The translations under genes and the position numbers were made by a program. Shown here one piece after another: positions 1 through 64,000 of a DNA stretch of 64,000 bases; within the stretch, counting starts at the first letter, position 1, and every line of letters starts with the position of its first letter. Origin of the DNA: Bacteroidetes bacterium QS_9_68_14 (GTDB taxonomy: Bacteria > Bacteroidota > Rhodothermia > Rhodothermales > Salinibacteraceae); NCBI GenBank assembly GCA_003022535.1, contig PXTT01000039.1:948-64947 (forward strand), written 5' to 3'. Under the pieces are notes generated by a model. The model was not told the DNA's origin and ran no database searches. It worked only from the letters and a program-made list of their open reading frames with translations.

Positions 1-623
1 AGTCGCCGGTGCCCGACGTCGCAGAGGGCGAAAAGGAACCCATCGTCATTCCCGTCCCCGACTCGGCCAACACTGCCACGCTCGGCTACGCCAACGAAAA
101 CAACAAGCGCGGCCACCCCTGCCACTTCGAGCTCGGCCTGATTCGCAACCACTACGTGGGCCGCACCTTCATCTCGCCGGGGCAGGACCAGCGCGAGATG
201 AAGGTGCGCTGCAAGTTCAACACCGTCGAGGGGCTGCTCAGGGGGCGCCCCGTCGTGGTGGTCGACGACTCGATCGTGCGCGGCACCACCGCCGGCTACC
301 TGGTAGACATGCTGCGCGACTCCGGCGCCACGAGCGTGCACTTCCGCGTGACCTCCCCGCCGGTGACGGGGCCGTGCTACTACGGCATGGACTTCCCCGA
401 CCCCGACGAACTCCTGGCCAACCAGTTCGACTCGGTCGAGGAGATGCGCGACTATCTCGGCGTCGACTCGCTGGCGTACCTCTCCGACGAGGGACTCCGG
501 GAGGCGGTCGACACGGCCAACCACGAGCAGCTGGGCTACTGCACGGCCTGCTTCACCGGCGACTACCCCGTGCCGGTAGACACGTCCGACGCACAGCAGA
601 AGGAGGCGTTCGAGTGGCGGTAG
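1..623 (+). CDS. purF: Amidophosphoribosyltransferase, C-terminal part (5' end lies outside the window)
   Basis: Frame is open from the window edge. Contains the PRPP-binding motif VVVVDDSIVRGTT and a PurF-like C-terminus (GYCTACFTGDYP). Stop at 621-623. Confidence 0.9.
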   Translation, partial: SPVPDVAEGEKEPIVIPVPDSANTATLGYANENNKRGHPCHFELGLIRNHYVGRTFISPGQDQREMKVRCKFNTVEGLLRGRPVVVVDDSIVRGTTAGYLVDMLRDSGATSVHFRVTSPPVTGPCYYGMDFPDPDELLANQFDSVEEMRDYLGVDSLAYLSDEGLREAVDTANHEQLGYCTACFTGDYPVPVDTSDAQQKEAFEWR

Positions 624-630
624 GCTTCGC

Positions 631-720
631 CGGTTGCGGGTTTTGGGTTCCGAGTTTCGGATTGGGGAGGGGGGCGGCATTTCTTGGGCCGGACGAAAAC
701 CCGGAAACCCGAAACCGACG
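631..720. terminator. Imperfect inverted repeat between convergent purF and radC (possible bidirectional terminator)
   Basis: CGGTTGCGGGTTTTGGGTTCCG (631-652) is largely complementary to CGGAAACCCGAAACCG (702-717). The spacer is rich in G-tracts and there is no clean U-run. Confidence 0.25.
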
Positions 721-724
721 ACCG

Positions 725-1401
725 TCACAAAACGCCGCGCTCGGCCAGCGACGTGTAGCCGCTGCCGGCGATGATGAGGTGGTCGTGCACGGGGATGCCC
801 ATCAGCTCGCCCGCCTCGGCGAGCTGGCGCGTGATCTTTTCGTCCTCACGGCTGGGCTCGGGGTTGCCGCTGGGGTGGTTGTGCAGGCAGATCACGGCGG
901 CGGCATTTTCGAGGACGGCCTTCTGGAAGACCGCGCGCGGCTCGACGATGCTGGCCGCCAGGCCGCCCTCGCTGACGGTGTAGTCGCCCTCGACGACGTT
1001 GGCGGTGTTGAGCAGGACGATTTTGAAGACCTCCTGCTTCAGGCCGCGCATCTGCGGGCCGTAGGCGGCGGCCACGTCCTCCGGGCCGGTGACCTGCACG
1101 CGCGCGTCCTCGCCGCCGGCGCGGTGCTGCGCCTCCACGCGCCGGCCGATCTCGAAGGCCGCCAGCAGCTTCGCCGCCTTCGCTGGCCCGACGCCCGCCA
1201 CGCGCGTCAGCCCCCCCTCCTCGCGCCGCGCCAGGCCCGAGAGCCCGCCAACAGCTCGGCGTCGGAGAGCACCTGCGGGCCGTGCTGGGACAGCTTCTCG
1301 CGCGGGCGGTCCTCGGCGTCCCAGGCGTGGATGGGCGCGTGGTAGGCAATGGCCGGCTCCTCGGAGCCGCTGTCGTCAGTGGGCGAGTCGTCGGCAGACA
1401 T
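725..1401 (-). pseudogene. radC: RadC-family JAMM protein with a broken reading frame (frame switch near 1246)
   Basis: The N-terminal block (MSADD...RPREKLSQHGPQVLSDAELLA) is in the frame of ORF 1207..1572. The HhH and JAMM part (GVGPAKAAKLL...HNHPSGNPEPSREDEKIT) is in the frame of ORF 725..1201. Total length is 677 nt, not a multiple of 3. About 20 residues normally found between ELLA and GxLxGL are absent. Confidence 0.6.
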
Positions 1402-1575
1402 GGGGGGCGACGGGCGAAAGCGGCGGAAGGACGGTTCACCCCACCACGACACCGCGCGGGCTGCCGGCGTAACGTCTGCGAGACGGTCTTTTCGTGAAGA
1501 CGCTGATCGGCGGTCGTTCAGTCCGGAATCGGCTTTTCGTGTGCCAGAGGGTCCCGCCAACCGTCCCTCCAATCG

Positions 1576-2706
1576 CTACGCGGGTACCAATTCGTTGAGG
1601 AGGTGCGCGTTAGTGGGGCTGTTGCGCACGTGCTTCAGCAGGGCCTGCATCGCCTCGACGGGCGGGCGTGAGTTGAGCGCGCGAAAGAGCTGGTGGTGCT
1701 TCTTGAGACCGTCACCGATGAGACGCTCCTCGTTGCGCGTGCCGCTGTCGCGCACGTTGATGGCCGGGTAGATGCGCTTGTTGGCCAGCTCGCGGTCCAG
1801 GACGATCTCGGAGTTGCCCGTGCCCTTGAACTCCTCGAAGATCACGTCGTCCATCTTCGAGCCCGTCTCGATCAGGGCCGTAGCGACGATCGTCAGGCTG
1901 CCGCCGCCCTCGATGTTGCGCGCAGAGCCGAAGATCTTGCGCGGCTGCTGGAGGGCCTTCGCGTCGAGCCCGCCGCTGAGGGTGCGCCCGCTTCCGCCCA
2001 GAAAGAGGTTGAACGTGCGCCCCAGGCGCGTAATGGAGTCGAGCAAGAGCACCACGTCGCGGCCCATTTCCACGCGGCGCTTGGCGTATTCGAGCGCCAT
2101 CGTCGAGACGCGCACGTGGTTGTCCTCGCCCCGGTCGTTCGAGGAGGCGAAGACGCGCGCCTCGGTGGAGCGGCGAAAGTCGGTCACTTCCTCGGGCCGT
2201 TCGTCGACCAGGAGCGCCACGAGGTCCACCTCGTCGTGGTTCTGGGTGACGCCGGCGGCGATCTTTTTGAGCAGGACCGTCTTGCCGGCACGCGGCGGCG
2301 AGACGATCAGTGCGCGTTGCCCCTTGCCCAGCGGGGCCACGAGGTCTACGACGCGCATGTCCACGTCATCGGGGCCGGTGATGAGGTTGAGCTTGTCCTC
2401 GGGGTAGATGATGTCGCCGCCGTCGAAGTCCTCCAGCTCGGCCCATTCCTGCGGCTCCATGCCCATGACTTTGTAGATCCAGTCCACCTGCATCCCGTCC
2501 TTGCGCCCGGGCTTCAGGGAGCTTTCGATCTCGACCCCGTCCCGCAGGTTGAACTTGCGGATGTGCGGAGGCGGCATGAAGGGGTCTTCATCCGTCTTGG
2601 GGAGGTCAGGCTGGAGCTGGCGCATGAAGCCGAACTTCTTGTCGCCGATCAGCTCCAGCATTCCGCGAAACGGGTCGTCCTGTCGTGACGAGTCGTTCTG
2701 TGACAT
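1576..2706 (-). CDS. rho: Transcription termination factor Rho (376 aa, N-terminally short)
   Basis: OB-fold/CSD-like region ([15 protein letters not shown]), Walker A ([10 protein letters not shown]) and the conserved C-terminal ATPase blocks ([33 protein letters not shown]) are present. ATG at 2704-2706 is preceded by a pyrimidine-rich, G-poor leader, with an in-frame TAG five codons upstream. Confidence 0.9.
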
Positions 2707-3304
2707 GAAAAAGCAGGGGCGGGGCTAGGTGAGAGAGAACGTCCTCCGGGAAGAAAAGCGCCCGCACCCGCGCAGACGGCGCGCTGGCGGTGGAGCGTCG
2801 CAAAGAAGCGGTAGGGAACGGCGCAGGAGAAGGCGCGCCACGAGGCACCAGACGGGCGCCCCGGTTGCAAAAACGAAAGCGTATGGAGTCAATCGCCTCG
2901 GGAGCGAACTTCGCCGGGGCGGGAGACGAACGGATACTGCAGCACTCTGCGCCGGGAAAAGCCAGGCCGCGCGTTGCCGTGGACGACGCTGACGGGCAGG
3001 AGCAGCAACACGCGGGGATCTGCCAGAGCGCCCCCGGCCCTTCAAACGGCCGTGAAGCGGAAATGCCGTGGAGCAACGCGGCGGCGTGCGGTCGATAACC
3101 CTCCGCACAGGACACAATCCACCGTGCTCTCTTGCAGAGCCTGCCCGTAGCGTTTGGGCGAGTGGCAATCACACTTCACAGCCAGCAACGCCCCATCACG
3201 GCGATGGTTTCGATAAGATCGAGCACGGGTGATTTCGCGGGGTGGGAGGCGCAGAGCACTCTGAGATCGGGGGACGCCTTCAATCTCTCGGGCTGGATCG
3301 TCGG

Positions 3305-3514
3305 CTACGCTCGCTCGTCCGGGCTCGGTCGGTGCAGGCCAAGGAGCGACAGGAGCGACGCCGCCTGCCGCTTGCGCTTGCGGTACGTCTCCCTGCTCAC
3401 GAAGAGCGCCGCCACGCCCAGGCCCGCCAGCAGCGCACCGGCGAGAGCGGGCATGAGGTAGATCACCAGCCCCGCGACGAGCAGGGCCCAGGCAGGCTTG
3501 CGCGAGAACGGCAT
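3305..3514 (-). CDS. Small hydrophobic (2-TM) protein, unknown function
   Basis: 69-aa ORF with two hydrophobic helices and a basic tail. It is preceded by a C-rich, G-poor leader containing a duplicated CCCCTGACGC motif, like other genuine starts in this window. Confidence 0.4.
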   Translation of the reverse strand: MPFSRKPAWALLVAGLVIYLMPALAGALLAGLGVAALFVSRETYRKRKRQAASLLSLLGLHRPSPDERA

Positions 3515-3671
3515 GGCGTCAGGGGGGCTGGAGGAGCGTCAGGGGTGGGAGCGATACTTGCCTCCCCTGTAATTCTCGTGCCGCGGGGCACGTTCCCGCT
3601 CGGCTTGCACGTTCGCCTGCGCGGGACGCATCTTGCGCGTAGCGCATTCCTCCACCTCTCCGCTCGCCCCC

Positions 3672-4113
3672 ATGCCCGCTGGCTCCGCTTCGCCGAACCC
3701 GCTGGAGGCACAGCTCCGCGCGGAGGGGTTCGCGCGCGTGGCCGGGGCCGACGAACATCCTGCGCGCCGCCCTCGAGGCGATGCGCCGCGCCACCGAGAC
3801 GCTCGCGGAGGCGCTCGGGGCCGCGCCCGGCTTTCTGCTAGTGGACGGCAACCAGAAGCCGGGGGGGCTGCCGTGCCCCACCCGCGCTGTCGTGAAGGGC
3901 GACCGAAAAGTGCGCTCCATCGCCGCGGCCTCCATCATCGCCAAGACCACGCGCGACGCAGCGATGCGCCGCCTGCACGCCGACTTCCCCGGCTACGGCT
4001 GGGACACGAACGTCGGCTACCCGACAGCGGCGCACTACGATGGCCTCGCCGAGCGCGGGCCGACCCCGCACCACCGGCGCTCCTTCCGGCTCGCGCAGGC
4101 GGCGGACGGGTGA
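3672..4113 (+). pseudogene. rnhB: Ribonuclease HII with an internal deletion and frameshift
   Basis: The N-terminus MPAGS...LRAEGFARVAGADE (the VAGVDE motif) joins directly, in a +1 frame at ~3753-3756, to NILRAALEAMRRA...LLVDGN...VVKGD...SIAAASIIAK...HHRRSF. About 60 residues are missing, including GRGPLAGPV and the DSKKL region. Length is 442 nt, not a multiple of 3. Confidence 0.7.
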
Positions 4114-4129
4114 CAGGAAGCCCCGCGCC

Positions 4130-4702
4130 TCAGCGCGCAGCGCAGCGCGCGCGGGCAGCCTCCACCACCGCTTCGGCGCTCTCTTCGGGCGTGGCCTCGG
4201 CGGTGTCCACCGTCACGTGGGCGCGCTCGTAGAAGCGTTGCCGCTCCGACAGCAACGCCTCGATGCGCCGCGTGAGCGCCGCGCCCGCCAGCGGCTGGCC
4301 GCCCTCTCCTTGCAGGAGCGGGCGCCGCGCCGCCGCCTCACGCAGGCGATCTGCCAGCGTGGCCGCTGGGGCGCGCAGGTACACGATGACCCCACTGCCG
4401 AGAGCGCGTTGCAGATTTTCTTCCTGCACCAGCGTTCCGCCACCGGTGGCGACGACCTGCGCGCTCGCCTGCTTGCTGACCGCGCGGAGCGCCGCGGCCT
4501 CGCGCTTGCGGAAGCCGGCTTCGCCCTCCGCTTCGAAAATCGCTGGAATTGCCCGCCCAGCCCGCTCGGCGATCACATTGTCAAGGTCCACGAAGCGCGC
4601 CCCGCGCCGCCGGGCCACGCGCGGCCCCACAGTGCTCTTGCCGCTTCCCATGAAGCCGGTGAGATAGACCTTGGATTTTGGATTTTGGGTTTTGGACTTC
4701 AT
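4130..4702 (-). CDS. aroK: Shikimate kinase
   Basis: P-loop [15 protein letters not shown] and a FRKREAAAL...VVATGGG pattern typical of AroK. Start chosen at MKSKTQ (ATG 4700-4702); the ORF is open to 4747, so the start is uncertain. Confidence 0.85.
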
Positions 4703-4752
4703 TTTCTGAGCGGGGTCAATCGGAAACCGCCCACCCAAAGTCCGCAACTGCG

Positions 4753-5559
4753 GTGACGTACCGGCTGCTGATCGAGTACGACGGAACGGGCTTTCACGGC
4801 TGGCAGGTTCAGCCGGACGTGGAAACGGTGCAGGGCGCGCTCGAAGACGCGCTGGCGACGGTGCTGCCGGAGCGGGTGCGCCTGACCGGCTCGGGCCGCA
4901 CCGACGCCGGCGTCCACGCGCGCGGCCAGGTGGCCCACGTGCGCCTCGGCGGCTTCGACCCCGCGGACGTGCCGACGCCCTTCCGCCTGCGCGGCGCGCT
5001 CAACGGCCTCACCCCGCCCGGCGTGGCCGTGCGCCGCGTCTGCGAGGCGGCAGACACGTTCCACGCCCGCTACGACGTGCGGCGGCGGCGCTACCACTAC
5101 TACCTCTCGACCCGCCCGCTGGCGCTGGAGCGCCACGCGCGCACCCATCACGGCGGCCAGGGCGCCCCCGACTTCGATGCCATGAACCGCGCCGCCGGGG
5201 CGCTCCTCGGTGAGCAGCACTTCGGCTCTTTCTGCCTGACCCAGTCCGGCACCGAAAACCGCGTCTGCCGCGTGGAGCGGGCCGCCTGGGTGCCGGAAAA
5301 ACGAGCCGGCCACTGGCGCTTCGAGGTCGTGGCCAACCGCTTCCTGCACGGCACGGTGCGCGCGTTCGTCGGTACACTCCTGGAGGTGGGCGACGACAAG
5401 CGGCCCGAGGGTGACCTCGCGCGCGTCCTTGCGGCCCGCGACCGGCGCGTGGCCGGCCCCAGCGCCCCGCCGGAGGGGCTGGTGCTGGAGCGCGTGGCGT
5501 ATGCGCTCCGCGCGGGTGACGGACCGCAGACGGCGGACGGCGGTCTTTCTGAGCGCTGA
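4753..5559 (+). CDS. truA: tRNA pseudouridine(38-40) synthase TruA
   Basis: [19 protein letters not shown] and the catalytic [16 protein letters not shown] motif. GTG start at 4753 is in frame with ORF 4678..5559 and avoids overlap with divergent aroK. Confidence 0.9.
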
Positions 5560-5725
5560 CGCTTCGAGCCCCGCGCTTACGCCCGTTTCTTTTCGCAAGG
5601 CGCCTTGCCCGCCGGCCCTCGCGTTGCTACGTTGCACGCGACGCCCCGGGGACCACGTTGCCCCGCACGGCGCTTTCCGAGAAGCCCCCGTCTTCCGTCC
5701 ACGGTCCGCCCGTCCTCGAAGACCC

Positions 5726-6445
5726 ATGCGCCCCAGCAACGCCTTCGACCATCTCGCCGGGGCGGAGGTGCGCTACGACCGCCGCTCGCGCGAGCACTAT
5801 GGCACGCGCGGGGTCGCCACGCGCTTCCGCGCCACGCCGGCCTTCGAGGAAACGCTCCAGGCTGCCTTCGCCGATCTCTGGGACGCCTGCCCGCTGGGCC
5901 GCGCGGAGGTGATCGCCAGCGGCGGCGCCTTCGCCGATAAGCCTGGCGCCCACGGGCGGGGCCGCGCCTTCGACCTCGACGCGCTCTTCTGGCCGGAGCG
6001 CGCGTTCGTGGCGCTTTCGTACCCGCACGACCGGCGCTTCTACCTGGCCGTCGAGGCGGTCTTGCGCGGCCACTTGGGTACGGTGCTGAATTACCGCTAC
6101 GACGCCGCGCACCGCGACCACCTGCACCTCGGCGACCTCGCGCCGCGGGGCTTCGTCCCGGAGCACCGCTCGCGCGTGCTCTTTCTGCAAATGGCGCTGA
6201 CGCACCTCTTCGGCCGGCGCGTGGCCATCGACGGGCGCATCGGCCCCGAGACGCGCGGAGCGGCGCGCGACCTGCTGGCGGAGCTGGAGCTGGCGAGCTC
6301 GCGCTCGCCCGAGGCGCCGCAGGCCCTCGACGACCGCTTGGGCGAAGCGTGGCCTGAAGTGCTGGACGCCGCCACGCAGCGCGGCTTCGCGGATGCAGGC
6401 GGGGAGAGCGGCAGCAGGCAATCGGCAGCCGGCGACGCCTCGTAG
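5726..6445 (+). CDS. LAS/M15-like zinc peptidase fold with a C-terminal peptidoglycan-binding-like domain (tentative)
   Basis: HGRGRAFDLD and HRDHLHLGD resemble the H-x-D ... H-x-H metal motifs of VanY/extensin-like LAS enzymes. FLQMALTHLFGRRVAIDGRIGPETRGAARDLL resembles a PG_binding_1 repeat. ATG at 5726 lies within ORF 5411..6445. Confidence 0.5.
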   Translation: MRPSNAFDHLAGAEVRYDRRSREHYGTRGVATRFRATPAFEETLQAAFADLWDACPLGRAEVIASGGAFADKPGAHGRGRAFDLDALFWPERAFVALSYPHDRRFYLAVEAVLRGHLGTVLNYRYDAAHRDHLHLGDLAPRGFVPEHRSRVLFLQMALTHLFGRRVAIDGRIGPETRGAARDLLAELELASSRSPEAPQALDDRLGEAWPEVLDAATQRGFADAGGESGSRQSAAGDAS

Positions 6446-6507
6446 CAACACCTCCCGCCGCCCCTCTTCTTCTTCCGTTTTCTCCGGCATTTTCTCCGGC
6501 CGTCCCC

Positions 6508-7554
6508 ATGCCCCCCGACCGCCCCGACGCAGGAAATGTCACGATCCACGACGTGGCCGAGGAAGCGGGCGTCTCTGCCGCAACGGTATCGCGCTTCCTC
6601 AACGGCTCTGGCAAGATCGCCGAGCCCACCGCCGAGCGCGTGCGCGCCGCCGTCGAGGCGCTTCGCTACCGGCCCGACCGTACGGCGCGCACCCTCGCCG
6701 AGCCGGACCGGCGCGTGCTGGCGGTGGCCCTCCCCAGCTTCATCACGCCCTTTCACAACGCCCTGCTCAAAGGCATTCGCTTCGAGCTGCGCGGATTCGA
6801 GTGCGACCTGCTTTTGCGCGACCTCGGCTCCGAGGATTCCGCCGGGGAGCTGGCGCGCTTTCTGCAGCACGGCGCCGTGGACGGCCTGCTCGTCGTGGGA
6901 GGGCTGCGCGAGACGGCCCGCCGGGAATTGCGGCACTGGCGCGCGCCGGCCGTGGTCATCGGGGCCGCGGTCGACGGGATCGACTCGTTTTTCTGGGACG
7001 ATGCCGCCGGCGGGCGCCTCGCCGCCGAGCACCTGCTGGCAGCCGGCCACCGGCGCATCGGGGTCATCCAGAGCGCGCGCTCAGAGCTGGCGCCTCAGGA
7101 GCAACGCATGGCCGGGTACCGCGAGGCCCTCGAAGCAGCCGGCGTAGCCTACGACCCGGCCCTCACCGCGAGCGGGCAGGCGCAGAAGCACGCCGGCTTC
7201 AGCGAGGAGGCCGGCCGCGAGGCCATGACCCGCCTGCTCGATGCCACACCGCCGGTGACGGCCGTCTTCGCCCTGAGCGACGTGCACGCAATGGGCGCCT
7301 GGGCCGCCCTGCGCGACGCCGGCCGGCGCGTCCCCCAGGACGTCGCCCTCGTCGGGTACGACGACGTGAAAACCAGCCAGTTCGTCGGGCTCACGAGCGT
7401 CTCGCAAGACATGCACCGCGTGGGGGAGCGCGCCACCGCCTGCCTGCTGGATCGGCTGCGCGGCGGGCCGCCGGAGGAGCCCCGCTCGGTGCGCATCGAG
7501 CCGGCGCTCCACCCGCGCCGCTCCAGCGACGTCTCGCAGGAGGCGCCCTCCTGA
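6508..7554 (+). CDS. LacI-family transcriptional regulator
   Basis: N-terminal HTH (VTIHDVAEEAGVSAATVSRFLNG...RVRAAVEALRYRPDRTARTLA) followed by a periplasmic-binding-protein-like sugar-binding core. Confidence 0.85.
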   Translation: MPPDRPDAGNVTIHDVAEEAGVSAATVSRFLNGSGKIAEPTAERVRAAVEALRYRPDRTARTLAEPDRRVLAVALPSFITPFHNALLKGIRFELRGFECDLLLRDLGSEDSAGELARFLQHGAVDGLLVVGGLRETARRELRHWRAPAVVIGAAVDGIDSFFWDDAAGGRLAAEHLLAAGHRRIGVIQSARSELAPQEQRMAGYREALEAAGVAYDPALTASGQAQKHAGFSEEAGREAMTRLLDATPPVTAVFALSDVHAMGAWAALRDAGRRVPQDVALVGYDDVKTSQFVGLTSVSQDMHRVGERATACLLDRLRGGPPEEPRSVRIEPALHPRRSSDVSQEAPS

Positions 7555-7598
7555 GGCGCGCCCTTCCCGAGGCGCACCACCGGGCGCTCGCGTCGCGG

Positions 7599-8681
7599 CT
7601 ACTCGGGCAGGCGTGCTTCCAGAAAGGCCAGCGTGGCCCGCTCGGCAGGGTCGAGGCCGCCGGGAGCCTGCCCGTTCGGCGCGTCGAGGTGCGCGCGGTA
7701 GGCCGGCAGAAAATCGCCTGCGCGGTAGCCTTCCGGGATCGCCGGGTGAATGTAGTGCTCGCGGCAGACGGCCGGCGTGTTGCCCAGCCTCTCGGCCACG
7801 GCCTTGACGACCTCCACCCACACGCCGTCGGCATCGTCTTCTTCGTGCCGCGCGGCGGGGCCACGCGCGTCGAGCTGGCGCGCCGCCTCAACGGTGCCGC
7901 CCCACGTGCGAAACTGCTTGGCCGTGAAATCCTCGCCGGTCGTGGCCTTCAGGTAGGCGTTGACGTGCCCGGCCTTTACGTCGTGCTTGGCGCCCTCCTC
8001 GTCGAAGAAGGCGAAGATCTCGTAGCCGGGCACCTCGCAACAGGCCTGCACGACCTCCGCGAGGGCGGGGTCTTCGAGGGCGACTTCGTGCTCGCGCCCG
8101 CTCTTGCCCGTAAAGCAGAACGTGCAGGCCCCGTCTTCATCGAAGCAGGCGTGGCGCCGCCGCATCGTCGTGAGGCCGAAGGAGTCGTTTTCGCGGGCGT
8201 ACTCGGCCCCGCCGATGCGAATGAGCGTGTCGTCGAGCAGGCGCGCTACCAGCGCCAGCACCTTCACGCGCGGCAGGCCGTCCCTCCCGAGGTCGTGCGC
8301 GGCGCGGGCGCGGATCTCCGGGAGCGCGCGGCCGAAGGCGACGAGGTGGGCGAACTTCGTGCGGCGGCGCGCCTCCTGCCACTCCGGATGGTAGCGGTAC
8401 TGCTTGCGCCCCGCTTCGTCGCGCCCGGTGGCCTGCAAGTGCCCGCGCGGCGCAGGGCAGATCCACACATCCGTCCAAGCAGGCGGGATGGCAAGCTGCT
8501 CGATGCGCTCGCGCCGCGGGTCGCCTCGCGCGATGCGTTCCCCCTGCGGCGTGAAGTACGTGAAGCCTGCCCCCTGCTTCTGCCGCCGGATGCCCGGCTC
8601 GTCGTCGGTGACGTAGACCAGCCCGGCGCGCTCGGCGGAGACTTGGGGGTCGAGGGCGTCCTCGTCCGATACTTCGCTCAT
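7599..8681 (-). CDS. DNA topoisomerase IB (poxvirus-like bacterial TopIB)
   Basis: LAIPPAWTDVWICPAPRGHLQATGRDEAGRKQYRYHPEW and FTGKSGREHEV match TopIB. The C-terminal CREHYIHP is in the expected position of the catalytic tyrosine. Confidence 0.8.
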   Translation of the reverse strand: MSEVSDEDALDPQVSAERAGLVYVTDDEPGIRRQKQGAGFTYFTPQGERIARGDPRRERIEQLAIPPAWTDVWICPAPRGHLQATGRDEAGRKQYRYHPEWQEARRRTKFAHLVAFGRALPEIRARAAHDLGRDGLPRVKVLALVARLLDDTLIRIGGAEYARENDSFGLTTMRRRHACFDEDGACTFCFTGKSGREHEVALEDPALAEVVQACCEVPGYEIFAFFDEEGAKHDVKAGHVNAYLKATTGEDFTAKQFRTWGGTVEAARQLDARGPAARHEEDDADGVWVEVVKAVAERLGNTPAVCREHYIHPAIPEGYRAGDFLPAYRAHLDAPNGQAPGGLDPAERATLAFLEARLPE

Positions 8682-8792
8682 GTCACTCGCGTTGCTCGCT
8701 CAAGTCACTCGCGTTACCCACTCGAAAGAGAGGGGGAGGGGCGTCCTGCCGAAAAACACCCGCCTTTCTCTCCTTCTCCTTCGCAGCCCTTC

Positions 8793-9581
8793 CTACCCCC
8801 ATGCCGGTGGGGCCAGCGCATCGGGCGCGATGATGCGCTCCCCACGCGCCAGGTCGAAGATCGCGCTCATTTCCTCCTCCGACAGCTCGAAGTCGAAAAT
8901 CTCGAAGTTGGCGCGGCGGTGCTCGGCAGAGGACGCTTTGGGGACGGCAGCCACGCGGTCCTGCTGCACCTGCCAGCGAAGGGCCACCTGCGCGGCCGTC
9001 TTGCCGTGCGCTTCACCAATGGCCTGGAGGGTTTCGTCGGCGGGCACGTCTCCGCGCGCAAGCGGGCTGTACGAGGTGAAGAGCAAGTCGTGCGAGCGGC
9101 ACATCCCGATCAGCTCGTGCTGCGAGAGGAACGGGTGGTACTCCACCTGCAACGCGAAGAGCGGGGCGCGCTCCATCGCTGCCTCCAGAAGGTCGGGGGT
9201 GAAGTTGCTCACGCCCAAGCGACGCGCGCGGCCTTCGTCTTGCTGGGCCAAGAGCGCCTCCATCGTGGCGTTCATCTCGAAGCCGCCAGCGGGCCAGTGG
9301 ATGTACAGAAGGTCCACGTAGTCCACGCCCAGCTTCTCGAGGCTGCGCTCCACGCTGCGCGGCAGGGACTCGGGGTCGAGGTTGGACGGCCAGACTTTCG
9401 TGACCAAGAAGATATCCTCGCGGGCCACGTCGCTTTCGGCCAGCGCCTCGCCGACCTCGGCTTCGTTCTCGTAGGCTTGCGCCGTGTCGATGTGGCGGTA
9501 TCCGATCTCGAGCGCGTCGGAAACCGCCTTGCGGCAGCCGTCGCCGGTGACTTGCCAGGTGCCCAGGCCCAGCGCGGGCAC
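8793..9581 (-). CDS. Aldo/keto reductase (2,5-diketo-D-gluconate reductase-like)
   Basis: PALGLGTWQ...[14 protein letters not shown]...LVTKVW...LYIHWP...SNF...SYSPL pattern. GTG start at 9579-9581 with an in-frame TAA ten codons upstream. Confidence 0.85.
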   Translation of the reverse strand: MPALGLGTWQVTGDGCRKAVSDALEIGYRHIDTAQAYENEAEVGEALAESDVAREDIFLVTKVWPSNLDPESLPRSVERSLEKLGVDYVDLLYIHWPAGGFEMNATMEALLAQQDEGRARRLGVSNFTPDLLEAAMERAPLFALQVEYHPFLSQHELIGMCRSHDLLFTSYSPLARGDVPADETLQAIGEAHGKTAAQVALRWQVQQDRVAAVPKASSAEHRRANFEIFDFELSEEEMSAIFDLARGERIIAPDALAPPAWG

Positions 9582-9618
9582 TTCTTCGCCCTGTACGGTC
9601 CAGCCCCGTTACGAACGG
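9444..9618. repeat. Direct repeat copy 1 (5' leader plus first ~46 codons of the intact aldo/keto reductase gene)
   Basis: Aligns with 11136-11333 with 4 substitutions and one 23-nt indel. Confidence 0.9.
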
Positions 9619-9731
9619 TCGCGCTGCTCGCGGCGGGGAGGCATCCGACGCCTCAATGAACCTGCATTGAAGGGCAGCCGTGTAGAGAAACGTTCTTCAA
9701 ACCCTTACCCAGAAAGCTTTCGAGATGCCGT

Positions 9732-11012
9732 ATGGCGTACCGCAGCAACGCGGCGAGCGATGCCGAGCCCTCGCGGAGCGAGGCCCCGCTCCGCGAGAAG
9801 CAAGAAACGTCCCGGCCGTCCCCCCGTGAAGTCGCCGGCATTCTCGAAAGCATTACCGACGCCTTTTTCGCCCTCGACGAGGACTGGCGTTTCACTTACC
9901 TCAACACGCACGCCGAGGAGCTGCTGGGCCGCCGCCGCGAGGAACTGCTGGGCGAGAGCGTGTGGGACGCATTCCCCGAGGCGGTGGGATCGACCTTTGA
10001 GGAGCAGTACCGCCGCGCTGCCGAGCAACAGGTGTCCGTGCAGTTCGAAGAGTGGTATCCTCCGCTCGAGACCTGGTTTGAGGTGGAGGCCTACCCACGC
10101 GCTCAGGGCGGCCTCACCATTTTCTTCAACGACATCAGCGAGCGGAAGCAACGTGAGCAGGCCCTTCGAGCGGCCAAAGAGCAGGCGCAGCAGGCAAAGG
10201 AAAAAGCCGAAGCCGCCAGCCGGGCCAAAAGCCGCTTCCTGACCAACATGAGCCACGAACTGCGCACGCCCCTGAACGCCATCATCGGATACAGCGAAAT
10301 GTATCTGGAGGAGCCGGCGGACTGGGAGCGCAATCAGATCAAGGAGGACATGCGCAGCATCCACCGCGCCGGCCACCAGTTGCTCGCCCACTTCGACGAC
10401 CTTCTGCACTTGGCGAAAGCGGAGGGCGGCAAGCTCAATCTCGCCCCCGGGACGTTCTCCTTTCCCCCCCTGGTCGACGAGGTCGTCGAAAAGATACAAT
10501 CGACGATGGAGGAGAACGGCAATGCATTGCACGTCGAAGGCGCTAAAGGCGTCGGGCAGATCCGCACCGACCGCTTGAAGCTGCGCCAGATCTTGTACAA
10601 TCTCCTCTCCAACGCCGCCAAATACACCCAAGAAGGCGATGTCATGCTGCGGGCGCGCATCGAGCACCGGCTCGGCCTCGAAAGCGTGCCCCGGACAGGC
10701 GTGGCCCTGGAGGAGCGCACGGAGGGGGAGGAGTCCTACTGCACTCCCTCGGCCGCGCGCCGCATGCTCGTCCTCGAGGTGTCCGACACCGGAATAGGCA
10801 TGACCGAAGAAGAGCAGGAATGGATCTTCGGAGCCTTCGGGCGCAGCGAGGAAAACGCGGGGAGCCGGGGCATCGGACTGGGCCTGAGCCTCACGCGCGA
10901 CCTATGCAAAATGCTCGGAGGCCGGATCGGGGTCGAGAGCGAGAAAGGCGTCGGCTCGACCTTTACGGTTCGCGTTCCGGTGGAGGTGATGCTTCCGTCC
11001 CCGCGCCTCTGA
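9732..11012 (+). CDS. Cytoplasmic PAS-domain sensor histidine kinase (no adjacent response regulator)
   Basis: PAS (ILESITDAFFALDEDWRFTYLN...ISERKQRE), coiled linker, HisKA H-box (FLTNMSHELRTPLNAIIGYSEM) and HATPase_c N/G boxes (LLSNAAKYT, DTGIGM, GIGLGLSL). Confidence 0.85.
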   Translation: MAYRSNAASDAEPSRSEAPLREKQETSRPSPREVAGILESITDAFFALDEDWRFTYLNTHAEELLGRRREELLGESVWDAFPEAVGSTFEEQYRRAAEQQVSVQFEEWYPPLETWFEVEAYPRAQGGLTIFFNDISERKQREQALRAAKEQAQQAKEKAEAASRAKSRFLTNMSHELRTPLNAIIGYSEMYLEEPADWERNQIKEDMRSIHRAGHQLLAHFDDLLHLAKAEGGKLNLAPGTFSFPPLVDEVVEKIQSTMEENGNALHVEGAKGVGQIRTDRLKLRQILYNLLSNAAKYTQEGDVMLRARIEHRLGLESVPRTGVALEERTEGEESYCTPSAARRMLVLEVSDTGIGMTEEEQEWIFGAFGRSEENAGSRGIGLGLSLTRDLCKMLGGRIGVESEKGVGSTFTVRVPVEVMLPSPRL

Positions 11013-11105
11013 CGCACGCGGCCTCTTCCCGAGCCGGCGGTTCTCGGCCCGTCGGCGACCGTCGCGGGTCACCCGCGAACATCTTTCAAACGCCCCTTCG
11101 CTTGC

Positions 11106-11333
11106 TCACGGCGGCGCCTCGAAGCCACGCCGGATCGCCTCGCCGACCTCATCCTCGTTCTCGTAGGCTTGCGCCGTGTCGATGTGGCGGTAGCCGATCT
11201 CGAGCGCGTCGGAAACCGCCTTGCGGCAGCCGTCGCCGGTGACTTGCCAGGTGCCCAGGCCCAGCGCGGGCACTTCTTCGCCCTGTACGGTCGGAGGCGG
11301 TTCGGTAGAGAACAGCAGCCCCGTTACGAACGG
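11106..11333 (-). pseudogene. Orphan 5' fragment of the aldo/keto reductase gene (repeat copy 2) fused to a 34-bp patch from the glycoside-hydrolase-like gene
   Basis: The minus strand reads ...[61 protein letters not shown]-stop. The first part duplicates the AKR N-terminus. The tail [11 protein letters not shown] equals the C-terminal region of the 12246..13478 protein. Confidence 0.7.
11136..11333. repeat. Direct repeat copy 2 (contains an extra 23 nt at 11293-11315)
   Basis: Near-identical to 9444-9618. Confidence 0.9.
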
Positions 11334-11430
11334 CTGCGTTGCCGACGCAGCGTGGCCCGCGTTTTCCGACGCCAGCGCAGCGAGAGACCACGGTCCACGG
11401 CCCGCCGTCTGCCGTCCTCATCTGCCGTCC

Positions 11431-12201
11431 TCAAAGGTACGCCCCGCCGCTGGCGAGAATCAGGTTGCCCGTCACCCAGCGCGCTTCCTCGCGCGCCAGG
11501 AACGCCGCGACCGGCGCCACGTCCGCCGGCCGCCCCACACGGCCAAACACCGACAACTTCGCGTCCTCGGCGTCCTGCGCCTCCGCGCCGATCTGCTCTT
11601 CGGGCTTGGTCGGCCCCGGCATCACGCCGTTGACGGTGATCCCGCGCTCGCCAACCTCTTTGGCGAGGGTCTGCACCATCGCATTGGCGGCGGCCTTCGA
11701 GGCGGAGTACGCGCCTAGCCGCGCGGGCATCTGCCGCGTGACCGACGAGGTGACGGCCACGATGCGCCCGCCCCGGGGCAGCCGCCGCGCCGCCTCGCGC
11801 AGCACGTAGAAGCTGCCACGCGCGTTAATGTCCATGAACTGCGCGAGGTCCTCCGGCTCGGTGTCGGCGAAGGGAATCGGGTGTCCCTGCGCGCCGGCGT
11901 TATGCACGAGCACCGTCGGCGCCGCGCCGAAGTGGTCGGCCGCCTCGTCGAAGAGGCGCTCCGCCTCGGCAGAGTCGGAGAGGTCGGCCCGGAGGGCGGT
12001 CGGCGCAGGCGCATCGCCGTCTTCCGGCATGGCCGCGCGGAGGGCTGCCAGCGCGTCCTCAGCGTCCCCTGAGCTGCCGTGGTAGCCGATGGCCACGCCC
12101 GCTCCATCGGACGCCAGTCGCTCGGCAATGCCGCGCCCGATGTTGCGCGAGCCACCGGTGACGAGCGCGTTTTTTCCGGAAAGCGGGAGCGCGGCAGGCA
12201 T
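11431..12201 (-). CDS. SDR-family oxidoreductase (FabG-like)
   Basis: Rossmann motif GKNALVTGGSRNIGRGIA, NAG, catalytic YSASKAA, and PGP. ATG at 12199-12201 lies within ORF 11431..12300. Confidence 0.8.
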   Translation of the reverse strand: MPAALPLSGKNALVTGGSRNIGRGIAERLASDGAGVAIGYHGSSGDAEDALAALRAAMPEDGDAPAPTALRADLSDSAEAERLFDEAADHFGAAPTVLVHNAGAQGHPIPFADTEPEDLAQFMDINARGSFYVLREAARRLPRGGRIVAVTSSVTRQMPARLGAYSASKAAANAMVQTLAKEVGERGITVNGVMPGPTKPEEQIGAEAQDAEDAKLSVFGRVGRPADVAPVAAFLAREEARWVTGNLILASGGAYL

Positions 12202-12245
12202 GGGGGGCGTGGCGGCGTAGGCAAAGACAGGCGGGCGCGACGCTT

Positions 12246-13478
12246 TCACACACGCCCCGCCGGGCCGCCGGGTTCGGGCGCGGTCCATGCGGAGGCGCAT
12301 GGTGCGGCGTGGCCCGCTCGCTTGCCGCGGCGGCCTCTTCGTCTTGGCAACAGCTCATCAGCGGGCGGCGGCGCCTCGAAGCCACGCCGGATCGCCTCGG
12401 CGGCCGGGCCACGCGGCATGAAGCCGGTCGCGTGGCGGCGCTCGCGGGCGACCGGCCACTTCCAGACCGCCGCCCCCGCAATCCACGGGCGCGGCCACAC
12501 CTCCGCAAAGAAGGCCTCGTAGAGCCGCGCCTGCAGTCTGGGGGCGGGCGCGTGGTGCTCCTCAGGCCAGCGCCACGGCTCGGCGGCCGCGGAGCGGGCG
12601 TTACGGTAGCCCAGTTCGGTGAAGAAGATCGGCTTGCCGGCCCGGGCACTCACGCGGCGCAGCGCCCGGCGGTGCGGCTGCCACCCGTCGCGCAGGGCGC
12701 GCGTGGCCGGCTCCTCCTGCTCGGCGAGCGGGAAGTACCCCTGCACGCCAACGTAGTCGAGCGCGTCCCAGAAGGGGACGCTTTCGTACTCCTCGTGCCA
12801 GTTGGCCGCGTAGGTCAGCTTGCCCGCATATGCCGCGCGCACGTCGGCGATGAGCTTTCTCCAGAAGCCCGGGCGCGCGCTGGTCGTGCCGGCCAGCTCC
12901 GTCCCGATGACCAGAAGGTCTGCCTCCACCGCCTCGGCCAGGCGCGCGTAGTGCAGCAGGAAGCGCCGGTACTGCTGCTGCCACGCCTTCCAATCTTGTT
13001 CGCGCTCGAAGGCAATGTCGAGGCGGGAGCCGCCCTCGCGGCCCACCCAGAGGTGCGGCTTGAGAACGAGGCCCATCCCCAGCGAATCAGCGCGGCGCGC
13101 GAGCGCCCGGATGCCGGCATCCGTCTCGCTGTACCAGCCGTCCTCCCCGTCGCCGCCGGTGTGCATCTGGATGCGCGTCGCCTGCGGGCCGCGCTGAAAG
13201 CCGAAGGAGACGAGCGCTAGGTGCGTGGCCCCGAGCCGCGCGACGGCGCGGAGCGTCGAGTCGGGCGGGCGGTCGACCGCGTCGAGGGTGACGGCCCGGA
13301 TGCGTGGCGCTTCCGCCTCGGGCGGCGCCGAGGACGCGCTGCTGCCGCCGGGGGGATCGGCGGCGCACCCGCTCCCGAGAAACACTACGGGCATCAGCAA
13401 CGCCGCCAGCAGCAACGCGACCGGCGGCGAAGCCTCCGGCAGCAACGGGGCATCTCTTGCGCGTGGCGTCTTTAGCAC
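12246..13478 (-). CDS. Lipoprotein with a glycoside-hydrolase-like TIM-barrel domain (GH113-like; family assignment tentative)
   Basis: Lipobox VFLGSGC. Conserved-looking blocks are LVLKPHLW, LLVIGTELAG, LTYAANW, YVGVQGYFPL and IFFTELGY, giving two candidate catalytic Glu in TELxG contexts. Confidence 0.55.
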   Translation of the reverse strand: MLKTPRARDAPLLPEASPPVALLLAALLMPVVFLGSGCAADPPGGSSASSAPPEAEAPRIRAVTLDAVDRPPDSTLRAVARLGATHLALVSFGFQRGPQATRIQMHTGGDGEDGWYSETDAGIRALARRADSLGMGLVLKPHLWVGREGGSRLDIAFEREQDWKAWQQQYRRFLLHYARLAEAVEADLLVIGTELAGTTSARPGFWRKLIADVRAAYAGKLTYAANWHEEYESVPFWDALDYVGVQGYFPLAEQEEPATRALRDGWQPHRRALRRVSARAGKPIFFTELGYRNARSAAAEPWRWPEEHHAPAPRLQARLYEAFFAEVWPRPWIAGAAVWKWPVARERRHATGFMPRGPAAEAIRRGFEAPPPADELLPRRRGRRGKRAGHAAPCASAWTAPEPGGPAGRV

Positions 13479-13788
13479 GGCAGGGTGGGAGCAGGGCGTT
13501 GCTCAGGAAGGCGCGGGCGGGCCGGAGGTCACGGCCCCTGTGGCGCTCGCGTCCCTACGCCCGCCGCAGGCGACGGTCGCGCAACGCCCCCCATCCACGA
13601 CCTACCATCTGCTATGCCTCGCGGCGAGCACGGCAAGCGAACCAAGCGAGCCCGCTATCTCGCAGATTGTTTCGCACGTACGCAAGACCCTACTTGCAAA
13701 ACGGTGGCGCGTCGGCGAGGTTGTAAGCGCTAGTTTGCGTTCCGGTCTCCGAAGCGCACCCGTTCTTTCCTGCTTCCCCCGCCGTCTC

Positions 13789-15015
13789 GTGTCGCCGCGC
13801 CTCCGCCTTGCCGCCCCTGCCGCGCTGCTGGCGCTCCTTCTCTGGGGCGCTGCGCTCGCGCGCGGCCAATCGCCGGCCACGAGGGGCGAGGCGGCGCTTC
13901 GCGTCCGCGCAGCCGGGGACGTGATGCTGGGCACGGACTTCCCCTCCCCCCAGCACCTGCCGCCCGATAGTGCCCTGTGCGAAGACCAAACAGCCCCTGC
14001 CTCTTCTCACACAGAAGTAGCCCCGGGGTGCGCCGAGAACGTCCTCACCGCCGTGGCGCCGCTGCTGCGGGACGCGGACCTCACGTTCGTCAACCTCGAA
14101 GGCCCGCTCGCAGATACCACGGCCACGACCGACAAGTGCGATCCTGGCGAGAACTGCTACGCCTTTCGGACGCCGCCACGCTACGGGCGCTTTCTGGAGA
14201 GCGCGGGCATAGACGCCGTCTCCATCGCCAACAACCACGCGACCGACTTCGGCGCAGAGGGGCAACGTCAAACCATCCAGGCGCTCGATGAGCTGGGAAT
14301 CGCGTGGTCGGGGCCGCCGGGCACGACAGCCACGCTCCGGGTCCAGGGGCGGCGCGTCGGGCTGGTGGCCTTTCACACCAGCCGTAGCGGCAACTACCTC
14401 AACGACCACGACGCGGCGGCGGCGCTCGTGGACTCGCTCGCCGGCCGCTCTGACCTCACGCTCGTCTCCTTCCACGGCGGGGCCGAGGGCGCGGACGCGC
14501 TTCACGTGCCCGATACGATGGAGACCTTCTACGGTGAAAAAAGAGGCCACCTGCGCGCCTTCGCCCGCCGCGTCGTGGACGCTGGCGCGGATCTCGTGCT
14601 GGGCCACGGGCCGCACGTGCCGCGCGGGATGGAGCTGTACCGCGGGCGCTTGGTGGCCTACTCGCTGGGCAACTTTGCCACCTACGGACGCTTTAACTTG
14701 AGCGGCCCGCTGGGCCTGGGGCTGGTGCTGGAGGCGCGCCTCGGGGCGGACGGGCGCTTCCGCGGCGGGCGGCTGCTCTCCACGCGCCAGCTCGGCGAAG
14801 GCGTCCCGGTGCCCGACGAGTGCCGCCGGGAGGCCGCCCGGCTGGTGCGCCGCCTCTCCGCCGAGGACTTTTCCAACCCCGACCTGCGGATCTTGCCCGG
14901 CGGGCGTCTCTTCAACCGCCGCGCCGTGCGCCCGCTCGCGCCGGTGCCGCCGACGTGGCCCGTGCCGCCCCGCGAGCCCGCGCCCGTCGCCGTACTCACG
15001 CCGCACGGGGACTGA
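13789..15015 (+). CDS. CapA/PgsA-type poly-gamma-glutamate capsule synthesis family protein (metallophosphatase fold)
   Basis: Signal-like N-terminus, then GDVMLGT, DLTFVNLEGPL, VSIANNHATDFG, VSFHGGAEG, LVLGHGPHVPRG and YSLGNF. GTG 13789 is chosen as start; the first ~188 codons of ORF 13225..15015 do not look coding. Confidence 0.8.
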   Translation: MSPRLRLAAPAALLALLLWGAALARGQSPATRGEAALRVRAAGDVMLGTDFPSPQHLPPDSALCEDQTAPASSHTEVAPGCAENVLTAVAPLLRDADLTFVNLEGPLADTTATTDKCDPGENCYAFRTPPRYGRFLESAGIDAVSIANNHATDFGAEGQRQTIQALDELGIAWSGPPGTTATLRVQGRRVGLVAFHTSRSGNYLNDHDAAAALVDSLAGRSDLTLVSFHGGAEGADALHVPDTMETFYGEKRGHLRAFARRVVDAGADLVLGHGPHVPRGMELYRGRLVAYSLGNFATYGRFNLSGPLGLGLVLEARLGADGRFRGGRLLSTRQLGEGVPVPDECRREAARLVRRLSAEDFSNPDLRILPGGRLFNRRAVRPLAPVPPTWPVPPREPAPVAVLTPHGD

Positions 15016-15119
15016 TTGGAGCACGCGTCGGGGTGGCCGGGGCCGCGCGTTCTTCTCAGGCATGGCACATCGCGTTCCCACGTTTTCGTGCCCCTCTCCT
15101 TTCCTCTCCCTCGAAAGAA

Positions 15120-16310
15120 GTGCACGACGTAGCTATCATTGGCGGCGGCATCGTGGGGCTGGCCACCGCCTACCACCTGTCGCGGCAGTACCCTGAGCAG
15201 TCGGTCGTCGTTCTGGAAAAAGAAGACCGCGTGGCTGCGCACCAGACCGGGCGCAACAGCGGCGTCATCCACTCGGGCATCTACTACACCCCCGGCTCGC
15301 TGAAGGCGAAAAACTGCCGCGAGGGCAAGCGCCGCCTCCAGCGCTTCTGCGCGGAGCGCGACGTGGACTACGAGATGTGCGGCAAGGTCATCGTCGCCGC
15401 CGACGAAAGCGAGATCCCCGGCCTGCGGGAGATCGAGCGCAAGGGGCGCGAAAACGAAATCGAGCACGAACGCATCGGCCCCGGGCGGCTGACAGAAATC
15501 GAGCCGTACGTGCGCGGCGTCGAGGCGCTGCGCGTGCCGCGCGCCGGCATCGTGGACTACACGGGCATGGCCGAGGCCATGGCCGAGGCCGTCCGAGAGC
15601 GCGGACACGCGGTGCGTACCTCGGCCGGCGTGGCCGGGATGGACGTGCGCCCCGAGGGCGCGGTGCTGGAGACAGAAGCCGGCCCCGCCCAGGCACGCTA
15701 CGTCGTCAACTGCGGGGGCCTCTACGCCGACCGCCTCGCCGCCATGAGCGGCGCGGAGCCACGTGTACAGGTCGTGCCCTTTCGCGGGGAGTACTACGAG
15801 CTCACGCCCGGGGCGCGCCACCTGTGCAACGGCCTGATCTACCCGGTGCCCGACCCGGCCTTTCCCTTTTTAGGCGTCCATTTTACCAAAACCGTCGAGG
15901 GCGGCGTGGAATGCGGCCCCAGCGCGGTCTTGGCCTTCGCGCGCCAGGGGTACCGCTTCGGCGACGTCCACTGGCGCGAGCTGGCAGAGATCCTATCGTT
16001 CCCGGGCTTCTGGCGCCTGGCCATGCGCCACTGGAAGAAGGGCCTCCTGGAAATCGCGCAGTCGCTCTCCACGCGCTACTACCTGCGCGCGCTACGCCAC
16101 CTCATTCCTACGATCGAAAAGAGCGACCTCCGACCCTCCTCCGCAGGCGTGCGGGCGCAGGCGCTCACGCCCGGCGGCGAGCTGGTGGACGACTTTCTCA
16201 TCACCGAGACCGAGCGCGTGGTCAACGTGCTTAACGCCGCCTCGCCGGCAGCCACCGCGTCGCTGTCGGTGGGCTCGGTGATCGGGGAGCGGCTGGCGCG
16301 GCGGTTTTGA
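15120..16310 (+). CDS. lhgO: L-2-hydroxyglutarate oxidase-type FAD-dependent oxidoreductase
   Basis: DVAIIGGGIVGLATAYHL ... HQTGRNSGVIHSGIYYTPGSLKA is the LhgO-type FAD motif. A GTG start at 15120 gives ~396 aa. Confidence 0.8.
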   Translation: MHDVAIIGGGIVGLATAYHLSRQYPEQSVVVLEKEDRVAAHQTGRNSGVIHSGIYYTPGSLKAKNCREGKRRLQRFCAERDVDYEMCGKVIVAADESEIPGLREIERKGRENEIEHERIGPGRLTEIEPYVRGVEALRVPRAGIVDYTGMAEAMAEAVRERGHAVRTSAGVAGMDVRPEGAVLETEAGPAQARYVVNCGGLYADRLAAMSGAEPRVQVVPFRGEYYELTPGARHLCNGLIYPVPDPAFPFLGVHFTKTVEGGVECGPSAVLAFARQGYRFGDVHWRELAEILSFPGFWRLAMRHWKKGLLEIAQSLSTRYYLRALRHLIPTIEKSDLRPSSAGVRAQALTPGGELVDDFLITETERVVNVLNAASPAATASLSVGSVIGERLARRF

Positions 16311-16640
16311 GGCGGCCGGCGGGCCTTGCGAAGCCGGGCGGCTACTGGACAGCCGGCTGGGCGTTGCACAGGGCCATCGGGGCGCTGAGGCGCGTCTGCG
16401 ACGAGCACGGCGTGGACGGGCGGCTCTTTCACGGGCGCGGCAGCGGCCACGCGTACCAGGCCATCCGCGCGATGCCGCTGGCCGCGCAGAACGGGCGCAT
16501 CCGCTTCACCGAACGGGGAGGTGATCTCCTTCCGCTACGGGCTCGGCGAGATCGCTCATCGCCACCTCAGGCAGATCGCCAGCGCGGTACTTTTCTCCAC
16601 TGCCGAGGCGGAGCGACGCGGCAGAGCACGGGGTAGGCGT
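16311..16640 (+). pseudogene. ppc: Relic (~100 codons) of phosphoenolpyruvate carboxylase
   Basis: GGYWTAGWALHRA...GVDGRLFHGRGSG-HAYQAIRAMP...GRIRFTE, then after a frame slip near 16511-16519 GEVISFRYGLGEIAHRHL. This matches the PEPC region around the LFHGRGGxxGRGGGP loop, which is itself shortened. The ~600 N-terminal and ~250 C-terminal residues are absent. Confidence 0.65.
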
Positions 16641-16760
16641 GCAGGGCTGTAAGTACGCGGAGTCGTAGGTTCGTACGTTAGTGGAGCGTGCAAGTGCCTG
16701 TGAGGAAGCCACTTATGAGAAAGCCGCGTACCTCCCTACTCATTTGCGCACCTCTCCGCC

Positions 16761-17765
16761 TCAGTACCCCATGCCGGTGGTGTCGCGGCGCCGCTGGACC
16801 TCCGCTTGGTTGGAGGCAGCCTCCTGCGCGAGCCGGTCGAGCGTCCGCGCAGGGCGGGCCAGGCCCGTCGTGTCGGCGAGTTGGTGGCGGCGCGCCAGGT
16901 AGGCCGGCTCGTTGTAGGCTACGAAGGCGTTGCCTTCATTTCCCTCCCAGACGAGCATCTTCTGCGGCAGGTCGATGCCCATCGTGGGCGCTTTTCGCAT
17001 GAGCGGCGTGCCGGCCCGGGGGTTGCCGAAGACCAGCAGGCGCGTGGGACGCAGGCTGTCGCCGGCAGGCGCATTCTGCGCGTGGTCCATCTGCGCCATG
17101 ACCGAGAGCGGCGGGCGGGACCGCACGGCTTCGCGCAGACGGCGGTACGTCTTGCCAGGCCCGAAGTCGCTCGTCTCGATGGCCAGCCCGGCCCCGGCGC
17201 GGATGGAGTCGGCGTTGAAGGCGCTGGTGTCGGGCACGCGCCCAGCGGCCTGCTCGGCGAGGGAGGCGAGCGCGTCGCCCATCTGCCGAAGCGACCCGCC
17301 GACCCCCTCGAAGTCGTGGCGCGTGGCAAGGTAGGCGGGCACGTTGTAGGTGATGCGCGTGGAGTCGTCCCGGCCTTCCCACACGAGCATTTTTTGCGGG
17401 AGGTCGATGCCGGCGGTCTGCACTCCTTGCATCAGGGGCGTGCCGAGGGCCGGGTTGCCGAACATCAGCAGGCGCGTGGGGCGCAGGCTGTCGCCCGAGG
17501 CGTTCTGCGCGTGGTTCACGTCGGCCACGAGCGTGGCCGGGCTCGCCTGGATCGCGCTTTTGAGCTGCTCGGTGACGGCCGCGACGCTCCGGCCGGTCGT
17601 CCCCGTCACCAGCCCCTCGCCGGGCGGCGGCACGCCCGGGGCGCGCGTCGTGTCGGCCGCCGTGTCGGAGCGCCCCATGCTCAGCAGGCCCTCGCAGCCG
17701 CCCGCCAGCAACGCCCCCGCCGCCATCGCGGCGACCAGGAGCAGGCCGGGAAAGCGTCGAGACAT
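16761..17765 (-). CDS. Lipoprotein with two tandem DUF302 domains
   Basis: Lipobox LLAGGC. The block LRPTRLL(M/V)FGNP..GTPLM......IDLPQKMLVWEG...(I/V).YN.PAYLA.RH occurs twice. Confidence 0.75.
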   Translation of the reverse strand: MSRRFPGLLLVAAMAAGALLAGGCEGLLSMGRSDTAADTTRAPGVPPPGEGLVTGTTGRSVAAVTEQLKSAIQASPATLVADVNHAQNASGDSLRPTRLLMFGNPALGTPLMQGVQTAGIDLPQKMLVWEGRDDSTRITYNVPAYLATRHDFEGVGGSLRQMGDALASLAEQAAGRVPDTSAFNADSIRAGAGLAIETSDFGPGKTYRRLREAVRSRPPLSVMAQMDHAQNAPAGDSLRPTRLLVFGNPRAGTPLMRKAPTMGIDLPQKMLVWEGNEGNAFVAYNEPAYLARRHQLADTTGLARPARTLDRLAQEAASNQAEVQRRRDTTGMGY

Positions 17766-17959
17766 GAGGCGCGCACGGAGCGGGGGTGGGGCAACGGACT
17801 CGAAAACATAGAAAGCTCGGCCACGCTGGGCAAGCGGCCTCGGGGAACGACCTCGCAACGACGCTCCCGCCCGCGCAGCTCCCGCCCCGGCGGAACACGC
17901 GGTGCCGCGCCGAGGTGCGCGACGGGCGTTGCCTCCCGCGTCCCTCCCCAGTCTTCGCC

Positions 17960-18760
17960 ATGACCCTCGACCTCTCCGGCCAGCGCGCGCTCGTCACCGG
18001 CGCGAGCCGCGGCATCGGGCGGGCCATCGCCGGGGCGCTGGGGGCCGCTGGCGCGCGCGTGGCCGTCCACTACCACCGCCGCGCAGAGGCTGCCCAGGCG
18101 GTCGCCAGGGCGGCGGGGAACGGCGCCCGGCCCGTTCAGGCCGACCTCGCGGAGAGCGGCGCGGCCGGGGCGCTCTTCGACGAGGTCGTCGAGGCGCTCG
18201 GCGGCGTGGACGTGCTGGTCAACAACGCCGGCGTGGCGCGCGCACTCCCGTTCGCGCCAGGCGACAATGCCGGCGAGAGCGACGCGGGCGAAAACGGTTT
18301 CACCGAAGCCGACTGGCGTGCCGGCTGGCAGCAGACGATGGCCGTGAACCTGCGCGCCCCCGAGGCGCTCTGCCGCCGCGCCGTGCCGCACTTTCGAGGA
18401 AATGGGGGCGGGCGCATCATCAACGTGGCCTCGCGGGCGGCCTTCCGCGGCGACACGCCCGACTACCTGGCCTACGCCGCCTCGAAGGCCGGGCTCGTAG
18501 CGCTCACGCGCTCGGTGGCGCGCGCTTTCGGGGAAGACGGGATCTGTGCCTTCGCCCTTGCGCCCGGCTTCACGCGCACCGACATGGCGCAGGACTTCAT
18601 CGACGCCTACGGCGAGGCGCACGCCCTGGAGGGCAACGCGCTGGGCCGCCTCACCGAGCCGGAGGACCTCGCCCCGACGGCCGTGCTCCTCGCCAGCGGC
18701 CACGCCGACCACGCCACCGGTACGACCATCGACCTCAACGCCGCCAGCTACGTGCACTGA
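17960..18760 (+). CDS. SDR-family oxidoreductase
   Basis: GQRALVTGASRGIGRAIA, NNAG, catalytic YAASKAG, and PGFTRTDM. ATG at 17960 lies within ORF 17786..18760. Confidence 0.8.
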   Translation: MTLDLSGQRALVTGASRGIGRAIAGALGAAGARVAVHYHRRAEAAQAVARAAGNGARPVQADLAESGAAGALFDEVVEALGGVDVLVNNAGVARALPFAPGDNAGESDAGENGFTEADWRAGWQQTMAVNLRAPEALCRRAVPHFRGNGGGRIINVASRAAFRGDTPDYLAYAASKAGLVALTRSVARAFGEDGICAFALAPGFTRTDMAQDFIDAYGEAHALEGNALGRLTEPEDLAPTAVLLASGHADHATGTTIDLNAASYVH

Positions 18761-18870
18761 TCGGGTTTGGGAGTGCGGGAGTTTGAGAATACGGGGTTTT
18801 CGGGAGGCCGTGCGGTTCGTATCTTCTGAGGGCGTGCTGTACTCTCTTCTCGCGTCGTCTTCTGCGCCCC

Positions 18871-21800
18871 GTGTCGTTGCGCCCGGTCTTCCTCGCGTTG
18901 CTTCTCGCTTCGCTCCCGGCGCTCGGCGCGCTTCCCGCACAGGCGCAGAGCTTTCGCGCCACCACCGGGCGAAACCACCCCGAGATCGAATGGCGCGTGG
19001 CCGAGACGGAGCACTTCGAGATCGTCTACCCCCGGCGGCTGGCCGGCATCGAGGCGAGGGCCGCTCCCATTGCCGAGGAAAGCTACGACGCCCTTTCAGA
19101 GAACCTCGGCATCGCGCCGGAGGAGAAGTTCACGATCTACCTCTCCGATCAGGACGAAATCGCCAACGGCTTCGCCGTGCCCCTCGGCGGCGGCTACACG
19201 CAGATCTGGGTGCATGTCAACGGCTTCGCCCCCACCTGGACGGGCCGCGCGAAGTGGCTGCGCAAGGTGATCGCCCACGAGCTGGCGCACCTGTTTCACT
19301 TCCGCGCCGTCGAGTCGGATCTGGGGCTGGCGGGCATCCCGCTGGCCACGCCGAGCTTCTGGACGGAGGGCCTCGCGCAGTACGAGACGGAGCAATGGGA
19401 CGCCCAACGCGGGGACCGCTGGCTGCGCACGGCCGTGCTGGCGGATGAGCTGTCTTACACCGACGGCCAGTCCCTCCGCAACGGGCGGCTGCGCTACGCC
19501 GTGGGCAACAGCCAGGTGCGCTACCTCGCGGCCACGCGCGGGGACTCAACGATCCGAAAGGTCCTCGCGCATCGGGACACGACCGGTCCGCTGAAGACGT
19601 ACACTTTTCAGGGCGCCTTCGAGGAGGTCACGGGCGAGGACTACGAAGCCTTTTACGAAGACTGGCGCCGCCACGTCAACGTCTACTACAACAGCCTCGC
19701 CGGCCAGCTTCCCACCGCCGACTCGCTGGTGGCCGACTCGGCAGCCGCGCCCATGGAGCGTGCCCCCGGCCAGTACCTCTACGACCTTCAACCGGCGCCG
19801 GGCACGGCAGCGGCGGACTCAGGGCGCGTGGCCGTCCTCTCGGTAATCTCGCCGACGCGCCCGTTGCGCCGCCTCTACGTGCTGGACCGCGCGACGGGCG
19901 AGGCCGAGCCCGTGGCCGAGGGCGCGATCGAGGCGCCGGTAAGCTGGAGCCGCGACGGTGACTCGCTCTTTTTCGCCCGCACCACGCGCGGGGCGAATGG
20001 CTCGCTCGTGAATGACCTCTTCGCAGTCGGCGCCGGTGGGGACATCGGCGACGCCGAGCGTCTGACGCGGAGTCGCCGCGCCGCCTCGCCGGCCCCTCGC
20101 CCTGGGCGCCCGAGCCAGATCGCCTTCGTGGGGGCGAAAGGCTCGGCGGCCAACCTTTTCCTGCTGAACCGGCGCACCGGCGAGGAGCGCCAGCTCACCC
20201 ACTTCACCGGCGACGTGCAGATCAGCGCGCTCGCCTGGCGGCCCGGCGACACGGACGGCAACGCGGGCGGCCTGAGCGACACGCTGGCCTTCGCGCGCTT
20301 CACCGATGCGGGCATGCGCGACATCGCCCTGCTGGACGTGGAAAGCGGGCGCGTCACTTCCATCACTGCGCCCCGACCGAAGGAAGGGGCCGACCGGTCA
20401 TCCCCTCGCGGGGGAAGTACTCCCCGGGGTGCTCCGGGCGCGGACAACCGCGTGCCCGTCTTCGCCCCCGGCGGAGACCGGCTCGCCTACACGACGCTCC
20501 GCGACGACGTGCCGAACATTTTCACCTATGACCTCGTCACCGGCACGCACCGGCGCGTGACCAACCTCGCCGAGGGTGCCACCGCTTACGGCTGGCTCGC
20601 GCCGGATTCGACGCATCCGCGCGGCCGGCTCGCCGCCGTCACCGCCGAGGGCAAGGCCCGCGACCGCGCGTTGCTGCTGAACGCGGGCCACGCGGCGCCC
20701 GACCCCGACACGGGCGCGAGTGCCCCGCCCGGCTTTTCGGAATGGACCACCACGCGCCCGCCGCAGGAGGTGCCCACACAAATCGCGCCGGACGCCTCCC
20801 TGATCGAACCCGGCTCGCGGCGGGCGTACTCCGCCTGGGACAACCTGACGCACGTCATCTCGGGCGGATTTCCCTACTACGCAGGGGCGCGCGGCTACGG
20901 CGTGGCCGCCGGCTCGGTCTGGTACGAGCCGCTGGGCACGCACGCCTTCTTCGGCGGCGGGGGGCTGGCGGTCAACGACCCTTCGGAGAGCTTCTTTTAC
21001 GGGGAGTACCGCAACAACCAGTTCCGGCCCGCGCTCTCGCTCACCGCCGAGCGCCTGCCGCGCGAGCCACAGAGCTATGGGCGCTCCGGCAGCTCTTTGG
21101 AGGAAACCACCTCCGCACTCCAACTGGAGGCCGACTGGGCGGTGGACATGTGGCCGCGCCCCTACACCGAGACCCGGCTGGAGACCGAGCTGGAGCTGGC
21201 CGACTACCGGCTGCGCGACACCGCGGGGCTGGACCTGGCGGGCACAGGGCTGCCCGCGCCGGAGGAGGGCCAGGAGCTACGCTTCGAGGTGGCGCTCGAG
21301 CGCAAGCGGCTGCCTCCCTACGCGCGTAACCTCGTGCACCCGCTCGACGGGCACGGATGGCGCCTCCAGCTCAGCGGCGCGCCGGCGCTCCTCGGCACCG
21401 ACAGCCAGTTTCTGCGCCTCGGCGCGGCGGGCTTCCGGCTACTGCCGGGGCTCTTCGGGCAGCACCGGCTCTATCTCTACGGCCACGCGCAGGCGCAGAC
21501 CGGCACCCCACTGGCGCAACGCTTCCTGGGCCTGCGCCGCACCGACACCGAAGACCTCCGCCTGCCGCCGTTTTTCTACCTCAGCGTGCCCGACAACGAG
21601 CGCGTGCGCGGCTACCGCAGCTACGCCCCGGGCAACCGCGTGGCCTTCGGCACCGCCGAGTACCGCGTGCCCGTCGTCTCGGGGCTTCGGACCGAGATCC
21701 TCGGCCTCGCGCGGCTGGGGGCCACCAGCGCCGCCCTCTTCGCCGACAGCGGCCTCGTGTGGGACGGCGCGACGCCCACGGCCCGGCGCCTAGGGCTGGG

Positions 21801-21957
21801 CGTGGAGCTCAAAAACGAGGTCGTCCTGGGCGGCGGGCTGTTGCGCGTCGGCCACGCGCTGGGCGTGGCGCAGCCGGCCGACCGGGTCGGCACCTACGAC
21901 GAGCGCGGCGCGGACTACCGCGTGTACTACCGCGTCCAGGCGGCGGTGCCGTTTTAG
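18871..21957 (+). CDS. Large outer-membrane protein: N-terminal HEXXH peptidase-like domain, TolB/PD40-like propeller repeats and a C-terminal beta-barrel
   Basis: Signal peptide ending AQAQ. HELAH at 19276-19290 followed by WTEGLAQYE. PD40-like repeats are present (SWSRDGDSLFF, IAFVGAKGSAANLFLLN, PVFAPGGDRLAYTT...NIFTYDL). The C-terminal third has alternating residues and ends ...YRVQAAVPF. Confidence 0.6.
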   Translation: MSLRPVFLALLLASLPALGALPAQAQSFRATTGRNHPEIEWRVAETEHFEIVYPRRLAGIEARAAPIAEESYDALSENLGIAPEEKFTIYLSDQDEIANGFAVPLGGGYTQIWVHVNGFAPTWTGRAKWLRKVIAHELAHLFHFRAVESDLGLAGIPLATPSFWTEGLAQYETEQWDAQRGDRWLRTAVLADELSYTDGQSLRNGRLRYAVGNSQVRYLAATRGDSTIRKVLAHRDTTGPLKTYTFQGAFEEVTGEDYEAFYEDWRRHVNVYYNSLAGQLPTADSLVADSAAAPMERAPGQYLYDLQPAPGTAAADSGRVAVLSVISPTRPLRRLYVLDRATGEAEPVAEGAIEAPVSWSRDGDSLFFARTTRGANGSLVNDLFAVGAGGDIGDAERLTRSRRAASPAPRPGRPSQIAFVGAKGSAANLFLLNRRTGEERQLTHFTGDVQISALAWRPGDTDGNAGGLSDTLAFARFTDAGMRDIALLDVESGRVTSITAPRPKEGADRSSPRGGSTPRGAPGADNRVPVFAPGGDRLAYTTLRDDVPNIFTYDLVTGTHRRVTNLAEGATAYGWLAPDSTHPRGRLAAVTAEGKARDRALLLNAGHAAPDPDTGASAPPGFSEWTTTRPPQEVPTQIAPDASLIEPGSRRAYSAWDNLTHVISGGFPYYAGARGYGVAAGSVWYEPLGTHAFFGGGGLAVNDPSESFFYGEYRNNQFRPALSLTAERLPREPQSYGRSGSSLEETTSALQLEADWAVDMWPRPYTETRLETELELADYRLRDTAGLDLAGTGLPAPEEGQELRFEVALERKRLPPYARNLVHPLDGHGWRLQLSGAPALLGTDSQFLRLGAAGFRLLPGLFGQHRLYLYGHAQAQTGTPLAQRFLGLRRTDTEDLRLPPFFYLSVPDNERVRGYRSYAPGNRVAFGTAEYRVPVVSGLRTEILGLARLGATSAALFADSGLVWDGATPTARRLGLGVELKNEVVLGGGLLRVGHALGVAQPADRVGTYDERGADYRVYYRVQAAVPF

Positions 21958-22274
21958 CCGTCCTGCTCGTACACCGGCCTGCAGCTGTTGGCTAAGAAAT
22001 ACGCATGCCCCGGCGCGTCTTCCGTGAAAGCCTCGAAGCTGGCGTACTGGTCGCTCCGCTGGGCGCGGTGCTTCGGCGCCATGCGAACCACGCGCGCAGT
22101 GCACGGCCCGGCCTGCGCGACGACGCTCATCGGCGCGCTGGGGCTCTTGCCGTCGCCGGCCGACGGCGCGGTCATCATGGCCGCCGCGGCGCTGATGTTC
22201 GGCACGCACCGCACGGTGCGAAAGATCGCCCCGGCGAACGGAAAGCGCAACGCCGAAGCCGATCCGCCTCGGCT

Positions 22275-22727
22275 CTACGGAGACGACGGCCGGCGCGCAT
22301 CCGCGCCGCGCTCCCGGGGGGCTTTCTTCTCGGCCTTCTTCTCGAAGGGGGACGCTCGCGCGGAAGCCTCCTGGCGCTTCTGCATCAGCCCGCCGACGAT
22401 GCCGCCGACCACGAGGGGCATAAGGTCCAGAAGCAACGAGCCTTCCGGGAAGAGCGCGTGGCCCGACAGCCCGGCGAGCACACCGGCCGTTACTCCAAAG
22501 AGCAGCCCCTTCGCCCACCACGACGATGCCAGGCGGCTGGCCAGCTCGGCGACCGGCAAGATGGACGCCCCCAGCAGCGGATAGACGACGAGGAAGGGCC
22601 ACGCCAGACCCCCCATCAGCGCGAAGGCGGCGGCGACGCCTGCGCCGGCCACGAAAAGCGACGCGAGGACCCGGTCGCCGTGGCCGCGCTGGTCGAGCGA
22701 ATCGTAGACGTAATCGTACAGGTTCAT
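22275..22727 (-). CDS. Integral membrane protein, unknown function
   Basis: 150 aa from MNLYDYVY with about four hydrophobic helices and a charged tail. It lies directly downstream of rpoD on the same strand. Confidence 0.45.
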   Translation of the reverse strand: MNLYDYVYDSLDQRGHGDRVLASLFVAGAGVAAAFALMGGLAWPFLVVYPLLGASILPVAELASRLASSWWAKGLLFGVTAGVLAGLSGHALFPEGSLLLDLMPLVVGGIVGGLMQKRQEASARASPFEKKAEKKAPRERGADARRPSSP

Positions 22728-22823
22728 GGCGGGGGCCGCTGCTTTGGTGCTGGGGAAGCCGCCTCGCAGCGAAGGCACCACGCACCATACGCGACGCCTC
22801 CAATCTTCAGCCTTCAACCGGCA

Positions 22824-23663
22824 TCAGCCGATGTGCATCTGGAGGTCTTCCTTGCGGTGCTTCTGACGGAGCTTGCGCAGGGCCTTCTCCTTGATCTGGC
22901 GCACGCGCTCTCTCGTCAGCCCGAAGCGTTGCCCGATCTCCTCGAGCGTCAGCGGGTGCTCGCGCCCGATGCCGAAGTAGAGGCGCGTGATCTCCGCCTC
23001 GCGCGGGTGTAGCGCCGAGAGCGCCCGCTCGATGTCGATCTTGACCGACTCGCCCATCATCTCGTCGTCGGGCGTGCCGGTGTCCTCGTCGGGGAGGACG
23101 TCGAGGAGGCTGTTGTCGTCCTCCTCGTTGAAGGGGGCGTCCATCGAGAGGTGACGGCTGGAGTGCTGCATCGCCTCGCGCACCTTCTGCACGTCGATGT
23201 CCAGCTCCTCGGCGAGCTCCTCGATGTTGGGGTCGCGGTCGTGCTCCTGACTGAGCTTGGCCTTCTTCTTGCGGATCTTCGAGATCGTGCCGATGCGGTT
23301 CAAGGGCAGCCGCACCACGCGCGACTGCTCGGCGAGGGCCTGGAGAATCGCCTGCCGGATCCACCAGACCGCGTAGGAGATGAACTTGAATCCACGTGTC
23401 TCGTCGAAGCGCTTGGCGGCCTTGATGAGCCCGTAGTTGCCCTCGTTGATCAGGTCTGAGAGCGAGAGGCCCTGGCCCTGGTACTTTTTGGCCACGCTCA
23501 CCACGAAGCGCAGGTTCGCCCGCACGAGCTGGTGGAGCGCCTCCTTGTCGCCCTCATCGATGCGCCGCGCCAGCTCCACTTCTTCTTCCGGTTCGAGCAG
23601 GTCGATCTGTCCAATTTCCTGAAGGTACTGGTCCAGCATCCGCTGCTGACGAGGGGCGTACAT
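22824..23663 (-). CDS. rpoD: Primary RNA polymerase sigma factor, short Bacteroidetes type
   Basis: Regions 1.2-4.2 are present ([77 protein letters not shown]). At ~279 aa it has no region 1.1, as in Bacteroidota SigA. Confidence 0.9.
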
Positions 23664-24002
23664 AGGGCGAGGAGCCGTAGGTTTAGGCGGAAGGGGCGAC
23701 GCGAGGGGAGGGGGGACCGGCCGGGAAGAGACGAGGCCGCTGGCCGAAGCGCGGCGTGGCAAAAAGACCGTTGCGAAGGGCGCGCGGGAGCAGGCGCCGC
23801 CAGGCCGCGTGTCGTTTCTGCAATTGTGCGGCACGCGCCGCGCCGGGCGCAGTTCCCGCGAGCCGGGCTAATGGGCTGTTTCGGCGTGCACTATGGCAAA
23901 TCTTCGGCGTTTGTTTCCGTAAGGGGCCGCTCGTCTGGGCGAACGGTCACGAGCGCGCGGTGAACGGTTCTGATCGCATGGCGAGCGTCCGGCGGCCGCG
24001 CG

Positions 24003-25562
24003 TCAGTCCGCGCGTGAGGGGGCTCCGGCGGCGCGCAGCACGCCCTCGGCCACGTCGCGCTCCTCGCTCATGCGCGGGACCTTCGTCTGGCCGGTCACGC
24101 GCTCCTTCTCGCCTTGGAGCCAGCGGTAGAAGGTGCCCGGCGGCACGGGCGTGACCGTCGGCGCGGCGAACGCCTCGGCCTCGCGGCGGATGCGGTAGTG
24201 GCGGTTGGCCTCCTGCAAATGCTCGTCAAGCGCGCGGGCGAACGCCTCGCAGTCCCCCTCCGTGAGGCCGTTTTCCGCAAACTCCACGAGCCACTGGTGC
24301 GACGGAAGCGCGTCCTCGGTGCCGGCGTCAGGATGCGGGGCAAGGTGGAAGTCCGTCATGCGCGCCCCCGCCGCTTCGCAGGCGCGTCGCACCGCCGCGC
24401 GCGCCTCTTCGCCAAAGACCGCCTCTCCGTAGGCGTCCACCATCTCGGAGGTGCGCCCGGCCACCTCGATCTTGTGCGGGAAGAGCGACGTGAAGCGCAC
24501 CACGTCGCCGACGCGGTAGGCCCAGAGCCCGCTGGCGTTCGAGACGACCATCGCGTAGCGCTCGTCCTTCTGGACCTCGGCAATCGTCAGCCGCTCAGGA
24601 TCGTCGGAATGGATCTGGTCGAGCGGAACGAACTCGAAGAAGACCTCCCCATCCAGGTGCAGCAGCATCGAGCGGTCATCGCGGCGGGACTGGAAGGAGA
24701 AAAAGCCCTCCGACGCGCCGTAGGTTTCCAGAAAGTCCACCGGCTTGCCGATGCGCTTTTCCAGCAAAGCGCGGTAGGAGCTCAGCGCCACACCCCCGCT
24801 AAAGAAGACCTGGAGGTTCGGCCACACGTCCGCGACGGTTTCGGCGGGGCGGCCCGTCTGGCGCTCGTAGGCGGCCGTGAGCTCGTCGAAGAGCACCAGC
24901 GCCCACGTCGGCGCCATCACCACGAGGCGCACGTCCATCTGCGCGGTGCGGCGCGCGATCTCGCGGAGCTTGCGGTCCCAGCCCTCCATGAACGTGACCT
25001 CGTTGGGCACGGCCTGGAGGAGCCCCGTGAAGTAGGAAGGCGCCTGCTCGGCGACCAGCCCGCTGACCTCGCCGACGAGCGTGCCGGGGAAGTCGGGGTC
25101 CTCGGCCACGCGGCCCGGCAGGGTCAGGTGCTTGCCGAAGAGGAACGACGGGTCGCCACGCTGCTCGGCGAGGTAATGCAGCCCCGCCCCGATGCTAAAG
25201 CGGCGCGTGGCCGTGAGGCTTTGCTGGGAGAGCGGGATCACCTTGCCGTCGCTGGCGGTGCCGCTCGAGACGGCGAAGTGCGTCGTGCGCCCCGGCCAGA
25301 TGACATCCTCGGCCCCAGCGCGGATGCGGCACGCGTCCTCGCGGAGGTCGTCGTAGTCGTGCAGCGGCACGCGCTCCCGGAAGGCGTCGGTCACGTCGGG
25401 CGCCTCGGCGATCTCGGCAAAGCCGTAGCGGCGCCCCCACTCCGTGCCCGCCGCCGTGCGCAGAAGGCGCCGCAGGAGCCGCTGCTGCGTGCCGACGGGG
25501 TCGCGCACGTACCGCCGGATGCGGCGCAGGTGCGGCGTGAGGCGCCCCCCCGCGCGCAGCAT
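24003..25562 (-). CDS. GH3 (auxin-responsive promoter) family acyl-acid amido synthetase-like protein
   Basis: LLRTAAGTEWGRRYGF...VPLHDYDDL...FAVSSGTASDGKVIP...FFSGG...ETYGASEGFFSFQ pattern of bacterial GH3 adenylating enzymes. ATG 25560-25562 is chosen; the ORF track starts at a TTG at 25589. Confidence 0.75.
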   Translation of the reverse strand: MLRAGGRLTPHLRRIRRYVRDPVGTQQRLLRRLLRTAAGTEWGRRYGFAEIAEAPDVTDAFRERVPLHDYDDLREDACRIRAGAEDVIWPGRTTHFAVSSGTASDGKVIPLSQQSLTATRRFSIGAGLHYLAEQRGDPSFLFGKHLTLPGRVAEDPDFPGTLVGEVSGLVAEQAPSYFTGLLQAVPNEVTFMEGWDRKLREIARRTAQMDVRLVVMAPTWALVLFDELTAAYERQTGRPAETVADVWPNLQVFFSGGVALSSYRALLEKRIGKPVDFLETYGASEGFFSFQSRRDDRSMLLHLDGEVFFEFVPLDQIHSDDPERLTIAEVQKDERYAMVVSNASGLWAYRVGDVVRFTSLFPHKIEVAGRTSEMVDAYGEAVFGEEARAAVRRACEAAGARMTDFHLAPHPDAGTEDALPSHQWLVEFAENGLTEGDCEAFARALDEHLQEANRHYRIRREAEAFAAPTVTPVPPGTFYRWLQGEKERVTGQTKVPRMSEERDVAEGVLRAAGAPSRAD

Positions 25563-25831
25563 GGTTTGCAAAAGCGAATCCACGGGCAACGCGACAAGCT
25601 CAGGAGCAACGCCAACCGGCCGCCAACTTGCTGGCGACCGCGCCGTAAAAGCGCTGTGCTAACGCTTCGTTCCCGGCGGAGGCTCGCTTCGCAGGACGGC
25701 GGGCCGTGGACGGCGAACCGCGGTCTTTCAGCCCGCAACGCGTTGCCGGAATAGCCAGGCGTTGCCGTCTGGGGGCTCCGCCGGCCCGAGGAGAACCATC
25801 AACCATCTACCCTCCACCATCCACAAAAACC

Positions 25832-26839
25832 GTGACGTCTCCTGAAAGCAACGCTTCAGAAGCGGCGCTCGACTCGACCAGCCGAGACGACGCCTATCCG
25901 CGCGACCGCTTCGTGCTGGACTGCGGCGACGCCCGGCACGAACGGACGCTCGACCTGCGGCCCAGCTCGGACACGCCGGCGAAGGTGATGGGCATCCTCA
26001 ACGTCACGCCCGATTCGTTCTCCGACGGGGGGCAGTTTCTGGAAAAAGAGGACGCGCTCGCCCGCGTTGAGGAGATGCTCGCGGAGGGCGCCGATGTGAT
26101 CGACATCGGAGGGGAGTCGAGCCGGCCGGCCGGCAGCGTGTACGGCGAGGGTGCGGCGGCGGTGGCCGCGGAGCAAGAGAAGCGCCGCGTGCTGCCGGTC
26201 GTCGAGGCGGTGGCCGAGCGCTTCCCCGAAGCCATCCTCTCGGTAGACACCTACAAACCGGGCGTGGCGCGGGCCGCGCTCGCGGCGGGGGCGCACCTCA
26301 TCAACGACATCACGGGGCTGCGCGTCCACCCCGAGACGGCGGCGGTCTGCGCGGAGCACGGCGCGCCGCTGGCGGTGATGCACTCGCGCGGGCGGCCCGG
26401 CGCCTTCGAGCACGCCGAGGAGTACCCCGAGGGCGTGACCGAGGGCGTGGCCAGCGTGCTGGCCGAGTCGGTCGAAACGGCCGAGGCGGCGGGCGTGCGG
26501 CAGGTGGTGGTGGACCCGGGCTTCGGCTTCGGCAAAACGCCCGAGGGGAACCTGCGCCTTCTGGCCGCCAGCGGCGCGCTCCTGGAGCGGCTGGGGCGGC
26601 CCGTGCTGGTGGGCATTTCTCGGAAAAGCACCATCGGGGCCACGCTGGCCGAATGCACCGGCGCGCCCGACCCCGTGCCGATCGGCGAGCGCCTCTTCGG
26701 CTCGCTGGGGGCCACGTCCGTGGCCGTGATGCGCGGGGCCACGCTGGTGCGGACCCACGACGTGCGCGCTACCGTTGAGATGCTGTGTACGCTTGCCGCG
26801 TGCGAGAGCGCGGGGGCGCGGGCGTCCGGGCGTCCCTAG
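25832..26839 (+). CDS. folP: Dihydropteroate synthase
   Basis: VMGILNVTPDSFSDGG, GADVIDIGGESSRP, SVDTYK, INDITG and VVDPGFGFGKT. The GTG start at 25832 is preceded by an ACCATC-rich leader. Confidence 0.9.
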   Translation: MTSPESNASEAALDSTSRDDAYPRDRFVLDCGDARHERTLDLRPSSDTPAKVMGILNVTPDSFSDGGQFLEKEDALARVEEMLAEGADVIDIGGESSRPAGSVYGEGAAAVAAEQEKRRVLPVVEAVAERFPEAILSVDTYKPGVARAALAAGAHLINDITGLRVHPETAAVCAEHGAPLAVMHSRGRPGAFEHAEEYPEGVTEGVASVLAESVETAEAAGVRQVVVDPGFGFGKTPEGNLRLLAASGALLERLGRPVLVGISRKSTIGATLAECTGAPDPVPIGERLFGSLGATSVAVMRGATLVRTHDVRATVEMLCTLAACESAGARASGRP

Positions 26840-26983
26840 TGCCTCTGTGTTGGCAACCCGTCTACCGCGTTCTTTTTCCCTGCGAGGTGGCCCAAAGGCC
26901 GAAGCCCACGACCACGTTGACGACGGCTTTCGCCGCGTGCATCGCCGGCACGCGCTCCCGCTCCCCTAAACCCCACGTCCACG

Positions 26984-27832
26984 GTGCCGCTTCTCGACAT
27001 TCTTTCCATCGGGATCGTAGACGCCGTGGAGATCACGCTGGTGGCCTACCTGCTTTACCGGCTCTACCAGCTGATGCGCGGCACCATCGCCGTGCAGATC
27101 TTCTTCGGCATCGTGGCGCTGGTGCTGGTGCAAATGTTGGTGATCGCCGCCGACATGACGATGCTGGGGGCCATCTTCTCGAAGGTCGGTGAGGTCTTCG
27201 TCCTGGCAGTGATTATCTTGTTTCAGCCGGAGATCCGGCGCCTGCTTTTGATGATCGGGCAGAACCCACTGGTGCGGCGCCTCGTCTCCTCGCCCGCGCA
27301 GGAGGAACTGATCGACGAGGTCGTCGAGGCGGTCAAGGACATGAGCGAGCAGAAGATCGGGGCGCTGATCGCCTTTCAGCGCTCCACGGGCCTGCGCAGC
27401 TACGTCGAGACGGGGGCGGACATCGGCGCGCAGGTGACGAGCGACCTCCTGGTGACGATTTTCTACGCGCAAAACCCGCTTCACGACGGGGCAGCGATCA
27501 TCCAGAACCGGCGCCTGGAGGCGGCGCGCTGCATCCTGCCGGTCTCCACCTCGATGAACCTGAGCCCGCAGATGGGCCTGCGCCACCGCGCGGCCGTGGG
27601 CCTCACCGAGCAGACCGACGCCTTCGTGGTGATCGTCTCTGAGGAGACGGGCGAGATTTCCGTCTCCGAGAAGGGCGACCTCGACTCGGGGTTCTCCCCG
27701 CACGACTTCCGCGAGCGGCTGCGCCAGGCGCTCTCCCCGCAGACCCGCTCGGCGGGCACTTCGGGCGCGTCGGCGTCGGGACCGGGATCTTCTGCCCCGG
27801 CCGAGCGCCCCACCGAGGAAGTCCCGGCCTGA
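26984..27832 (+). CDS. cdaA: Diadenylate cyclase CdaA (c-di-AMP synthase)
   Basis: Three N-terminal TM helices followed by a DAC domain (GALIAFQR, LHDGAAII, RHRAAVGLTEQTDAFVVIVSEETGEISV). folP-cdaA adjacency is common in Bacteroidota. Confidence 0.9.
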   Translation: MPLLDILSIGIVDAVEITLVAYLLYRLYQLMRGTIAVQIFFGIVALVLVQMLVIAADMTMLGAIFSKVGEVFVLAVIILFQPEIRRLLLMIGQNPLVRRLVSSPAQEELIDEVVEAVKDMSEQKIGALIAFQRSTGLRSYVETGADIGAQVTSDLLVTIFYAQNPLHDGAAIIQNRRLEAARCILPVSTSMNLSPQMGLRHRAAVGLTEQTDAFVVIVSEETGEISVSEKGDLDSGFSPHDFRERLRQALSPQTRSAGTSGASASGPGSSAPAERPTEEVPA

Positions 27833-27999
27833 TGCCAGAGACAGGGGGCCGCAGGCAGCGACGGTCGTCCCAGGGGGCTCGCGTCATGCGGCGTGTCGTC
27901 GTTGCTGCACCGCCCGGCGGGGCTGCTCGCGTGGCGCCCCGCGCGCGCTCTTCCCGCGCTCTTCCTCCCGGCTCTCATGCCCTCCGGTTCGTCTAGCGC

Positions 28000-28608
28000 G
28001 TGCTGGCGGCGGTGGGCCGGGTCGAGCGCCACCGCTTCGTAGACGCGGCCCTCCGCCCGCGCGCCTACCAAGACGAGGCGTTGCCCATCGGGCGGGGACA
28101 GACGATCTCCCAGCCCTTCACGGTGGCCTACCAGACGATGCTCCTCGACGTGCAGGCCGGCGACCGCGTGCTGGAGGTCGGGACCGGGAGCGGCTACCAG
28201 GCGGCGGTGCTGTGCGAGCTGGAGGCGCGCGTCTTCTCCGTCGAGCGCCACGCGCCGCTCTTGAAGCGAACGGACCGTCTGATGGAAGAGCTGGGCTACC
28301 GCGTAGTCACGCGCGCCGGCGACGGGACCCGCGGGTGGCCCGGCTACGCCCCCTTCGACGGAATCGTGGTGACGGCCGGCGCCAGCGGGGTGCCCGAGCC
28401 CCTCCTGGAGCAGCTACGCCCGCCCGAGGACGCGAGCGACGACGGCGCCTCGCGCGGGGGGCGCCTCGTCGTGCCCGTCGGTGACACGGAGGGACAACGC
28501 ATGGCCCGCTTCACGCGCACCGGGCCGGGCACCGCCCCCGAGCACTACGACCGTGAGAACTTCCGTTCGTTTCGCTTCGTCCCGCTCATCGGCGAGCACG
28601 CGGATTGA
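28000..28608 (+). CDS. pcm: Protein-L-isoaspartate O-methyltransferase (N-terminally short)
   Basis: VERHRFV...ALPIGRGQTISQPFTVA...VLEVGTGSGYQAAVL...DGIVVTAG...GGRLVVPVG. GTG start at 28000 with an in-frame TAG two codons upstream. Confidence 0.85.
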   Translation: MLAAVGRVERHRFVDAALRPRAYQDEALPIGRGQTISQPFTVAYQTMLLDVQAGDRVLEVGTGSGYQAAVLCELEARVFSVERHAPLLKRTDRLMEELGYRVVTRAGDGTRGWPGYAPFDGIVVTAGASGVPEPLLEQLRPPEDASDDGASRGGRLVVPVGDTEGQRMARFTRTGPGTAPEHYDRENFRSFRFVPLIGEHAD

Positions 28609-28802
28609 GGACCGGATCGAGCCACGCGTAGCACACTAAAAATTCGGCTTGTGCGCAGGAGCGCCTGCGTTGCGCGCAAGAGCGGTGCATGAGCACGTGA
28701 AGTGCGCAAGTGTGTAGGGACCTCGAATCCATTGCGCGAGAGATACCTACACGCTCGCTCCCTCACCCCCCTGCCTGCTCATCCGCTTTCGCTCTCCAGC
28801 AG

Positions 28803-30320
28803 TTACTCCAGAATCGTGCACGTGCCGGTGGTGTAGGCTTCGCGCAGGGCGTGCGTGGCGTTCTCGCGCAAGGCGTCGGGAGACTGCTCGGGGCCACGCA
28901 TGGGCGCAAGCCCAATGCTCACGCCCCCTTCGAGGGGCGCGCGGGCGTCGTCCATCTCTTCCTGGAAGGTAACGGCCCAGCGCTCCGCCTCGGCGCGGGC
29001 GCGGCGCAGGAAGACCCCGTAGGTCAGCTCGCCGAAGCGCTCCACACGCTCTCCCTCTTCGGGGAGCGCCCGGCGAAGCCGCACGCGAAAAGCCCGCTCG
29101 GCGCCGCGCACCTCGTCCTCGCCGCGCTCGGCGACGGCCTCGGCGCGGCTGAGGTACACGAGCGCCAGGGCCAGCGCGTGCCCTTCGTCGCGGGCCTGTT
29201 GCATCTCTTCGGCGATGATCTCGCCACGTGGGCGCGGATCGTCGCCGCCGTCCTGCTCCCTGGGCCGCGCCGGTTCCGTCTCACGTGCGGGCTCGCCGTC
29301 GCCGCCGGACGCGGCAAGCGCCGCTGGCGCCGAAGGGCGCTCCGAGAGGAGGCGCGCAAAGAGCTTGGCGAAGTGTTCCAGCAACGCGTCGGGAACGTCG
29401 TCGAGGACGTCCCGGCGGCCGTCGAGCACCAGGAAGCGCGTGGTCGGGTCGTCGGGGAGAGGGACGGGCACCAGCACGGCCGCCTCGGGGGAGGCAGAGG
29501 GCGGCGTGGCGTAGTAAGCCGTCGGGGGGCTTCCTGCGTCGTCGTCGTCGGCGTGGCGGGTGACGGGCCGCCGCGCGGCGCGGGCCGAGAGCAACGGCTC
29601 GTCGGTGGAAAAAGAATCGCCGGCGGCGCGGAGAGGCGGCGCGCCGTCCTGAGCGTCGGTGGCCTCGACGCGGTAGTCGAGGGCCCGCTCGGGCTGCGCG
29701 AGCAGGCAGGCCACGCGGGCGCCGGCCGTCAGGCGAAGCGCGCGCACGAGCGCTTCATGCGCGGTAGGCGCCGCGCCGCCCGTTTCATCGTCTTTAGTTT
29801 CGGTGGGCGCGTCGCCGGCGGGAGGCTCGGACGGCGTGGCTTCTACCGGCGTGGCTCGTTCGGGCGGGGCGCCGGCTTCTTCCTCGCCCTGCGCAGGGGC
29901 GTCGTGGCTGGCGTCGGCGCTTTGCGGGGCCTCCAGGCGCTCTTCTTGCGGAGGCGGGGCGCCGCCGTCCTGGGCGCTCGGCGCTTTTGTTTCGGGCTCC
30001 TCGTGCTCGGGCGCCTCTGCTCCTTCAGAGGAGCGCGCCGGCTCGCTTGCGCCCCCTTCCTCGCGGGGGCGGATGTCCATGATGCCCAACGACTCGAGCT
30101 CCGCTTCGTCGTCTTCCTTTTCTTTCTCTGCCGCGCGAGCGGATGGCTTGCGCGCGCGACGGTCCTCGCGGCGGCGGGCCGGCCACTGCTTCCACCCCCA
30201 TACCCCGATGGCCCCGAGCACCAGGACGCCGGCGGCCACGTACAGCCACGGACGCTCCGCGACGAAACCGATGCTGGCCGCCAGGACGGCGAGCAGAACG
30301 AGAACAGCACGCGGGGGCAT
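28803..30320 (-). CDS. Membrane-anchored protein with an acidic low-complexity linker, a GAF-like region and a degenerate GGDEF-like C-terminal domain (tentative)
   Basis: Two N-terminal TM helices. The C-terminus aligns by eye to the GGDEF fold (ALALVYLS...VERFGELTYGVFL...GGVSIGLAP...ALRENATHALREAYTTG), but GGDEF is replaced by GELTY. Confidence 0.45.
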   Translation of the reverse strand: MPPRAVLVLLAVLAASIGFVAERPWLYVAAGVLVLGAIGVWGWKQWPARRREDRRARKPSARAAEKEKEDDEAELESLGIMDIRPREEGGASEPARSSEGAEAPEHEEPETKAPSAQDGGAPPPQEERLEAPQSADASHDAPAQGEEEAGAPPERATPVEATPSEPPAGDAPTETKDDETGGAAPTAHEALVRALRLTAGARVACLLAQPERALDYRVEATDAQDGAPPLRAAGDSFSTDEPLLSARAARRPVTRHADDDDAGSPPTAYYATPPSASPEAAVLVPVPLPDDPTTRFLVLDGRRDVLDDVPDALLEHFAKLFARLLSERPSAPAALAASGGDGEPARETEPARPREQDGGDDPRPRGEIIAEEMQQARDEGHALALALVYLSRAEAVAERGEDEVRGAERAFRVRLRRALPEEGERVERFGELTYGVFLRRARAEAERWAVTFQEEMDDARAPLEGGVSIGLAPMRGPEQSPDALRENATHALREAYTTGTCTILE

Positions 30321-30380
30321 AGTAGCGCGATAGTGGCGCGGAGGCGCAGAAGAGAGAGGACCTGCAAAGCAAGGTACTCC

Positions 30381-30432
30381 GCGCCACGCGGCAATGTCAA
30401 TGACGCGCGCCACGCGGCAATGTCAGTGACGC
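30381..30432. repeat. Tandem 26-bp direct repeat x2 in a divergent intergenic region
   Basis: GCGCCACGCGGCAATGTCAaTGACGC followed by GCGCCACGCGGCAATGTCAgTGACGC. Each unit contains the near-palindrome TGTCA-N-TGAC. Confidence 0.85.
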
Positions 30433-30507
30433 CCCGGGCAACAAACGTCTCCCCCTGGCGGTATGAACGCGCTCACTTGCTGATTCTTTCTGCTCCACCC
30501 TCCCGCT

Positions 30508-30828
30508 ATGAGCGTCCGCCAGAAAGCCTTCGTCGTGCGCATCCGTCCTGGGAGTACGCACGGGATCGACGAGCTCAACGTCCAGCTCGGGCGGGGATGG
30601 CACGTCGTGAAGGTGGCGCCGATGGGCGGGGCCGGCGTGGGCAGCCCCGAGAGCGATCCCCCTGAGCTGTGCCTCGCCGCGCTCGTCGTCGCCGAGCGGC
30701 GCGAGGACAAAGACGAAGCCGCTGCCGAGGTCGTCGCCCAGACCGAGGAGGAAGCCGAGGGGGTCGTCGAGGAGATCATGCACGGGGAGGAGCTGAAAGA
30801 AGAGCACAACGGCGGCAACAGTTCGTAG
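30508..30828 (+). CDS. Small protein, DUF4177-like N-terminal half with an acidic tail (tentative)
   Basis: 106-aa ORF with a G-poor leader (CTGCTCCACCCTCCCGCT-ATG). ELNVQLGRGWHVVKV resembles the DUF4177 core. Confidence 0.35.
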   Translation: MSVRQKAFVVRIRPGSTHGIDELNVQLGRGWHVVKVAPMGGAGVGSPESDPPELCLAALVVAERREDKDEAAAEVVAQTEEEAEGVVEEIMHGEELKEEHNGGNSS

Positions 30829-30871
30829 AAGACGCGACGTTTCCCTCTTCGCTCTATCCTTACGCCTCCCC

Positions 30872-31921
30872 ATGCCCCCCGACGATCCCAGCGACGGCTC
30901 CCCGACGCGCACCGGCGGGGCCGAGCAGCGCCCTCCGTTTTCTCCGTCTGCCCCGGCAGAGACGCCGGCCCGTTCCGGCGGGACGCCCGACGGCTCGCCC
31001 GACGCGGAGAACGGCGCGTACCGTCCCGCCGACTCGCGCTACGGGCTGCCCGAGCGCTTCGAGCGCGACCACCTCGACGACGAGTCCGTCGAGGACATCC
31101 ACGACACGAACGAGATTTTCACCCGCATTGCCGCCAATGCCAATCAGGAGTTCGGGCACCCCACGCAGCTGCTCTTCTGGAGCGGGCTGGCGGCCGGGCT
31201 TGCCATCAGCCTTTCGTTTCTGGGCATGGCGGCGGTGGAGAGCGCGATGGGCTCCGGCGACCACGTGAAGTTGGTCTCCTCACTGATGTATCCGCTGGGG
31301 TTCCTCTTCGTCGTGTTGGGGCGCTACCAGCTCTTTACCGAGAACACGCTTACGCCCGTCACGCTGGTCCTCACGCGCCGCGCCTCGGTCCCGCGACTCC
31401 TGCGCATCTGGGGCCTGGTGCTCTTCGCCAACGTGCTGGGGACGAGCTTCGCGGGCTTCTACTTCTCGGCCACGAGCATTCTGGACGGGGCGATGGCCGC
31501 CGCTGCTACTGAGATCAGCACGCATACGCTGGAGATGGGATGGGGGGCGCTCTTTACGAAAGGCACCATCGCCGGGTGGCTGGTGGCGGGCATGGTGTGG
31601 CTGAACTTTTCCGCACGTACCGCCATGGCGCGCATCTTGATCGTCTTCGCGCTGATGTATGTCGTCGCCGCGATGGACCTGGCGCACTGCATCGTCGGCT
31701 CGGCAGAGGTGCTCTACCTCGTCTTCGAGGGCGAAGCGGGGCTGCTGGACTGGCTGTGGCGCTTCCTGGCCCCCGCCGCGCTGGGCAACACCATCGGCGG
31801 CGTCCTTCTCGTAGCGCTCCTCAACTATGCGCAGACCGGTGCAGAGGTGCACTCGGGGCGCCGCGCGCTCTCCTGGCGGGACTGGCTGCTGGGCACCCAC
31901 GACGCGGAGCCGGCGGCGTGA
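30872..31921 (+). CDS. Formate/nitrite transporter (FNT) family channel with a ~90-aa hydrophilic N-terminal extension
   Basis: Six TM helices with FNT-like motifs (LFTENTLTPV, ANVLGTSF, GWLVAGMVWL, AHCIVGSAE, LGNTIGG). Confidence 0.8.
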   Translation: MPPDDPSDGSPTRTGGAEQRPPFSPSAPAETPARSGGTPDGSPDAENGAYRPADSRYGLPERFERDHLDDESVEDIHDTNEIFTRIAANANQEFGHPTQLLFWSGLAAGLAISLSFLGMAAVESAMGSGDHVKLVSSLMYPLGFLFVVLGRYQLFTENTLTPVTLVLTRRASVPRLLRIWGLVLFANVLGTSFAGFYFSATSILDGAMAAAATEISTHTLEMGWGALFTKGTIAGWLVAGMVWLNFSARTAMARILIVFALMYVVAAMDLAHCIVGSAEVLYLVFEGEAGLLDWLWRFLAPAALGNTIGGVLLVALLNYAQTGAEVHSGRRALSWRDWLLGTHDAEPAA

Positions 31922-32200
31922 CCAAGAAGCGCGCGACGGCGGCGGCGACGGGCGCCTCTCACGGCCCGCCCGCTCCGCGTGGCCGGGCGATTCGCGCTCG
32001 GGCGTTGCCTTCTTTCCTGGGGTATCGACCGGGACGAAGGCCGCTTGACGACGATGCAGAAACGAGCGTTCTGACGCGTCGTGGCCATGCCGCCCCCAGC
32101 AGGCTCGGTTCCTCGCTCGCCCTCGGAGCGCGCCCGTCCTGCCGGCCTCGCGCTCCCGCTCGTGCTGAGGGTTCTTTTCCCGCGCTGCCGCTTTCTGCGC

Positions 32201-32902
32201 TTACCCGAGGTTCACGTTGATCCACGTCCACGAGGGGATGTCGCGCCAACCGTAGTTGCCCGACCGCACGCGCGCCGGCTCCCACCGCATCTGCGTGACT
32301 GCGCGGCGCACCACGTCGTTGAGTACCGGATGGCCGCCCTCCATCATCTTAATCGCCTGCGGCTTTCCCTGCGCCCCCACGCGCACCTGCATCCAGACGC
32401 TCCCGCCCTCAGAGCGCAGGCTGTCGGGATAGGGCACAGGGATGTCTTCCCCGAGCCGAAGCTTCTGGGCCGGCGGGTAGAAGTCCTCACTGATGCGGTC
32501 GTGGCTGCGCTTCACGAAGGCATCCATGCTGTCCTGCACGTTGGCCACGCCGGCGATCTCATCCACGCGCGGGGCCACGTGCTGCGCGAAGAGCGAGTCA
32601 ACGGTTTCAGGAGCCTTGCGGTAGAGCTTCTTGAGGTCCTGCTTGACCGCGAGCGCCACCTGCTCATTCGTCGGGTTGGAGGTGGCAGAAAGCACGGGCG
32701 CCTGTCCGCTCACGCCCATCGCTTCGACGGTCGAGAGGTCGCGGAAGGCCGCGGCCGTGTCCACCTCGGCGGTCCACCAGCGGTTGCCGTCGGCCTGCCA
32801 CCCCTCCGGCGGGGCGGTCTCGATGGAAGAGCCGCCGCACCCGGCCGTCGTGAGCAGGGCGACCGCGAGCAGAACGAGAAGAGCACAGGGGGAGCAACGC
32901 AT
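32201..32902 (-). CDS. Lipoprotein with a TonB C-terminal-like domain
   Basis: Lipobox LLTTAGC. C-terminal YPDSLRSEGGSVWMQVRVGAQGKPQAIKMMEGGHPVLNDVVRRAVTQMRWEPA resembles a TonB_C fold. Only the last 233 codons of ORF 32201..33970 are taken as real. Confidence 0.5.
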   Translation of the reverse strand: MRCSPCALLVLLAVALLTTAGCGGSSIETAPPEGWQADGNRWWTAEVDTAAAFRDLSTVEAMGVSGQAPVLSATSNPTNEQVALAVKQDLKKLYRKAPETVDSLFAQHVAPRVDEIAGVANVQDSMDAFVKRSHDRISEDFYPPAQKLRLGEDIPVPYPDSLRSEGGSVWMQVRVGAQGKPQAIKMMEGGHPVLNDVVRRAVTQMRWEPARVRSGNYGWRDIPSWTWINVNLG

Positions 32903-33093
32903 CGTAGCAACCGGGCGGGAAGGGAACCTTCGAGGAGGGAATGAGCAGGAAGGGGGCGTGGCTCTCAAGCCGTACCCGCTGCGAGCATGGAAAGGCCCAT
33001 TGGCGAGCTTCTCACTTGCGCTCCCGTATCGCTCACCCGCCGCCGCAAAGAGAGCGGGCAAGCGACCATGCGGCCCCGCAGTGGGGGAACTTC

Positions 33094-33771
33094 TCAAGCC
33101 ACGCGCCCTCGCGCGAGTTGGTAGACGTGCTTCGTTGCGAACTGGGGATCGCGCAGGTGTCGGCGCACGAATCGGCGGAAGCTGCGCTCGTTCCAGAAGT
33201 TGACGTGGCCGGGATCGGGGCTGAGGCCTAGTGCGCGCCCCAGGTCGTTGAGCCAGCGAAAGTACGGCTCGCGCGGGACGCTGACGACGACCGCCCGGCG
33301 CGCCACGCGGCGTAGCTCGGCGAGCGCCTCGTCGGGCCGGTCCAGGTGCTCGAGCACCTCGCTGCACACGACCGTGTCGAAGGCGTCCGCGGCGAACGGC
33401 AGGTCGTAGAGGTCCCCCTCCTCGTAGCGCGCGCCAGCGGGGCCGGCGTGACGGCGCGCGTAGCGGATGGCCGCCTCCCTCATGTCCACGCCCGTCAGGT
33501 CCCAGTCCGCGTTCTGCTCGCGCAGGAAGCGCGTCACGAAGCCTTCTCCGCACCCCGCATCCAGCACCGATCGGGGCGCCGTGCGCGCGGTCATTTCGTA
33601 GAGGCGGTGCATGAACTGGCGCAGGTGCCAGTGGTAGAGCGGCCCGCCGGAGGTGTACTTCTGGAAGTTGGGCGAGTCGGGCGTGGCCGGTGCGCCGTCC
33701 GTGGCGATGGCCTCTGAGGGGTCGTTTTCGGCCGGAGAGGACGCAGCGGGGCGCTCGTTCGGCGAGGTCAT
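33094..33771 (-). CDS. Class I SAM-dependent methyltransferase
   Basis: Motif I VLDAGCGEGF, then DLTGVDM, DTVVCSEVLEHL, and AVVVSVP. ATG at 33769-33771 is preceded by a C/A-rich repeat leader. Confidence 0.8.
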   Translation of the reverse strand: MTSPNERPAASSPAENDPSEAIATDGAPATPDSPNFQKYTSGGPLYHWHLRQFMHRLYEMTARTAPRSVLDAGCGEGFVTRFLREQNADWDLTGVDMREAAIRYARRHAGPAGARYEEGDLYDLPFAADAFDTVVCSEVLEHLDRPDEALAELRRVARRAVVVSVPREPYFRWLNDLGRALGLSPDPGHVNFWNERSFRRFVRRHLRDPQFATKHVYQLARGRVA

Positions 33772-33981
33772 GCGGAAGGAGAACGGGAAAGCAAAACGAG
33801 ACGGGGTGGGTAGCAGGTAGTGGGTAGCAGATGGGTTTCGGTTTTCCGGCCCCAACAGCGGGAGCCTCCCGTCCACGATCTCGCCATCCCCCATTCCCCC
33901 TGTGCGACGGGCGGAGGCCCGCCAGAGAGCAAAGCGCCGGCCGCGCAAATCGTCTCGCCAACCTGCACAAGCCCCCGGCGT

Positions 33982-34818
33982 CTACTCGATCACGACGGGC
34001 GTGCCGACCTCCACCCGGTTCCAGATCTTGCTCAGGTCGCGGTTGTGAAGCGCCACGCAGCCGCGCGTCCAGTTGCGCGCCTCACCGGTGCCATCGCCGT
34101 GGATCTCGATCATCCCGCCCAGGGGCGTGTCCATCGGCGGCGGGGCGAGTTCCTCTTGTGCCTCTACGATCTGGCGGTGCTCGCGGGGCGTAATGAGGCC
34201 GTTCTCCAGGCCGCGAGCGGCGTCGGCGGCGGTCGGGTAGTTTAGCACGAGCGCGCGGTCGAACCGGCTGTGCGGGTTTTTGCGCACGATGTACAGGGTA
34301 CCCTCGGGTGTACGCCAGTCGTCGCGGCGAAGCTGCGATCCGCGTCGCTTCTTGTCGAGGAAGGCGTTGGGGCCGAAGTCCGCCGGGGCGGCGACCACGC
34401 GGCGTGTGCCCTCGTAGAGGTAGGCGCGCTGAGCGCGCTTGGAGACGCGCACCCAGACGTTGGAGATGGCGTGGGAGCGCACGTAGCCTTCGGCCCCGCC
34501 GTCGGTGCGCACGCGGCTCCAGCGCGGGCCGTCCTCCAACAGGTGGAGCGGCTCGCGGAAATCGATCTCCAGGTACGGGTCGGTCGAGTCGGGCCGGGAG
34601 AACATCGTGGCCGGTTGGCCGATGACGTGGTATGGCGCCTGCGCGGGCGCGCCGGCGGCTGGGTGAGCGGAGGGCCCGGCCTGGGGGGCTTCGCTGGCGG
34701 CCCCTTCGGAGGGCGTGGCCGGCTGCGCCGCGGCCGGCACGGCGAGGCCGCCGCAGAGCAGAAGCGCGGAGACGGCAAAGAGGGCGCGCATGGGAGGGCG
34801 AGACAGAACGTGCTCCAT
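33982..34818 (-). CDS. L,D-transpeptidase (YkuD domain) with an N-terminal SH3-like domain
   Basis: Signal peptide, an SH3b-like region (WSRVRTDGGAEGYVRSH), and a YkuD catalytic region (IEIHGDG...TRGCVALHN). Confidence 0.8.
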   Translation of the reverse strand: MEHVLSRPPMRALFAVSALLLCGGLAVPAAAQPATPSEGAASEAPQAGPSAHPAAGAPAQAPYHVIGQPATMFSRPDSTDPYLEIDFREPLHLLEDGPRWSRVRTDGGAEGYVRSHAISNVWVRVSKRAQRAYLYEGTRRVVAAPADFGPNAFLDKKRRGSQLRRDDWRTPEGTLYIVRKNPHSRFDRALVLNYPTAADAARGLENGLITPREHRQIVEAQEELAPPPMDTPLGGMIEIHGDGTGEARNWTRGCVALHNRDLSKIWNRVEVGTPVVIE

Positions 34819-34950
34819 GTAATCAGCGCTTCTCAGGAGGAGGGGGGCTGCTCCCGAACCGGGGGCTCCCGGCGTTACGCGGGCGTTCCAAAATGACAGG
34901 AATCGGTGCTACGTGGCTCGGGAGCGTGATGTTCGCGCCTGGAGCTGCCG

Positions 34951-35724
34951 TCAAGCGGCTGCCGGCGTGTCCTCCGTCCCTCGGGCCACGCACTGTCGAT
35001 ACGCCGCTAGGGTGCCCCGGGCCACGCGCCCTTCGGCGACGTGCCCGCCCGCCTCGCGCACGGCGTGGCGCACCGCCTCGTCGGCGTTGCTCGGTGCCAG
35101 CGGAAGACCGACGGCCTCGAGCGCCTCGACGTCGCCTTCTGAGTCGCCGATGTAGGCGACCTCTTCGAGGGCCACGCCGAGGTGATCGGCCAGCCAGCAC
35201 AGGCCCTGCTTTTTGGTGAGCCGCGGGGAAAGCACGTCCACACTCACCTCCGTGGCGAAGGCACGCAGGGCCGGCGCGCGCTTCTCGAGAAAGCGGCGCA
35301 CGCGCCCGGTGGCCTCGGCGACCTCTTCGGGGTTCGGCCCCACCAGGCCGGCCTGCGTGCGCTTGGCGTGGTCGAGGCTCAGGGCCGTGCCCGGCACGAG
35401 CTCGGCGGCCATCCAGTCGCGCACGGCGCCGAGCGTGTCGGCGAGAGCATCGGTGAAGTCCGGGTGCCACGCGACCTGCGCCGCGGCGGGGTCGAAGCGC
35501 CCGCCTCCGCTTTCGAAAAGCACCGGCGCGGCGAGGCCCAGCGTCTGCGTCATCGCCTCGACGTAGGGGTAGGACCGCCCCGAGCAGAGCGTGAGGCGCG
35601 GCGCGGCGGAGCCCTCCTCGGCGTGGGCGGCGGCTTCAGCCAGCGCCTGGAGGGCGTCCAGGTCGAAGGGCCGGTACGGCTCGGCCAGGCAGCCATCAAT
35701 GTCGCAGACGAAGAGGCGAATCAA
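34951..35724 (-). CDS. HAD-IIB (Cof-like) phosphatase
   Basis: Motif I FVCDIDGCL, motif II CSGR, K in TKKQG, and motif IV GDSEGD. The start is uncertain: TTG at 35724 with a C/A-rich leader is preferred over GTG at 35781. Confidence 0.7.
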   Translation of the reverse strand: MIRLFVCDIDGCLAEPYRPFDLDALQALAEAAAHAEEGSAAPRLTLCSGRSYPYVEAMTQTLGLAAPVLFESGGGRFDPAAAQVAWHPDFTDALADTLGAVRDWMAAELVPGTALSLDHAKRTQAGLVGPNPEEVAEATGRVRRFLEKRAPALRAFATEVSVDVLSPRLTKKQGLCWLADHLGVALEEVAYIGDSEGDVEALEAVGLPLAPSNADEAVRHAVREAGGHVAEGRVARGTLAAYRQCVARGTEDTPAAA

Positions 35725-35790
35725 GGGATTGGCGATTTTCGATTGGTCGCGGCACGCCCCCTTTCTCCCACACCCCCGCACTCCCGCGCT

Positions 35791-36633
35791 CTACTCCTCT
35801 TCGGCCTCAGCGTAGGCGCTGGTGAGGTCCTGGATAATCTCGTCGGACATGCCCATCGAACTGAAGCCGCCGTCGTGGTAGAGCGTCTGCATCGTCACCA
35901 TGCGCGTGTAGTCGCTCAGCAACGTCATCGCGTAGTCCGCGCAGCTGGCCTGGTCGGCGTTGCCGAGAGGAGCGGCGCGGTTGGCGAACTGGTACATCGC
36001 GTCGAAGCCCTCGATGCCGCTCCCGGCGAGGGTGCGCGTGGGGCTCTGGCTGATGGCGTTGATGCGAATGCCGCGCTCCCCCAACCGGTAGCCGAAGGAG
36101 CGCACGATGCTCTCCAGGAGCGCCTTCGCGTCGCCCATCTCGCTGTACTTCGAGAAGATGCGCTGCGCCCCGATGTAGCTGAGGGCGATGATGGAAGCGC
36201 CGTCGTTGATCGCGCCGCTCTCGAGGCCGTGGCGCACGATGCGGTGCAGGCTCGTGGCCGAGATGTCGAGCGTCTGCTGGTACCAGTTGTAGTCGAGCTC
36301 TTCGTAAGACGTATCTTTGCGCACGTTCACCCCCATCCCGATGGCGTGCACGATGAAGTCGAGCCCGCCGCCCAGCTCGGACTGCACGTCGTCGAAGAGT
36401 TCTTCGAGATCGTCGTCGCTGGTCGCGTCGGCCCAGAGGGCGGGGCTGCCGGTCTGTTCGGCGAGCTCGTCCATCGAGCCGAGGCGGCGGGCCACCGGGG
36501 CGTTCGAGAGGGCCATCTCGGCGCCCTCGCGGTCGGCAGCCTCGGCGATGGACCACGCGAGGGAGCGCTCGTCCATCGCACCAAAGATGAGGCCGGTCTT
36601 GCCGTCGAGCAGGCCGTGTCCGTCAGCAGCCAT
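35791..36633 (-). CDS. fabI: Enoyl-[acyl-carrier-protein] reductase (NADH), FabI type
   Basis: LLDGKTGLIFG...SLAWSIA..., VHAIG, YIGA...Y..MG.AKA and INAIS..P.RTLA. An alternative ATG lies at 36654. Confidence 0.85.
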   Translation of the reverse strand: MAADGHGLLDGKTGLIFGAMDERSLAWSIAEAADREGAEMALSNAPVARRLGSMDELAEQTGSPALWADATSDDDLEELFDDVQSELGGGLDFIVHAIGMGVNVRKDTSYEELDYNWYQQTLDISATSLHRIVRHGLESGAINDGASIIALSYIGAQRIFSKYSEMGDAKALLESIVRSFGYRLGERGIRINAISQSPTRTLAGSGIEGFDAMYQFANRAAPLGNADQASCADYAMTLLSDYTRMVTMQTLYHDGGFSSMGMSDEIIQDLTSAYAEAEEE

Positions 36634-36899
36634 CGCGTTGCGTGGGAAGGGCATTTTGTGGAAAAGCGAGGCCGCCCATGTGCAACGTAAGCAAGCGGTG
36701 GGGAACGATGCCACCGCACGGAAGCAACGCGCAGCCTCCAGACGACCGGCTTTTGAGATCTCGATACCCGGCGCTGTTTTTGCTCGCCCGGCAATTGCCT
36801 CCTGCTTCCTCCTTCGGTCACTCGCTGTGGCCCCTCGCGCCGGTCCGCCGGAGCAAAAGTGTAACGGCTGCCGGGCAGAAGGAGGTGTTTTGAAACACC

Positions 36900-38489
36900 G
36901 TGCAACACTCCGCCGCCCTTCCGCCCGCTCCCATGCCGACTGCCAAGCCGCTTCTGGAGCGCCTTCGCACGTGGTTTGCGCGGGACGTCCCGCCCGAAGC
37001 CGACGAGGACCCCGACACGCGCGCAGAGATCGAAGCGTACCTCACCGAGCAACGCGCCGACATGTGCCAGTGGCTGTTGGTCGTGCGCGCCGGCGGGGCG
37101 CTGGGCGTGGCCGGCTACCTGGCCCTAAGCGCGTTGATGACCAGCGCCGCGTACCCGTCGGGCGCCTTGCTGCTGGCCGTCGCGTACGCGATGGCCAACG
37201 GCGCGGTGTGCCTTGGCACGACTTACCTGACCGGCGGGACGGGCCTGGGACGCGCGGCACCCTGCTGGGGCCACGCCTTCACCGACGTTGCGCTCGTGAT
37301 GGCCGTGTACAGCCTGTTCGGGGGCGCCCTGGCGGGCGGAGTAGCGCCCGGGGTGGTCCTGGTCGGGCTGCTGGTGTTGGTCTTGCTCGTCTACACGCTG
37401 CTGGGGTATCCCGTGCTTAGCACGACGCTCGCGCTGGCGAGCCTGAGCGTGGCCGCCGGCGCGTTCTACGTCGTCCCCGAGGCCGGGGCCGGGCCCCTCC
37501 CGCCTTCGGGAGCCTCGGCGGCTCCCATGCGCGCCTACCTGCTGGTCGAGTACCTCAGCATCGCCTGCCTGGTGACGTGTCTGCTGGCGCTGCGCCTGCG
37601 CCGCCGCCGCGCCGCGCATCGCACCGAGCTGCACCGCCGCCTGCGCTCGCAGGTCGAGGCCGACCTCGAAGGCGAGCGCCGCCGCCAGGCCGAAGCGCTC
37701 GGGCAACTCAAGCGCGACTTCATCAGCGTGCTCTCCCACGAGCTTCGCAATCCCGTCGCGCCGCTCGTTTCCTCACTGGAGGTGGTGCAGCAAGACGCCG
37801 CCAAGGGGCGCTGCAACGCTCCCCTCGTTGACATCGCCGCGCGCTCGGCCTACCAGCTTCAGCACCTGGTGAACGACTACACGCGCCTGGCCAGGCTGCT
37901 GACGCGCCCGCCGGAGCACGTCACGCGCCAGAACGTGCCGCTCGCTCCGCTGGTCGAAGCGACGGCGTCGCACCTCACCGAGCGCTTCGCCGGGCACCCG
38001 GCCCGCCGCCTGCCGGACGCGCCTCCGCCGCCGCGCTTCGCCCTCGACGACCTCGCGGGCCGCGCCGTCGCCGCCGACCCGTCGCTGCTGGGCGCCGCGT
38101 TGCGCGCGCTGCTGCTTCGCGCCACGCGCTACGCCGTCGGCGAGGCGCCCGTCACCGTGCGTGGCTTTGCGGAAAACGGAGAGGCGGGCTTCACCGTGCA
38201 CGACCCGAACAGCGCCCTCGACGCCGACGCGCTCGCTTCGCTGGACGAGGACCTCTTCGCCCCCACCGACGAGCGCCTCTATTCCGACGAGGCCACCGGG
38301 CTGGAGCTCTTGCTGGCCCAGCACGCCCTGCGCCGCCTCGGGGGGCGCCTCGACGCCAAGCGCCACGCCGAAGGCGGCACGACGATTCGCTGCACGCTGC
38401 CGGCCGCCTCCGAAGCACACGACTGGACGACCCCGGAGCAAGCGCGCCGGCTTCCCGCGGACGCCACGACGGCGGCTTCCGCCGCCTGA
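36900..38489 (+). CDS. Membrane histidine kinase-like protein (HisKA present, ATP-binding boxes degenerate)
   Basis: About six N-terminal TM helices, H-box FISVLSHELRNPVAPL, and a C-terminal domain with HDPNSALD in place of DxGxG and only a weak G2 (ATGLELLL). An alternative ATG start lies at 36933. Confidence 0.7.
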   Translation: MQHSAALPPAPMPTAKPLLERLRTWFARDVPPEADEDPDTRAEIEAYLTEQRADMCQWLLVVRAGGALGVAGYLALSALMTSAAYPSGALLLAVAYAMANGAVCLGTTYLTGGTGLGRAAPCWGHAFTDVALVMAVYSLFGGALAGGVAPGVVLVGLLVLVLLVYTLLGYPVLSTTLALASLSVAAGAFYVVPEAGAGPLPPSGASAAPMRAYLLVEYLSIACLVTCLLALRLRRRRAAHRTELHRRLRSQVEADLEGERRRQAEALGQLKRDFISVLSHELRNPVAPLVSSLEVVQQDAAKGRCNAPLVDIAARSAYQLQHLVNDYTRLARLLTRPPEHVTRQNVPLAPLVEATASHLTERFAGHPARRLPDAPPPPRFALDDLAGRAVAADPSLLGAALRALLLRATRYAVGEAPVTVRGFAENGEAGFTVHDPNSALDADALASLDEDLFAPTDERLYSDEATGLELLLAQHALRRLGGRLDAKRHAEGGTTIRCTLPAASEAHDWTTPEQARRLPADATTAASAA

Positions 38490-38635
38490 GACGTGAGCGC
38501 CCCGGGGACATGATCGTCGGCCCTCTCGCGTTCTGCAAAGCGACCCCGCCAGACGAGCGCGCCCCGAGAATAACCTCGCCCGTCCACCCCAAACCTGGCG
38601 GGTTTCTGCCACGGCACGAGTTTCTCAAAGTAGCG

Positions 38636-39505
38636 TCAGGTGCGCACGTCCTGCATGTCTTCCACGAGCGCAAGCAGGTCGCCGTGGAGCGCGCCGCCGC
38701 CGGTGGCCACGATCTGCCCGCCGAAGAGGAAGCCCCCGCCGTCGATGCTGGCGCGCCCGCGGTAGTCGGTGACGCGCCCGCCAGCCTCTCGCACCAGCAG
38801 CGCCCCGGCGGCCACGTCCCACGGGCGCAGCCCCGTTTCGAAGAATGCCCCGAAGCGTCCCGCCGCCACGCGCGCCAGGTCTACCGCGGCGGCCCCGTGA
38901 CGCCGCACGCCCCGCGCGGCCCGGATGACCCGGCGCAGCACGCGCCCGTAGCGCTCCAGGTGCTCGAAGGTGCGAAAGGGAAAGCCCGTCGCCACGAGCG
39001 CCTCGCTCATCGCCTCCGCCTCCCTGGCCGCCAGCGGGGTCCCGTCGCAGTAGGCTCCGCCACCGCGCGTAGCCGTGTAGAGCCGCCCGCTGCTGACCTC
39101 CAGCACGACGCTCACCTCCAGGGCCGCTCCGCGTTGGAGGGCGATGCTCACCGCGTAGGGCGGCACGGCGTGCATGAAATTGGTCGTCCCGTCGATGGGA
39201 TCGATGATCCAGCGCGGGCGCTCGGGCGCCGTAGCCACGCCGCCCAGATCCGCTCCTTCCTCCGCGAGCACGCCGTAGTCGGGAAAGGCGTCGGCGAGCG
39301 TCTCCACGATGAGCGCCTGCGTCCGCTCGTCGGCCTCGGTGACGAAGTCGTTGAGGCGCTTGCGCGCACGGGCGCCCGCCACCCCGACGCGCGAACGCAC
39401 GAAGCGTCCCGCGCGGCGGGCAGCGCGCACGGCCGCGTCCCGCTCGGATGGCAGGCGCGCGGATTCTTCTTGCCGGGGAGCGTGCTCTCGCTGAGGAGCG
39501 TTCAC
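38636..39505 (-). CDS. Inositol monophosphatase family protein (SuhB-like)
   Basis: FVTEADE, WIIDPIDGTTNF and the WDVAAG motifs. GTG start at 39503-39505. Confidence 0.85.
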   Translation of the reverse strand: MNAPQREHAPRQEESARLPSERDAAVRAARRAGRFVRSRVGVAGARARKRLNDFVTEADERTQALIVETLADAFPDYGVLAEEGADLGGVATAPERPRWIIDPIDGTTNFMHAVPPYAVSIALQRGAALEVSVVLEVSSGRLYTATRGGGAYCDGTPLAAREAEAMSEALVATGFPFRTFEHLERYGRVLRRVIRAARGVRRHGAAAVDLARVAAGRFGAFFETGLRPWDVAAGALLVREAGGRVTDYRGRASIDGGGFLFGGQIVATGGGALHGDLLALVEDMQDVRT

Positions 39506-39605
39506 GCAGGGGCGAGCGGCATCGGTTTTTCGAGAAACAAGGGCGCGCGCGGGGGCTTTCGCAGAGAGAATGAGTCCTCTCCGTGCCCCGCTCCCGCCCC
39601 CAGCG

Positions 39606-40499
39606 ATGCGACGCGCTCTCCTTTGGCGATGGACGCGCGCGGCGGTCTGCCCTGCCGGACTGCTGGTGGCGAGCGTCGCGGCTCTCCTGCTGGGCGGGTG
39701 CGGCGGAGGAGGCACGGGCGAGCGCGTCGCGCCCTTGCACGACCCCTTGGGGGCGGCGTTCCCGTCCAGGGCCTTCGAGCAAGCGAGCGGTACACGCGCG
39801 GAAGCGCTGGCGGCCCTCGACTCGATGCAGCGCGGCGCGTTGCGCAGGGCCTTCGAGCAGCTGCGTGGCGCGGGCTACCGACGCCACGTGCGCACCGAGC
39901 AACGCGCGGCGGATGGAGCGGTCGTCGCCTTCAAGGAGCGCACGGTGCACCACCGCCCCGGCCGCTCGGAGCCACGCGTCGTGCGAAGCGACTCCGCCGG
40001 CACGTTCGATTTCGGGACGCTCGGGAGCTTCGTCTCGGCGAGCGGGGCTGCCCCGGCGCAAGACCTCGCGCAGCAGATCCTCTCTGAGGAGCCGTCGTTC
40101 CTGTCCCGGCGCAACCGCTACGCCTTCGCGTACCGCCTCCTGCCGGACACCTCGCTGCCGGGCGGGATAGGGACGGCTCGCGTGGTGGCCGTGCGCGCCC
40201 GCCCCGACGCCGGCGGCGACCCGCAGGCCGTGCGCCGCGCGCGTCTCTACCTGGACGCCGGCACGCGCCAGCTCGTGGCCCTGCGCCTGCACCGACGGCG
40301 CCACTCGATGCTCTTCGACGAAGACACGCGCCAGTTCGTGCGGCTCCGCCGCGCCGCTGCGACCGACTCGGTGACCACTTGGGTACCTGCCGAGACGCGC
40401 TTTGCCACGCGCCTGGACATGCCACTGCGCCCGGGCCGCCGCTTTCGCACGACCGCGACGTACGACGCTTTTCGCCAAGCCCCGCCTACCGGCGCATGA
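39606..40499 (+). CDS. Lipoprotein, unknown function
   Basis: Lipobox LLLGGCGGG. Non-repetitive sequence with plausible composition. The 3' end overlaps the convergent gene by 14 nt. Confidence 0.4.
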   Translation: MRRALLWRWTRAAVCPAGLLVASVAALLLGGCGGGGTGERVAPLHDPLGAAFPSRAFEQASGTRAEALAALDSMQRGALRRAFEQLRGAGYRRHVRTEQRAADGAVVAFKERTVHHRPGRSEPRVVRSDSAGTFDFGTLGSFVSASGAAPAQDLAQQILSEEPSFLSRRNRYAFAYRLLPDTSLPGGIGTARVVAVRARPDAGGDPQAVRRARLYLDAGTRQLVALRLHRRRHSMLFDEDTRQFVRLRRAAATDSVTTWVPAETRFATRLDMPLRPGRRFRTTATYDAFRQAPPTGA

Positions 40500-41271
40500 G
40501 TTCTCGCAGGCGGGGGTGATCGGTGAGATCGCGCAGGCGCTCGTCGCGACGGATGACGCGGGGGGCGAGGACGCCAGCGCGCACGCCGCGCGCTAAGACC
40601 GCAGCCGCTTCGTCGGCCCGGTCGCGCTCCACAAAGACGCGCGCAAGCTGGCGGGGCGCCGCGCCCGAGCTCGAGTCGAGCGCCACGGCCACGCGCCCGA
40701 ACGCCTCGGCCTGCGCGAGGCGGCCCAGTTGCATCGCATTCCAGGAAAAGCGCACGTGCGGCTCCGCCTTCTGCGGCAGGTGCTCGGCGGCGCGCGCCAG
40801 GGCGCGCCGCGCCAGAGCGGGCTGACTGTCGCGACGCGCCGCCTCGACGCACAGCAGGTGGGCCACGCCGTCGCGCGGGTAGGACGTGGCCGCGTGGCGG
40901 GCATCGCGGAGCGCCGCCCCGGGGCGGTCCATCTCCAGCAAGACCTCCGCGCGCAGCTTGCGCGCTGCCTGGTCGTCGGGGCGCTGGCGGAGGAGGTGGT
41001 CCAGGCGCGCCTTCGCCTCCGGCAGATTGGTGCCCCGGCGCCACGCCATCTTCGCACGGCGAAGCTGGCGGTCCAGCGCAGGCGAGCGCTCCTCGGGGGG
41101 GGCGCCCCCGTTGGACGTCTGCTCGGCGCCAGCCTGCTGGGCCTGCACGGCCGCCGGCGCGATGACCGGCGTGGCTACCATCAGCAAAACCGTGGCTACT
41201 CCCGCGAGCGCTCCCGGCACGCCGGCGGGGCGGGAAAACGGAGAAGCGAAAAGACGGGAGGAAGCGTGCAC
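40486..41271 (-). CDS. Secreted TPR-like repeat protein
   Basis: Signal-like N-terminus from GTG 41271, followed by helical A/R/L-rich repeats (AKARLDHLLRQRPDDQAARKLRAEVLLEMDRPGAAL...). Confidence 0.4.
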   Translation of the reverse strand: MHASSRLFASPFSRPAGVPGALAGVATVLLMVATPVIAPAAVQAQQAGAEQTSNGGAPPEERSPALDRQLRRAKMAWRRGTNLPEAKARLDHLLRQRPDDQAARKLRAEVLLEMDRPGAALRDARHAATSYPRDGVAHLLCVEAARRDSQPALARRALARAAEHLPQKAEPHVRFSWNAMQLGRLAQAEAFGRVAVALDSSSGAAPRQLARVFVERDRADEAAAVLARGVRAGVLAPRVIRRDERLRDLTDHPRLRELMRR

Positions 41272-41387
41272 GGCGGTGGGGCAAGCGCTTGGAACGCTTC
41301 GTATCTTTGCGGCGGTTTGCCCGTACAGGAGGTCAAAAACCGTTCCACGGTGTTTTCCCCGCACGTCTCTTTTTCCCGGTTCCGACC

Positions 41388-42248
41388 GTGCCCGCTGCGT
41401 CCCCTGACTCCTCGCCTCCGGCTTCCCTGGCCGAAACCGCGCGCCAGCACCTGCGCACCCGCCACCTGGGCCGCCCGATGGAAGCCCACGCAACGCTCCC
41501 CTCCACCAACGAGCGCGCTCTACGATGGGCCGAGGACGGGGCGCCGGAGGGCAGCACCGTCGTGGCCGACCACCAGACGGACGGGCGCGGACGCCAGGGG
41601 CGCGGCTGGCAGGCGCGGCCCGGCCAGAGCCTGACGTTCTCCGTCGTCCTGCGCCCCGGCGGCTTCTCCCGGCAACGCGCAGCGCCGCGTCCCGCATGCC
41701 TTCGCCGCCTCCTTCCGCTGGCGGGCGGGTTGGCCGTCTGCGAGGCGGTGGCCGAAGTAGCGGGCGCGCCGACACCTCGGCTGAAGTGGCCCAACGACGT
41801 GCTCCTGGGGGGACGCAAGTGCTGCGGCGTGCTGGCGGAAACGGTCTCCGCCGGCTCGGCCACCGGTCCCGTAGTGCTGGGCATCGGGCTGAACGTCGGC
41901 CAACGGGGCTTCCCCAGCGTGCCGGATGAGGCCACCCCCCCTACGTCACTGCTGCTGGCGGCTGGACCGCCGGCCCCCGAGCGCGCGGCGCTGCTGGCTG
42001 ACGTGCTCGCGCGCCTCGAGGCCTGCTACGACACGCTCCTCGCGGGCAAGGGCCGGTCCGTGCGCGACGCCTGCACCGAACGCCTGGCGAACCGCGGAAA
42101 GCGCGTGGCCGTGCGCCGCCTCGCCTCAGGCGAGCGCATCGCCGGCATCGTGCGTGGCCTCGCCCCTGACGGGGCGCTGCGCCTCCAGACGAGCGCCGGG
42201 ACCGAGCGCACGCTCCGTGCCGGCGACGTCACGGTGATGGGCGAATGA
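41388..42248 (+). CDS. birA: Biotin--[acetyl-CoA-carboxylase] ligase
   Basis: TLPSTNE, the GRGRQGRGW biotin-binding loop, and KWPNDVLLGGRKCCGVLAE. The start is uncertain (GTG 41388; the ORF is open from 41289). Confidence 0.85.
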   Translation: MPAASPDSSPPASLAETARQHLRTRHLGRPMEAHATLPSTNERALRWAEDGAPEGSTVVADHQTDGRGRQGRGWQARPGQSLTFSVVLRPGGFSRQRAAPRPACLRRLLPLAGGLAVCEAVAEVAGAPTPRLKWPNDVLLGGRKCCGVLAETVSAGSATGPVVLGIGLNVGQRGFPSVPDEATPPTSLLLAAGPPAPERAALLADVLARLEACYDTLLAGKGRSVRDACTERLANRGKRVAVRRLASGERIAGIVRGLAPDGALRLQTSAGTERTLRAGDVTVMGE

Positions 42249-42452
42249 CGACAGACCTCGGCCGGCGACGGACCGGCAACGCGCGGCGGCGTCGGAAATC
42301 GGAAGCCCTACGCAAATTTGCGGGGCGAGGTCGGCCTCCTCTCGCGGCGCCCTTGTCACCGTTTCCCGTAGCGGACGCAGCGCGGGGCCTCGTGTCGTGC
42401 TCTCGTGGTGTTGCGTCCCCATGCACACCGGGACGCCGAACGCCCCAACCTC

Positions 42453-43280
42453 ATGAAAGGGAATCTTCCATCGAACGTGGACCTGACGCTCGACATCGGC
42501 AACAGTGCGGCGAAGGGCGCGCTCTTCGCGGGAGGCGAGTTGGAGCGCGCCTTCACCCTCGGCCTCGATGACCCGGGGACGGCCTCAGTAGCAGACTGGC
42601 GGCGCGCGCTCAGCGACGCGCTGGCAGGGGCGCGCCCCCAGCGCGCTGGGCTCGCATCGGTCGTGCCCCGTGCGACCCCGCGCGTGCAGTCGGCGTTGCG
42701 GCAGACCGGCGGTTTCGCCCGCCTGCTTCGCGTGCGCGCCGGCGCCGATTTGCGCTTGCCCTTCGCGCTGGCGTACCGCACGCCTGCCACGCTGGGCGCG
42801 GATCGCCTGGCCGCTGCCGCCGCCGCGTGGACGCGCTACGGCGAAGGCTCCGGGTTCCCCGTCGTGGTGCTCGACGCCGGGACGGCCCTCACCGGCGAGG
42901 CCATCCGCGTCGGGGCGGACGGCGGCGGCATTTACGAAGGCGGGGCCATCACGGCGGGACCTGCGCTCGCGGCGCGCGCGCTGAGCGAGGGCGCGGCCCA
43001 GCTCAGCCCGCCCTCGCCCGCGGAAGCCCCGCCCGCGCCTATCGGAAGAACGACGGAGGAGGCCCTGCAAAGCGGCCTCACGCACGGCTTTCTCGGCACG
43101 GCCCGCGGGCTGCTTCGCCGCCTCGGCGAGGCGCTGTCCCCGCCCGCTCCCATCGTCGTCGCTACGGGCGGCTGGGGCGCACTCCTGCACGAGCGCCTGA
43201 GCGGCGTGGCCCACTACGACCCGCACCTGGTCTTGCGCGGCACCTGCGCGCTCCTTCAGCGCAACGCCGAGGAGCCGTAA
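42453..43280 (+). CDS. coaX: Type III pantothenate kinase
   Basis: LTLDIGNSAAKGALF, SVVP, TLGADRLAAA, VVLDAGTALT and GGAI. birA-coaX adjacency is common. Confidence 0.85.
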   Translation: MKGNLPSNVDLTLDIGNSAAKGALFAGGELERAFTLGLDDPGTASVADWRRALSDALAGARPQRAGLASVVPRATPRVQSALRQTGGFARLLRVRAGADLRLPFALAYRTPATLGADRLAAAAAAWTRYGEGSGFPVVVLDAGTALTGEAIRVGADGGGIYEGGAITAGPALAARALSEGAAQLSPPSPAEAPPAPIGRTTEEALQSGLTHGFLGTARGLLRRLGEALSPPAPIVVATGGWGALLHERLSGVAHYDPHLVLRGTCALLQRNAEEP

Positions 43281-43321
43281 ACCGCCGCGCGCCGCCTCGA
43301 GGCGCGAACCAAAGCCGCCTC

Positions 43322-44176
43322 TCAGTCCTCCTCCTCTTGCTGCGCCGCCTCGACCAAGTCCGGCGCGGTAGTCATTTCCAAGACGTGCGTCTTGGTGTCC
43401 TCGTCGTAGGAAGAGGCCTCTTCGTTGAGCGCAAAGCCGGCAATGGGGTCCCACTCTTCAGCGTCTTCGAGGTCTTCGAGCGTCTCGCGCACGATGTGGT
43501 TGACAAACTCCCCCTGCACCTCCAGCAGCTCTTTGCCCTCCGGCTCGGAGCGCTCGCCATTCTCTTCGACGAAGCGCACCTGCGCGCGTTCGTCATAGGT
43601 GTGCGCGTCGTCCCAGACCGCGCGCAGCTCCTCCGGCAGAAAGTCCCACACGAAGCGCCCTTCGAGCGTGTCGTTGAGCTGCTCGCTGAGGTCGTCGCGC
43701 CAGTACTCGCCGATGTCGCCGACCTCCGGCAGCTCCGAGATCATCTCCAGGTGGTAGTTCGGCACCAAGTCGTCGGGCCGCAGGAGACCGAAGAGGCCGC
43801 TGAAGATGACGCCGTTTTCGAGCATGCGGCGTTGCGCGCCGGTCGGCAAGTCCGCAAAGTCGGTGGCGGAGTAGAGCGCGCCGGGGCTGTACCGGTCCAG
43901 CGCGCTCATCAGGGGCGCGTCGTAGATCTCCTCGTTCACGCGCACGGCCTCCTCCTGCTCAAAGTCACTTTCGAGCTCGGGAAAGAGCTCGCTCGGGTCG
44001 TCCGCCTCGGCGATGGACTCCTGGAGCGTGTCGATGAGGTGGCGGCGCTTCGGATTCAGGTCGCTGAAGTAGTTGAACGTATTCGAGGTGCGATAGTCGA
44101 ACATGTCCGGCGCGAATGGATTGCCACCGGGTTGCTTCTGGATGGAAGGCGGCAGAAGAACGACGAAGTTGGGCAT
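43322..44176 (-). CDS. yaaA: YaaA/DUF328 (peroxide stress) family protein with an acidic C-terminal extension
   Basis: ALDRYSPGALY, the IFSGLFGLLRPDDLVPNYHLEM core, and VRFVEE... match the YaaA pattern. Confidence 0.7.
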   Translation of the reverse strand: MPNFVVLLPPSIQKQPGGNPFAPDMFDYRTSNTFNYFSDLNPKRRHLIDTLQESIAEADDPSELFPELESDFEQEEAVRVNEEIYDAPLMSALDRYSPGALYSATDFADLPTGAQRRMLENGVIFSGLFGLLRPDDLVPNYHLEMISELPEVGDIGEYWRDDLSEQLNDTLEGRFVWDFLPEELRAVWDDAHTYDERAQVRFVEENGERSEPEGKELLEVQGEFVNHIVRETLEDLEDAEEWDPIAGFALNEEASSYDEDTKTHVLEMTTAPDLVEAAQQEEED

Positions 44177-44204
44177 GAAGGACGAAAAGACTTAGAGGCT
44201 AAAG

Positions 44205-44237
44205 AAACAAAAAAAGAAGGCGGCCGGGTGAGCCGCC
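44205..44237 (-). terminator. Intrinsic terminator downstream of the YtxH-like gene
   Basis: Minus-strand GGCGGC-TCACCCG-GCCGCC hairpin followed by TTCTTTTTTTG. Confidence 0.6.
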
Positions 44238-44310
44238 GTGGGGGGTGGGCTGCCGGGAAGGGGGCGCCGCAGGCCGGCGCAGAAAGAAAAAGAGCCGGCG
44301 GGCGGCGGTG

Positions 44311-44610
44311 CTACTGCAAGTCTTCGAGCAGCGCGTCAATGTCTTCGCGGATGTCCTGGGCGCGCGTCTCGGCGTCCTCGACGAGGGCGTCGCCGGTGCG
44401 GCGCGCGTCGCTGCCGTCGGGGCGAGAGCGCAGCACGTCCTCGAAGTAGAGCCCCATCCGCAGTGCGGCGTTTTCGAACTGGTAGAGGAGCCGGCGACGC
44501 ACCTTCCGGCCTTTCTTCGGAGCCACGAGCAGGCCGGTAGCCAGCCCCAGCGCCCCGCCGGTCAGCGCTCCGACGAGGCCGGCGCGAAGCGTGCGAACGG
44601 AGTCTTTCAT
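44311..44610 (-). CDS. YtxH-like small stress protein
   Basis: 99 aa from MKDSVRTL. GALTGGALGLATGLLVAPKKGRKVRRRL matches the YtxH N-terminal helix motif, followed by a helical acidic remainder. Confidence 0.6.
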   Translation of the reverse strand: MKDSVRTLRAGLVGALTGGALGLATGLLVAPKKGRKVRRRLLYQFENAALRMGLYFEDVLRSRPDGSDARRTGDALVEDAETRAQDIREDIDALLEDLQ

Positions 44611-44899
44611 TCTTCGAGCAATGCGGGTCCGTGAAAGAGGGCGACGACCTGCAAGTGCGGCCGAAGTCCTACGTGCGGAAGGCACTCTCTGCGCGGGGTG
44701 CTTCGGCTTACTCTGAAGGTAGCCAGCCACGGGGTTTTTTGCAAACGTCTGCCCCGTTTCCCGGAAGGCGCGCGCCGGAAACGCCGGAACTTCCCGGCCA
44801 CGCAAGCGCTGGCATTCCCCGGTTGTTACGCTTATTTTGCCTGGCAGGGCATCTCGTGCGCCTCGCTTTTTCGCAAGTCCTTCTTGGAAGGATCTGCCC

Positions 44900-45715
44900 A
44901 TGCCGCAGTCTCAACACGCCCTCCAGCAGCGCGAGGGGTTTGCCTACATCGACGAAGGCTCGCCCGGCGCCGATGCGCCCCCGCTTCTGCTGCTGCACGG
45001 GATGCTCGGGGACCTGAGCAACTGGGACGCCGCCATCGGCGCGCTCGCCGGGGCCGGGTACCGCGTGCTGGCTCCCGTGCTTCCGGTCTACGACCTGCCG
45101 ATGGCCGAGACCAGCGTTGCCGGGCTCGCCGAGCACGCCCACGCCTTCGTAGAGGCCATGGAGGTGGCCCCCGTCGTGCCGGTGGGCAACTCTCTGGGGG
45201 GGCAGGTGGCGCTCCTCTACACGCTACGGCACCGGGCCTCAGTCGCCGCAATGATCTTGTCGGGCTCCTCGGGTATCTACGAGGAACGCATGGGAACGGG
45301 CCTCATGCGCCGCGACAGCCGCGACTTCATCCGCGAGCGCGCCGCCGTGACCTTCTACGACGACGTGCACGTCACCGACGAACTGGTTGAGGAGATGTAC
45401 CAGCTCGTCAACGACCGCGAGCGGGCGGTGCGCCTCATCAAGATGGCACGCTCGACGAAGGAGCACACCATCACCGAGCGCCTCTCACGTCTCGCCGACC
45501 TGCCGACGCTGCTGGTGTGGGGACGCAACGATGCCATCACGCCCCCCGACGTGGCCGAGGAGTTCCGCGAGCGGCTCCCCCGGTCGCAGCTTCACTTCAT
45601 CGAGGAATGCGGCCACGCGCCCATGATCGAGCAACCCGAGGCGTTCAACCGGCTCATGCTGGCGTTCCTGAACGAGACCGCGCAGCGCTCTTCGGAGATG
45701 GCGCCCCGCGGGTAG
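44900..45715 (+). CDS. Alpha/beta-fold hydrolase
   Basis: LLLLHGMLGD (oxyanion HG), nucleophile elbow GNSLGG, and a C-terminal CGHAPMIEQPEAF. Confidence 0.8.
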   Translation: MPQSQHALQQREGFAYIDEGSPGADAPPLLLLHGMLGDLSNWDAAIGALAGAGYRVLAPVLPVYDLPMAETSVAGLAEHAHAFVEAMEVAPVVPVGNSLGGQVALLYTLRHRASVAAMILSGSSGIYEERMGTGLMRRDSRDFIRERAAVTFYDDVHVTDELVEEMYQLVNDRERAVRLIKMARSTKEHTITERLSRLADLPTLLVWGRNDAITPPDVAEEFRERLPRSQLHFIEECGHAPMIEQPEAFNRLMLAFLNETAQRSSEMAPRG

Positions 45716-46090
45716 CGTGGCGCGGCGGGGGCGCCAGCGAAGAAGCGGTAAACAGTTGAACGTGCCGCGCTTCGGGCTCCGGTCGCATTATGCGTGAGGG
45801 GCCGCCTACTGTACAGTCTGCTGCACAGGCTGTGTGGTATGGAGCACAACCCCGGCAGTTCAGCGCCCGACGGCTCTCGAAGGCGCGTGGCAGCCTGCTC
45901 CTTCACTTCAACCATTGAGGGGCTGAGCAGGCCCGTTGAGCGACGTTCTGGGCCTACTCGGCCAGACGCACCTTCCAGACCTTCTTGCTGGCACGCCCGT
46001 TGCGGAAGTGTACAGTCGCGGCTTCGGGTCTCATCTTACTTCCGAGGCCGCAAGGTGCATGACCACGCACCGCGGATGGCCTCCGCAGTT

Positions 46091-46137
46091 GCCAGGTCGG
46101 CGTGTCTTTGGGTGAGCGCGCCGACCTGGCTTTTTAT
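46091..46137 (+). terminator. Strong intrinsic terminator with no CDS directly upstream
   Basis: Perfect 12-bp stem GCCAGGTCGGCG / CGCCGACCTGGC with a 16-nt loop, followed by TTTTTAT. Confidence 0.7.
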
Positions 46138-46292
46138 GTTGCAGCCTTATTTTACGAAGGCTTTTCGCGGGTTTCAAGCCGCTGCGCGACCGGCTGGAGG
46201 AACCTCACACAGGCGTGGCTCATCTAACTCAGTCCGCTTGCAAAACAGACTCTTCTCGAGTGTTGCGGGCAAGCGACGTTCTTCCACATACT

Positions 46293-46674
46293 GGGGATGA
46301 CACGGATTCGACGGGTGGTGACGTACGGCAGACCGCGAGCCGAGCCTCCTGGTACGCTCGCCAAAACTGTCAGGAACCTGCAAATGCGGACGATTACTCG
46401 TACGCGATGGCGGCGTAAACACGCCCCCATCTGTCTCTGATGCGCTCGGCTGTCGGCGCGTGTAGAGGCATCGACTTAGATGGCCTTTGGCCGCGCGGTG
46501 CTTCCGGCTGAAGCATCGCCGGCGACGCGGGGCAATCCCCCGAATCAGCCTCGGCTTCCTGTTGGCCTCGTTTGCCGGCTATAGCAGGAAGCGACACTGA
46601 AATAGGCAAGCTAAGCTTGTAGACGTCTGAACCGGACGGCCACGCGGACCCGGGTTCGACTCCCGGCATCTCCA
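46293..46674 (+). ncRNA. ssrA: tmRNA (SsrA)
   Basis: 5' GGGGATGACACGGATTCGACGGG. 3' GGACCCGGGTTCGACTCCCGGCATCTCCA provides the T-arm and acceptor, which pairs with the 5' end including a G3-U wobble. Tag ORF at 46380-46418 reads GCA AAT GCG GAC GAT TAC TCG TAC GCG ATG GCG GCG TAA = (AN)ADDYSYAMAA. CCA is not encoded. Confidence 0.9.
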
Positions 46675-46683
46675 CTTCCCGAC

Positions 46684-46731
46684 AGCCCCTAAGCTGCTTT
46701 ATACCAGTGGCTTGGGGGCTTCGTTATTTTA
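46684..46731 (+). terminator. Terminator hairpin after tmRNA
   Basis: AGCCCCTAAGC ... GCTTGGGGGCT (one mismatch) followed by TCGTTATTTTA. Confidence 0.6.
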
Positions 46732-47495
46732 CGTCGGCGCAGTCACAGGTACAACTTTCACCGAATCTCAGGCAGCGGCAAGGCTTGCCCTCGTCTGTTT
46801 TCTTTTCTTTGCTGAGCACTCTGCGAACGAAAACTTGACCAGCACACAAGATGTCAACCACGGGGGTTGAGCGCGAGCAGCAGTAGCGTCGCGGCGGCAC
46901 GAGCGAGCCGTTCCCAGCATGAACGGGCCGTTCCTGGCAGGAACGCCCCTTCAGGCTCGCTGGACGCCGCCGGTCTTCTCGCCCGGGCTTTTTTTCTTGG
47001 CGGGCGGGAGGGCGCACCGCGAGGTCTTGGCCTTCGGCGAGGCGCTTGTTCGTCCGTCGGGCCGTCGCCGTAGGCTTTGCCGCCGCACGCGGCGGGGAGC
47101 CGGCCGCCCGGACCTGCGGCAAAACGCGGCGCAGGGCCGCGTCGGGTCATGTTCGCTGCCTCCTGCCAGCTCCCTCCGGCCGCTCGGCCGCGACGTGCAT
47201 CTCTGCGCCGTAGAAGCACGTGTCCTTCCCGGAGCAGTAGCTTCGGTCGGTCCTCGGAGCCCCCTTCGCCCGCGGAGGGAGAACGCTTCCCCAAGCAGGA
47301 CCGGCACGCAGGAAACCAGTCGGAAAAACGCTCGGCCCTGTAGCCGTAGAGTTTGCGGACGTCCCCGGTGCTTTCGAGCAGCCCGAAAAGGTGGACGGCC
47401 GGCACCTCCTCGTCTCGATGAAGCCGGACCTCGCCGGTGAAGCCGGGCCGGGCGTTCCCTCCAGGGCACTGGGGATTGTTGCTGAGCGCGCAACC

Positions 47496-48242
47496 CTACC
47501 GCGAGACGCGGCCGGCGGTATCGGCTGGGGGGGCGTCGGTAGTCCCGGGCAGGCGGCTCGTGCCCTTCTGCTCAGGCAGCGCGCGGCGGCCGCCCTGCTG
47601 CCGGCGTTGCTGCCGCTCGGCCAGCGCCTGGCGCATCGTCAGGTCGTTTCCGCTACTCTGGAGGCGCTCGTAGAAGATCGGCGCGACGTAGTAGCGGCCT
47701 TCGGTGTAGGTCTCGTCGCGAGCGCGCAATGGCGTACCAGGGACAGTGCGGCCGCGCGCCGAGCCGCTCAGCCGGGCGGTGATGCCGGGGTAGCGTACCG
47801 CCTTCCGCAGCGAGCGGTAGCGGTTGCGCGTGGTTTGGTGCTCGGACAAGAAGGAGCCGAGGACCCGGTGCATCCGGCGGTAGCCGGGGAGGTCTTCCTC
47901 GATGCGAGCGAGCGCGTCGCGGTTGTTTTCCAGCACCCGCTGATGCTCCTCGACGGCCTGCGTGTACTCCTCGGCCACGAGGCGCAGCGTAGAGTCGCGC
48001 TCGGCGGCCTGCCGGAGGAGATCGCGGGCGGCGCGAGCGCGCTGGAGGTCGTTGGCAAAAAGCTGTACGGACTGCCGCATCTCCGGCAGCATCTTCTCGG
48101 TCGAGTTGTACTTGCCGTAGGTGCCGGCGCGGCATCCCGCCGCCGCCAGCAGCACCAGGCCGGCCAGCGCCAGAAGACCGGCGCCCGAAAGGCAGGAAGC
48201 GAGCCCCCCGGACGAGAACGGGGCCAGGCGAGGCGTCTTCAT
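47496..48242 (-). CDS. Lipoprotein, unknown function
   Basis: Lipobox LLAAAGC. Helical, non-repetitive 248-aa sequence. Confidence 0.45.
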   Translation of the reverse strand: MKTPRLAPFSSGGLASCLSGAGLLALAGLVLLAAAGCRAGTYGKYNSTEKMLPEMRQSVQLFANDLQRARAARDLLRQAAERDSTLRLVAEEYTQAVEEHQRVLENNRDALARIEEDLPGYRRMHRVLGSFLSEHQTTRNRYRSLRKAVRYPGITARLSGSARGRTVPGTPLRARDETYTEGRYYVAPIFYERLQSSGNDLTMRQALAERQQRRQQGGRRALPEQKGTSRLPGTTDAPPADTAGRVSR

Positions 48243-48562
48243 GACGGTTCGTCTCTATTCGGTTAGAGAAGCATCTCCAGGAGAAAAGCCAAGGCGCCGG
48301 GGTGGAAGGCCACGCGCACACATAGACACTTGTAGATCACGGCGGGCTTCCCTGACCTACACAGCTCGGCAGGCGCCAGCGGCTGTTTTTGGAGTTTTTT
48401 CAACCGTCTGGGGCGCCAACGGGCCCGTTCGGCGGTTTGGCAGTTGCGCTGAAGCCGTCGCCTGCTGCATCATGAGCAACGCCGCCCGGGCTTTCGGGAG
48501 CAGGCGGCGCGTCTTTCCTCGTAGGCGGGGCTGCACTTTCCCTTCTCTTCTTGCGCCCGACG

Positions 48563-48865
48563 ATGATTAAAAAATACCTCACGCACGTCGTTTTTGGCGT
48601 GGTCGTTCTGCTTTCGCTCATCAGCTTGGGACTGGTGTTCGTTCTGGCTGAGCCCTACGGATGGATCGGGCCGACGGTGGTTTTCGCCTCGGTCGCGTTC
48701 AACCTGTGGAGCGTGCGCCGCAGCGAGAATGCGGGCTTTGTGCAGTCGCGCGAGCTTCGGCGTGCCTACGAGCCGGCGCGGCGCTACAACATGGTGCAGG
48801 TGTTCATCGTGTTCGCCCTGGTGATCGTACAGTGTACCGTGGGCGCCTACGCGCTCGTTACATGA
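48563..48865 (+). CDS. Small membrane protein (3 TM), unknown function
   Basis: Starts at ATG 48563 (MIKKYL) after a pyrimidine-rich leader. Has three hydrophobic helices and locally lower GC. Confidence 0.4.
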   Translation: MIKKYLTHVVFGVVVLLSLISLGLVFVLAEPYGWIGPTVVFASVAFNLWSVRRSENAGFVQSRELRRAYEPARRYNMVQVFIVFALVIVQCTVGAYALVT

Positions 48866-49007
48866 AAGGCTCCCCGGCGCCGGCTCGAGCGCGCCCGAAA
48901 CACCGCTTCCGGCCACGCGGTATTGCCATTCCTTTTCTTTCGTCACGTCTTCACCGGCGACGTTTTCCGGCCGACGTGCCTCGCGGCTCGCCCCGTCGTC
49001 CCCTGCC

Positions 49008-52000
49008 ATGAGCGAAGAGACGACCCGCCTCGTCGAGCGCCTGCGCCGGCGCCTGCGCCACGCCGTGCGCCGGCTCACGCTCGGGGAGCTGGCCTTCGGG
49101 GCCGTAGTGACGTTCGGGGCGCTGGCGGCCCTCTGGCTGGCCTCGGTGGCGGTAGAGGCGAGTCTGTGGATGCGTCCGGGCTTGCGCACAGTCGTGGTCA
49201 GTGTGGTCGGCGTGGCGGCGCTGGCGCTGCTGGGGACCTTCGTGGCACGCCCGCTGGGGCGGTTGCTGGGCCTGCTGGGCCGCCCTTCCGACCAAGAGGC
49301 CGCCCGCCGCGTTGGCGCGCGCTTCCCCGAGCGCGTGGCCGACCGCTTCGTCAACGTCCTCCAGCTCGCCAGCGGGGCGCGCTCCGGCGAGGCAGAGGAC
49401 GCCGGCCAGCCGCTGGCCGACCGCGCGGTGGCGCGCCTGGGGCGCGCAGTGGAGAACGTCGAGTTCGAGGAAGAGGTCGAGAACTTCTCTCGCGCGCGGC
49501 GCGCCTCGCGCTGGGCCGCCGCTCCGATCGCCGGGCTGCTGGTGTTCATCTTAGCCGCCCCGGGCGCCTTCTTCGGCGCCTCCGGCCGCCTCCTCGCGCC
49601 CACCGATCACTTCCAGCGCCCGGCTCCGTTCCAACTGTCGCTCACGGCCGCGAGCGGGGACCTCGTGAAGGGCGACTCGCTGATGGTGACGGCCCGCGCT
49701 CGCCCGGTGGCGGAGGGCAACGCGCTCCCGCCCCGCGTCACGCTCCAGGTGCAGACGCGCGGCGACGACGGCTTCCAGGCACCCGGCCGCGACCTCACGC
49801 TCGCGCCCACCGACTCGAGCCGCACGCGCTTCCGCCACGTCTTCACGGGCGTGCGGCAGGACGTTCGCTACCGCGCCGTGGCCCGGGCGAACGGGCGCCC
49901 CGTCCGCACCGGCTGGCGCACCGTAACGGTCCGCGAGCGGCCCCGCGTGGCCGAGCTCCGGGTCACGCTCGACCCGCCCGCGTACAGCGGCCTGCCGGAG
50001 CGCGCCCTCGCCACGGGCACCGGCGACGTGACGGCGCTTCCTGGCACTGAGGTCAACGTCGAAGCCACGCTCGCGGGGCCGGCTACGCAGGAGGCGCTCC
50101 TGCGCTTCGCCAGCGGCGACGTGGACACGCTCGCGGTAGAGGGCGGCGTGGCCGCCGGCGCGTTCACGCTCGAAGACGACGGCGCCTACCGCGTGGCCCT
50201 CCGCGGCGAAAACGGCGTCCCGAGCGACGCCCCCATCCGCTACCGCCTGCAGACCACCTCCGACGCCGCGCCGACCGTCAGCTTCGAGGCGCCCGCCCCG
50301 CAGGCGGAACTGACCGACGCGCTGCGCCCCCGGCTGCAGTGGCAGATGAGCGATGACTTCGGTTTCGCGCAGCAGAAGCTCTACTACCGCCTCGCCGAGC
50401 GGCGCGAGGGGGAGCCGGCGAGCGAGTTTCAGTCCGTGGAGGTACCCATCGGGCGCCCGGGCCTGCTCGACCAGCAAGTGACCTACGATTGGGTCCTGGA
50501 GCAGACCACCGACCTGGACCTCGCCGCCGGCGACGTGCTCGAGTACTACGTGCGCGTCTGGGACAACAACCGCGTGGCCGGCTACCAGTCGGCCCGCACC
50601 CAGGTGCAGCGCCTGCGCTTGCCTTCGACGAGTGAGAAGTACCAGCAGCTCGAGAAGACGCAGGAGGGCGCCCAGGAGCAGATGCAGCGCCTTCGACAGC
50701 AGAGCGAAGAGACGCGCCGCCAGTTCGAGAGTCTGCGCGAGGAAGTGCGTCGCACGCGCGGGGGCGACTGGAACACGCAGCGCCAGGTCGAGCGGATGCA
50801 GCAGCGTCGGCAGCAGATGCAGAAGCAGGTCCAGAAGCTCCAGCGCCAGATCGAGAAGGCCACGCGCCAGATGCAGCAGGGCGAGCTGACGAGCCCCGAG
50901 ACGCAGCGCCAGTACGAGCAGCTCCAGCGCGTGGCCGAGCAGATCCAGTCACCTAAGCTCAAGGAAGCCCTCCAGAAGCTCCAGAAGGCCATGCAGGAGA
51001 TGGACATGGAGCAGATGCAGCAGGCGATGCAAAACGTCGAGCGCAAGAGAAAGCAGTACCGCCAGCGTCTGGAGCGCGCCCGCGAGCTTTTCGAGAAGAT
51101 CAAGGCACAACAGGAGATGGAGGAGGTTGCCCGCCGCGCCGGCGAGCTGGCCGAGGAGGAGCGCCGCCTGTCGGAGGAGACGCGGGACCTGGAGGAAGAG
51201 AGAGCGAGGAAGAAGGAAGGAAAGAGAAAGGTGCAGGAGGGCAGAAAGGAGGCGTCCTCCGGCGAGAAATCTTCCGGCGAGAAAGGCGGAGGGCAACGCG
51301 CGCAGGACCGGCAACGCGAAGGACAGCGACGCGAGGGTCAAAGGCAGGGCCGGCAGCAGTCCGGTCAGAAGCAGGAGCGTGGCCAGCAGCCCCCCTCCGG
51401 CCAGAAGCGAGCCGGCCAGAAAAACGCTGGCCAGAAGAAGCAGGCCGGGAGGAGCGCCGAGCAACGCGAGCAACTCGCGCGCGACCAAGAGGAGGCGCGC
51501 AAGCAGATGCAGAAGCTGCGCAAGCAGATGCGGAAGCTCTCGAAGAACATGAGGGACATGCGCGGCGCGCCCAAGCAGGAGATGCAGAAGATGCAGCAGC
51601 GCGCGAAGCAGGTGCCCCAGAAGATGAAGAAGAACAGCCGGCAGCTCCGCAAGGGCCAGCTCGACAAGGCGCGCCAGGGCCAGAAGCAGATGCAGCAGCG
51701 CCTTCAGCAGATGCAGCAGTCGGTGAGCCAGATGAAGAAGGGGATGCAGCGTAAGCGCAAGCGGGTCAACATGGCGGGGCTGCGCCAGGCACTGGCGCGC
51801 ACGCTACGCCTCTCGAAGGAGCAAGAGGCGCTTCGCGGGCGCAGCAGCGGCCTCTCGCCCGGCAGCCCGGCGCTGCGCGAGGTGACGCGCCGGCAAGACC
51901 AACTGGCCGAGGGCCTGCGCGCCACGCGCGACTCGCTGACGGCCCTGGCGAAGAAGATTCCCAAGATGACGCGCGCGGTGCAGGAGAAGAGCCGCGCGGC

Positions 52001-52754
52001 GCTGAAGGCAATGGAGCAGGCCACCGAGGCGATGACGGGCCGCACCACCCAGCCGGCCGGGGGCCACCAGCGGACGGCCATGAAGAACCTCAACGAGCTG
52101 GCGTTGCTTCTGTCCCGCCTTACGGAGCAGATGCGGAAGAAGCAGGGGGGCAAGGGCGGTGGCATGAGCGCCAAGCAGATGCGCCAGAAGCTCCAGCAGA
52201 TGGCCGGCCAGCAGAAGAAGCTCGGTGGCCAGGTGCAGCAGATGCTCAACCAGCAGCAGGGCGAGCGCCTCTCGCAGGGCCAGCGCCAGCGCCTGGGGCA
52301 GATGGCCAAGCAGCAGAAAGCCCTCCAGAAACAGCTCGAGAAGCTGCGTGAGCAGGGGGGCGACGGGCGGACGATAGGCCGCCTCGAGAAGGTCGCCGAG
52401 CAGATGGAGGAGATGGTCCGCCGCATGCAGCGCGGGCAGCTCGACCGCAAGACGATCGAGCGCCAGCAGCAGATTCGTTCGCGCCTGCTGCAGGCGCGGC
52501 AGTCTCTCCAGAAGCAGGGGCGCAAAGACCAGCGCCGCAGCCAGGAGGCCACCGACGGCGACCGCACGCGCGCCCAGCCCGCCTCCGAGGCGCCCGAGGG
52601 CGAGGCCCAGCGCCTGCGCCGCTCGCTGATTCGCTCCCTGGAAAGCGGCTACACCCCCGACTACGAGCAGCTCATCAAACGCTACTTCGAGCTTTTGCAG
52701 AAGCAGAAACAGGAGCAGAAAGAAGCGGCGCCAAGCAACGCGCCCCAGCCGTAG
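49008..52754 (+). CDS. Very large membrane-anchored protein with a Q/K/R/E/M-rich coiled-coil C-terminal half (DUF4175-like; tentative)
   Basis: Single 1248-aa ORF. It has N-terminal TM helices, a ~450-aa beta-rich middle, and then ~700 aa of QKQ/MQQ/RKQ heptad-like low complexity. Confidence 0.6.
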   Translation: MSEETTRLVERLRRRLRHAVRRLTLGELAFGAVVTFGALAALWLASVAVEASLWMRPGLRTVVVSVVGVAALALLGTFVARPLGRLLGLLGRPSDQEAARRVGARFPERVADRFVNVLQLASGARSGEAEDAGQPLADRAVARLGRAVENVEFEEEVENFSRARRASRWAAAPIAGLLVFILAAPGAFFGASGRLLAPTDHFQRPAPFQLSLTAASGDLVKGDSLMVTARARPVAEGNALPPRVTLQVQTRGDDGFQAPGRDLTLAPTDSSRTRFRHVFTGVRQDVRYRAVARANGRPVRTGWRTVTVRERPRVAELRVTLDPPAYSGLPERALATGTGDVTALPGTEVNVEATLAGPATQEALLRFASGDVDTLAVEGGVAAGAFTLEDDGAYRVALRGENGVPSDAPIRYRLQTTSDAAPTVSFEAPAPQAELTDALRPRLQWQMSDDFGFAQQKLYYRLAERREGEPASEFQSVEVPIGRPGLLDQQVTYDWVLEQTTDLDLAAGDVLEYYVRVWDNNRVAGYQSARTQVQRLRLPSTSEKYQQLEKTQEGAQEQMQRLRQQSEETRRQFESLREEVRRTRGGDWNTQRQVERMQQRRQQMQKQVQKLQRQIEKATRQMQQGELTSPETQRQYEQLQRVAEQIQSPKLKEALQKLQKAMQEMDMEQMQQAMQNVERKRKQYRQRLERARELFEKIKAQQEMEEVARRAGELAEEERRLSEETRDLEEERARKKEGKRKVQEGRKEASSGEKSSGEKGGGQRAQDRQREGQRREGQRQGRQQSGQKQERGQQPPSGQKRAGQKNAGQKKQAGRSAEQREQLARDQEEARKQMQKLRKQMRKLSKNMRDMRGAPKQEMQKMQQRAKQVPQKMKKNSRQLRKGQLDKARQGQKQMQQRLQQMQQSVSQMKKGMQRKRKRVNMAGLRQALARTLRLSKEQEALRGRSSGLSPGSPALREVTRRQDQLAEGLRATRDSLTALAKKIPKMTRAVQEKSRAALKAMEQATEAMTGRTTQPAGGHQRTAMKNLNELALLLSRLTEQMRKKQGGKGGGMSAKQMRQKLQQMAGQQKKLGGQVQQMLNQQQGERLSQGQRQRLGQMAKQQKALQKQLEKLREQGGDGRTIGRLEKVAEQMEEMVRRMQRGQLDRKTIERQQQIRSRLLQARQSLQKQGRKDQRRSQEATDGDRTRAQPASEAPEGEAQRLRRSLIRSLESGYTPDYEQLIKRYFELLQKQKQEQKEAAPSNAPQP

Positions 52755-52989
52755 CGCGGCGCTCGCGTCTCTACGAGCGTCTCTACGTCGATCCGCAGGC
52801 GCCCGCCCGTGGCCGCCACGCCCTTCAGGCAACGCGCCTGCCGGAAATGAGAATCACCCGTTACCCTGCGGTTGTTTTCGTAACTGCACAGCAGACCTGG
52901 AAGGTCTGGGGTTCAAGCACGAGGCAGCGCGGAACGCCAAGTGCTCGGAGGCCTCACCACAACGCCGGCTCGCCAAATCGGTAGGATCC

Positions 52990-53205
52990 ATGAAGGCTGC
53001 GCTCCGAACGTTTCTCTGCGTGCTCGCCGGGGTGGCGCTCTACGAGGCGGCGCGCTTCGGGCTCGACCCTGCAGCCTTTCGCGTGGCCGACGTGCCGCGT
53101 GCGCTGGGGTTGGTCCTCATCGTCACGGCCGTGCTGCTGCTCTTCGGGCGGGGACAGTGGCCGCGAGACGGGGGCGACGACCCGCCAGGCTGGACGGGGC
53201 CGTAG
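52990..53205 (+). CDS. Possible small 2-TM membrane protein
   Basis: 71-aa ORF with an ATG start and two hydrophobic segments. There is no other support. Confidence 0.25.
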   Translation: MKAALRTFLCVLAGVALYEAARFGLDPAAFRVADVPRALGLVLIVTAVLLLFGRGQWPRDGGDDPPGWTGP

Positions 53206-53570
53206 ACCGTGGCGCGTGGCTACGCTCGAATCGCCGCGCGCTGGGCGGGCACCCCGGATTGCCAAGCTGGAATTGTAGGTCGAAAATGCGCTGCTCGCCA
53301 ACGCCCGTTGGCGCCGGCCCGTGGAAGCGAATCCCCAACCCGACCCGCTCAAACTCGAAATTGAAGCGGGGGGCGCCTCGACGAGGACGACCGCCAGGCC
53401 TGCGGCGCAACACTACCTGTCGATGGCGGCCTTCGGCCTGGCCATCGGGGCGCTGGGCGGCTTCTTCGGAGAAGAAAGCTACTTTCGCCACGTCGCCTTC
53501 GCCGACGGGGAAACCTGAGCGCAGGCTGGCGCGCCAGCCGGGTTGCGGGAGTACTTTTTGTGAAACTGCC

Positions 53571-53599
53571 TTGACGCGGACGCGGGACGGTCCTATGTT
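53571..53599 (+). promoter_or_regulatory. Putative promoter (TTGACG -N17- TATGTT; also fits the Bacteroidetes -7 motif TAnnTTTG as TATGTTTT)
   Basis: Hexamers at 53571-53576 and 53594-53599 with a 17-nt spacer, ~225 nt upstream of the GlgA-like start. Confidence 0.45.
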
Positions 53600-53823
53600 T
53601 TTAGGTGAATCCTACTACATGTCGTGCCGCACGCCGGCGGCCGGGAGCGCTGCCCCGTGGTCGGCGAACGACCTCTCTCTAACTGACGAGGGCATTCTCC
53701 GACAGGAGAGACCTCCGGTAGAAGCAGATTTCCTCCCGCAGCGCACGTGACGAACGGTCTCCACGTCTCTTGGAGCCGTCGCTTTTTCCCGCTTCTCTCT
53801 GCCGCCCGGCGGCGCCTGTCGCA

Positions 53824-54573
53824 ATGGCCTCTTCCCGACGCCTCCTCATCGTCACCAGCGAAGCCGAGCCCTTCGCCGAGCAATCTGGCACGGCCACGCT
53901 CGTCCGCGCCCTCGCGCGCGGGCTCGAGGACGACTTCGACGCGCGCATCATGATGCCGCGCTACGGGTGTGTCGGCGACCGCGAAAACAGCCTCCACGAG
54001 GTGATCCGCCTGTCGGGGGACGAGATCGAAGTGGGCGGGCAGACCGAGACGCTCAACGTGAAAGTGGCCTCGCTGCCAGACGTGCGACTGCAGGTGTACT
54101 TCATGGACAACGACGCCTACTTCGGGCGCGACGGGATGGCCGCCAGTAAGGAGGGCGTCCCGTACGAGGACAACGCCGAGCGGGCGCTCTTTTTCACCCG
54201 GGCGGTGATGGACACGGTGCGCAGCCTGCGCTGGGGGCCGGACGTGGTGCACGCCTTTGGCTGGGCGGGCGGCCTCACGCCGCTGCTGCTGCGCACCGAA
54301 GGGGAGGGCCAGGCGCTTTTCGAGGAAGCCCGAACGGTCTTCACGCCCGACGACGTGGACGCAGGCCCCGGCTTGACGAAAGGCTTCCTGGAAGCCACGA
54401 ATCTCCCTGCCAACGGCGAGGCGGGGCACTCGCTCGTAGAGGCGGGCCTCGGGCGGGCGGATGCGTCGATCCCCCCGCCTGCCGTGGAGGCTGGCGCGGC
54501 GCCGCAGTTCAACGGGGACGTTGAGGAGCACCCGCGCCAGGCGGCCGAAGTGTACGAACGCGTCTTGGCGTGA
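53824..54573 (+). CDS. Short glycogen/starch synthase-like protein (GT5 N-terminal domain only)
   Basis: LLIVTSEAEPFAEQSGTATLVRALARGL...MPRYG...VYFMDNDAYF...ERALFFTRAV...PDVVHAFGWAGGL matches the N-terminal half of GlgA. The gene ends after ~249 aa. Confidence 0.7.
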   Translation: MASSRRLLIVTSEAEPFAEQSGTATLVRALARGLEDDFDARIMMPRYGCVGDRENSLHEVIRLSGDEIEVGGQTETLNVKVASLPDVRLQVYFMDNDAYFGRDGMAASKEGVPYEDNAERALFFTRAVMDTVRSLRWGPDVVHAFGWAGGLTPLLLRTEGEGQALFEEARTVFTPDDVDAGPGLTKGFLEATNLPANGEAGHSLVEAGLGRADASIPPPAVEAGAAPQFNGDVEEHPRQAAEVYERVLA

Positions 54574-54863
54574 GCTAAGCACGAGCCACGCGAGAGAATG
54601 CGTAGGAGCCCCCAAGGGGCGCGCACCATGCGCACGAGGCGTGGCGTGCAGGGCTGATCGGGGCGCGAGAGAACCGCCGGGCGCCACGCAGGTCTTTGCG
54701 CTTTTTTTGAAGGCACCGAAGCCGGGAAACCCGTCTTCGGAGGGTAGCATACGCCCCCTCTACGATCCGGCCCTTGCGTAGTGCTGCCTTCATCTTTTGG
54801 CGGTGCCGTCTGCGCGCCGCTTGCGGGGCCGTCGCTTTTCCCCGCGCCTTCGCCTCTCTGCGT

Positions 54864-56120
54864 ATGACTTGCCCTCGCGCTGCCGGCGCGCTCCTGCTTT
54901 TGGGAGCGCTCTTCGCCCTCGCCGCCTGCGACAACCCTACGAACGTCGGAGACGAACTTGTGGGCGGGGAAGATGCCGGCCCGGAGCGCGTGGTGCTGCG
55001 GCCAGGCGCGGGGCTCGACGTGGACACGGCCCGCTACGCGCCGGAAACGGGGACCTCCGTGCCCGGCGAGATCGACGTGGCGCGCTTCCTGGCAGGGCGA
55101 CAGGAGGCCGGCGCCCCCCTCGGCAACGTAGAGGCGACCGGCTACTTCGACGTCGGGCGCATCGGGGCGCCCTCGGAGCTCGACGCGCTTACCATCGACA
55201 GCGTCACGGTCGATCTGGTGGTGAGCTACGCCTATGGCAGCACCAGCGAGCCAATCACCGTGTCCCTCCACGACCTGGCGGAGGAGTGGGAAGCCAACAA
55301 TGCCCCCGCCGACACGACCTTCGACTCTGGCTTCGCGGAGCGCCAGACGATCACGACCTTCTCGGCCGCGCCCGGCGACACGCTCTCGGTGTCGTTGCCG
55401 CAACGCTGGATCCGCGAGCACGAAAGTGAGCTGCGCACCGCCGGCGACACGGCCTTCGGCGAGGCGTTTCACGGGTTCCAAGTACGCGCGGCCGGGGGGA
55501 GCGGCGTCGTAGGATTTGCCTCCAGTTCCACCCGGATGCGCGTGATCTACGAGTCGCCCTCGGGCCAGGAGGAGCGGCCGATAGCCAGGTACAGGCTCAC
55601 CGAGCAGCTAACCACCGTGCGCTCTTCGGGTCGCGCCTCCTCCGACGACCAGCGCGCGCTCGTCCAGGACGGGATCGGGCGCGCCCTGAGCATTGAGCTC
55701 GCCCCGCCCGACTCGCTGCGCGGCGTGGCTGTCAACAACGCCACGCTCGTCCTCGAGGCCGACACTGCTGCTTCAGGGCTCCCCGAGACGTTCATGCGCC
55801 CGACGCTGGAGCAACTGGAGCTGCGGAACGGACCCGATGACGACGAGGGGGATGACCTGCCCCGCGGGCGGTTTCTGACTTTCAATGAAGAGGAGGCCCG
55901 CTTCGAGAGCAACTTTGCGCTGCGCAACGTCGTGCAGCCTGTTCTCAACGATGCGGCCGACTTTGGAGAGATCCAGCTCCGTCCGCCGCCTCGCCTCGTC
56001 CAGGTCAGGCGCCAGAACATCCCCGTCCCGGTCCCTTCGCTCAACAGCGCACTGATCCGCCTCGACGAAGGGCACGAGCCCCGCCTGGAGCTGGTCTACA
56101 CACCGATCAACGAGGAGTAG
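54864..56120 (+). CDS. Lipoprotein, DUF4270-like (tentative)
   Basis: Lipobox FALAAC. IDSVTVDLVVSYAYGSTSEPITVSLHDLAEEW resembles the DUF4270 core. It sits next to the short GlgA-like gene, as in other Bacteroidota. Confidence 0.5.
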   Translation: MTCPRAAGALLLLGALFALAACDNPTNVGDELVGGEDAGPERVVLRPGAGLDVDTARYAPETGTSVPGEIDVARFLAGRQEAGAPLGNVEATGYFDVGRIGAPSELDALTIDSVTVDLVVSYAYGSTSEPITVSLHDLAEEWEANNAPADTTFDSGFAERQTITTFSAAPGDTLSVSLPQRWIREHESELRTAGDTAFGEAFHGFQVRAAGGSGVVGFASSSTRMRVIYESPSGQEERPIARYRLTEQLTTVRSSGRASSDDQRALVQDGIGRALSIELAPPDSLRGVAVNNATLVLEADTAASGLPETFMRPTLEQLELRNGPDDDEGDDLPRGRFLTFNEEEARFESNFALRNVVQPVLNDAADFGEIQLRPPPRLVQVRRQNIPVPVPSLNSALIRLDEGHEPRLELVYTPINEE

Positions 56121-56207
56121 CCCGGCCCCGCGCCAGCGCTCGGTGAAGCGTCCCGCCGGCAGAGGCTCCGGTTCCCGCGTCTTTCTTGCTTCCTTTTCCC
56201 GCAAACG

Positions 56208-57572
56208 ATGAACGACGTGTTCTCTCGGTTTGCCGCCTCTTGCTGGGGCGCGCTCGCGCTGGCGCTTTTGCTGGGGGGCGTGGCCGCCCCCGCCCCGGCT
56301 TGTGCGCAGGCCACCACCGGCGGGGACGGCTCGATCTACTCGCGCTTCGGGGTCGGGGAGCGGCGCACTTACTCCTCGCCGCAGGCGCAGGCGATGGGCG
56401 GGGGCGGCCTGGCGCTCCGCTCGCTCAACTACACCGGCTTTGCCAACCCGGCGCTCTGGAGCGATCAGGAGTTCACGCGCCTGGCCGTCGAGGCACGCTA
56501 CCGGCGGGTCAGCGCCCAGAACGAGACCGGGCAGACCAGCCAGCTGAGCAACGGGGCGCTGCAGGCCGTGCAGTTCAGCTTCCCACTCTACGCCGGCAAG
56601 CTGGGCGTGGGCGTCGGCTTTCGCCCATACTCGCGCCTGGAATACCGCGTGCAAGACGATCCCCAGCCCGTGTCCCCCGTAGCCGACTCGGCCACCTACC
56701 AGGTGCGCTTCGAGGGAGAGGGCGGGCTTCAGGAAGTCTCCGGCGGGCTGGGCTACCGCTTTGGCGAAACGCTGGCAGTGGGCGCGCGCGCCGGCGCGGT
56801 CTTTGGCATTCTCGAAAACCAGCGCGCTACGGCTTTCTCTACGCCGCGCTTTTCCCCAACGACGATCTCGACGCGCACGCGCGTGTCAGGCTTCACGGGC
56901 ACGGCCGGGGCGTTGCTCTCGCTGGGGGACGTCTTCCGCGACGGGGACGCGCTCTCGGCAGGAGCCACGCTGACGCTGCCGGCCACGCTGACAGGGGAGC
57001 GCACGCTCACGTCGGGCCGCGGACTCGAACCCGACACGCTCAACATCGGAAGCGGGGCTGCGCTCGAAGACGAGGGGAGCCTGCGGCTGCCCGTCGAGGC
57101 GGCGCTGGGGCTGAGCTACAAGCCGTCGAACCGCTGGACGGTCGTGGCCGACGGGCGCTACGAGGCATGGGGCTCGGGGTCGGAAAGCACCTTCGAGACG
57201 AGCCTGCCCGGCTTCGAGGGGCTGCGCGACCGCTTCCTCGCCTCGGCCGGGGCGGAGTTTCTGCCTGCCGGCACCGACCGCAACGCAACGTTCTTTAGGC
57301 GCACGGCCTACCGCCTGGGCGGGTACTACGAGCAGTCCTACGTGGGAGCGCGCGCGCTGCCGCTGGATGAGACCACGGGCGGAGTGAGCGTGCTGGGGGC
57401 GACGGCAGGCCTGAGCTTGCCGACGCCACTTTATGGCACGCGAATTGATGTAGGGTTTGAAGCGGGCACGCGGGGCGCCACTTCCGGTGCCCCGGTGCGC
57501 GACCTGTTCTACGGGGTGTCTCTCGGCGTCAACCTCGGCGAGCGTTGGTTTCAGCGCCGCAAGCTGCGCTGA
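56208..57572 (+). CDS. Outer-membrane beta-barrel protein, FadL/OmpP1-like (tentative)
   Basis: Signal peptide ending CAQA. The N-terminal SPQAQAMGGGGLALRS...FANPAL resembles the FadL hatch motif, and alternating beta-strand patterns run throughout. Confidence 0.5.
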   Translation: MNDVFSRFAASCWGALALALLLGGVAAPAPACAQATTGGDGSIYSRFGVGERRTYSSPQAQAMGGGGLALRSLNYTGFANPALWSDQEFTRLAVEARYRRVSAQNETGQTSQLSNGALQAVQFSFPLYAGKLGVGVGFRPYSRLEYRVQDDPQPVSPVADSATYQVRFEGEGGLQEVSGGLGYRFGETLAVGARAGAVFGILENQRATAFSTPRFSPTTISTRTRVSGFTGTAGALLSLGDVFRDGDALSAGATLTLPATLTGERTLTSGRGLEPDTLNIGSGAALEDEGSLRLPVEAALGLSYKPSNRWTVVADGRYEAWGSGSESTFETSLPGFEGLRDRFLASAGAEFLPAGTDRNATFFRRTAYRLGGYYEQSYVGARALPLDETTGGVSVLGATAGLSLPTPLYGTRIDVGFEAGTRGATSGAPVRDLFYGVSLGVNLGERWFQRRKLR

Positions 57573-57760
57573 GCAGCGGCCCCGCGGCAGAGAAACGCCG
57601 GTGGCAGAGGCGTTGCCTCTGGAACTCACGGGCCTGCCGGCTGTCCATCTTCGCACACACCTCACTCGCCCCTCGTTGCTTTCGGTAAACGGCGCCTGGC
57701 CTGCACGCCGGGGACCCCTGGGGCGTCCGTTCCACTCAATCTCCCATCTCTCTGGTTGAC

Positions 57761-59071
57761 ATGCATTTCTCTTCGTCGCGCCTTTCCGCCTTCGCTCTAC
57801 TTCTCGCAGGAGCTATGCTCCTCGGGACGGCCCCGGACGCGCAGGCGCAGGACAGCGAAGAAAAACGAGAGTACTACAGCCTGTTCGTTACCGATTACCG
57901 AAGCGAAAACTACAAGAGCGCCCTTAGCAGCGCGCGGTGGCTGATGGAGAACGCGCCGACCTACCCGGAAGGCGATGCGCGCAACTACCGCCGCGTCTAC
58001 AAGGCCTACCTGGGCCTCGCCGAAAGCGCCGCGGACAAGCAGGCGAAGCGGGCCTACATCGACAGCGCGCTGACCGTCGCCAAGCGCGCCGTGCCGGAGG
58101 TGCGCGAGGCCGACGGCGAGGTGGACGAGTACACGTGGGTGCAGCGCCGCGGGCACGTGCTACACGACAACCAGGACCTGGTCGACAACGGCGGCCGGCG
58201 GGCCACGCGGCTCTTTCGCAAAGCCTACGACATGAAGCCCACCGAGATAGACTCGTGGTACCTCGACCAGATCGTGCGTGGCTACTACAGCGAAGATGCC
58301 AAAGAGAAGGCGCTCTCCTTCCTCGATGAGCTCGAGGCCAACCGTGGCGGCGAGAAGGAGGTGCAGAATCTGCTCGACAAGTGGTACCCGCAGTTCTTCG
58401 ACTCTCCCTCCGAGCGCATCACGTTCCTGGAAGACCAGCTCGAAAGCAACCCCGAGGACGCCGAGGTTATGAACCAGCTCCTGACGCTCTATCAGCAGCA
58501 GGGCCTGAGCGACAAGGCTGCGCGCCTGCAGAGCCGCATCCTCGAGTCCAACCCCAGCCCCGCCTTGTACCGCACGGTCGCCTCCACGCGCCTCGACGAC
58601 AACGAACCGCAGAAGGCGTTCGACCTCTACCAGAAGATGCTCGATATGGAGGCCAGCGAGGCCACCGCGCAAGACTACTACAACATGGGCGTGGCGCAGC
58701 AGCAGATGGGCCAGTTCGCCAAGGCGCGCACCTACTACCGCCGCGCCACCGACGTGAACGCCAGCTTCGGCTCGGCCTACATGGCCATCGGCAACCTCTA
58801 CGCGCGGGCCGTCTCCAGCTGCTCTGGCAGCGAGCTCACGCTCCAGGACCGCGCCGTCTACTGGCTGGCCACCGACTACTTTCGGAAGGCCAAGGCCAAC
58901 GACCCGTCGGTCGCCAGCGCGGCCGACCAGAGCATCGCCGAGTACCGCAGCTACTTCCCCGACAAGGAGAAGGTCTTCATGAAAGGCTGGGACACGGGGC
59001 GCAGCTACACCATCGACTACGGCTGCTACTCTTGGATCGGCGAAACGACGACGGTGAAGGCTCCGTCCTGA
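57761..59071 (+). CDS. Secreted tetratricopeptide-repeat protein
   Basis: Signal peptide ending AQAQ, followed by multiple TPR-like units (e.g. AQDYYNMGVAQQQMGQFAKARTYYRRATDVN). Confidence 0.6.
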   Translation: MHFSSSRLSAFALLLAGAMLLGTAPDAQAQDSEEKREYYSLFVTDYRSENYKSALSSARWLMENAPTYPEGDARNYRRVYKAYLGLAESAADKQAKRAYIDSALTVAKRAVPEVREADGEVDEYTWVQRRGHVLHDNQDLVDNGGRRATRLFRKAYDMKPTEIDSWYLDQIVRGYYSEDAKEKALSFLDELEANRGGEKEVQNLLDKWYPQFFDSPSERITFLEDQLESNPEDAEVMNQLLTLYQQQGLSDKAARLQSRILESNPSPALYRTVASTRLDDNEPQKAFDLYQKMLDMEASEATAQDYYNMGVAQQQMGQFAKARTYYRRATDVNASFGSAYMAIGNLYARAVSSCSGSELTLQDRAVYWLATDYFRKAKANDPSVASAADQSIAEYRSYFPDKEKVFMKGWDTGRSYTIDYGCYSWIGETTTVKAPS

Positions 59072-59107
59072 CACGCTGCCTTCGCAGCAGACGGATGGCT
59101 GGAAAGA

Positions 59108-59160
59108 GGCCGGCCCGCCCCGTTGCCGCCGTGCGCACGAGGCAGGCCGGCTTTTTCTTC
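59108..59160 (+). terminator. Probable terminator after the TPR gene
   Basis: GCCGGCC ... GGCCGGC stem followed by TTTTTCTTC. Confidence 0.4.
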
Positions 59161-59180
59161 GTGAGGCGTGATGGCCGTGA

Positions 59181-60567
<1,387 letters not shown>

Positions 60568-60684
60568 ATGGTGGGGGGGTGGGAAGATGGTGGGCCTTGC
60601 GCTCCCACCCCTAACGGCTTGAAAACCATCTACCATCCACTACCGAGCGAGTGACAACGAGCGAACCATCCACCGACCCGCGCC

Positions 60685-60981
60685 ATGCCCGATTCTGGAA
60701 GCCGTGCCGGCCCGCTCCGTCTGGGACGCTGGCTTCTGCTGGCCACGGTGGTCGCGCTGGCCGTCTGGGTGGCCTTTTTCGACAGCCACTCGATCCAGAA
60801 GCGCCTGCGCTTCCAGCAGCAGCACGCGCGCCTGACGGCCGAGAACGACTCGCTGCGCTGCCAGATCGAGACGCTCGAAGCCAAGCTCGAACACCCCGTT
60901 GCCGACTCAACCGTCGAGCGCATCGCGCGCGAGGAGTACGGGATGCGCCGCCCCGGGGAGACGGTCTACCGGGTGGAGTGA
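60685..60981 (+). CDS. ftsB: Cell division protein FtsB/DivIC (septum formation initiator) family
   Basis: Single TM helix, then a leucine-zipper coiled coil (LTAENDSLRCQIETLEAKL) and C-terminal ERIAREEYGMRRPGETVY. It lies immediately after eno, as in many bacteria. Confidence 0.75.
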   Translation: MPDSGSRAGPLRLGRWLLLATVVALAVWVAFFDSHSIQKRLRFQQQHARLTAENDSLRCQIETLEAKLEHPVADSTVERIAREEYGMRRPGETVYRVE

Positions 60982-61071
60982 CAGATCCGCGGTTGCGGGT
61001 TGAGCGTTGCGAGTTGAAGGTTTCCCACTCTCCGAAGCAGCAACCAACCCGAACCCCCCAACCGTGAAGCA

Positions 61072-62115
61072 ATGAGCACCTCCCACGCCATCGGCATCGA
61101 CCTGGGGGGCACGCACCTGCGCGCAGCGCGGGTGGAACGGGGGCAGGGCCTTCTGGAGCAGACCCGGATCGACACCGAGGCCGTGCAGGGGCCGGCCCAC
61201 ATCCTGGACCGCATGGCCGACCTGGCGCGCCAGATGCTGCGCGCCGCCCCCAGCGACGAGGTGGCCGGGCTGGGGATCGGCTCGCCCGGCGCCATCAACT
61301 GGGGGCGTACGACGGTGAGCTCCCCGCCCAACTTTCCCGGCTGGACAGAGCTCGACGTGCGCGCCGCGCTGCGCGAGCGACTGGGCCGGCCGGGGCTGCC
61401 GGTGATCGTAGAAAACGACGCCAACGTCGCGGCGCTCGGCTCGGCCTTCTACAGCGCAGGCCGGCCCTACGACTCCTTTCTGATGGCAACGCTGGGCACC
61501 GGCGTGGGCGGGGCCATCATCTATCGCGACCGCCTCTTTCGTGGCACCACCGGCGGGGCGGGGGAATTCGGCCACGTGAGCATCGACTACGAAGGGCCGG
61601 TGGCGCGCAGCGGCGTGGCCGGCGCCATCGAGGCGTACCTGGGGCAACGCTTCCTCTCGCGCCACGCGCGCGACCGCCTGATCGCCCGCGACACGGTCCT
61701 CCACGAGCGCACGACCGGCGACCTCGAAGACCTCACGCCGAAGATGCTCTTCGAGGCCGCCGAGGACGGCGACGAAGCCGCGCATGAGGTGTGGGCCTGG
61801 GCGGGGGAGCGCCTGGGCCGCGCGCTCGGCTCGGCGGTCAACCTGCTTGACATTCGCACTGTCATCGTAGGCGGCGGCGTGGCGGCCGCGGGCGACTACC
61901 TGCTCGAGCCGGCCCGCCGGGCCCTGCGCCAGAGCGTGGTCGCCGGCCTGCGGGAGGGGCTGCGCCTGGAGCGCGAGCCGCTGGGCAACGACGTGGCCCT
62001 CCTCGGCGCCGCGCAGCTCGCCTTCCAGCCCGACCCCAGCGATGCGGCCAGCCCCGGCGAGACGGCTCCCGACGAGCGCGCCGGGGCGGCGCCCGCACCG
62101 CCGACCTCGTCGTAG
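61072..62115 (+). CDS. ROK-family sugar kinase (glucokinase-like)
   Basis: IGIDLGGTHLR, ENDANVAALG, LGTGVGGAII, and GGAGEFGH. Confidence 0.85.
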   Translation: MSTSHAIGIDLGGTHLRAARVERGQGLLEQTRIDTEAVQGPAHILDRMADLARQMLRAAPSDEVAGLGIGSPGAINWGRTTVSSPPNFPGWTELDVRAALRERLGRPGLPVIVENDANVAALGSAFYSAGRPYDSFLMATLGTGVGGAIIYRDRLFRGTTGGAGEFGHVSIDYEGPVARSGVAGAIEAYLGQRFLSRHARDRLIARDTVLHERTTGDLEDLTPKMLFEAAEDGDEAAHEVWAWAGERLGRALGSAVNLLDIRTVIVGGGVAAAGDYLLEPARRALRQSVVAGLREGLRLEREPLGNDVALLGAAQLAFQPDPSDAASPGETAPDERAGAAPAPPTSS

Positions 62116-62169
62116 CGGGCGCATCGCCTGCGCGCGCGAGGCGCCTGCGAACGAACGAGCCGCCGGTTT

Positions 62170-62177
62170 TTAATTTT
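62170..62177 (+). promoter_or_regulatory. Match to the Bacteroidetes -7 promoter element TAnnTTTG (TAATTTTG)
   Basis: Perfect 8/8 match ~140 nt upstream of ATG 62318. No clear -33 TTTG is present. Confidence 0.3.
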
Positions 62178-62317
62178 GCCGGGATCGTCGTATCTTTGAA
62201 GCCGTCCCTCCCTCGGCCGGGAAGCTCCGGCCGGGAAAATGCGACCGGCGCAGGTACTCTCTTCTTCTCTGCGCCTCGCTTCCGATCTCGCTCACGCCGC
62301 TTCGATCTGGGACTGCC

Positions 62318-64000
62318 ATGCGCGTCCGTTCCTGGCCTGACCCCTGCGCGCGTGCCGCCGGCCGGCGGTGGGGAGCGCCGTGGGTCGCGTTGCTCGCGAC
62401 TCTGCTCGCAGGGGGGCTGTTTTCCACGACCGCCGCGCGAGCGCAGCAACAGGCCCCGCCCGATACCGTCCGCGCCGATACCGTCCGTGCCGATACCGTC
62501 CGTGCCGACGCGGCTCGTCCCGATTCCCTCGCGCCAGCGAGGCAGGGGCGAGGGCGCGGGGCGGGCCCGTCAGGCGGCGCAGGTCCGGGCGGCGCGGGTC
62601 CGGGCGACGCGGTGCAGTTCTCCGCGCGCGATTCACTGGTGATCGTTTTCGATTCCGACAGCAGCGGCACCGGAGGGGATGTGGGCACGCTCTACGGCGA
62701 GGCCGAGGTGCAGCAGCAGAAGGCCACGCTCACCGCCTACCGAGTGGACCTGCTCTTCAGCCGGGAAGTGCTGCGCGCCACTGGGGCGCCAGAGGGCGTG
62801 GGCGCCGATTCGATGGCTGTTCCCCGTTTCCAGCGAGGGGAGGGGCAGTCGTTTACCGGGCGCCGGCTCTCGTTCGACATGCAGACGCGGCGCGGGCGCG
62901 TGGTGGCGGCGCGCACGCAGGCTCCCGAGCGCAACGCGCTCATCAGCGGGGAGGCGGTGCGGGTGGAGGACGATTCGACGCTCTTCGTGCGGGGCGGGAG
63001 CTACACCACCTGCGACTGCCCGCGTGACCAGACGCCCTCGTACTCGCTGCGCTCTAACAAAATGAAAAAGCAGGGCGATTGGGTCTACACCGGCCCTATC
63101 CAGCTCTTCATATACAACATCCCGACGCCGCTGCTGCTGCCGTTTGCCTTCCTGCCGGCCGTGTCTGGGCGCCACGGCGGTATCATCCCGCCCAATGGCT
63201 ACCGGCGCGACGGGCAAAAAGGGTTCGCGTTGCGGGACTTCGGCTACTACTGGCCCATCAGCGACTACATGGACCTGCGGGTGCTCGGCAGCCTGTGGTC
63301 GCGCGGGAGCTGGGCGTTCTCACCGCACTTTCGCTACGAACGCCGCTACGCCTACGGCGGCGACCTGAAGCTGGACTACCAGCGCACCACCTACGGCGAC
63401 GTGGTGGATGCCGACAACGCCAACCGCACCGACATTAGCTTCACGTGGAACCACTCGCAACAGTTCATCCCCGAGGGGGCGCCGAACTCCGCCTCGCTGG
63501 AGGCCGACGTGAACCTGTCCTCCAGCACCTACCGCCGCGTCATCTCCGACCGGTTCGAGGACAACGTCAAGCAAAAAATCTCTTCGGACGTCACCTTCAG
63601 CAAGCAGTGGAACGATAGCAACCAGAGCCTCAACGTGAAGCTCTCGCAGAGCCAGAACTTGGCCCGCAACGAGACCAGCCTGACGCTTCCCCGCATCAGG
63701 TTCCGGCAGAGTCGCATCCAGCCGTTCAAGCGGGAGGAGCGGGGGCCCGGTGAGGAAGAGCGCTGGTACGAAAAGATTACCACGCGCTACAGCGGCAGCG
63801 TGGACAACCGCTTTGACTTCGACCCGCTCACGCCTGCGCAGGATGCCGAGGCGTTGCGTCAACGTCAGGGACTGGCCGATTCGGTGAGTGCCGACAGCCT
63901 GGCCCCGCCCGGCGTGGCGTGGTACGAGGCGCTCATTTCGCAAGAGGACTACCGCCGCGCCACCGGCGACGAGGGCCAGCGCTTCGACTTTAGCGCTCGC
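62318..64000 (+). CDS. LptD-like (OstA family) outer-membrane LPS-assembly protein, 3' end outside the window
   Basis: Not in the supplied ORF track because there is no stop in the window. The frame is open from ATG 62318 to 64000. Signal peptide WVALLATLLAGGLFSTTAARAQ and an OstA-like N-domain (FSARDSLVIVF...LYGEAEVQQQKATLTAYRVDL) are present. YTTCDCPRDQTPSYSLRSNKMKK...PTPLLLPFAFLP...GFALRDFGYYWPISDYMDLRVLGSLWSRGSW is typical of Bacteroidota LptD homologues. Confidence 0.8.
   Translation, partial: MRVRSWPDPCARAAGRRWGAPWVALLATLLAGGLFSTTAARAQQQAPPDTVRADTVRADTVRADAARPDSLAPARQGRGRGAGPSGGAGPGGAGPGDAVQFSARDSLVIVFDSDSSGTGGDVGTLYGEAEVQQQKATLTAYRVDLLFSREVLRATGAPEGVGADSMAVPRFQRGEGQSFTGRRLSFDMQTRRGRVVAARTQAPERNALISGEAVRVEDDSTLFVRGGSYTTCDCPRDQTPSYSLRSNKMKKQGDWVYTGPIQLFIYNIPTPLLLPFAFLPAVSGRHGGIIPPNGYRRDGQKGFALRDFGYYWPISDYMDLRVLGSLWSRGSWAFSPHFRYERRYAYGGDLKLDYQRTTYGDVVDADNANRTDISFTWNHSQQFIPEGAPNSASLEADVNLSSSTYRRVISDRFEDNVKQKISSDVTFSKQWNDSNQSLNVKLSQSQNLARNETSLTLPRIRFRQSRIQPFKREERGPGEEERWYEKITTRYSGSVDNRFDFDPLTPAQDAEALRQRQGLADSVSADSLAPPGVAWYEALISQEDYRRATGDEGQRFDFSAR
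62461..62505 (+). repeat. In-frame 15-bp tandem repeat x3 (DTVRA) in the LptD-like N-terminus
   Basis: CGATACCGTCCGCGC followed by CGATACCGTCCGTGC twice, encoding PDTVRADTVRADTVRAD. Confidence 0.9.

Follow-up and report, generated by a model that had tools for sequence, protein, structure and literature searches.

Introduction

The join points of duplications have been described as using 0–5 bp of sequence identity (PMC9997567, citing Reams & Neidle 2004). In the cat-gene amplifications of Acinetobacter baylyi, as outlined in PMC9997567, the distal end of a segment meets its proximal start over a few bp of identity, with flanking direct repeats. We analyzed a comparable locus in a 64-kb stretch of DNA, referred to below as the window, in which codon ~54 of an aldo/keto reductase (AKR) gene stands for the distal end and the 3′ end of a GH113 glycoside hydrolase gene for the proximal start. 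The join is novel, runs from end to start in parental order and orientation (the parts named b and g′ below are contiguous around the kinase gene in the relative L013), and involves little homology (7 bp). It departs from the A. baylyi case, as far as that case is described in PMC9997567, in that 7 bp exceed the quoted 0–5 bp, no selection for amplification is evident, and the copies are unequal in content: a histidine kinase gene accompanies the leader L1 in one, and a foreign SDR gene the leader L2 (79% identity) in the other.

Joins of 3–10 bp are reported for homology-facilitated illegitimate recombination (HFIR) (de Vries & Wackernagel 2002, PMC122324, summarized in PMC6382021). The locus may resemble HFIR in natural transformation, as presented in that summary, in that foreign DNA (the SDR gene, its flanks, and L2) would be bordered by native sequence at one end and by a GC-rich join in the 3–10 bp range at the other. 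The microhomology join is present and the SDR gene and L2 are foreign to the lineage; the homologous anchor is putative, and so is the direction in which the event ran. Unlike the events summarized there, both flanks of the foreign DNA in the window (g and b2) are native-like, and recipient DNA is duplicated, not deleted.

Campbell-type integration also leaves a segment between direct repeats of the region of homology, as is seen here. However, the empty site that it predicts is absent from the relatives, in which the kinase gene occurs without repeats, and the window contains a second nested repeat and a microhomology join that a simple Campbell event does not need. Finally, the evolutionary unit proposed for a tandem paralogue cluster in PMC2568036 consists, in the terms used there, of the 3′ region of an ORF, the intergenic region, and the 5′ region of the next ORF. 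The duplicated unit in the window (GH113 3′ end, intergenic site, and AKR 5′ end) has the same composition, but that source deals with a tandem paralogue family within one species, whereas two unrelated genes and a single duplication are involved here.

Organization of the Locus

The following features were delimited:

8793–9581, minus strand: AKR gene (Aldo_ket_red, Pfam 8.7e-61), ORF of 262 aa from an internal GTG
9444–9627, minus strand: repeat copy 1, made of the AKR 5′ coding part b1 (9444–9600) and the native leader remnant L1 (9601–9627)
9628–9731, plus strand: region y, 5′ of the kinase gene, collinear with kinase-type relatives
9732–11012, plus strand: PAS-HisKA-HATPase_c histidine kinase gene (Pfam), soluble protein of 426 aa
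11013–11105, no strand: region x, the convergent kinase/GH113 intergenic region, native as in kinase-type relatives
11106–11142, minus strand: g′, a detached copy of the last 11 GH113 codons, then the native TGA stop
11106–11273, minus strand: chimeric mini-ORF of 55 aa from a GTG, with the 44 N-terminal AKR codons and 11 C-terminal GH113 codons in frame
11136–11142, no strand: 7-bp microhomology CGCCTCG (CGAGGCG on the coding strand), where AKR copy 2 meets the GH113 fragment
11136–11342, minus strand: repeat copy 2, made of b2 (11136–11292) and the diverged leader remnants L2 (11293–11342)
11143–12399, no strand: gained block of 1,257 bp absent from kinase-type relatives, equally placed at 11109–12365
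11343–11430, minus strand: flank v, downstream of the SDR gene, with no match in the contigs L001–L017 or in the rest of the window
11431–12201, minus strand: SDR gene (adh_short_C2, Pfam 8.8e-49), 256 aa
12202–12365, minus strand: flank u, upstream of the SDR gene, its first 117 nt now read as a 39-codon GH113 tail
12246–13478, minus strand: GH113 gene (Pfam GH113 1.2e-50), ORF of 410 aa that runs into the SDR upstream flank
12366–12399, minus strand: g, the resident copy of the last GH113 codons, stop codon lost

This gene content (AKR, PAS/HisKA/HATPase_c kinase, orphan AKR start, and SDR) is that proposed in the original prediction, the enzymatic activities being those predicted for the proteins. 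The AKR gene had been described as intact, with copy 1 as its 5′ end. Copy 1 is indeed the 5′ end of the gene, but the gene is not intact: the nearest homologues have 271–272 aa and the N-terminus MIYQTVQGEE, and the ORF in the window starts 10 codons short. Native codons 5–10 are still found at 9582–9600 without a start codon, and the native start codon is missing from both AKR copies in the window. The Pfam match covers the Aldo_ket_red domain, but a full-length DkgA/DkgB-like AKR with native N-terminus and start is not encoded.

The kinase, with matches to PAS_4 (4e-17), HisKA (1.8e-16), and HATPase_c (4.1e-23) and the H-box SHELRTPLN legible in its translation, is a HisKA-family sensor kinase. 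Its gene had been expected to be visibly lower in GC than its surroundings; the GC content (0.64) is lower, but the difference is modest (GC3 of 0.82 versus 0.875–0.90 in the neighbours). As also anticipated, no response regulator was found among the genes adjacent to it. A type IB topoisomerase (TopIB) gene at 7599–8681 adjoins the AKR gene, and it does so in all relatives, whether they have the rearrangement or not.

The direct repeat of the AKR 5′ end is real, and the four substitutions and the 23-nt indel (11293–11315) previously noted in it were reproduced by sequence comparison. Its coding parts, 9444–9600 and 11136–11292, are 157 nt long, 97% identical, and 1,692 nt apart, with substitutions at 9459/11151, 9460/11152, 9462/11154, and 9501/11193. 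The 23 additional nt (11293–11315) belong to copy 2, and the adjoining leader remnants (9601–9627 and 11316–11342) are 89% identical over 27 nt, the first 18 nt being the same. A repeat core of 56 nt occurs exactly twice in the window and never in 100 shuffles, and the repeat is the sole long near-identical one in the 64 kb. Compared with the kinase-type contigs L013, L014, and L098, a stretch of ~101 nt that contains the ATG is absent from copy 1 between 9600 and 9601; compared with L002, a contig of a second assembly, a stretch of 89 nt that likewise contains the ATG is absent from copy 2 at 11291/11292.

A second direct repeat, exact over 34 nt (11109–11142 and 12366–12399, 0 expected by chance), corresponds to the last GH113 codons, abuts AKR copy 2, and brackets the 1,257-bp block. 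This block contains the SDR gene with its flanks, the diverged AKR leader, and the 5′ copy 2 of AKR. Copy 2 is fused in frame to the detached GH113 fragment at the GC-rich 7-bp microhomology, which links AKR codon ~54 (native numbering) to the 11th-from-last GH113 codon; the same CGAGGCG motif is found in the AKR gene at 9446–9452 and in the GH113 gene at 12393–12399. The GH113 gene of L013 ends at the same place as g′, which is followed by the native TGA and native downstream sequence. A comparison of C-termini shows that the resident GH113 gene has lost its stop codon and gained 39 codons; its ORF is 410 aa long versus 351–372 aa in relatives, and the SDR gene sits 42 nt downstream of this extended ORF on the same strand. 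The 5-nt TGAGC in the SDR upstream flank was considered as a remnant of the old GH113 stop region and is too short to serve as evidence.

The original prediction had overlooked both the exact GH113 repeat of 34 nt and the join at the 7-bp microhomology, and it is these two features that define the event.

The possibility that the conserved AKR leader contains a known RNA element was also rejected: the Rfam search of this leader gave no match, no sigma-70 promoter-like site was detected in it, and its three terminator-like sites were no excess over the shuffle mean of 2.5.

Kinase-Only and Empty States in Relatives

The three kinase-type relatives (L013, L014, and L098) are metagenome contigs from three JGI samples. 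In each of them, the kinase gene lies in the opposite orientation between AKR and GH113 genes that point the same way, the AKR 5′ end and the GH113 3′ end are each present once, the SDR gene is absent, and the sequence matches the window minus 11143–12363. In L013, positions 1739–3285 align to 9601–11142 of the window at 92.5% identity, ending at 3285, and the alignment to 12364–16000 begins at 3250; the 36-nt overlap is the single copy of g. The kinase orthologue is 90% identical and found at the same position in L013 and L014, and the corresponding region of L098 is 92.5% identical at the nucleotide level. Identity between the window and L013 is even, from 90 to 99%, across the AKR/TopIB, kinase, and GH113 sides, and the divergence of the kinase gene from L013 tracks that of the flanking genes. 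The presence of kinase-only relatives and the even divergence across the locus speak against the kinase gene being a recent insert.

More distant relatives, L004–L009 and L018 (MAG Bacteroidetes bacterium QS_8_68_28), were directly observed in an empty state, with GH113, AKR, and TopIB genes in the same orientation and a spacer of ~112 nt between the first two, which is the leader present in both copies of the window. The homology between copies 1 and 2 ends where the kinase-type and empty-type loci lose homology, just past the GH113 stop codon.

The original prediction expected related genomes to show SDR-AKR adjacency without the kinase gene. Instead, L013, L014, and L098 have the kinase gene without the SDR gene, and SDR-AKR adjacency was absent from all relatives examined, including more distant SDR relatives. 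Scans of the metagenome_contigs collection for the junction and for the leader returned 0 matches each and carry little weight: L012 and L013 contain the leader pattern, yet the first of the two scans did not pick it up, so this collection evidently lacks the relevant samples. Exact look-ups of the AKR and TopIB proteins of the window gave no match.

The SDR appears to be a lineage-specific newcomer, as judged from sequence comparisons: outside the window strain, no relative exceeds 74% amino acid identity, and SDR relatives are found in other contexts. The best of them (74%) sits between lytB and a gene read as tgt, neither of which is present in the 64-kb window, and an ancestral SDR site within the window was rejected on this ground. 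A plasmid origin of the SDR block was also set aside, as the only gene-family matches were weak and partial, reaching no more than 56% coverage at 66% identity.

Repeat Edges in Two Assemblies

Two contigs of the separately deposited assembly ERZ27230160, L001 and L002, match the window at 100% identity, and their mutual overlap is exactly k = 119. Both novel junctions, b2/g′ and g/u, were observed directly inside contigs of this assembly. The window and ERZ27230160 differ solely at the two repeat edges. The ERZ27230160 contigs keep 89 nt of the native leader and AKR start of copy 2 that are missing from the window; with these 89 nt, the AKR repeat would lengthen if copy 1 were intact, copy 1 being read for 45 nt only. 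The window contig is the only one to carry the linkage across the AKR repeat, and the sister assembly differs from it at exactly that place. The 101-nt loss in copy 1 may be either a real deletion or a local misassembly, and the repeat edges of the public MAG probably reflect a local assembly problem, or else a real double deletion.

Origin of the Rearrangement

The arrangement probably arose when an illegitimate crossover joined two tandem units, each spanning the GH113 3′ end through the AKR 5′ end and bearing a different cassette. Among related strains, the stretch that separates the GH113 stop codon from the conserved AKR leader is variable, being empty in some and occupied by an inverted PAS kinase gene in others. 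The window lineage would have begun in the kinase state and then gained a second unit, from GH113 3′ end to AKR 5′ end, whose variable site holds the foreign SDR gene and a strongly diverged AKR leader. With the two units placed in tandem by an illegitimate crossover at the 7-bp CGAGGCG, the structure would be the join point of a ~1.8-kb tandem duplication whose copies bear different cassettes. Equivalently, it may be viewed as a merger of the SDR-type and kinase-type alleles of one locus, through HFIR during DNA uptake or through unequal exchange. Since an SDR-only allele (GH113-SDR-AKR) was not found in any collection searched, one parent of this proposed merger is hypothetical.

The repeats are to be read as the scar of an ordinary illegitimate recombination, and the kinase gene probably not as a newly arrived mobile cassette. 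That they are not transposase target duplications had been recognized in the original prediction, and so had a duplication by template switching or illegitimate joining, which fits; the Campbell-type insertion of the kinase gene, offered with it, is poorly supported, the gene being already present in three close relatives. The block is a mosaic in which b2 is close to b1, g is identical to g′, L2 is 79% identical to its counterparts, and the SDR has no relative above 74%. Moreover, b2 and b1 share two derived bases of the window lineage, while L2, only 79% identical to kinase-type leaders, is as distant from them as empty-type leaders are, and L1 and L2 are ~79–83% alike. Because three close relatives are kinase-only, the SDR lacks close relatives, and divergence is even between the kinase gene and its flanks, we infer that the kinase gene was resident first and that the SDR block, together with AKR copy 2, arrived later. 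The geometry itself is symmetrical and gives no indication of which cassette came last. Against the two-unit explanation, three of the four differences between b1 and b2 lie within 20 nt of the join.

Alternative Explanations

A Campbell-type event, in which one homologous crossover within the 5′ part of AKR brought a kinase segment into a GH113-SDR-AKR chromosome, is rather unlikely. The segment would have carried a GH113 3′ end, the kinase gene, and an AKR leader and 5′ end, either on a circle closed at b/g′ or on linear DNA of a donor that had a tandem duplication. The symmetrical geometry, with the kinase gene bracketed by AKR repeats, is compatible with such an event. Near-identical b1 and b2 with distant L1 and L2 would also fit if an SDR-type chromosome had received the kinase segment, since crossing over close to the start of AKR would account in one step for the shared derived bases and for leaders ~79–83% alike. 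However, no relative displays SDR-AKR adjacency, the kinase-only arrangement is found in three samples, the kinase gene has diverged from L013 as much as its flanks, as under vertical descent, and the elements foreign to the lineage are the SDR gene and L2.

Clustered substitutions accompany error-prone break-induced synthesis, and three of them lie beside the microhomology join. Together with the exact 34-nt flanking duplication, they are in keeping with one-step template switching (FoSTeS/MMBIR-like), or with insertion of a fragment from a paralogous SDR-AKR2 locus into the GH113 3′ end with a 34-bp target duplication. Both scenarios are distinctly unlikely: the end of the homology between copies 2 and 1 matches the limit between kinase-type and empty-type loci, as expected of an allele and not of a paralogous locus, and the 64-kb window contains no second AKR gene.

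An assembly artefact, by which the repeat was misresolved or SDR-type and kinase-type strains were stitched together, so that the arrangement exists on no single molecule, is improbable. The window does come from a MAG contig (72,849 nt), the sister assembly broke exactly at the AKR repeat, and the window departs from it only at the repeat edges (89 nt missing, and 101 nt of the copy 1 leader relative to L013). Nevertheless, the b2/g′ and g/u junctions are novel and expected in neither parental strain, both are contained within k = 119 contigs of the second assembly, and a strain bubble is unable to make a 7-bp-microhomology join.

It is highly improbable that the gap between the GH113 stop and the AKR leader is a hotspot of cassette exchange, at which the kinase and SDR genes entered the same position in opposite orientations and were stacked instead of swapped. 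If true, this would imply a site-directed mechanism, conceivably involving TopIB, whose gene always neighbours AKR, and not chance plus a lack of other neutral space. A transposon or integron was rejected: a scan of seven neighbouring proteins found neither a transposase nor an integrase, and terminal inverted repeats were not reported; likewise, the only Pfam-matched gene of the block is the SDR gene and its 34-nt flanking repeat is a fragment of coding sequence, unlike an insertion sequence or transposon. The locus reveals no new kind of mobile element or recombination system.

Scarcely credible is an old tandem duplication whose copies diverged in place while gene conversion homogenized their coding parts, the kinase-only relatives arising when the 34-nt repeats recombined and deleted what lies between them. 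Collapse of the window type to the kinase-only type via g and g′ is feasible, and L1 and L2 are strongly diverged, but g equals g′ and b1 resembles b2 although b2 and g′ are under no selection, all relatives lack the SDR gene, two short tracts would have to be converted repeatedly while the leader was spared, and the shared derived bases already point to b2 being copied after the split from L013.

Consequences of the Join

Under the two-unit explanation, the locus would be unstable, owing to its two nested pairs of direct repeats (34 nt in GH113 and ~190 nt in AKR), and the repeats left by the join can resolve to either single-cassette state. Recombination at the 34-nt repeats would restore the kinase-only state, with a junction in which g is followed by TGAGCAAGCG. 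Recombination at the AKR repeats would delete the kinase gene and leave GH113-SDR-AKR, with a junction in which GAGGAT of copy 2 is followed by GAGGTCGGCGAGGCGCTGGCC.

The locus offers a clean natural example, from an uncultured halophile-like Bacteroidetes lineage, of accessory genes accumulating at an intergenic site that varies among strains. A single microhomology join appears to have stacked two alternative cassettes and truncated or extended three neighbouring reading frames. These should be annotated accordingly: the AKR is N-terminally truncated and without its native start, the 39-codon tail of GH113 is artefactual, and the 55-aa ORF is chimeric. From the native ATG, which is kept in the ERZ27230160 contigs, the chimeric ORF would be 65 aa long by manual count.

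The AKR direct repeat and its gene context

The direct repeat of the 5' end of the aldo/keto reductase (AKR) gene reported in the original prediction is real: positions 9444-9600 (copy 1) and 11136-11292 (copy 2) are 97% identical over 157 nt. The four substitutions were located at 9459, 9460, 9462, and 9501, and the 23-nt indel corresponds to extra bases in copy 2 (11293-11315), beyond which 9601-9627 and 11316-11342 match at 89%. The window holds two occurrences of a 56-nt core of the repeat, 100 shuffles gave none, and a scan of the 64-kb window retrieved no other long near-identical repeat. The gene content described earlier (AKR, kinase, orphan AKR start, and short-chain dehydrogenase/reductase, SDR) was likewise recovered.

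Genes of the AKR locus in the window
6508-7554, plus strand, LacI
7599-8681, minus strand, type IB topoisomerase (TopIB)
8793-9581, minus strand, AKR
9732-11012, plus strand, soluble PAS-HisKA-HATPase_c kinase
11106-11273, minus strand, orphan AKR start (55 aa)
11431-12201, minus strand, SDR
12246-13478, minus strand, glycoside hydrolase GH113

The GC content of the kinase gene is indeed lower, as claimed, but the difference is modest (GC3 of 0.82 versus 0.875-0.90 in its neighbours). The HATPase_c match covers 139 residues for a 111-position profile, pointing to some 30 inserted residues (RIEHRLGLESVPRTGVALEERTEGEESYCTPSAARR; window 10650-10760, residues ~307-342) within the ATP-binding domain.

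Four types of locus in relatives

Four locus types were found. Among the closest matches, AKR homologues are 271-272 aa long with the N-terminus MIYQTVQGEE. In the empty type, GH113, AKR, and TopIB follow one another in the same direction, with LacI beyond TopIB and a spacer of about 112 nt; it was seen in six JGI metagenome contigs (L004-L009) and in L018, from the MAG Bacteroidetes bacterium QS_8_68_28, and its AKR is 83% identical. MAGs with QS_ names presumably come from the Atacama salt-crust study. In the kinase type, sampled in three JGI samples (L013, L014, and L098), an oppositely oriented kinase separates AKR and TopIB from GH113. These loci are 96.8%, 92.5%, and 92.8% identical to the window over 7961-9600, 9601-11142, and 12364-16000, respectively; they have a single GH113 3' end, and neither the SDR nor a second AKR 5' end was present in them. 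The NAPRTase type (NAPRTase, AKR, and TopIB in one direction) occurs in relatives that are 77% identical, and the window type was seen in the window itself and, beyond it, solely in two contigs (L001 and L002) of ENA assembly ERZ27230160. The nearest named relative of this uncultured lineage is a Bacteroidetes MAG.

At the start of TopIB, 22 nt are duplicated in tandem (8674-8717), the upstream copy (8696-8717) having TTG where the start-codon copy (8674-8695) has ATG. The duplication is common to L013, L003, and L098, of the kinase type, and missing from the empty-type loci L004 and L018.

The leader (TCGTAACGGGGCTG...) corresponds to native sequence upstream of AKR, is conserved in all locus types, and begins directly past the GH113 stop in the empty type. 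A block of it (ACGCATCGTAACGGGGCTGTTCTCCGGCGAAC ... GAGGTATA) precedes AKR in all relatives, whether the upstream gene is GH113, kinase, SDR, or NAPRTase, and probably acts as promoter or operator of AKR. An Rfam search with this block gave no match.

Positions of the conserved block upstream of AKR
L004, 9902-9928
L010, 6903-6929
L013, 1726-1752
Window, 9601-9627 and 11316-11342

A microhomology join between AKR and GH113

A second exact repeat had been overlooked: 11109-11142 is identical to 12366-12399 (34 nt, 0 expected by chance). It adjoins the left edge of AKR copy 2 and encodes the final 11 residues of GH113. The detached GH113 end (11109-11142) is followed by TGA (11106-11108) and then by the sequence that relatives have beyond their GH113 stop codon. 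In the resident GH113 this stop codon is gone, and the frame continues for 39 codons into the upstream flank of the SDR gene (12246-12365; tail PADELLPRRRGRRGKRAG...), ending 42 nt ahead of the SDR ATG; the resulting 410-aa gene call (351-372 aa in relatives) is a by-product of the rearrangement.

On the coding strand, CGAGGCG is common to AKR (9446-9452) and GH113 (12393-12399), and the junction sits within this 7-bp microhomology. Since it is, by chance, in frame, the orphan ORF is a chimera of 44 AKR codons and 11 GH113 codons.

Before the TGA, the detached end has two CCG proline codons (11109-11117) and L013 three (3250-3261); the resident copy reads CCG CCG CCC. The pattern resembles triplet slippage within a short stretch of CCG. 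Of the four substitutions between the AKR copies, three lie together no more than 20 nt from the join, with copy 2 carrying the derived base; these three may be repair-associated.

The gained block

The window carries 1,257 bp that the kinase type lacks (11143-12399, equally 11109-12365). This stretch is bracketed by the 34-nt repeat and reads, on the minus (coding) strand, SDR upstream flank, SDR, SDR downstream flank, copy 2 leader, and copy 2 AKR coding sequence. Sequence comparison indicates that this block is a mosaic. Its AKR coding part differs from copy 1 at 4 of 157 sites, and both copies share two bases derived relative to L003, L013, and L004 (GACGGC, CGCAAG). The copy 2 leader is only 79% identical to kinase-type leaders, as far from them as the empty-type leaders are. 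Neither SDR flank had a match among loci L001-L017 or in the rest of the window, and no SDR relative above 74% aa identity was found outside this strain; the neighbours of that 74% relative are lytB and a gene read as tgt, and a 59% relative has a different context again. This make-up points to a segment of about 1.1 kb, foreign to the lineage, with native sequence on either side. The foreign DNA brings its own version of the AKR leader and has its boundary where the kinase cassette starts in the kinase type, implying that this locus also has an SDR-type allele, as yet unsampled, with the predicted order GH113-SDR-AKR.

Directly 3' of the SDR stop lies a 13-nt tandem direct repeat (GGACGGCAGATGA / GGACGGCAGACGG, minus strand; 11404-11430), followed, just ahead of the leader, by a hairpin with a 7-bp stem (GCTGCGT-CGGCA-ACGCAGC). 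Elsewhere in the window, a 122-nt direct repeat (16942-17063 and 17374-17495; 79% identity, 432 nt apart) lies inside one gene, near a second, distant SDR paralogue whose 5' region (17972-18098) is 71% complementary to 12057-12183.

Junctions and repeat edges

L001 and L002 match window 9601-11292 and 11292-13509 at 100% identity, and each holds one novel junction internally. They share an overlap of exactly 119 nt, which equals the k given in their contig names. As a mixture of two strains cannot generate a microhomology join, both novel junctions exist in DNA. ERZ27230160 breaks at the AKR repeat; linkage across it is provided by the window contig (a 72,849-nt NCBI MAG contig).

The sole differences between the window and these contigs are at the two repeat edges (9600/9601 and 11291/11292). 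Copy 2 lacks 89 nt present in L002 (region of L002 2235-2306), and copy 1 lacks 101 nt of L013, L014, and L098 (L013 1638-1738), a stretch at least partly present in ERZ27230160, which keeps at least 45 nt of the copy 1 leader at the left end of L001. Both missing stretches start from the identical AKR base, after codon 4, and in both window copies the native ATG is absent together with the larger part of the conserved leader. On either side of the stretch missing from copy 2 stands an imperfect direct repeat (CTTCTTCGCCCT / CTTCTTCCCCT), which would be consistent with replication slippage; no microhomology was seen at the edges of the stretch missing from copy 1. The window's strain may carry a pair of real deletions, which would silence the two AKR starts, or the MAG contig may contain a local misassembly where the repeat ends.

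Origin of the structure

The structure works like a scar of tandem duplication or of homology-facilitated illegitimate recombination (HFIR). The AKR-to-GH113 join, made through a short GC-rich microhomology, would be the expected product of a tandem duplication in a kinase-type chromosome, with the GH113 3' end and the AKR 5' end as the limits of the duplicated segment. Reported joins have 0-5 bp of identity for duplications (PMC9997567) and 3-10 bp for HFIR (PMC6382021).

Because the two copies carry different cassettes, a merger of SDR-type and kinase-type alleles is the simplest account. It may have occurred by unequal or illegitimate exchange between the two alleles, by HFIR acting on incoming DNA, or by homologous cassette replacement in one copy of an earlier duplication. 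The divergence of the kinase from L013 tracks that of its flanks and the kinase-only state was sampled three times, so the kinase is, on these comparisons, most likely the older resident. The mirror history, in which the kinase segment entered an SDR-type chromosome with a crossover near the AKR start, as originally modelled, would account in one step for near-identical AKR coding copies alongside unlike leaders, and we consider it improbable. The Campbell-type integration of a kinase cassette had predicted SDR-AKR adjacency in relatives; these showed GH113-AKR, AKR-kinase-GH113, or NAPRTase-AKR instead, and this integration was therefore discarded. That the boundary between GH113 stop and AKR leader is a site-directed cassette hotspot appears very unlikely, and a transposon or integron was rejected as the identity of the structure.

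The locus is expected to be unstable: a crossover in the 34-nt repeats would bring back the kinase-only state, and one in the AKR repeats (exact over 99 nt in the window) would remove 1,692 bp, including the kinase.
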